DNA from: a virus
Taxonomy: Duplodnaviria > Caudoviricetes
Reading direction: 5' to 3' (one strand)
Virus record (IMG/VR): IMGVR_UViG_3300037991_003291
Coordinates: 1-28,430 of that record
Length of the DNA stretch: 28,430 nt
Under the pieces are notes generated by a model that worked only from the letters and a program-made list of their open reading frames with translations, was not told the origin of the DNA and did no database searches. Below, one piece after another: positions 1-28,430 of this stretch. The stretch's first letter is position 1, and each line of letters begins with the position of its first letter. The position numbers were made by a program, and so were the translations under genes.

Positions 1-60
1 TAGTTCGGACGCATTTGGCTTACTTCCATCTCCAAAAAATTGATTTCCTACAAGTGCCAT
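1..60 (-). CDS. 5' part of a probable virion structural protein (runs off the window)
   Basis: ATG at 60 preceded by AGAGGT; open to the window edge (MALVGNQFFGDGSKPNASEL); continues the minus-strand operon. Confidence 0.6.
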   Translation of the reverse strand, partial: MALVGNQFFGDGSKPNASEL

Positions 61-62
61 AG

Positions 63-782
63 TTACCTCTTTGTATTACATGCCCATATAGAAGCACCAT
101 ATATTTCAAGCTTGCCAAAAGGTTCCGTACCACCAGCTGGTCTATCTTCTGTGCTTACGGTTTGCCATTTTAACTCTAATTTGATTGGCTGTGTACCTAC
201 TGAAATACTAAATGGAATACTTAGATTTTCAAGACGTGGATATACACGGCCAGATTCTGCAATCAACACATCATTGCAAAACAATCCCCAACGCGTCCAC
301 CACTCCATGCCGATGTTATATATAACGCCTGATACTTCTTGTACATCTACACCATGACGAAAATTAATGTCAAAACATCCACTGAGCGTTCCAGACTGAC
401 TGTTTAAATTTAGTATAAACTCAGAAAATGTACTATCGACTTCTGTAATATTATTCCAACCACTTGACCAGTCATCAGACAACAAATTAAAAAACACCAA
501 TGGCTTGTGTATACCGTCTGAAGTTTCCTCTAGGTCCTGCCAACGTCTAATAAAGTAGTAGTCTTGTGTCTGACCGGTCCAAGCAAACGCATACAGGTCT
601 GCAGTATTGTTGCTGGTTACATTACATGGTATAAACTTTGTATTGTCTATGCTGGCCACTGGTACATTCTGACCATCCAATCGACCATTGTATACTCCAA
701 TAGTGCTCTTTGTATTGTCATTGATACTATCTGGTTTGACTTGATCAAACCGCTTCTGACCATGTTGTGTATATACCTTCAT
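63..782 (-). CDS. hypothetical virion/tail protein
   Basis: 239-aa ORF with ATGA overlap to the upstream tail gene; lies in the structural operon. Confidence 0.7.
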   Translation of the reverse strand: MKVYTQHGQKRFDQVKPDSINDNTKSTIGVYNGRLDGQNVPVASIDNTKFIPCNVTSNNTADLYAFAWTGQTQDYYFIRRWQDLEETSDGIHKPLVFFNLLSDDWSSGWNNITEVDSTFSEFILNLNSQSGTLSGCFDINFRHGVDVQEVSGVIYNIGMEWWTRWGLFCNDVLIAESGRVYPRLENLSIPFSISVGTQPIKLELKWQTVSTEDRPAGGTEPFGKLEIYGASIWACNTKR

Positions 783-2974
783 CTTGCTTGCCCCTTTTGT
801 AAACGTGTAGACTGATTCAATGCTGGCATAGCCACATAGTCTGACAACAGATTGAACGATACCAAGTGAAATTGTTGTTCGTTTGTTGTCCGAATTCCAA
901 ACTTAAATTGGTCTACTAGTTGTGTGTTTACGTCAAAACGCAATGTGATTAACCTACCCACTCTTAGTATACCTTGACTCACCTTGAAGGGAACCTTAGT
1001 CACAGAAGCATCTGCCGGACCAAATACTGCATCTTCTTTTGTCGTAAACACTGTTTCTGACTTGGCTTGTTTCTGTGTAGCAGTAGATGTCTCTTCAAAC
1101 GCATAATCTGTAGAATAGTAAAAGTTGAATCCATTGTCACCAAACGATAGTATACGCAGTTCAACACTGTAGTATCTAGTCTTGACTGAGCTGTTTTGAT
1201 ATGCATACCATTCTGACTGCCACTCATGACCAGCGTTTGGTAAGTCGGTTATTGTAACCGTACTACTAATAGCGTTGCTGGCACTGATAGTAGCTTGTTG
1301 GCCCCATGTATTGCTGTTTGACATAACTTGCAATGGACCAAACTTCTTTGTTGTTTGATTCAGTGTAATGGTCCATTCAGGAGATGTGCCTAGCAAAAAG
1401 CATCCGTCAATGGTTGTTGTCATTGCTGACCAGTAACCAGATTCTGCATTGCTTTCATTGAGTCTAAATGACCACATAGGTGTTTGTGGTATTAAGTGTA
1501 GTACAGCTCCAGTATCTGGCACTGTGCTATCTGCAGTTGGGTAGTGCATCCACACTTCCCGTTCCTTGGAACTGTAGGCGGCTACGGTTTTATGCAGTAA
1601 AGGCATATTTCGTCGCTTGAGTTCTTTATCAATACCATTACTAATCTTTTGTACATCCAAACTCGCACCACCATTTAGGCCTCCAGTCAACATATAAATG
1701 CCTTGCTCATTCATAAAGACTACGCCTAGCTGTGGTATTACTACGACACTGTTAGGAGCCGTGGTTCCTACGGTACTGGTTATAGTAGACATAGAGTATT
1801 CGCCATCACCAAACGATACAATATTTATAGCAGATTCTCTGAATACAATCAGGTTATTGTAAAATGCCTGAACCTGTGTAATGTCACCACCGAACGCACT
1901 TGGTACAGTAAAAAAGTCCAGTAGTCCAAACTGTTCAAATATACCAGACTTACTATAGATTATCTTGTCACCTTTGGCCAACCACAGTCTATTATCCCAA
2001 ACTTCACCGTATTTGAAATCTGAATTGATAGGCGCACTTTCAGTTAGTGGTGGTGCTGTGTCAACTAAATATCTGTCTGGTAAGGCATCAACATAGAACC
2101 TACTAGTGTTTTCGTTGATTTGTTTTACATAATACAAAACACCACCACTACTATTAATGTCCTTTGTACGATAGATGCGTCTAGCAACAGTACCTTCTGG
2201 GCCAACAGGCAAATCTAGGGCCACTCCGTATCTGTAGTCTGTGCTGCCAGCAGGCAAGACCCAGTCTGTGCTTTGTATACCACTTAGTGGAGATTCTGCG
2301 CCTAGGTCAGATATAAAAGACATCTTGTATTCGTACTCATACGATACGTCTGCCTCACTGCCTCCAAGACCAAACACAGTTTTCTTACCATAGAATATTG
2401 CAGGTGCTGTAAGTTCACTACCTGTAATGTAATCTGTGTCTACATCTTGTGGATCCGCAGCACCAGTAAAGATAACAAAACCAAAGTCACGCCAAACTTT
2501 ATCTCCACTGAAAAGAATGGCTCTGTCTCTTCCGTTGATAATAAGTAGTTGGGATCCAAGGTTAATATATTGACTGCCAATGTCACCCAATTTAGGCACA
2601 TAACGATCACTATCAACAACAACAAGATCATTGTCATAAAAAGCTCCAGTGTAAGTGGATCCCTGACCTTTGTTTCCAAGCACATAATAAAGCTTTCCAT
2701 TTTGTTCCACAAACGTGTAAACATCATTGGTACCCTGTCTTTTCCATTGATAGCATGAATCCACTTTAGCATCAAAATAGTCCTGTAGTGTCGCAGTGCT
2801 TACTGTCCAACTTGCAGGTGCTTGCCACCAAGACTCAAACCCAACATCTCCTACCCATCCACCTTCTGGAGAATATCGACAGTTTAGAATCTTAAAAGCA
2901 TCTCCAAGTTGTGGTGTCAATACCTGATTCACACCATTACAAGGCACATAGGAACTTAGACGTTGTGATTTCAC
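779..2974 (-). CDS. tail nozzle / tail tubular protein B-like (T7 gp12 / P22 gp10-like beta-propeller)
   Basis: 731 aa, beta-rich. Segments DNRLWLA, IIYSKSG, GDITQVQAFYNNLIVFRESAI and VGTTAPNSVV..GVVFMNEQGIY are typical of podovirus nozzle proteins. Follows the adaptor gene. Confidence 0.75.
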   Translation of the reverse strand: MKSQRLSSYVPCNGVNQVLTPQLGDAFKILNCRYSPEGGWVGDVGFESWWQAPASWTVSTATLQDYFDAKVDSCYQWKRQGTNDVYTFVEQNGKLYYVLGNKGQGSTYTGAFYDNDLVVVDSDRYVPKLGDIGSQYINLGSQLLIINGRDRAILFSGDKVWRDFGFVIFTGAADPQDVDTDYITGSELTAPAIFYGKKTVFGLGGSEADVSYEYEYKMSFISDLGAESPLSGIQSTDWVLPAGSTDYRYGVALDLPVGPEGTVARRIYRTKDINSSGGVLYYVKQINENTSRFYVDALPDRYLVDTAPPLTESAPINSDFKYGEVWDNRLWLAKGDKIIYSKSGIFEQFGLLDFFTVPSAFGGDITQVQAFYNNLIVFRESAINIVSFGDGEYSMSTITSTVGTTAPNSVVVIPQLGVVFMNEQGIYMLTGGLNGGASLDVQKISNGIDKELKRRNMPLLHKTVAAYSSKEREVWMHYPTADSTVPDTGAVLHLIPQTPMWSFRLNESNAESGYWSAMTTTIDGCFLLGTSPEWTITLNQTTKKFGPLQVMSNSNTWGQQATISASNAISSTVTITDLPNAGHEWQSEWYAYQNSSVKTRYYSVELRILSFGDNGFNFYYSTDYAFEETSTATQKQAKSETVFTTKEDAVFGPADASVTKVPFKVSQGILRVGRLITLRFDVNTQLVDQFKFGIRTTNEQQFHLVSFNLLSDYVAMPALNQSTRLQKGQAR

Positions 2975-4467
2975 GACAGTCTCCTCAACGTACTTCCATC
3001 ATATGTTGGTCTACCATAGGCCATATGAAATTGACCACGTTGTACGCGTTGGTCTATCTTGTCAACATATCGCTTGGCCAAAGTGGTTATCTCTTTCATA
3101 TACTTACGCTCGTATGTTGTTGCCAACCCTTGTTGTCCCAACTTTAAGTATATGTCCTCCAATGCTTTGTAAACTATAAGCTGGTGAAACTCGTATGGCA
3201 TCTTTGGAACATCTGTTGACAACAGTAGGTCTTGTGGTTTCTCTAAGTATCGTATCACACCTTCGCGTACGTAGTCATGAAACGTGGTAGTTGTACCACC
3301 ACTCTTAATCTGTACTACCTCATAGTCGAATCCGTTTACTCTAGGATATGGTCTTATCTGTTGGTGAAGTCCATCAATTTCAATGTATCGTCTAGAACCA
3401 TTGTCCAACTGATTGGTATTTAGTATCTCAATAGATGATACCGTGTCCTCTGCAATCAAGATGTCTAGATAGTTAAGTTCATTTCTATTTGAACCTCCAA
3501 CGGTAACAAACAACCAACACGGCAACCCTCTACGCTCTGCTGTGGTTTTGTCGAAGTTCTTATTCCACAGTATAACCTTACGGTAACCTTCCCATTGAGA
3601 AGCAACCTGATCTTTGTCGTTGTATGTGTCAGCTATAATGACTTCATCATCCCACGACACAAACTTGACACCTATGCCTTTGTTGCTTGCATCAAACGTA
3701 ACTACCGCAGGCTCTGACAAAGCACCAATCTTGCCATCCTTGAGGAAGGCCCAACACAACTCGTAAGACTTACCATTTGGAAAGTTGCCTGTAGCTTCTG
3801 TTACTGTAAGTTCAATCTTTTCAGCTGGTTTCACGGTAACTGAAGGACTGGTAATGTACGCTTCAGCATAGCTCATTTCTCTATCTACACGTAGGTCTAA
3901 GTCTTCTTCACGTCTAGGTAGTATGGCTGTAGACTTTCCATACGGGTTTTGTGAACCAGTTACAGATACGTAGGGGTAATCTCTATGACCTAAATACAAC
4001 AGCTCCAAACAGTTTTCTGGAAGTGTATACCATCGCTTCTTAATCTTCCAACCTGTATAGTCGTTGTAACTTGTTCCCTCATACGCTCTGTCTAATAAAA
4101 TTTCTGTTTGAGACAACACTTTGGATATTGTATACTCCATAGTATCAATCTCAATGGGTTGTCCTTCCCATATATCTGGATTGTGCAACCTATCTATGGC
4201 TGCACTTAGTGTGGCCTTGCGTTGACCACGAGTAATATTCATATTCACAGCTGTAGCACCAGTGTTTTCTAGGTCTGTAGTTGCAGTAATGTCTACATGA
4301 AAACGCAATGTGCTTAACTTAGTAGCAAAATTCCAACGCTTCATTGTCCAGATACAATAGTATGCGTCATTGATTAGCTCATCTACTTGATCATTAAACT
4401 GTTGTAGTTCAGGTGAGTAGTCAGTAATATTCTTAACCTTTTCACGCAATGCTTTTAAGTTGGCCAT
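2971..4467 (-). CDS. head-tail adaptor / tail tubular protein A-like, with a large central insertion
   Basis: Start reassigned to MANLKALREK (GGAGA RBS). N-terminal LINDAY..W.F and YTLP..CL motifs; C-terminal PYP..Y..KP.DL..DVP.MP.EFHQLIVYKAL; located after the capsid genes. Confidence 0.7.
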   Translation of the reverse strand: MANLKALREKVKNITDYSPELQQFNDQVDELINDAYYCIWTMKRWNFATKLSTLRFHVDITATTDLENTGATAVNMNITRGQRKATLSAAIDRLHNPDIWEGQPIEIDTMEYTISKVLSQTEILLDRAYEGTSYNDYTGWKIKKRWYTLPENCLELLYLGHRDYPYVSVTGSQNPYGKSTAILPRREEDLDLRVDREMSYAEAYITSPSVTVKPAEKIELTVTEATGNFPNGKSYELCWAFLKDGKIGALSEPAVVTFDASNKGIGVKFVSWDDEVIIADTYNDKDQVASQWEGYRKVILWNKNFDKTTAERRGLPCWLFVTVGGSNRNELNYLDILIAEDTVSSIEILNTNQLDNGSRRYIEIDGLHQQIRPYPRVNGFDYEVVQIKSGGTTTTFHDYVREGVIRYLEKPQDLLLSTDVPKMPYEFHQLIVYKALEDIYLKLGQQGLATTYERKYMKEITTLAKRYVDKIDQRVQRGQFHMAYGRPTYDGSTLRRLS

Positions 4468-4480
4468 AATGTCTCCAAAC

Positions 4481-4512
4481 AAAAAGGGTGGAGTGCGTAC
4501 ACACCCACCCTT
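4481..4512 (-). terminator. intrinsic terminator after the capsid/decoration genes
   Basis: Minus strand AAGGGTGG..CCACCCTT stem followed by TTTGTTT. Confidence 0.75.
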
Positions 4513-4538
4513 CGAGTATATCACAAGGAAAATTCAGA

Positions 4539-4976
4539 TTAGAACTGTTTGATTACAAACACCGTTGATTTACCACCAGAAACTGCAGACCCCGCTACAG
4601 CCAAGATGGGATCTTCAAATGTAGCTTGATATGGTTCTAGAATACCTACAGTGCTGTAAATACTTAGTCGGTCACCAACTCCAGTACCAGCTTTTACTTT
4701 TGCTGAGCACATACCAGCAATGCAAACATCAACTGTTTCGCCAGCAGCAGCATCACCAATAGCAACACCGATTCCACAACGCTTAGCGTTGGTTCCAGTA
4801 TCAGCCTTCATTACATGAATAGCTTTGTCACCATCTTTGGCTTGTGCCAAGTCCAATGACAATGCATCTCCAGCAGCAATAGCTTCAGAAGCAATGAATG
4901 TTTCCACTTGTCGACGGTTCATAGCCTCGATGCCTACGCCTGTTTCCAAGTATTGAATAATATTTTGAGTAGCCAT
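4539..4976 (-). CDS. capsid decoration/cement protein (DUF2190-like)
   Basis: Start MATQNII (GGAGG RBS); 145 aa, Ala/Gly-rich (AIAAGD, GIGVAIGDAAAGETVDV); directly after the major capsid gene. Confidence 0.65.
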   Translation of the reverse strand: MATQNIIQYLETGVGIEAMNRRQVETFIASEAIAAGDALSLDLAQAKDGDKAIHVMKADTGTNAKRCGIGVAIGDAAAGETVDVCIAGMCSAKVKAGTGVGDRLSIYSTVGILEPYQATFEDPILAVAGSAVSGGKSTVFVIKQF

Positions 4977-4986
4977 GATAACCTCC

Positions 4987-6015
4987 TTAAAATTGGTCTG
5001 CGTCAAACAGAACACCACAAGAACCAAGATGGTCAGCGATTAATTGCATCTTAACATACAATTGTGCTGCTCGTGCAGTAGTTCCTGAAATGTGCTCAAA
5101 TGGTGAAACAGCAAAGTCAGCATCTTTATGCATGCACAACTTAATACCGTCAAAGTTTAAGAAATACGCAGACATAAATCCAGCACCAAAGTCAGCTGAG
5201 TTATATGCAAACCCCATTTCTAGGTCTTGCTCTACAACTGCTCCACCAAAGGCCAACTGCATACGTCCACCGTCAAGTGTCTTCTCATTAATGTATCGCT
5301 CTTGTGCGAACAAAGCACGACGATAGTTAGCCATACATTTTTCAGACATCAACACGCAGTCAATCTCGCCCATATGAGTTACACTGTTTGCTTCAATAGC
5401 CAACTGTTGCATACCACGGATACCATTGGTACCAAAAGCATTTTGAGCGTCAAATACTTGGTTTTGCCAACCATTTGTAGTATTGTAAGTTGTTTTGCTA
5501 ATACCACCAACAGTATTGGTTTGATTACCAGCAGCACCTTTGTTCTCAGCCTCTAGGAACCCGTCTGTAACAGCACCGTTCAAAGTATTTACAGAAGTCA
5601 AGATAGTTGAGTTACCAACTAGAATCTGCTTGTTAAGTTCACGTCGCAACATACCCATTACAGAACGCATACGTGCCTCAACAATCTTAACGATAGCTTT
5701 TTCGCCTTGGTTTTCAAGCTCTTCTTTCTTGGTAATTACGATAGGTGCAGTAAAGTCAGACCAGTTGTAGATTGCAGGTTGCAATACATCTTTAACTGCC
5801 AAGTTTACAGCTTCGTAACCAGTAGGAAGGTTTGTAATTTGTGAGTGTTCAGCGATTGAAAGTGGACGTTGTATTTTAATACCACCGTCTTCAAATTCAA
5901 TCCCATTGTATCTTTTTGCATTGTCTAAAAATGCAACTTTTTGAAATAGTTCGTCAACTTCGCCATCACGAATGGAAAACAAGGTTGACGACAGCAAATC
6001 ATTAGAAATAGCCAT
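4987..6015 (-). CDS. major capsid protein
   Basis: 342 aa; motifs DGGIKIQRPL, ELENQGEKAIVKIVEARM, VGGISK..WQN and AYFLN typical of HK97-fold phage capsids; lies between scaffold and decoration genes. Confidence 0.85.
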   Translation of the reverse strand: MAISNDLLSSTLFSIRDGEVDELFQKVAFLDNAKRYNGIEFEDGGIKIQRPLSIAEHSQITNLPTGYEAVNLAVKDVLQPAIYNWSDFTAPIVITKKEELENQGEKAIVKIVEARMRSVMGMLRRELNKQILVGNSTILTSVNTLNGAVTDGFLEAENKGAAGNQTNTVGGISKTTYNTTNGWQNQVFDAQNAFGTNGIRGMQQLAIEANSVTHMGEIDCVLMSEKCMANYRRALFAQERYINEKTLDGGRMQLAFGGAVVEQDLEMGFAYNSADFGAGFMSAYFLNFDGIKLCMHKDADFAVSPFEHISGTTARAAQLYVKMQLIADHLGSCGVLFDADQF

Positions 6016-6139
6016 TTTATCACCTAATAAAGTTTATTATTTGTATCTATTATAAACGTGTTCCACTCGGAATGTCTGTTGTCAGGGTGCTTATAAAGTC
6101 CATCGAACAATAATATAATACAGTTATGTTGTTGGATTG

Positions 6140-6562
6140 TCAACACAAGCCTTGCTTGTATTGTTGTAAAATTGTATAAAGCCAGTGGCCCGGACATTCT
6201 GTAGCCCCGAGATCTCGGTGACCGTAGACGTTTTCCCTAGTAATGTTGTGTTCTTCTAGCAACATGTTTAAGGTACCTAGCAAAGATTGCACCTGCGCAG
6301 TTGTTGGTGGTTCTTCACTTGTATTGCCAGTCACGCATATACCAATAGAACCTCTGTTGTGTCCCCTACAATGAGCACCTGTCTTGTTTATTGATCTACC
6401 CCTTTCGAGTGTGCCATCACCCAAAATAATATAATGATAGCCAATATCACTCCACCCATTGCCGTTGACGTGCCAGTCCCGAATCTGCGCGACCGTTGTT
6501 GTTTGCGGCGAAGCTGTATGATGGACGACAATCTTGTTAACACTACGTTTACCTCTAGCCAT
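6140..6562 (-). CDS. N-acetylmuramoyl-L-alanine amidase (Amidase_2, T7 lysozyme-like endolysin)
   Basis: IVVHHTA, GWSDIGYHY, GAHCRGHN, SIGIC and GHRD..TECPG zinc-amidase motifs. Confidence 0.95.
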   Translation of the reverse strand: MARGKRSVNKIVVHHTASPQTTTVAQIRDWHVNGNGWSDIGYHYIILGDGTLERGRSINKTGAHCRGHNRGSIGICVTGNTSEEPPTTAQVQSLLGTLNMLLEEHNITRENVYGHRDLGATECPGHWLYTILQQYKQGLC

Positions 6563-6570
6563 GTGTTACC

Positions 6571-7416
6571 TCACTTTTTGGCAGATTGACTTTTGTGGTA
6601 TTGGTAAGCTTCCCAAGCATCCCTAAACTTGGGAGTACCGGAAGGTGTAACGGAGTTGCCTGTAGACGTTTTGCGCAATGTTTGACGACGTTCAGAACGC
6701 TGTTGTGCAACTTGTGCTCGTTCTTCTTTTAATCGTTCTGCATCTACCTTGGCCTTTACAATGTAAAAAGCATCCTCAAGCTTTAACTCTGGACGCTCCT
6801 GCAACATTTGTGCAACTGGTAGCCTATAATCATCTTGCATCAACTCTGGATTGTCACTTTTAAACTGTTCTAGTTGCATCCTGCGTTGCTTCATTTGTAT
6901 TTCTTCTTGTGCAGGTTTCATCATTTCTTGCAACATCTGAGCTGCTTGTCGTTTGATTTCAGCTTGCATACCTTCAGGTGTATACAAATCATACTCTTCT
7001 TCGTTTGCCAACACTGCTTCAGCTTGTTGTAGAAAAGGATTGTTAACAGCCATTTCTTCTTGTGCCATAAGTGCTTGTCGCTCTGCTTCCAAGTCTTTGC
7101 GCATTTGTGCAAGTTCTTGTGTCTTGCGTGTATACGATGAACGAATGTTGGCTACATGCTTTCGTACTTCTTCTGGTATGTGCTGCATCCACTCATGCAA
7201 TGGTTTCATGCCCTTGTGGTTTGCGTCTTCCGTAAACTCTTCGAAATCATCCTCTTGTATGTCCATTAAATCATCAATAGACAACAGTTCTTCAAGTGTC
7301 ATGGTAACAGTTTCTGCATTTGGGTCTACTTCTGTAGTATCAGCAACTTCTGTATCTGGGGTTTCTACGGTTTCTGGGGTTTCGACAGTCTCTACTGAGG
7401 TAGTGTCTACAGACAT
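6571..7416 (-). CDS. capsid scaffolding protein
   Basis: Start MSVDTTS (AGGAGA RBS); acidic N-terminus, YTRKTQELA motif, coiled coil; lies between portal and capsid genes. Confidence 0.8.
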   Translation of the reverse strand: MSVDTTSVETVETPETVETPDTEVADTTEVDPNAETVTMTLEELLSIDDLMDIQEDDFEEFTEDANHKGMKPLHEWMQHIPEEVRKHVANIRSSYTRKTQELAQMRKDLEAERQALMAQEEMAVNNPFLQQAEAVLANEEEYDLYTPEGMQAEIKRQAAQMLQEMMKPAQEEIQMKQRRMQLEQFKSDNPELMQDDYRLPVAQMLQERPELKLEDAFYIVKAKVDAERLKEERAQVAQQRSERRQTLRKTSTGNSVTPSGTPKFRDAWEAYQYHKSQSAKK

Positions 7417-7417
7417 A

Positions 7418-7576
7418 TTATCTCCTTTTGTTTTTACATGAGCAGCCCTTCTTCTTAGACTTGCCACTCTGTCTTGCTTTTACAGCTTTCATACGTCTCT
7501 TGGCCGCCGTCTTGGTCTTCGACGTGCCCTTAACGTTCTTAATCTTATATCCACCTTTGGTTTTACGGATAGGCAT
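7418..7576 (-). CDS. small highly basic protein (52 aa, absent from the ORF track)
   Basis: MPIRKTKGGYKIKNVKGTSKTKTAAKRRMKAVKARQSGKSKKKGCSCKNKRR; TAATG overlap with the upstream gene and fills the gap exactly. Confidence 0.75.
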   Translation of the reverse strand: MPIRKTKGGYKIKNVKGTSKTKTAAKRRMKAVKARQSGKSKKKGCSCKNKRR

Positions 7577-8079
7577 TACATACGCTCCATGAACAAGGCA
7601 TCTACATCCATATCTTCCATATCCTCGTCAGTATCGGGTTCTTCGCCCTCTGTAGCTTCACCTTTGTCATCAGACATACCCTTAAGATACTTCTTAAATG
7701 AACGGTCATTCACTAAACGGTTAATCTTTCCGGCCAACATGTTTACATTCTCATCACCAGTAATATCACCCATATCAAAATCCATCTCTTCATCGATAAT
7801 GTCTTCTTCAATAGCACCACTGACAGCACCTTCAAACATTGCCAACACACGTACAAAGTCTGTTGGAAACTCAGTAATATTGCTTTCAAACATAGGATAG
7901 TCTGGTGTTTGATCAAACAATGGCAACAAACGATTGGTGGCTTTTACCAAGTTGTTCAATGCCTTTGCAGTGAATCTGCCTCTAGGGGCCATTTGTCCAA
8001 ACATCGATTCATCGTCTTGTTCAGCACCTTGTATCTCAATTTCCATTTCCATAGATGGCTTTGTCATTTCTTCGTTCAT
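7576..8079 (-). CDS. hypothetical acidic protein
   Basis: 167-aa ORF with start/stop overlaps on both sides. Confidence 0.75.
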   Translation of the reverse strand: MNEEMTKPSMEMEIEIQGAEQDDESMFGQMAPRGRFTAKALNNLVKATNRLLPLFDQTPDYPMFESNITEFPTDFVRVLAMFEGAVSGAIEEDIIDEEMDFDMGDITGDENVNMLAGKINRLVNDRSFKKYLKGMSDDKGEATEGEEPDTDEDMEDMDVDALFMERM

Positions 8080-8549
8080 TTTTTACCCCATGTTTCATCA
8101 AGTTTACCGCTGACTGCATCACTTGCTGTAAATGCAGCACAGACAGCTTCCTCTTTTGTTTTACCACTTTTTAAGGCTTCTGTGTAGGTTTCAATATTTT
8201 TATCTTGATTTGCAACACGTCTCTTCTGTGTCTCAACTGCTGTATCCCAACGGTCTTTGGGCAGGTCTGCCTCACACACAAAGCCTCTAGACTCCATGAT
8301 CTTTTGCTCTTTTTGTCTAGACTCTACATGTCTACCAAGGGCCTTGCTGTAGTACCCATTGACACCATGTCTACCAGTTGTATTCCAGCTACTGTGAGCA
8401 CGGGGAGCACGAATCATTCTATATAACTTACCACCACAACCACTATCAATAGTGTCCATACCGCAAACCTCAGGGTCTGGGTCTCTGAACTTAACTATCA
8501 TAGTGTGTTCACGATCACAATGATGACAACCGTAAGTGAATCGTGGCAT
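8076..8549 (-). CDS. FmdB-like zinc-ribbon protein
   Basis: MPRFTYGCHHC..C..CGGKLYRMI matches the FmdB-family zinc ribbon often found after phage portals. Confidence 0.7.
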   Translation of the reverse strand: MPRFTYGCHHCDREHTMIVKFRDPDPEVCGMDTIDSGCGGKLYRMIRAPRAHSSWNTTGRHGVNGYYSKALGRHVESRQKEQKIMESRGFVCEADLPKDRWDTAVETQKRRVANQDKNIETYTEALKSGKTKEEAVCAAFTASDAVSGKLDETWGKK

Positions 8550-10201
8550 TATATACCCCCGCCAAGCATCTGTGCAAGTTGCTGTGTAGGTGCTTCACCT
8601 TGTGCTCCTATGTCACCAGCAACTGTATTCATATCAGTTTCATCTGGTGCTCCGGTCATACCTTGTGGTCCTTGAGGCTGTTGTGGTAGTGGTGGTGGTG
8701 CTTCCATAAAGGATTCTGGTAAGTCATAAAGACGTACAATCTCTTCTTTAATCTTCTCTGGAGATACGCCCAGTTGAGTCAAGACTGGGAGCAGCTGAAC
8801 CAAGTTGCTACGCTTCAAGGCTTCTGACAATGGAGTGCTTGACTGGTCAAGAGCTACTATACGAAACTTAGCATCTAAGTCTTGTACTGTAATAACCTTT
8901 GGAAGGTTGTTGACCTCAATGACAGCTTGCTCATCGTCTTCTGTCAACAAACTGATTGTACGCAAATACACCAATGCCAACTGCTCTATGGCATTGTCAC
9001 GCTCACGGGCCAACTTACCAATCTCACTTGCACTATATTGAGCAAGGGCAGTCACCTCGGTTGCCGTTGCCTTTGTCGCTTCCCCTCGACTAAACGGTGC
9101 CAAAATGCTACCCCGATTGATATCTTGCTCAATATAGTTCAAGTACCTGTCAAAGTTGCCACTCAATGGCTCTACACCCACTGCACGTATAACACCATCC
9201 AACACAGGCTCATCCACCGGTATCATAGCTCCATCAATACCAGCAGTAATCTTGGCCAACGCCTCTTCATCCAATGAACCTTCCTTGTACAAATATTGTC
9301 TACTGTCTCTACGTACACTGTTGGCCCAGTATGTTCTCAATATGTTTTTCTCATAGAACTGGTCATACACACGACATACTGCACTCATACCCAACATGGG
9401 CTTTTCTGGTCTGCGTGCATAATACAACGGACAGATAGGACTCAACGGATTGTCATCATACGTCCGAATCGGTATCTGTGACTTCTCCAACAATGATTCA
9501 CCATCACTGTAGTTGGGTGTCCAAAAGTACAGCATGTCATATGCCATGTCATAAAACTCTACCACCTGTATGTACAAGTAATCATCCGGCAAGTCCTCAC
9601 TCACTCCAGTGTACTTTTCTTGGGGCGTAAAAAAGTCTACCTTGGGTATCGCTGTAAACTTCTTATTGCCAAACTTACGCTTGGCCTCCGGTACACTCAA
9701 GTAATACGTATGCGCCATGTATCGCTGCTCATTCCAACTGCTGGCATCCAAATCTCGTATAATCTCCCAACAAGGTATCGCACGTATAGACACCTTCTCC
9801 AACATGTCTTCACTACTTGTAGGAGACAACTTCAAAAAAGCTGACGGATATATCAATGCCAATCTACTTGCAATCTCCAGCTGCTCACGCTTGTCAAACA
9901 AAAATCTATTGATAACCTCTTGGGCCATAAGCGCATTGCCCTCTATTATAGAAGTATCTTTGGCCACCACAACAGCAGGGTTGCGACTAAACAAACTAGC
10001 AATAAAACCTTCAACATAACCAAAACAATCAGCAGTTTCCACTCTGACCATTGTGTCATCCATATACTCTGACTGCCAAAACCTGTTCTCATACACATCC
10101 CTGTATCGCTTTAACTCTGCGCGTTGCTGGTCATAAAAATCATTGTGTTCATCCAATACAGTACGAATCAAATGTACAATCTCTTTATTACTACGTGCCA
10201 T
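8549..10201 (-). CDS. portal protein
   Basis: 550 aa; ATATEV motif; Pro/Gln-rich C-terminal tail; downstream of TerL. Confidence 0.85.
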   Translation of the reverse strand: MARSNKEIVHLIRTVLDEHNDFYDQQRAELKRYRDVYENRFWQSEYMDDTMVRVETADCFGYVEGFIASLFSRNPAVVVAKDTSIIEGNALMAQEVINRFLFDKREQLEIASRLALIYPSAFLKLSPTSSEDMLEKVSIRAIPCWEIIRDLDASSWNEQRYMAHTYYLSVPEAKRKFGNKKFTAIPKVDFFTPQEKYTGVSEDLPDDYLYIQVVEFYDMAYDMLYFWTPNYSDGESLLEKSQIPIRTYDDNPLSPICPLYYARRPEKPMLGMSAVCRVYDQFYEKNILRTYWANSVRRDSRQYLYKEGSLDEEALAKITAGIDGAMIPVDEPVLDGVIRAVGVEPLSGNFDRYLNYIEQDINRGSILAPFSRGEATKATATEVTALAQYSASEIGKLARERDNAIEQLALVYLRTISLLTEDDEQAVIEVNNLPKVITVQDLDAKFRIVALDQSSTPLSEALKRSNLVQLLPVLTQLGVSPEKIKEEIVRLYDLPESFMEAPPPLPQQPQGPQGMTGAPDETDMNTVAGDIGAQGEAPTQQLAQMLGGGI

Positions 10202-10203
10202 GA

Positions 10204-10509
10204 TTACTCCTTACCACCAACACCACTACCTTTACTAACACCACCACTATACTCTATTACACTACCGTTTGCATCCATTAGTCTAATATTACTATACAGC
10301 TGTTGATACTGGTCAGCAAAGTCAAGTGGCACATATACACTAAATGACTTGCCTTGAACATCATATTGCAACTCTACCATATTCCCCATGCGTACCAACT
10401 TATGATTCCCACAGTTACATGGCTTGTCTCCACACTCTGGACAAAATACCGCCCTTGGTTCTGAATCACAATCGCATGGGTCACACTCACACACATCACA
10501 ACGCATCAA
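10204..10509 (-). CDS. small Cys-rich (metal-binding?) protein
   Basis: CDVCECDPCDC..CPECGDKPCNC N-terminus; ATGA overlap with the TerL stop. Confidence 0.65.
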   Translation of the reverse strand: MMRCDVCECDPCDCDSEPRAVFCPECGDKPCNCGNHKLVRMGNMVELQYDVQGKSFSVYVPLDFADQYQQLYSNIRLMDANGSVIEYSGGVSKGSGVGGKE

Positions 10510-12014
10510 TATCTCCTGTGCAACTGTGGACTTACTCCACCTGACTGCTGTACCCTATCCGCTTTGCGTGCTATAATCCACTCCGGTAGGTATGCACTCT
10601 GCTTTAACTTAACACTGTTTAAACACCAGTACGCCAATGACATCGCCATAGCACTGTCACAGTGAGTATCCATATCATCACCAAACTTAAGTATACCCTT
10701 CTCATCTACCGTTATACTTCGCAACTCAGTTACAGTAATATTGTCTATCATATGTATACTACCTGTCTGTATACCCTTCTTAAGATTCTCAAACAACAAT
10801 GGCTTGGTTCTAGCTGTCGTCAAAAAGTCCTTTCCTGTATGTGCGTCTAACCAAAACCTATGAAAACCCTGATACTTTAACTCCTGTATCGTTGCCAATC
10901 CATAGTTGTTACTTTCTACCAATACCAATGCATTGTTGTATGTCACACTCATATCATAGATGTAATCTGCCAACTGTACTGGGCTTACCATGTTGCTTCT
11001 AAATATACACACAGGTTGTAATGTCATCCTAGATACACAAAACACTACTGCATAATCTCTACCAACACCACCACTAACATCTACACCTATCGCATACGAA
11101 TCATCTGGGTTAGCATTGTCAAACGTGGTCCACTCTGTAGGCTGTACCTGTACTATGTTTACATGCTCAAAATCTTGGGCTGTAAAGTATGTATTCCCAC
11201 TTATACGATATGCCTCATCCAATGATAAAGGATACTCACGTACAAACTTTTCCCAACCTAGCTTGCTTATCTTCTCACGTCTCCATGCTATCTGACCAAG
11301 GGTTAAACCATACCTTACCTGTAGCTTTGTCTCCTCCTCTGATAGGTCTAGGCCTATGTCCTCCATACTGTATTCACTATGCATAAACCAAGGAAAGAAT
11401 AGATATGTCCAATGGGCCTCCCCTGTATGATACTTGTTTATCTCTTTCCATAATGCATCATTGTAATAGTTTGCTGTAGACTCTATTACTAACTGTCCAT
11501 CATTCAATGCACTTATAGCAGTGGCCTTAAGTTCTTCTGGATTCTCTGCAAATGCATACTCTGAGATATGAAGCATAGAACATGTATAACTACGTAGACC
11601 ACCTGCCTGAGTTGCTGCAGCTGCAACAATACGACCACCACCCTTGAATGATAGCTCTGTTGTGTTGTCTATATCCAATGGTCTTTTAAGTACTTCTGGT
11701 AAGTATTGATAGAATCGTTTGTGTATGTGTAATAGATGTTTACTAGATGCAATCTTGTACGATAGTATCACACAAGTTAAAGGAGTAGTCGCTGTGTAGG
11801 CCTTCCAAAACATATAAGCACAAACAACCGTACTACTGCCAATCTGTCGAGGCTTAAGTATCAAAGTATCGTCACCAAGCTGTAAGCCGTTGATTATCTC
11901 TATTTGTTCAGCATTTAGTCTTAAAGGGACTACCTTACCACGCTTGTTAACTATGTTTAACCTGCTGATAAACTCAAACGGATCCGAAAAGATATTGTTT
12001 ACTTGCTCAATCAT
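10506..12014 (-). CDS. terL: terminase large subunit
   Basis: Walker A LKPRQIGSST, Walker B LHISEYAF, coupling motif IESTAN, nuclease motifs IGVDVSGGVGRDY, VESNNYG and HCDSAMAM; start reassigned to MIEQVNN (GGAG RBS). Confidence 0.95.
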   Translation of the reverse strand: MIEQVNNIFSDPFEFISRLNIVNKRGKVVPLRLNAEQIEIINGLQLGDDTLILKPRQIGSSTVVCAYMFWKAYTATTPLTCVILSYKIASSKHLLHIHKRFYQYLPEVLKRPLDIDNTTELSFKGGGRIVAAAATQAGGLRSYTCSMLHISEYAFAENPEELKATAISALNDGQLVIESTANYYNDALWKEINKYHTGEAHWTYLFFPWFMHSEYSMEDIGLDLSEEETKLQVRYGLTLGQIAWRREKISKLGWEKFVREYPLSLDEAYRISGNTYFTAQDFEHVNIVQVQPTEWTTFDNANPDDSYAIGVDVSGGVGRDYAVVFCVSRMTLQPVCIFRSNMVSPVQLADYIYDMSVTYNNALVLVESNNYGLATIQELKYQGFHRFWLDAHTGKDFLTTARTKPLLFENLKKGIQTGSIHMIDNITVTELRSITVDEKGILKFGDDMDTHCDSAMAMSLAYWCLNSVKLKQSAYLPEWIIARKADRVQQSGGVSPQLHRRY

Positions 12015-12292
12015 AGAATACTCCGTGCTGTATATGCAGCAACGTTCCACAAATCGCTTCGGTATGTTGCAACTATAGCATGAAAGTGTTCATGCTGTAA
12101 ACGTAGCAACCCGACCGATTCGCTACACTGGATATTGCTGCAAAACCAACAAATCAATGTGGCCTTCTGTTTAGATACCATTCGATAACCCTCCCTTAAC
12201 GCTGCCTAGATATTGCTGTCCTTGCAACATGTGGCCCTTGGGATGTGGGATGCTGCACATGCAACATAGAGAACCCGGATGCTGCACATGCA

Positions 12293-12625
12293 TCATTTGG
12301 CCTTCGTCACCTTGGATGCTGCTTTTGCAACATTGCCATTTGCTGTTGCTGCGTCACTAGCATCTAACCATTGCTGCAATTGCAAAGTGGACATTGCTGC
12401 GTTTGCGTCATCGCCTAGTTTGGCCTCAACTTCTCGAGTGTGTAACAGCTTTACAAAGTCGCGTATATCTGAACCGCTGAAGGTCTCTATCTGACCATGC
12501 ACTTTGATTTCTTCGTGTGCAAGGGTGATAAAAGCCCATAGTAACCCGTTAATATTACGATTTCGAATACTTCTAGATATTAGAGTCTTTGGGGCCTCTA
12601 ACCTTCTTGTCTTTGTACCCTTCAT
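12293..12625 (-). CDS. putative terminase small subunit
   Basis: 110 aa from MKGTKTRR (AGGGG RBS); basic N-terminus, helical; nearest gene upstream of terL. The function call is positional only. Confidence 0.5.
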   Translation of the reverse strand: MKGTKTRRLEAPKTLISRSIRNRNINGLLWAFITLAHEEIKVHGQIETFSGSDIRDFVKLLHTREVEAKLGDDANAAMSTLQLQQWLDASDAATANGNVAKAASKVTKAK

Positions 12626-12813
12626 TTCTACCCCTTGATTAATATGGTTTATGTATGTATGGGATGCTGTATTTGCAACAATTTGTAAGTTATGCTGTAA
12701 TAGTAGCATAATATAGTGGTGATGGTGATGTTGCAAGTGCAGTATATATTTTGCTGTGTTTGCAATATGCTGTATTTGTGTCATTTGCTGTGATTGCAGT
12801 ATGCTGTAGACGC

Positions 12814-12844
12814 AAAAAACCCCTGACAATATCGTCAAGGGTTT
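12814..12844 (-). terminator. intrinsic terminator ending the leftward non-structural operon
   Basis: Minus strand AAACCCTTGAC-GATATT-GTCAGGGGTTT followed by TTT. Confidence 0.8.
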
Positions 12845-12928
12845 CATTGTTGTTATTGCAGTATGTTATCTATGCACAAGTGCAAGTTTGAACCATATTA
12901 AACAATATGAATACTACTAAATAGAATT

Positions 12929-13030
12929 TTAATTTATACATATCGCCACCCATGCAATGAATCTGAAGTACAATATTACATAGACAGGTATACATATCAG
13001 TATCATGACTCTAATCAATCTATCAATCAT
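12929..13030 (-). CDS. putative small membrane peptide (33 aa)
   Basis: MIDRLIRVMILICIPVYVILYFRFIAWVAICIN; ATGA overlap with the GP88 stop; AAGGTG upstream. Confidence 0.45.
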   Translation of the reverse strand: MIDRLIRVMILICIPVYVILYFRFIAWVAICIN

Positions 13031-13878
13031 GTTACACCTTCCGTATTGTTTAAGCCTAGCAAGCTCACCATAGCATCATAAGACATCACAAAGTCATTAT
13101 CGGTCTTCTTACCCTTGAAAGGAAGTAAAACATGTCTCGTTCTATCCTTAGGGCGTATATCGGATATATTACCATCTGTGAATATATCTGGATATTCTGA
13201 CATTAATCGAACCTTGTCTTTTTTAAGTACCACATAAGCCACGCGATCAAATCTATTAGCAATTTGTAATGTGCTTTTTTCATTCCAACTATATGTGTAA
13301 TGATGGTTCATTGTTTGGTCATTGACTGGTTTTTTGGTGTAGTCGTAGCCACCTAAGAAATTGAAGATATCCTCAAATAACAAATCAAAATCTATCACCC
13401 AATCAAATGGTAAATCAGATAGTCCATTTAATCTAAGATAAACAAATTTATTTTGCTTTTGATAGGTATAGCACAAAGTGTCTAAATCATTTATGAGATC
13501 GGATAAATATTGCTCAGTATACAAATACAGGGCTATGGTTTTATTGGTGTATGTTCTGTCAACGTTTAAGGCCAGTCTGCCAGTATAGCCCAAACATGAT
13601 TTTTTACAACCTTCTGAGGCAAATCTACAAACATTTAACCCGCTCACATGCTGAGCCGGTGCCAGATATTGAACTATTGCAACATGGCCATTTTGAATAT
13701 CAAATTTGTTACTGGGTACGGTTATGATATCTCTACGTTTACCAGAATCCAAAACCATCAAATCATTATATGTTAGATGTGAATATAATGATAATGCTGT
13801 AACACTGTCTGATTGCATGAATTTTTGAAATTGTGGTATGTTGTCGGTGATAATGTATTTTTGTGGATTGAATGGCAT
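13027..13878 (-). CDS. GP88-family protein (Cys-triad, divergent radical-SAM-like)
   Basis: YLAPA..NVCRFASEGCKKSCL.YTGR, RLNGLSD, YDYTK and YTYS motifs recalled as characteristic of phage gene product 88. Confidence 0.75.
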   Translation of the reverse strand: MPFNPQKYIITDNIPQFQKFMQSDSVTALSLYSHLTYNDLMVLDSGKRRDIITVPSNKFDIQNGHVAIVQYLAPAQHVSGLNVCRFASEGCKKSCLGYTGRLALNVDRTYTNKTIALYLYTEQYLSDLINDLDTLCYTYQKQNKFVYLRLNGLSDLPFDWVIDFDLLFEDIFNFLGGYDYTKKPVNDQTMNHHYTYSWNEKSTLQIANRFDRVAYVVLKKDKVRLMSEYPDIFTDGNISDIRPKDRTRHVLLPFKGKKTDNDFVMSYDAMVSLLGLNNTEGVT

Positions 13879-13904
13879 GATTTTGTCCTTGTTTGGTTGG
13901 TTGG

Positions 13905-14027
13905 TTATTGTTGTTTGGTTGCTGTTGAATATTGACGCAATAACTCGGATAATGAGCCGAAAACGTCTCCGTTAATGCAGAAATATATTTTTGTGTGTGT
14001 TGTATTGTGTTCGATAGTGTAAGTCAT
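13905..14027 (-). CDS. small hypothetical protein (40 aa, absent from the ORF track)
   Basis: MTYTIEHNTTHTKIYFCINGDVFGSLSELLRQYSTATKQQ; preceded by the conserved AACCAACCAACCAAGGACAAA leader; its stop abuts the next leader. Confidence 0.65.
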   Translation of the reverse strand: MTYTIEHNTTHTKIYFCINGDVFGSLSELLRQYSTATKQQ

Positions 14028-14074
14028 AATATTTGTCCTTGGTTGGTTGGTTGTTACTATTGTAGCCGGGTTTA

Positions 14075-14443
14075 TTAAAGTTCTACTGTCTCAGATTCAT
14101 ATTCAGAGTCGTCTTCGCTTGACTCTTCTTCGCTTGACTCTTCTTCGCTTGAATCCTCATCTATTTCAAGCTGTATAAATAAGACTTCGTATCGTTCACC
14201 GGCCTTATGGGACTCACAACATTCACAAGGTGCATTGCTGAAGCAGTTTGTAGTTCCGTTATTATATGCATAGCCGTATAGATCAGATAAAAAGTTAATT
14301 GATTTTTGTATAATTTCTATGCGTGCAGCTGCCTTTTCTGGTGTATCATACCATAAATCAAATGATGTAGTATCACCGGCTACAACTGTACTACACTCAT
14401 TACATACACTTAGTAGTGTGTGGTGTCCTGTAAATTGTCTCAT
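14075..14443 (-). CDS. hypothetical Zn-binding protein with acidic tail
   Basis: CNEC..FSNAPCECCES..AGER; Ser/Glu-rich C-terminus; AGGACAAA leader. Confidence 0.75.
   Translation of the reverse strand: MRQFTGHHTLLSVCNECSTVVAGDTTSFDLWYDTPEKAAARIEIIQKSINFLSDLYGYAYNNGTTNCFSNAPCECCESHKAGERYEVLFIQLEIDEDSSEEESSEEESSEDDSEYESETVEL
14112..14156. repeat. 15-bp tandem repeat x3 (TCTTCGCTTGACTCT) encoding SSEEE
   Basis: Two exact copies and one degenerate copy read directly. Confidence 0.9.
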
Positions 14444-14571
14444 AATTTTTGTCCTGTTTTATTGGTTGAATATTATTAGATAGTCAGACTACCTGTTACA
14501 AGTGTAGCCGATTCGGAAACAAAAACCAAACAAAATAAATTCTTTTTTTCAAAATAGTTTTATCATTAAAC

Positions 14572-14649
14572 CGCGCACACACACACACGCGCGCACACAC
14601 ACACGCGCACACACGCGCGCGCGCACACACACGCATACACACACATATG
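14572..14649. repeat. 78-bp perfect alternating purine-pyrimidine (CA/CG) tract
   Basis: CGCGCACACA..CGCATACACACACATATG with no break in alternation. Confidence 0.95.
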
Positions 14650-14676
14650 GCACTGGAGCGCGAATGGCACTGGAGC
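14647..14676 (+). repeat. 13-bp direct repeat ATGGCACTGGAGC x2 (17-bp period)
   Basis: Copies at 14647 and 14664. Confidence 0.9.
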
Positions 14677-14680
14677 AGTT

Positions 14681-14696
14681 TGGCATGAATCTTGCT
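14681..14696 (+). promoter_or_regulatory. sigma54 (RpoN) -24/-12 promoter-like site
   Basis: TGGCATGAATCTTGCT versus consensus TGGCACG-N4-TTGCW; exact GG-N10-GC spacing; intergenic, facing the rightward operon. Confidence 0.65.
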
Positions 14697-14748
14697 ATAT
14701 AGTGTAATTAGTATAGTATTATATAGGCAGAGATTTAATATCCCTACC

Positions 14749-14821
14749 ACCACCACCACTAAAAATAAATATTTCAATAGTGTTATAGTATAGTAATAGT
14801 GGGAATAGTAGTGGTGGTGGT
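14749..14821. repeat. 13-bp inverted repeat ACCACCACCACTA / TAGTGGTGGTGGT around an AT-rich 47-nt spacer
   Basis: Arms at 14749-14761 and 14809-14821. Confidence 0.8.
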
Positions 14822-14855
14822 ATAAGATATTTCAAATTTATTTTAAAAATAATAC

Positions 14856-14884
14856 TTGACACTACTGTAACATTGAATTAAGTA
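14856..14884 (+). promoter_or_regulatory. sigma70-like promoter for the rightward operon
   Basis: Perfect TTGACA after an AT-rich UP-like tract; the -10 is weak (TAAGTA at 17 bp). Confidence 0.5.
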
Positions 14885-14935
14885 GTTAGTATACCCATTG
14901 GGTATTACAACCAACAACCAACCAACGAGGACATC

Positions 14936-15364
14936 ATGCTACAATGTATTTACATAGAATGGAACCTAGGCAACCACACCTATACAATGACAGTAAACCT
15001 ATCAGACGAACACAGGGAGCAGTCACTACAATCACTGCAAAACTGGATATTCGAAAACATACACAGAATCGAATCTTGGACATTTGTCGACTTACCGCCT
15101 AACTCTGGATCCCTAATGGACGCTGTTGAGCCGATAATACAACTGAATAGTACATATCTAGTAATCCAAAAAGGATATTACATTTTTGGACACGGATACA
15201 GCAAAGAGCAGGCTGTTGAGGATATGAAACGATGGATGGACTCGGATAGTCCATTACAGGAGGCAACGCCAGAGGATATGCAAGACTCCTACCACCAAGC
15301 AAACGATGGAGACATGGTGTTGGTAGAATCGACACCAGAACTACTAGAGACGTACAACAACTAA
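14936..15364 (+). CDS. hypothetical protein
   Basis: 142 aa; conserved CAACCAACCAACGAGGACA leader. Confidence 0.8.
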   Translation: MLQCIYIEWNLGNHTYTMTVNLSDEHREQSLQSLQNWIFENIHRIESWTFVDLPPNSGSLMDAVEPIIQLNSTYLVIQKGYYIFGHGYSKEQAVEDMKRWMDSDSPLQEATPEDMQDSYHQANDGDMVLVESTPELLETYNN

Positions 15365-15389
15365 CAACCAACCAACGAGGACAAACACG

Positions 15390-15791
15390 ATGCAAGTAGA
15401 TAAAACATTAATCAATGAAGAAGCTCAAAAGTTTCTTACAAGTTCAATCAATAATACACCGGTTACAGCAGGTATTGCGAACGGTGAGATCAAACGAGTG
15501 GTAGTTATTATCGATGAAAATTGTGAACTTGAGGGTGCTGAGGGTAGAGTGGCTGTATTCTACCATAACATGCAACAGTTTACAAATCATCAGGAGCTAC
15601 AAACTACACGACCACTGGAGCTATTTTCATTCGAACTCGAATTTACTACTGATAACGACGAGGGCCAGCAGGTCAGAGAATTTGATTTTTGGCTAGACCT
15701 GACAGATGATTTTGATTCGATCGGCGATGAATGGAAAGACAAAAAATCGGAAAGAATGTCTGATTCTGAATTTCTAAAAACTTGGATGTAA
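15390..15791 (+). CDS. hypothetical acidic protein
   Basis: 133 aa; conserved leader; Asp/Glu-rich. Confidence 0.8.
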   Translation: MQVDKTLINEEAQKFLTSSINNTPVTAGIANGEIKRVVVIIDENCELEGAEGRVAVFYHNMQQFTNHQELQTTRPLELFSFELEFTTDNDEGQQVREFDFWLDLTDDFDSIGDEWKDKKSERMSDSEFLKTWM

Positions 15792-15827
15792 TCAGTAAAC
15801 AACAACCAACCAACAAGGACACAAACA

Positions 15828-16484
15828 ATGACACTACGTACAGCCAAGGGCAACAAACCAATCACGATAACATCATGGTGTATCGTATTCCCACACAACG
15901 GGGGTACAATGGTACAGGTCATGGGAGAACGCATACACCTAGTCAATGGGTATGAGGAGACACTACAGAAGCTTGGCCTGACTGATTCTGGAGCGAACCA
16001 GCAACACGCACAGGCACTGGAGCCACCTATGGAAAATAGTGGTGGTGGTGCTAGAGAACGGGTCAATATGAGTATTGAATGTAATGGGCACAGTATAGCC
16101 ATCGATCCCAAATGTGACATAGCCGTAGCGCAGAGCGTTATGAGGGATGATAACTGTCGAAAGATTATTGCACACTATGTAGAGCAGTATGAACTCTATC
16201 ACGGCAGACTGCCTAGCTACATAAATGACAGGAGCATGGGCAAAATATATAAACATCGCAACCAGTCTGACATCGTAATACAGGTTCTGACATGGCATTT
16301 CAATAGCAATCATAGACGTGCTATGTATTTTCGAACTGAGGGTATGTGGGATGCTGCTGTCAGCCTAAAGGAACTGGAGCAAAATTACCAGTATATTCTA
16401 GAGGAGCAAACACGTACGTCACAAGAGACAGAAGGAACCGGACTGCCAACATTAAAATTCGATGGGGAGGGTAATCTGATATGA
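15828..16484 (+). CDS. hypothetical protein, possibly replication initiator-like
   Basis: 218 aa with conserved leader; helical C-terminal domain; coupled (ATGA) to the Zn-finger gene. The function is a guess. Confidence 0.55.
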   Translation: MTLRTAKGNKPITITSWCIVFPHNGGTMVQVMGERIHLVNGYEETLQKLGLTDSGANQQHAQALEPPMENSGGGARERVNMSIECNGHSIAIDPKCDIAVAQSVMRDDNCRKIIAHYVEQYELYHGRLPSYINDRSMGKIYKHRNQSDIVIQVLTWHFNSNHRRAMYFRTEGMWDAAVSLKELEQNYQYILEEQTRTSQETEGTGLPTLKFDGEGNLI

Positions 16485-17275
16485 ATAAAAAGAAAAGAGA
16501 AAGTAGACTACGCACCATTCAACTGGTCATGATAACCTTTCGGCACAACTTTGGCCGTAAAGAAGACTGGGTACAACACATGAAGCGAAGTTGGGCAGCT
16601 AAACTATTGCACCTACCACAAACAGATGAAGAGTTGATTGATATCATGGATAACATGTGTACCAAGCACTATGTCTATCCAAACACGGTAAATCTATCCG
16701 ACTACCTTAAGGAGATTGAGAAGTACGTTGGTGAAAATGGTGGCACTGGATTGACTGGTAACGTCTACGAGTTCTGTCCTGATTGTGAGCACAGCAGTGG
16801 AGTTATAGACACATGTACATGGTACGTCAAAGACGGGCAGGAGAAGGTCCGCAGCTACTGCTGCTCGTGTACCTGTTCTGGAGCTAGAGCCAAGTACAGT
16901 AAAATGTTGACATGGCAGGAGCTGAAGCAAAACGCTGAGCAGTCACACATGGACGGTAGCATAGAGCTGGTTCATTTCTACCACACCAGTAGACGCATGC
17001 AACGTCTACCGTACAGTATCACCAATCCCATACACCACGCTCAGGTGCAAGCCAGACTAGAGGAGGATGCCAAGCAAGGGATTCCAAATCCTAACTTGAC
17101 AATAGTTGCCACTATGGTTACAGGTAGTGGTATACAAATGGACAACCGTGGTAATGTTATTGGTGAAAAATACATACCACCGGAACAGCCAAAGATACAA
17201 CCACAACCACAACTACAACCTACAACCAATACACACAGTGGTATGTCAGACGAAGAGTTCTGGCGCAACCACTAG
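16481..17275 (+). CDS. Zn-finger protein, possibly helicase-loader related
   Basis: Helical N-terminus, then CPDC..G..CCSCTC; Pro/Gln-rich tail; no Walker A. Confidence 0.55.
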   Translation: MNKKKRESRLRTIQLVMITFRHNFGRKEDWVQHMKRSWAAKLLHLPQTDEELIDIMDNMCTKHYVYPNTVNLSDYLKEIEKYVGENGGTGLTGNVYEFCPDCEHSSGVIDTCTWYVKDGQEKVRSYCCSCTCSGARAKYSKMLTWQELKQNAEQSHMDGSIELVHFYHTSRRMQRLPYSITNPIHHAQVQARLEEDAKQGIPNPNLTIVATMVTGSGIQMDNRGNVIGEKYIPPEQPKIQPQPQLQPTTNTHSGMSDEEFWRNH

Positions 17276-17283
17276 GAGACAAA

Positions 17284-17775
17284 ATGTACTACAATATAGA
17301 TGACCTAAACTGGGTACTACTCAGACTACAGGACCTAGCCACTGACCCTGCCATGCGCACAGTGTTTGAGCGCACACAGGTCAGCCTCAATGTTCTGGCC
17401 ATACAAATGGGTCAGCCTGCCTTAGACAGGGAGATTGACAAACACCAACAGACAAAAACATTTCGAGACATAGAACAGTTAGACGAGGATATAAAAACCA
17501 GACTGGAGCGCATGACGGACCTAGGGCTGGTACCTCGTAGAGGCAACCCAAACTTCAATGGCCTATCGATGTATGTCAACCCACAGTGGCCCGATGTCCC
17601 ATATCCTCACCAATTCCATCATGCCATATACCTGAGTGACAGCATAGAGAAGGGGCTGTACTACGACATCACAATATACCACGACGGAACATTGTCATGG
17701 TATATGGAAAATGAATGTATCTACACCCTGCTAGAACAGGCACGGGAGTATATGAGAACCAAGGGCCTATTATGA
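17284..17775 (+). CDS. hypothetical protein
   Basis: 163 aa; AGGAGA RBS. Confidence 0.75.
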   Translation: MYYNIDDLNWVLLRLQDLATDPAMRTVFERTQVSLNVLAIQMGQPALDREIDKHQQTKTFRDIEQLDEDIKTRLERMTDLGLVPRRGNPNFNGLSMYVNPQWPDVPYPHQFHHAIYLSDSIEKGLYYDITIYHDGTLSWYMENECIYTLLEQAREYMRTKGLL

Positions 17776-18107
17776 TTTTAGAAACAATAGAGGAGATCGT
17801 AGAGCTGTGGAAGCTACGCTCAATGTTTCCAGACAAAGAAGAGCTTCTCAAAAAATGCATGACGGATGTACAAATAACCATGGGTCCAGATGGATCTATG
17901 GTAGGACACTACCCTAAATGGACATGTGTTATCGACGAGAATGGATACACATGTACCTGTCCTGACCACCAATACCGAGGCAGTATGTGCAAACATTTAG
18001 GAGCACTGGCCACAAGAATCAACAACAACTGGAGCGAAGAGTTCCAACAACCAAACGAGGATAAAAATGAAACAAAGGAAACAAATGAAAGTAGGGAATA
18101 TAGTTAG
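17772..18107 (+). CDS. SWIM zinc-finger protein
   Basis: CTCPDHQYRGSMCKH fits CxCx(n)CxH; start reassigned to MILETIEE (ATGA overlap). Confidence 0.85.
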   Translation: MILETIEEIVELWKLRSMFPDKEELLKKCMTDVQITMGPDGSMVGHYPKWTCVIDENGYTCTCPDHQYRGSMCKHLGALATRINNNWSEEFQQPNEDKNETKETNESREYS

Positions 18108-18345
18108 ATGGGCTGGCAAGTCTTCCGAATTTAAAGTTGGTGTGGTCTGTTCTTACTGTGACTTTCAGGGTTTATGGTATGTAGTATTCCCCGATGGTTC
18201 ATACGAAATAGTGGAACACTACTTAGAGGTACTTATTGACCATGATGAGGTAAAAGAAACTCATAAATCCACTGAAACTGACCCACATGGACTTGAACAA
18301 CATTACTCACAATTAACAAAAATGACAAACATCAAACGAGGATAA
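18067..18345 (+). CDS. hypothetical protein (SH3/KOW-like start MKVGNIVRW)
   Basis: 92 aa; CAACCAAACGAGGATA leader. Confidence 0.7.
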   Translation: MKQRKQMKVGNIVRWAGKSSEFKVGVVCSYCDFQGLWYVVFPDGSYEIVEHYLEVLIDHDEVKETHKSTETDPHGLEQHYSQLTKMTNIKRG

Positions 18346-18350
18346 CAACA

Positions 18351-18668
18351 ATGAAAAATAATTTACCTGAACCAACACCACCACTACCAAAACCACTTCC
18401 AATGGACTGGAGAAGTCAACTTAGACGGCGCATAGAGTCCGACAGCAGAAGTCAATCGCAACTGTCTAGAGACAGTGGAGTATCTAGAGCCAGCATACAG
18501 TTTTATATCAGTGGTGGACGTAGAGAACCGCGTGTCAGCAGTCTGTTTGGATTAATGTCTGCACTATATGGAGAGGATATGGAACACTGGTATGTCTACT
18601 ATTCAGCAATGATAGCCAAGGAAATGATGGATAAGAATAGACAAAAGGAATCAAACCCGTTAAACTGA
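18351..18668 (+). CDS. XRE/Cro-CI-type helix-turn-helix regulator
   Basis: SQSQLSRDSGVSRASIQFYISGGRREPRVSSL. Confidence 0.85.
   Translation: MKNNLPEPTPPLPKPLPMDWRSQLRRRIESDSRSQSQLSRDSGVSRASIQFYISGGRREPRVSSLFGLMSALYGEDMEHWYVYYSAMIAKEMMDKNRQKESNPLN
18638..18666 (+). promoter_or_regulatory. sigma70-like promoter for the candidate sRNA
   Basis: TAGACA (18638-43), 17-nt spacer, TAAACT (18661-66). Confidence 0.55.
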
Positions 18669-18671
18669 TAA

Positions 18672-18741
18672 TGGTTGTATAGGAAATTTTATTTCCCAGT
18701 AGCAGGCTGGTGTTTGTCCTCGGCCTGCTATTGTTTTATTT
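18672..18741 (+). ncRNA. candidate ~70-nt trans-acting sRNA / terminator with anti-RBS loop
   Basis: Hairpin GGAAAT-TTT-ATTTCC; 13-bp stem 18697-18733 with loop GTGTTTGTCCT; T-rich tail; loop complementary to the repeated early-gene RBS. Confidence 0.55.
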
Positions 18742-18758
18742 AGTGATGGTGGTGGTGT

Positions 18759-19094
18759 ATGAATAGTTCCCCATGTGATAGTCTGGGTAGATGGATATCA
18801 CATGCTATAGCACGCAACGGCATCTCCACACACAGGGCAGCTCAGCTAGCTGGACTACACCACAACACATTGAAAACATGCATAGATGGTCAATCATACA
18901 TGCACCTGCTCAACATAGTTGCACTGATAGGTGTCATATCTAAATGTGAGGATAGGTCACCTGCTGAAGTTATGCAGGAGGCTGTGCTGTCCATACGTGA
19001 CATACAGCTCATGGAGCAACGATACAACAACAAAAAGGCTGGAGCCAAAACAGCTCCAGCCAGAGAGAATCAATCTAACAATACAGATGGTTAA
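18759..19094 (+). CDS. second XRE-like helix-turn-helix protein
   Basis: LGRWI..NGISTHRAAQLAGLHHNTLKTCIDG. Confidence 0.7.
   Translation: MNSSPCDSLGRWISHAIARNGISTHRAAQLAGLHHNTLKTCIDGQSYMHLLNIVALIGVISKCEDRSPAEVMQEAVLSIRDIQLMEQRYNNKKAGAKTAPARENQSNNTDG
19032..19061 (-). terminator. intrinsic terminator of the incoming late operon, embedded in the HTH gene
   Basis: Minus strand GGCTGGAGC-TGTTTTG-GCTCCAGCC-TTTTT. Confidence 0.8.
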
Positions 19095-19096
19095 GG

Positions 19097-19273
19097 TTAA
19101 CGCTGTTGTTCGTCAGCGTCAATCAACTCTTTCAAAATTTTATACAACAACTCAAACAAGTCTTGTACAAGCTCTTGACGTTCATCCTGTGTCAATCCAC
19201 CACGTGAGTGTTGGACCAACTTACGAACAAACATTACCAACTCTGGTGTCAATGCTAATAAATCTTGGTTCAT
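19097..19273 (-). CDS. small helical protein (58 aa, absent from the ORF track)
   Basis: MNQDLLALTPELVMFVRKLVQHSRGGLTQDERQELVQDLFELLYKILKELIDADEQQR; ATGA overlap; AGGAGA upstream. Confidence 0.75.
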   Translation of the reverse strand: MNQDLLALTPELVMFVRKLVQHSRGGLTQDERQELVQDLFELLYKILKELIDADEQQR

Positions 19274-19626
19274 CTTCGTCTCCTTCTTACAGGGGTTACT
19301 CTTTTACCACGGCCAACCCTAGACTTCTGACTAACCTTGGAGCGATATTGCCCCTTAGACATCTCAGAACGCGTCTTGGGTGTTTTACTACTAACACGTT
19401 TGGTAGGTCTGCAATATGGTGTACCCTTACGTGCTGTACCACATGGTTTACCTGACTGGTCCTTCCAACTTTCCTTCTGCCAGCGTTTAAGACTGGCACC
19501 CTTCTTACTCTTACGCACCTGTCCTTTCTTCTTGCGACACTTGGCTATGGCCTGTGAGGCACGGGCACTGGGAAAAACTTTGTAGGAACCCTTAACTTTG
19601 TTGTAGCATGCATCTTTCTTAGTCAT
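19270..19626 (-). CDS. highly basic protein (DUF5872-like)
   Basis: KKDACY.KVK..YKVFPSA, LKRW.KE.W and PYCRPTKRVSSKTPKT motifs; Lys/Arg-rich. Confidence 0.75.
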   Translation of the reverse strand: MTKKDACYNKVKGSYKVFPSARASQAIAKCRKKKGQVRKSKKGASLKRWQKESWKDQSGKPCGTARKGTPYCRPTKRVSSKTPKTRSEMSKGQYRSKVSQKSRVGRGKRVTPVRRRRR

Positions 19627-19907
19627 CGTCGCCTACTCTTCTTGCCTACGCACTTCCATTTCTTTCTGGATAGATTGTTCGGACTGTTAGGATTGTTGCG
19701 TTTCTTGGCTGACAAACGCTTTTTGATACCGTAGCTTCTGGCACAGTATGCGTCACCCTTTTTGGTTCCTGCCTGTATACGATCCTTGCCACTCTTTGAC
19801 TTGCCTGCTTGCCCATAGGACACCTTCTTTTTGCGACCAGTCTTTGGATTCTTAACAACCTTGACAAATCTTTTACCCCTAGAAGGTTTGACTTTTTTAC
19901 GTGGCAT
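19623..19907 (-). CDS. highly basic protein (DUF6321-like)
   Basis: KKVSYGQAG..GTKKGDAYCARS..SRKKWKC; Lys/Arg-rich. Confidence 0.7.
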   Translation of the reverse strand: MPRKKVKPSRGKRFVKVVKNPKTGRKKKVSYGQAGKSKSGKDRIQAGTKKGDAYCARSYGIKKRLSAKKRNNPNSPNNLSRKKWKCVGKKSRRR

Positions 19908-20223
19908 TATCGACCCTTATTAATGAAGCTTTGATTTCACTTATTATTGTACTCAATGTTGTGATACTTTGCTCCAATAATGACATTCTTTTGTCTAAAT
20001 TGTTTACATCGTTGACCAGCTCATTTCGTACAGTCTCTTCACGCGTCTGCAAATCTCGAATCACTTGGTCGTATCTGTTGCGCAACTCCTCTTCCTTGCG
20101 CTCCTGCTTTAGTTCGCGCTCGTCTGCTCTTCTCTGCAAATCTTTATTCTGTTGATATAGGAATACAGCAAAGGCCAAGTTGGCTCCGCCACTCATCAAC
20201 ATGTTCATCACTTCTGCTTCCAT
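19897..20223 (-). CDS. putative holin-like protein (BhlA/UviB-like architecture)
   Basis: One short N-terminal hydrophobic segment followed by a coiled coil; start MEAEVMN (GGAG RBS); follows the tail fibre gene. Confidence 0.5.
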   Translation of the reverse strand: MEAEVMNMLMSGGANLAFAVFLYQQNKDLQRRADERELKQERKEEELRNRYDQVIRDLQTREETVRNELVNDVNNLDKRMSLLEQSITTLSTIISEIKASLIRVDNAT

Positions 20224-20233
20224 GATATACTCC

Positions 20234-20273
20234 AAACAACAAAGGGGTCTTACTGATAGTATAGACCCCTTTG
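20234..20273 (-). terminator. intrinsic terminator after the fibre gene
   Basis: CAAAGGGGTCT / AGACCCCTTTG 11-bp stem, then TTGTTT on the minus strand. Confidence 0.7.
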
Positions 20274-20291
20274 GACAGATAGTCTATCAGA

Positions 20292-21914
20292 TTATCCGAA
20301 GAACAATACTGTTACAGTGTCAGTTGACAATGGAGCTGTACCCATTGTGATTTGACCAACACCACCAGTACCACCAGTAGCACTAACTGTATACTGGTCG
20401 GTGCTTGGGGAACTTGCTACTTTCTCAATAGCAACACCGTTCAAGTATACAATAGTACCTGATACTAGTTGAGCATCCACAGCACTAGTCAAGTCAAACG
20501 CAGTTTTAGAACCATTTTGTCCTGACAATGAGATGTACTTTGGAGCAAATGACAACTTGGCACCAGTTACTTGGTCGTCAGCAATAGCAGCTGTTGACAC
20601 ACCATTGGTTGCAATAGCAAGGCCATCAGAACCATTGGTAAGTGAACTACCATCCAACTTGACTTGCAATACACCACCGTTGTCCTGTAGACCATTACCA
20701 GTGTTGAGCTTGTCTGCTGGTATACTCCCAGCAAGTTTACTGTTGGCCACAACGCCATCTGCCAACATTGCAGCATCGTTGATAGCACCGTTTGCTATTT
20801 TTGCTGCTGTCACAGCATCATCAGCCAACTGAGCTGTATCTACTCCAGCATCACTAATCTTAATACCGTTTGAACCAAGAGCAAGTGTAGACCCGTCAAG
20901 ATCAACAGTCAATACTTGTGAACTGAGTGCAAGACCATTTCCAGCAACAGTAGAGGACAAAACCAACTTGCCACCTGATTCAGCAAACGCACTGTCAAGT
21001 TGCAATTTGTCGGCAGGAATACTTCCACTTAACTTTTGTGCTGTAACTGCAGCATCTGCAATCTGTAATGTTCCAACACCTGCAGTGTTAATCTTAAGAC
21101 CATTGGAACCGGTTACCAAACTACTTCCATCTAGGTTGATAGCAAGGTCAGATACAGCAGCAGAACCATTGTATGATGTGATTGTAATACCACCAGTTGC
21201 AGCAGCAGACAAAGCATTCAATGCTCCACCAAGTGATACACCTGAGATAGTGCTGTTTGCAAGCTTATTATTTGCAATGGACCCAGCCAACATATCGTTG
21301 CTAATACCACCGGCTTTAACGCGCAATGCATCTGAATCAATCTCAATAGATGAATCATCTACAGCGACATCCAAACGGTCACCTGTCTTTGTCAGGGCAG
21401 CTCCGGCTTCGAAGGTACTGGCCCCATTATACTGACTGAATGACAAATCGTTTGTACCAACTACAGCAGCTCCTTTGTTGGATGTACATACAAATGGCTT
21501 GTCTCCATTAACAGTACCTTGCTCGATAAACATTGAGTTACCAGCAGCATCACTACCAGCAGCCATGTCCGACGAACGCGACCATGAACCAGCAGCACAA
21601 ATATAAATACCGTTCTCTTTTTTATCTGTCTGCTCTTTTACCAAAACTCTGTCGCCAGCAGATACAGATACACCATCGATGGTCTGTGTACCAGACAGGG
21701 TAATGTTTCCTGTTGTAGCAACTTTACAAGAGTCCTTGGGGTCAAGGCCTGCAGCAACAGTGTCTACATATTCTCGGGTTGCCAAAGCTTTTTCATTGGT
21801 GTCTGATCCAGTATAACGAATCTGACCGGAGAAACTAAAGTTGTCCGATGAATCGAGTTTTGCTGCATCAACTGCATTGTTACGTATTTGTTCTTTCTTA
21901 ATAGTGACTGCCAT
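20292..21914 (-). CDS. tail/head fibre-like protein
   Basis: ATREYVD and KVATTGNITLSGTQTIDGV..GDRVLVK.QT..ENGIY domain; repeated IAD.AVT..KL and LDGSSL..GS.GLKI units. Confidence 0.8.
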   Translation of the reverse strand: MAVTIKKEQIRNNAVDAAKLDSSDNFSFSGQIRYTGSDTNEKALATREYVDTVAAGLDPKDSCKVATTGNITLSGTQTIDGVSVSAGDRVLVKEQTDKKENGIYICAAGSWSRSSDMAAGSDAAGNSMFIEQGTVNGDKPFVCTSNKGAAVVGTNDLSFSQYNGASTFEAGAALTKTGDRLDVAVDDSSIEIDSDALRVKAGGISNDMLAGSIANNKLANSTISGVSLGGALNALSAAATGGITITSYNGSAAVSDLAINLDGSSLVTGSNGLKINTAGVGTLQIADAAVTAQKLSGSIPADKLQLDSAFAESGGKLVLSSTVAGNGLALSSQVLTVDLDGSTLALGSNGIKISDAGVDTAQLADDAVTAAKIANGAINDAAMLADGVVANSKLAGSIPADKLNTGNGLQDNGGVLQVKLDGSSLTNGSDGLAIATNGVSTAAIADDQVTGAKLSFAPKYISLSGQNGSKTAFDLTSAVDAQLVSGTIVYLNGVAIEKVASSPSTDQYTVSATGGTGGVGQITMGTAPLSTDTVTVLFFG

Positions 21915-21923
21915 AATGGACTC

Positions 21924-22184
21924 CTACTTTTCAATAAATATAACGATGAGATTATCATCGCTGGTTGGTGTAAAATCTGTTGAGAATGTTGTTTGTGTGT
22001 CTTCAGTTATCTCGGTTGGAGTTTGCTGTAGACCATTCCAATATACCTGAAGTGTAGAGGCTTTGTATGCCACACTTACTGTAAAACTTTGTGCGCTTCC
22101 GTCACACTGACTAGTAAGGTTTTCTTGTTTAAGATTGACAGAACCGCCCCCACCTTCAGGTTCGAAGGGATTGGCGACTGGCAT
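21924..22184 (-). CDS. small virion protein resembling the fibre C-terminal domain
   Basis: SQCDGSAQSF..LQVYWNG..F...P.SDDNL parallels SGQNGSKTAF..IVYLNG..APLSTDTV of the fibre. Confidence 0.7.
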   Translation of the reverse strand: MPVANPFEPEGGGGSVNLKQENLTSQCDGSAQSFTVSVAYKASTLQVYWNGLQQTPTEITEDTQTTFSTDFTPTSDDNLIVIFIEK

Positions 22185-22633
22185 TACTCAACCCACACAA
22201 TACTACTGTTGGAAAGAGTACAAGTACCTTGGTCAATCTTAATAAATATATAAACCTTATCAAGGTCAACTTGATACAAGTCAAACAATGGTGTAAACAA
22301 TGGCAACTTAAATGAGTATACAGCAACACCACTATTAGTTGTAGTCAGACCCAAAGCCAACTCACCAACAGTATCTGGAAAAAATGTTAAGTCTCCATCT
22401 GCATCGCATGAAGCACGCAACGTAATAGTGGGCGTAGCACTACCACCGGCAATATTTGTAACTCGAATATAGAATCCCTCAACCTTATCTTGAAATGCCT
22501 GACCTTGGTCTAAACTAGATGTGTTGTCTAGCAATGAGTGAACGTGTACCTTCGCCTTGTCAAACGATGTTCCTACATTATTTACAACTTGAGTGACATT
22601 ACTAGGATGATTAAATCTTCCAAACTTTGGCAT
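22184..22633 (-). CDS. hypothetical virion protein
   Basis: 149 aa from MPKFGRF (AGGAGA RBS); beta-rich. Confidence 0.7.
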   Translation of the reverse strand: MPKFGRFNHPSNVTQVVNNVGTSFDKAKVHVHSLLDNTSSLDQGQAFQDKVEGFYIRVTNIAGGSATPTITLRASCDADGDLTFFPDTVGELALGLTTTNSGVAVYSFKLPLFTPLFDLYQVDLDKVYIFIKIDQGTCTLSNSSIVWVE

Positions 22634-22663
22634 ATCTTCTCCTGCTTCTACCGATATGTTTAT

Positions 22664-22710
22664 AAAAGATATCAAGCCCTGCTTTCCGGCAAGATTGTAA
22701 GGGCTTGATA
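22664..22710 (-). terminator. probable terminator after the large virion gene
   Basis: TATCAAGCCCT / AGGGCTTGATA 11-bp inverted repeat with a 19-nt spacer, then TCTTTT on the minus strand. Confidence 0.5.
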
Positions 22711-22768
22711 ATAAAAACCATATGCTGCTATTGCAACATGATAACTATACAAAGATTACAAGGGTTTG

Positions 22769-25700
22769 TCAATCCTCATCTGTATCTTCTGGTTTTTCTT
22801 TGGGTGCATATGCTTCGTCCATTGCCATCTGCTCTGCACGGTTACCAATCTTGCGCAACTGACTAATATGCTTGCCTATGGCCAGTATCTGTTGTTGTGT
22901 TGGAGTTTTCATACGTACAGGTGAATAGAATCCCAAAGCACCACCCAGACGTTCCGCTGGAGACTGGCCCATGTATGAACTACCCTGTGGGTCTAAAGGG
23001 CGAATATATGCATTGAGCAATGAATCAGCACCATAAGTTGCAGCAACAACCCTCCAATTTGTCAAATATACACGTTTTTGTTTCTTATCTTTGAACTCAT
23101 ATAAGTAGCCATTGTAATTACCTGTTGCATTAAAACCTACAAATCTAGGATACACCTGAGTTCCTGTATACTGCTCAATACCTTGTGCAATTTCACTAGG
23201 TGTAGTACCATAAAAACCAAACACCTGAACATGTTTTAATGGTACCTTGTTTCCAAGCCTAGTAAGGTTGGTGTCTAGAAATATATCAGACGCAATTTTT
23301 ATACTTGGATCAAGCATATTTAAAGCATAGTCTCTTACATCTGAATATTCTCTACGGTACAGCGAATCAATCACAGATAAATGAAACTGTATTGCTTCAT
23401 TGGATGGTATACTCATACCCATTTTAAACGATGCATTTCTGCCATCTGGGTCTTGTTGATATCCAAAACGAAGTCTTGGTTGTGCAAACTCAGGAAAGTA
23501 CATCTCGTATGGATATTCTTGATTATCATTCATGTACTGATAAAACTTGTTTGTATCACGAGTAACTTTTGCAACATACATGTATCGCTTCAAAGCATTA
23601 GCATCCAAACCCATGAAAGCTCTAAGCAAGTCAACATTGTTAGCCCATGCAAACGATGTAAATACAAACGCCCCATTTGTATATTTACGCAAAACATCTG
23701 GCATATCATTGTAGTCAAACAATGAACGACTGGCCAACTTTGCAGACTCATCCAAACTGCGACCATCCTTTAATGCGTTAACAAGCACAGCAGACCGAAA
23801 CATCATATCTTGTGCAGTAGCAAAACCAGTTAATGCATCTCCAGCTTTTCCAAGTCCACGAAATATATTCTGTAAAATTAATTTTGCTGTACCACCAATA
23901 CCACCTCTACCCATAGTAGCTAGTCTAATATCTTTCAATAAAGTACCATCACGCAATGCAGACTTAATATACGTGTACTCAGTCTTTGCACCAGTTTTTT
24001 GCAAAGCCTCAAACAAGTCACCATACGTGTACACTCTGCCATCTTGAGTACGCAATGCAACATCAGCATACATTCTCGACCCTTTATTAGAACCTTGTGT
24101 AACTGTAAACCAAGCACGTTTGCCCAATCCAACCAAGTCAGTATCGCGAAACAATTTGCTACTACCGATTGTTTGATATATTAGTGCTGGTGCTGTTACA
24201 GTATTAACCATGTGGTATGCAATCCTCATTCCCAATACACCTGTATAAAACGCTGCTTTTAATACATTTTGAATAAATCCAACAGTGTCATAAAATGTTG
24301 GATTCTCTTTTAATACCTTAGTAATCTCTTGCTGTACAAAACCATATCCACGTTGATCTACAACATCTTTCATTTGTTTAAATAAACTTTCACCTATCAA
24401 AGCCTTAAACAATGTTTCGTTCTCTGGACCAAACAACTGGTCTAGCCTAGTACCAAGTTCTTGAGCGGTAAAATAAGTTTCACTATTTAATAGACGATTG
24501 TTACGCAATACAGTTTCAGATTGATCATACATAGTACGTGCAACGTTATCCATTTGACTTTCTGAAACAACATCGCCTAACTCTTTGCGTATACCTGCTT
24601 TAATAGCATCCAATATCTTATTAAAAGGATTTCCACGATTAGTGTACATTATCTCCGTTGTATATCGTAACAAGTCTGCATATTGCTCTTGTACTATGTT
24701 TAAATCTGGAAATACGTTTACAGCAGAAATCTGTACTAAACTTTCATCAATATCATCGACAATAACTTCTTTGGTAATACGTCGAATTTCTGTAGCCATG
24801 TATGCACCAAGTGAAATCTCAGGCATTATTGTTTCCAATGGTACCCCTTTACCTAAGATAATAGCATCGGCTTCATACGCAACGTTACGAACAAGTCCTT
24901 CTATAAGATCTCCAGAATCATCCATATATGAAACCCTACCATTTGGGTCTTTAAGCAAGCGACTTAACTCTTGGATTAAGTCCTGATAGTTTTGCCAAAA
25001 GTTCTTTGGGTTGTCAATAAGGTCTTCAACAAAATCGTCTACTAGTTTGTTACGATACAATATACCAATGTGACTAAATACATCATTAGCAAGCAACTTA
25101 TCAAAACCTGAAACTATATCTTCAGAAGACGTAGACTTTGCAATCTTTGTGTCTACATGAGTAAACATCTGATCTGTCATCCATAGAATCGCATCACCAA
25201 TATTGTTTCGTTTACTAAAGTTGCCTATTAAATCTTGTGGGTCACCAATAATCATCTGGGCCAAAGCTTCTTCCGCTTCTAAACCATTGTCTATTAGTCG
25301 TCTATATTCACGTTCTGCACGCAGTTCTAAGTTTCCTATTTGACCATCAATTTTACGCAAAATACGATTGGCACGAATCCCTAAAGACTTTCGTACTTTT
25401 ACCTGTGGTTCCATTACTTTAGCAAGTGTTTGACGACCTTTGCTCTTAAAAACCTTGTTGCTCATTTTATCAAATGCAGTTCTAATAGTACTACCAATAA
25501 AATTGGTTTTTGCTTTTCTAGCAGCAGTGTCTGCAGCTTCCAACAACTTTTGCTGCTCTTGGTTGGCCAGACGATTAATGTCATCCAAAGTAGCTACGCG
25601 ACCATCTGTTAGCAATGCGCGCTCTGTATTTAAGTCAACAATTTTATTTAAATCGTCAGAGTATATTTTGTTGTTCTCGATACTATCTGCAATACGCATG

Positions 25701-28207
25701 CGTTCTGTATTGCTTAAATCCAATGCATCTAGATCATTAATCAACTGTACACGATTGTCTTGTGTTAATCTTGACAAGTCAAAAAACTTGGTACGACGAC
25801 CTTCTTTAACCAATGGCGCGCCAAACAACTCTGTAGAGGCTACCTGAGCAGGTTTAATATCTTCACCAAAGGGCAACTGACTTAAACGACCTAATCGTTG
25901 TCCTATATCAGACTGGGAGGCTACAAAACGTAGTTCCTCAGCAACCTTTTTGCCTGCGTATAATCTTGGTGTAAGTTCAACAATGGCTTCTAAGTCACGT
26001 ATTTCTGGTGCCATCTCAAACATAATGCCACGACCATACACCGAGTTTAATCCACGTCGCACCCTTGGTATAATCTGCTCTATTTCAAGTGGGGATTCAG
26101 TTTTTACAATATTGTCTATGGTCTTTTGATTGAAGTTTGGGTCATTCTTGGCACGTCGTAAAGCATTGTCATAACCAGTAGTTTCAACATCATCTATAAA
26201 TCGTTGTGCGGACAAGTACTCGTTATACAAATCAGATGCTACTTCGTTGCGACGTATGCTACCAAATGCAAACTCATCTGCTTGCTCTTTACCAACCTTC
26301 TGTACTTGTTGATAGTATGGTGTTTTATCAAGACCAAGTTCAACCAACTCATCTTGACGGCCAAGTTCTAGCAATCGTTTGGCTTCTAGGTTGTTGGCCA
26401 CCTGTTCGCCCATGCGCAATCGTATGTCGCCATGTACCAAGTTATCTACCGGTGTACCCTTTACCTTTTTAATAGTGTTGTTGGTGATGGAGATAAGATT
26501 CATATCATCTAACACTTCATCGCTCAATCCTTTTGCAAACTCATCTAGTGTTAAATTGTATGTTTTGGGAGCAAAGAAATCATCAACACCACCACTACCA
26601 TACAGTTTACGATTGGCTTGAACCATACGACCGGCCTTTTGTGCACCTTTAACAGTACCAGATATCAAGTCCAAGTCTGGGTTTAAAAAGTCCATTGCAA
26701 ACAAACCAACTGTCAAAGCACCTTTGGCAACTGGGTCTTGTATATCAAACGCAGTAGTAAGTACCTCTTGCTCATCTAAGAACCCTTTGTTACGTGCAAT
26801 TGAGTCAGTAAGGTCTGAGAAAAAAGAATCTTCGGCAAACAATGGTGCATTTTTCTGACGTTCTTCCAATGTTGCTTGTCTAAGTACATCTTCTTCACCA
26901 GTTGCCAACTCTATACCTATATCAGCCACATCTTTTGCACCACGTATAACCGCACCGGTCAATACGTTTGGAAATAAAAAGGCGTTGCGCAAAAACCAAC
27001 TTGTACCTGTCTCTGCCACTCCACCCAAAGCAGTTGTGGTTTGAAACCATCCTTCATTTTTGTAGTCATCTAAGTGGTCAATAATAAAATCACGACGCTC
27101 AGGGTCTACAGTCCAATCGTAGTCCTCTTGTTGATATGCACGTACTTTGGCCAAAGCAAGTTTATGATCAGCACGTTGTGGAGCTTGGTCTAATGTTTTG
27201 TCACTAAAACCAATAAGTCCATAATATTGACCGGACTCACCTTTGTAGACCTTACGTATAGCTAGGTCTTTCTCATTGGTAAATATTGTGCCAAGTCCAT
27301 CTTCTCCAATGTATTCAAACACTTCTCTAGGCATAAGGATAGTGCCCTCACCATCAGTTTGAACCTTAACCAAATCAGCAGGCTCTTTGCCCATGCGAGA
27401 CTCTAAGTCAAGAACCTTGCTGTTAATCTTTTCCTTTATTTGATACGACAAAATATGTCCTTGTGTAGGACTATAAGCCTTGAAATTACCCTCTTGGATG
27501 TTTCCTTCTAATGCTTGTGCCAACTTATCATACCAGCTGTCGCCTTTAAACTTGGCCTTCATCTTTGGGTCTAGTGCGCTTTCACGAACTGTGGGTACTT
27601 GGTCCATTGTTTGTAGCGCATTTAATACTTCTTCATATCGCTGCTCTGGTGTCATATATGGATATGTCTTTGCAAGTTGACGATATGCATAAACTAAACT
27701 GTCTGCGTCTGTGCGTGCTTCAAATTCTAGTCTATCCAGTTCTTCAGGCGATAAAACACCTGCGTCTGGAGTCCGAGCTTTGGTATAAACTTCAATCAAC
27801 TTCTGTTCTGTAATGTTTTCTAGGTTCTCTTCTGGTGCATACGTTGTTTGATCCACCATCGATGTTCGCATCTGACCAACAGTCTGCTGGCGACCAACGG
27901 CTTGACCTAGAGTTGGAGGTGTATAACTTGGTGTCTGAGTCTCCAAAGGCAATGTTGCACTAGTCAAGCTAGAACCATACTTTGTTGGTATACCTTTACT
28001 CAACTCAGTATCTAAATCCATACGAATTTGAGTAATTTCTTCATCAGTTGGTGATCGACCAAGCGATATAGCCTTTTGTTCTACCAAGTAATTTAGAGTC
28101 TTGTTGTATTCGTCATAGAATAGGTTAATATTTTCACCTAAGTCCTGTTCTACAGTAGTAGCTTCAACACCTGCATAACGGGCTAGATCTTTATCACTTG
28201 GTTTCAT
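22769..28207 (-). CDS. large internal virion / DNA ejection protein
   Basis: 1812 aa, helical; C-terminal FR.A..G.S..A..LFDY..F.FTSF pattern typical of podovirus ejection proteins; upstream of the fibre genes. Confidence 0.65.
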   Translation of the reverse strand: MKPSDKDLARYAGVEATTVEQDLGENINLFYDEYNKTLNYLVEQKAISLGRSPTDEEITQIRMDLDTELSKGIPTKYGSSLTSATLPLETQTPSYTPPTLGQAVGRQQTVGQMRTSMVDQTTYAPEENLENITEQKLIEVYTKARTPDAGVLSPEELDRLEFEARTDADSLVYAYRQLAKTYPYMTPEQRYEEVLNALQTMDQVPTVRESALDPKMKAKFKGDSWYDKLAQALEGNIQEGNFKAYSPTQGHILSYQIKEKINSKVLDLESRMGKEPADLVKVQTDGEGTILMPREVFEYIGEDGLGTIFTNEKDLAIRKVYKGESGQYYGLIGFSDKTLDQAPQRADHKLALAKVRAYQQEDYDWTVDPERRDFIIDHLDDYKNEGWFQTTTALGGVAETGTSWFLRNAFLFPNVLTGAVIRGAKDVADIGIELATGEEDVLRQATLEERQKNAPLFAEDSFFSDLTDSIARNKGFLDEQEVLTTAFDIQDPVAKGALTVGLFAMDFLNPDLDLISGTVKGAQKAGRMVQANRKLYGSGGVDDFFAPKTYNLTLDEFAKGLSDEVLDDMNLISITNNTIKKVKGTPVDNLVHGDIRLRMGEQVANNLEAKRLLELGRQDELVELGLDKTPYYQQVQKVGKEQADEFAFGSIRRNEVASDLYNEYLSAQRFIDDVETTGYDNALRRAKNDPNFNQKTIDNIVKTESPLEIEQIIPRVRRGLNSVYGRGIMFEMAPEIRDLEAIVELTPRLYAGKKVAEELRFVASQSDIGQRLGRLSQLPFGEDIKPAQVASTELFGAPLVKEGRRTKFFDLSRLTQDNRVQLINDLDALDLSNTERMRIADSIENNKIYSDDLNKIVDLNTERALLTDGRVATLDDINRLANQEQQKLLEAADTAARKAKTNFIGSTIRTAFDKMSNKVFKSKGRQTLAKVMEPQVKVRKSLGIRANRILRKIDGQIGNLELRAEREYRRLIDNGLEAEEALAQMIIGDPQDLIGNFSKRNNIGDAILWMTDQMFTHVDTKIAKSTSSEDIVSGFDKLLANDVFSHIGILYRNKLVDDFVEDLIDNPKNFWQNYQDLIQELSRLLKDPNGRVSYMDDSGDLIEGLVRNVAYEADAIILGKGVPLETIMPEISLGAYMATEIRRITKEVIVDDIDESLVQISAVNVFPDLNIVQEQYADLLRYTTEIMYTNRGNPFNKILDAIKAGIRKELGDVVSESQMDNVARTMYDQSETVLRNNRLLNSETYFTAQELGTRLDQLFGPENETLFKALIGESLFKQMKDVVDQRGYGFVQQEITKVLKENPTFYDTVGFIQNVLKAAFYTGVLGMRIAYHMVNTVTAPALIYQTIGSSKLFRDTDLVGLGKRAWFTVTQGSNKGSRMYADVALRTQDGRVYTYGDLFEALQKTGAKTEYTYIKSALRDGTLLKDIRLATMGRGGIGGTAKLILQNIFRGLGKAGDALTGFATAQDMMFRSAVLVNALKDGRSLDESAKLASRSLFDYNDMPDVLRKYTNGAFVFTSFAWANNVDLLRAFMGLDANALKRYMYVAKVTRDTNKFYQYMNDNQEYPYEMYFPEFAQPRLRFGYQQDPDGRNASFKMGMSIPSNEAIQFHLSVIDSLYRREYSDVRDYALNMLDPSIKIASDIFLDTNLTRLGNKVPLKHVQVFGFYGTTPSEIAQGIEQYTGTQVYPRFVGFNATGNYNGYLYEFKDKKQKRVYLTNWRVVAATYGADSLLNAYIRPLDPQGSSYMGQSPAERLGGALGFYSPVRMKTPTQQQILAIGKHISQLRKIGNRAEQMAMDEAYAPKEKPEDTDED

Positions 28208-28210
28208 ACA

Positions 28211-28430
28211 TCACCTTTTGTCTTCAAGTACCGCCAAGTATTGCAAGTCTAACAACTCAAGGGCCTTGCGTTTTTGAGTCTTATCTTTAATAGCAAGTCT
28301 AATCTGTTGTTGTGCATTTTTGTACAAAGACTCAATCTCATCTAATCTAGTATCATCTGATACTGGAAACAATGAAGCAACAAGATTTCTAACTTTATCA
28401 ACAACACCACGGACCATAGTACCCAAGTTA
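28211..28430 (-). CDS. 3' end of an upstream (probably internal virion) protein
   Basis: Frame open from the window edge to the stop at 28211. Confidence 0.6.
   Translation of the reverse strand, partial: NLGTMVRGVVDKVRNLVASLFPVSDDTRLDEIESLYKNAQQQIRLAIKDKTQKRKALELLDLQYLAVLEDKR

Follow-up and report, generated by a model that had tools for sequence, protein, structure and literature searches.

Organization of the early region

The window, the whole stretch of DNA analyzed here (28,430 nt), covers 28.4 kb of the genome of an uncultured tailed phage with a total length of about 34 kb. Its left part encodes a terminase, a major head protein and an amidase; a divergent block of small non-structural genes occupies about 13.0–19.1 kb, and the right part is a convergent late arm. 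The runs that contain at least half of the window (nine rows) are labeled marine metagenome. None of the 24 runs listed was an RNA data set, which bears neither way on expression. No terminase relative was found in genome contigs, and the closest annotated phage terminase matched at 28%; these searches pointed to no host and to no close annotated phage.

The right early arm ends in an HTH gene (gene 1), behind which lies a second gene on the same strand (gene 2; Table 1). A sequence-only reading, made earlier, had described both as HTH genes and proposed that the DNA between them encodes a small RNA directed against the ribosome-binding sites (RBSs) of the early genes. Gene 1 did score as HTH, while gene 2 is XRE-like only. 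Gene 2 starts 17 nt after the U-rich tail of the intervening unit and is syntenic with it in relatives; our list of promoter-like sites contains no separate site between the two.

Other features of the region were noted in passing. The divergent intergenic region contains a long alternating purine–pyrimidine (CA/CG) tract at 14566–14646, also found in relatives L002, L108 and L030, which might be a Z-DNA-prone origin or control element. A palindrome, ATACCCATTGGGTAT, at 14890–14904 lies just before the first right-arm leader, and similar sequence is found in L105, L090 and L002. In the late arm, 19270–19907 encodes two small, very basic proteins, one of them DUF5872; the 94-aa basic protein from this region has hundreds of relatives in viral contigs, many of them outside the syntenic phage family described below.

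Table 1. Features of the early region, in order along the window.
Feature	Coordinates	Strand	Evidence
Leader of gene 13878 (GP88-family protein)	13882–13904	−	Complementarity runs
Leader of 40-aa ORF starting at 14027, ACAACCA + AGGACAAATAT	14029–14054	−	Complementarity runs, energy scan
Leader of gene 14443	14448–14469	−	Complementarity runs
Leader of gene 14936, two ACAACCA boxes + CGAGGACA	14907–14933	+	Complementarity runs
Leader of gene 15390, C/A box + CGAGGACAAACAC, best predicted target	15364–15388	+	Best non-self site in both-strand scan, −13.3 kcal/mol
Leader of gene 15828, ACAACCA + AAGGACA	15802–15826	+	Complementarity runs
Leader of gene 18067, ACAACCA + CGAGGATAAA	18047–18065	+	Complementarity runs
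Leader of HTH gene 18351, CGAGGATAA, overlaps upstream stop codon	18337–18345	+	Complementarity runs
HTH gene 1 (XRE type), last gene of right early arm, predicted sRNA promoter in its 3′ end	18351–18668	+	PF01381, E = 5e-6
−35 hexamer TAGACA of predicted sRNA promoter, inside 3′ end of gene 1	18638–18643	+	N17 spacing to −10
−10 hexamer TAAACT of predicted sRNA promoter	18661–18666	+	Homologues on consensus
5′ seed UGGUUGU, complement of C/A-rich leader box ACAACCA	18672–18678	+	Predicted unpaired
Small 6-bp spacer hairpin, window sub-lineage only	18682–18696	+	Fold
13-bp terminator-like stem	18697–18733 (18697–18709 with 18721–18733)	+	Fold
Anti-SD seed GUGUUUGUCCU(CG), 11-nt loop (18710–18720) plus 2 stem nt	18710–18722	+	Exact complement of 15376–15388
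U-rich tail, predicted 3′ end	18734–18741	+	Sequence
XRE-like gene 2, directly behind terminator	18759–19094	+	Atlas features 0.93–0.94 to XRE clusters; C.BclI, E = 0.36
Terminator-like site, ends convergent late arm before the unit is reached	19037–19061	−	Site listing

A candidate small RNA between the two genes

The unit at 18638–18741 consists of a putative promoter, a 5′ seed, a small hairpin, a 13-bp stem with its loop and a U-rich tail, all of which were found in the window where the sequence-only reading had placed them. Its proposed fold was also borne out: RNA 18670–18745 folded at −26.2 kcal/mol (z = −4.8), and 0 of 200 shuffles were as good. The RNA is predicted to start at about 18672–18673 and to end at about 18741, giving a length of about 70 nt; across the units of relatives, predicted lengths were 53–76 nt, without an ORF. 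The promoter, TAGACA-N17-TAAACT, overlaps the stop codon of gene 1 and is a 9/12 match, a class about as frequent as expected by chance (27 sites, compared to 25.4 in shuffled sequence). At the position of the spacer hairpin, L082 had a different hairpin and the other units had none. The minus strand of the terminator hairpin folded as well (z = −5.3), displaying GAGGACAAACAC.

An Rfam scan of 12000–20500 found nothing on the unit and only two unrelated sub-threshold matches. When viral contigs were searched for the exact stem-loop pattern, the sole match was L001, which was dropped as a relative, being a chance match within an unrelated gene.

Another motif, TAGTGGTGGTG, occurs in 10 copies in the window (2046, 2140, 8688, 10239, 11066, 14751, 14810, 16038, 18376 and 26587; a variant is at 18741), compared to 0.075 expected under a third-order model. 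Relatives have the motif too, and in them a copy always directly follows the unit as well. The possibility that it was an operator confined to promoters was rejected, as the copies lie on both strands and mostly within genes; our guess is that it is a Chi-like or protein-binding site.

Complementarity to the leaders of early genes

Elsewhere in the window, GTGTTTGTCCTCG alone was an exact 13-nt complement of a part of 18670–18745. It fell on 15376–15388, in the leader of gene 15390, confirming the match that had been claimed for the terminator loop; 11 of the 13 nt lie in the loop and the last 2 in the stem. With G–U pairs allowed, the seven other leaders that had been named as targets (14027, 18067, 18351, 14936, 13878, 14443 and 15828) gave runs of 12, 10, 9, 8, 8, 8 and 7 nt, where 11, 10, 9, 8, 8, 8 and 6 nt had been reported. 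Exact runs to the loop at the 12 called early leaders, which include one false ORF, were 8, 8, 8, 2, 8, 13, 7, 4, 6, 6, 6 and 6 nt; the eight leaders that carry the tag described below had 6–13 nt, and the 24 late leaders had 6 nt or less. When the loop was shuffled, a run of at least 13 nt to any of 36 leaders arose in 16 of 20,000 trials, and the summed runs of the top eight were reached in 13 of 20,000, which excludes chance as an explanation in the window.

Pairing energies were calculated with an ungapped, accessibility-corrected script of our own rather than IntaRNA, and gene starts came from a simple caller, some of whose calls are wrong. The sequence-only reading had expected early leaders to rank at the top among all start regions, and tagged leaders took 8 of the 9 best places among 34 starts. 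With re-called starts, scores of −5 kcal/mol or lower were obtained for 8 of 12 early leaders vs. 1 of 24 late leaders (p = 1.6e-4). Genome-wide, apart from the 15390 leader, the targets did not outscore several sites, coding or antisense, that match the 7-nt 5′ seed. A GGTTG-rich stretch in a late gene (about 3506–3565, minus strand) matches the unit's score for exact complementarity to early leaders; it is probably a coding coincidence.

A two-part tag is present at eight early starts: a C/A-rich box, ACAACC and in many cases repeated, lies ahead of AGGAC/UA. It had been proposed that one RNA addresses the early genes and spares the late ones. The complementarity is indeed restricted to non-structural leaders, but not every early gene is included: genes 16481, 17284 and 17772 lack the tag. 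The tag was present on 53 of 95 genes with a free intergenic leader vs. 15 of 113 overlapping genes, and it marks mainly free-leader genes, not all early genes.

In a contig from run X7, sequence upstream of the 18067 leader is joined to the 18351 leader region (window 18047–18345), a junction that would fit a recombination between leader repeats in which gene 18067 was lost. The X7 and X14 contigs also have replacements of other early genes.

Conservation of the unit in related phages

Relatives were found by searching viral contigs with three window proteins, which yielded a syntenic marine phage family. After removal of L098–L100 (truncated, near-identical to the window, or unrelated), 67 loci remained, duplicates counted; in 61 of them the unit occupied the corresponding position, representing 29 distinct sequences. 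Of the six misses, L059, L060 and L081 have variant units and L029, L089 and L097 are truncated. A blind pipeline detected only three of the five positive controls and found no unit in 23 of 23 non-syntenic or distant loci, mostly ones without early regions.

In 23 of the 29 distinct units, a spacer of exactly 17 nt separated the −10 from a −35 element with at least 4/6 matches to TTGACA, vs. 4.5% in the background. This spacing was not a criterion in choosing the units, 20 of which come from one lineage. The −10 elements of homologues were TATACT, TACAAT, TATAGT, TACACT and TATAAT; they were chosen by a TA---T rule, so their likeness to the consensus is partly built in. A T-rich tail was present in all 29 distinct units, and TGGTT was invariant in eight aligned lineage-A units. 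A variant of the window locus in run X11 had 15 substitutions across 18333–18788, none of them in the RNA body, and its −10 was changed to TACAAT.

The sequence-only reading had named co-variation of loop and leader in related phages as a test, and the outcome was favorable: the unit is kept, its stems covary, and its seeds follow the leaders of their own lineage. Between the window and L082, 11 of 11 scored stem pairs were kept through two double and two single changes while the loop stayed identical (58 of 500 in a shuffle control on an alignment of only three rows, too few to be informative). The stems of L050 and L090 differed by two double changes, and those of L002 and L108 by one double change, two single changes and one non-pair; the loops were fixed in both pairs. 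In lineage B, all nine stem positions were paired in 20 of 20 RNAs.

The seeds follow the leader tags

The upstream box occurs in two main states, UGGUUGU/ACAACCA and GGUAGGUU/AACCUACC (seed/leader). Among the 11 lineage-B phages, 37 of 131 early leaders but none of 122 late ones contained AACCTACC; the other seven phages had it in 0 of their 77 early leaders. The RNAs of all 11 carry GGTAGGTT (GGUAGGUU as RNA). Conversely, in the five phages with TGGTTGT RNAs, ACAACCA was present in 20 of 61 early leaders and 1 of 81 late ones; of the 131 early leaders of lineage B, none had it. L090 had a third box state, in a single leader.

The anti-SD parts match CGAGGACA, CAAUGAGGA, GAGGAUA or AGGAG, according to lineage. 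The window has leader CGAGGACAAA with loop UUUGUCCUCG; L002 and L108 have leader CAAUGAGGA with UCCUCAUUG; L105 has GAGGAUA with UAUCCUC; and many lineage-B phages have AGGAG with CUCCU in a 5′ hairpin loop. The suggestion that the SD sequence itself is the address of a regulon holds insofar as the SD part tracks the seeds, but the best-conserved address is the C/A-rich box upstream.

The seeds occupy different structural slots. In lineage A, the anti-box seed lies in the 5′ tail and the anti-SD seed in the terminator loop, a non-colinear order for a single duplex. In lineage B, the anti-SD seed is in the first hairpin and the anti-box seed in the linker, so that the main seeds are 5′ of the terminator. 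Two lineages, L059/L060 and L081, have the anti-box seed alone, in the terminator loop. That the seeds sit in different slots by lineage fits selection on pairing.

A cross matrix of RNAs against leaders was block-like by lineage. On the window leaders, the SD-zone scores were −7.4 for the window's own RNA and −10.3 for that of L082, vs. −3.3 for L002, −5.0 for L105 and −0.1 to −2.9 for lineage B. Within lineage A, a phage's own RNA did not score best in every case, and the L030 RNA outscored the window's own on the window leaders; the L002 and L010 RNAs equaled that of L105 on the L105 leaders. When 60-nt segments of both strands were ranked by exact complementarity to the early leaders of the same phage, the unit came within the top 1% in 17 of 18 phages and at 5.7% in L115. 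In accessibility-corrected shuffles, at most 1 of 150 was as good in 6 of 14 phages; for lineage B and L090, 6, 9, 89, 28, 26, 62, 56 and 32 of 150 were as good or better, and in these the predicted fold partly buries the seed. Early and late scores differed at p < 0.05 in 8 of 15 phages.

In a tree of three late-arm proteins the seed states were scattered, and the tree is mosaic relative to the early module; it was therefore not used for counting seed changes. Since a single module comprises both the RNA and the leaders, independent states number only about two to three for the box and four for the SD part. Linkage accounts for the correlation between seed and tag, but not for the complementarity of each state.

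Proposed mechanism and alternatives

Judged by its sequence, with support that is comparative or computed throughout, this is a real, conserved antisense unit that tracks its lineage: its anatomy, its complementarity, the restriction of that complementarity to non-structural leaders, the conservation of promoter spacing and stem, and the lineage-wise tracking are established at this level. It has the promoter and intrinsic terminator of its own, the length within 50–300 nt and the lack of an ORF that define trans-encoded sRNAs, as read from sequence, together with short accessible seeds complementary to several distant mRNAs. The seeds are conserved and co-vary with their targets, through few independent states and with weak energy support in lineage B. 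The unit probably encodes an sRNA that acts in trans and by which the phage represses the translation of a group of its own early genes.

From these features we infer transcription, pairing in vivo, repression, and its timing and purpose. A host σ70-type polymerase would make an RNA of about 70 nt ending at its own terminator. The loop would cover the SD and spacer, while the G/U seed would pair with the C/A box; at the eight non-structural starts this would block ribosome loading. Repression is the expected result because both the SD and the putative C/A enhancer would be occluded, as in LhrC and GcvB (see below). As the RNA builds up, it would most likely lower early proteins on both divergent arms, with an indirect effect on any gene coupled to a tagged one upstream of it. 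The mRNA of the right-arm operon, which ends in the same hairpin, may add to the sRNA pool, and gene 2 may be expressed by read-through. Tyrosine integrase and resolvase domains (PF00589, PF00239) had no match in five of five relatives, four of which are at least 90% complete; the purpose that we prefer is therefore early-gene shut-down in lytic growth.

Several other explanations have to be weighed. The hairpin lies directly 3′ of the last stop codon of the right arm, as its natural terminator, and the window promoter matches at only 9 of 12 positions. Both points would agree with there being no stand-alone RNA, the hairpin being the 3′ end, or a fragment, of the right-arm early mRNA that pairs back on the leaders as feedback on the early transcript level. 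We consider this unlikely in view of the exact 17-nt spacing of the −35, conserved in 23 of 29 units, and of −10 variants that stay on the consensus; moreover, three predicted targets are on the divergent left arm, which means pairing in trans in any case. Rather less likely is an attenuator, in which early mRNAs bind the nascent RNA and disturb the terminator, letting polymerase enter gene 2, so that the unit senses the early transcript level. Such a role is suggested by the close, syntenic position of gene 2 without a listed promoter-like site of its own, and by co-folding, in which the 15390 leader opened the terminator stem; two other window leaders left the stem intact, however, and in lineage B the main seeds lie outside the terminator, on its 5′ side. 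Slightly less probable again is that the unit is a by-product, an ordinary terminator derived from an inverted copy of a recombinogenic leader repeat and without a pairing function. The leader repeats do appear to recombine (the run-X7 contig), the reverse complement of the lineage-B RNA resembles a whole leader, and mycobacteriophage Amgine has an unchanged tag but a comparable loop that has drifted. A by-product would nevertheless hardly keep its loop fixed while the stem changes, or match different tags from different slots by lineage, and a terminator needs no conserved promoter.

The lineage-specific blocks of the pairing matrix, and the known involvement of phage antisense RNAs in immunity and exclusion (PMC8198154, PMC12197685), raise another question of role: the RNA might pair with leaders and yet have been selected for excluding related superinfecting phages or for acting on host mRNAs. 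With integrase and resolvase absent from all five relatives there is no sign of lysogeny, although a plasmid-like lysogeny would be compatible with this, and we regard such a role as very unlikely. Least probable of all is that a protein binds the tag, with the minus strand of the hairpin, which folds with the tag in its loop, serving as a decoy, or that the motif acts at the DNA level. The two HTH-type genes flanking the unit would suit such a protein, but the G–U-compatible variation between GAGGAC and GAGGAU fits RNA pairing, and a minus-strand decoy is disfavored because the promoter and U tail exist on the plus strand only and late transcripts meet the terminator-like site at 19061–19037.

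Comparison with known regulatory systems

The repressing sRNA that we favor would work like two known types without belonging to either family. In enteric bacteria, the multi-target sRNA GcvB pairs just upstream of the SD on translation enhancers containing ACA (PMC3879156). The G/U seed of the unit likewise faces ACAACC boxes upstream of the SD, so that a GcvB-type mode is present as complementarity; the lack of an Rfam match on the unit speaks against homology in sequence or structure. GcvB is chromosomal and regulates host amino-acid genes, whereas the unit is phage-encoded, is aimed at the phage's own standardized leaders and has a second, anti-SD seed. LhrC of Listeria and the UCCC-loop sRNAs RNAIII, RsaE and SprD block translation initiation through anti-SD motifs in loops, including terminator loops (PMC4132741). 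The unit shares the anti-SD motif in its terminator loop, but in place of a generic UCCC and host targets it has extended seeds, private to each lineage, that follow the tag of the phage itself.

Among phages, the c4 RNAs of P1 and P7 differ in specificity. As predicted for the unit, c4 is a phage-encoded base-pairing repressor of phage genes that is transcribed ahead of regulatory genes; it acts on one operon, icd-ant, of a temperate phage (PMC8198154). The candidate targets of the unit are instead about eight dispersed starts on two arms, no integrase was found in five of five relatives, and the Rfam models for C4 and the P4 CI antisense RNA had no match on the unit in the scan of 12000–20500. 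Cis-encoded phage antisense RNAs such as OOP, sar and aQ lie opposite their targets with long perfect complementarity, whereas here the targets are 0.4–4.8 kb away and the longest exact match is 13 nt. In the sections of a 2025 review that treat them (PMC12197685), the phage RNAs VpdS, PreS, 24B_1, sar, OOP, aQ, DicF, STnc6030 and sas target host genes or a single gene of the phage, and none is described as reading a shared leader tag. The T4 endoribonuclease RegB uses the SD context of early genes as an address and inactivates early mRNAs while sparing late ones (PMC3014915); it differs from RNA pairing in being a protein nuclease that acts with S1. The RBS as an address is already known in phages; an RNA that reads it is not, and we found no report in the open-access literature of a phage sRNA reading its own shared leader tag.

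Start-associated sequences of mycobacteriophages

A similar arrangement of tags has been described in cultured phages. Pope et al. reported 13-bp start-associated sequences (SAS) of unknown function in Cluster K mycobacteriophages, with one reversed copy, situated away from gene starts, in four K1 phages (PMC3203893). The SAS of Cluster K and those of Cluster EF Microbacterium phages are over-conserved repeats at the RBS position before non-structural genes, and no RNA partner for the reversed copy is proposed in the passages on these repeats in PMC3203893 and PMC7302621. The window tag is analogous, being a repeated motif at the RBS position limited to non-structural genes, but sequence and hosts are unrelated, and the window leaders have neither the 13-bp consensus nor the 17-bp inverted repeats of Cluster K.

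In phage Anaya, the reversed SAS copy forms the loop (CCUCCUAUCC) of a long GC-rich hairpin between genes 96 and 97, without a U tail (L158:31835–31905; JF704106, about 59,835–59,905); further stretches were L169, L161 and L163. Twelve stretches were drawn from 193 matching records plus TM4. The loop was kept with differing stems in four of them (Anaya, Angelica, Niklas and SgtBeansprout) and was absent in seven, including the right halves of Pixie and TM4. In Amgine the loop had drifted with the tag unchanged, and Amgine was therefore rejected as a case of loop/tag covariation. The Anaya hairpin as a reader of SAS is a lead, not proof, and it offers a bench system that can be cultured.

We tentatively propose, at somewhat below even confidence, that phages build RNA-only regulons, in which a lineage-private tag on the starts of a gene class is read by one sRNA, and that the same design explains the SAS of Cluster K1. 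If true, such a regulon would be the RNA counterpart of a repressor and its operators. With one sRNA reaching an entire class of its own genes by way of a co-evolving leader tag, a small phage that has no known dedicated nuclease or repressor would gain post-transcriptional control over the early-to-late switch. Regulons could then be predicted from nothing more than sequence, a collection of naturally occurring, partly orthogonal RNA–leader pairs would be at hand, and the function of start-associated sequences would become testable in culturable mycobacteriophages on M. smegmatis.
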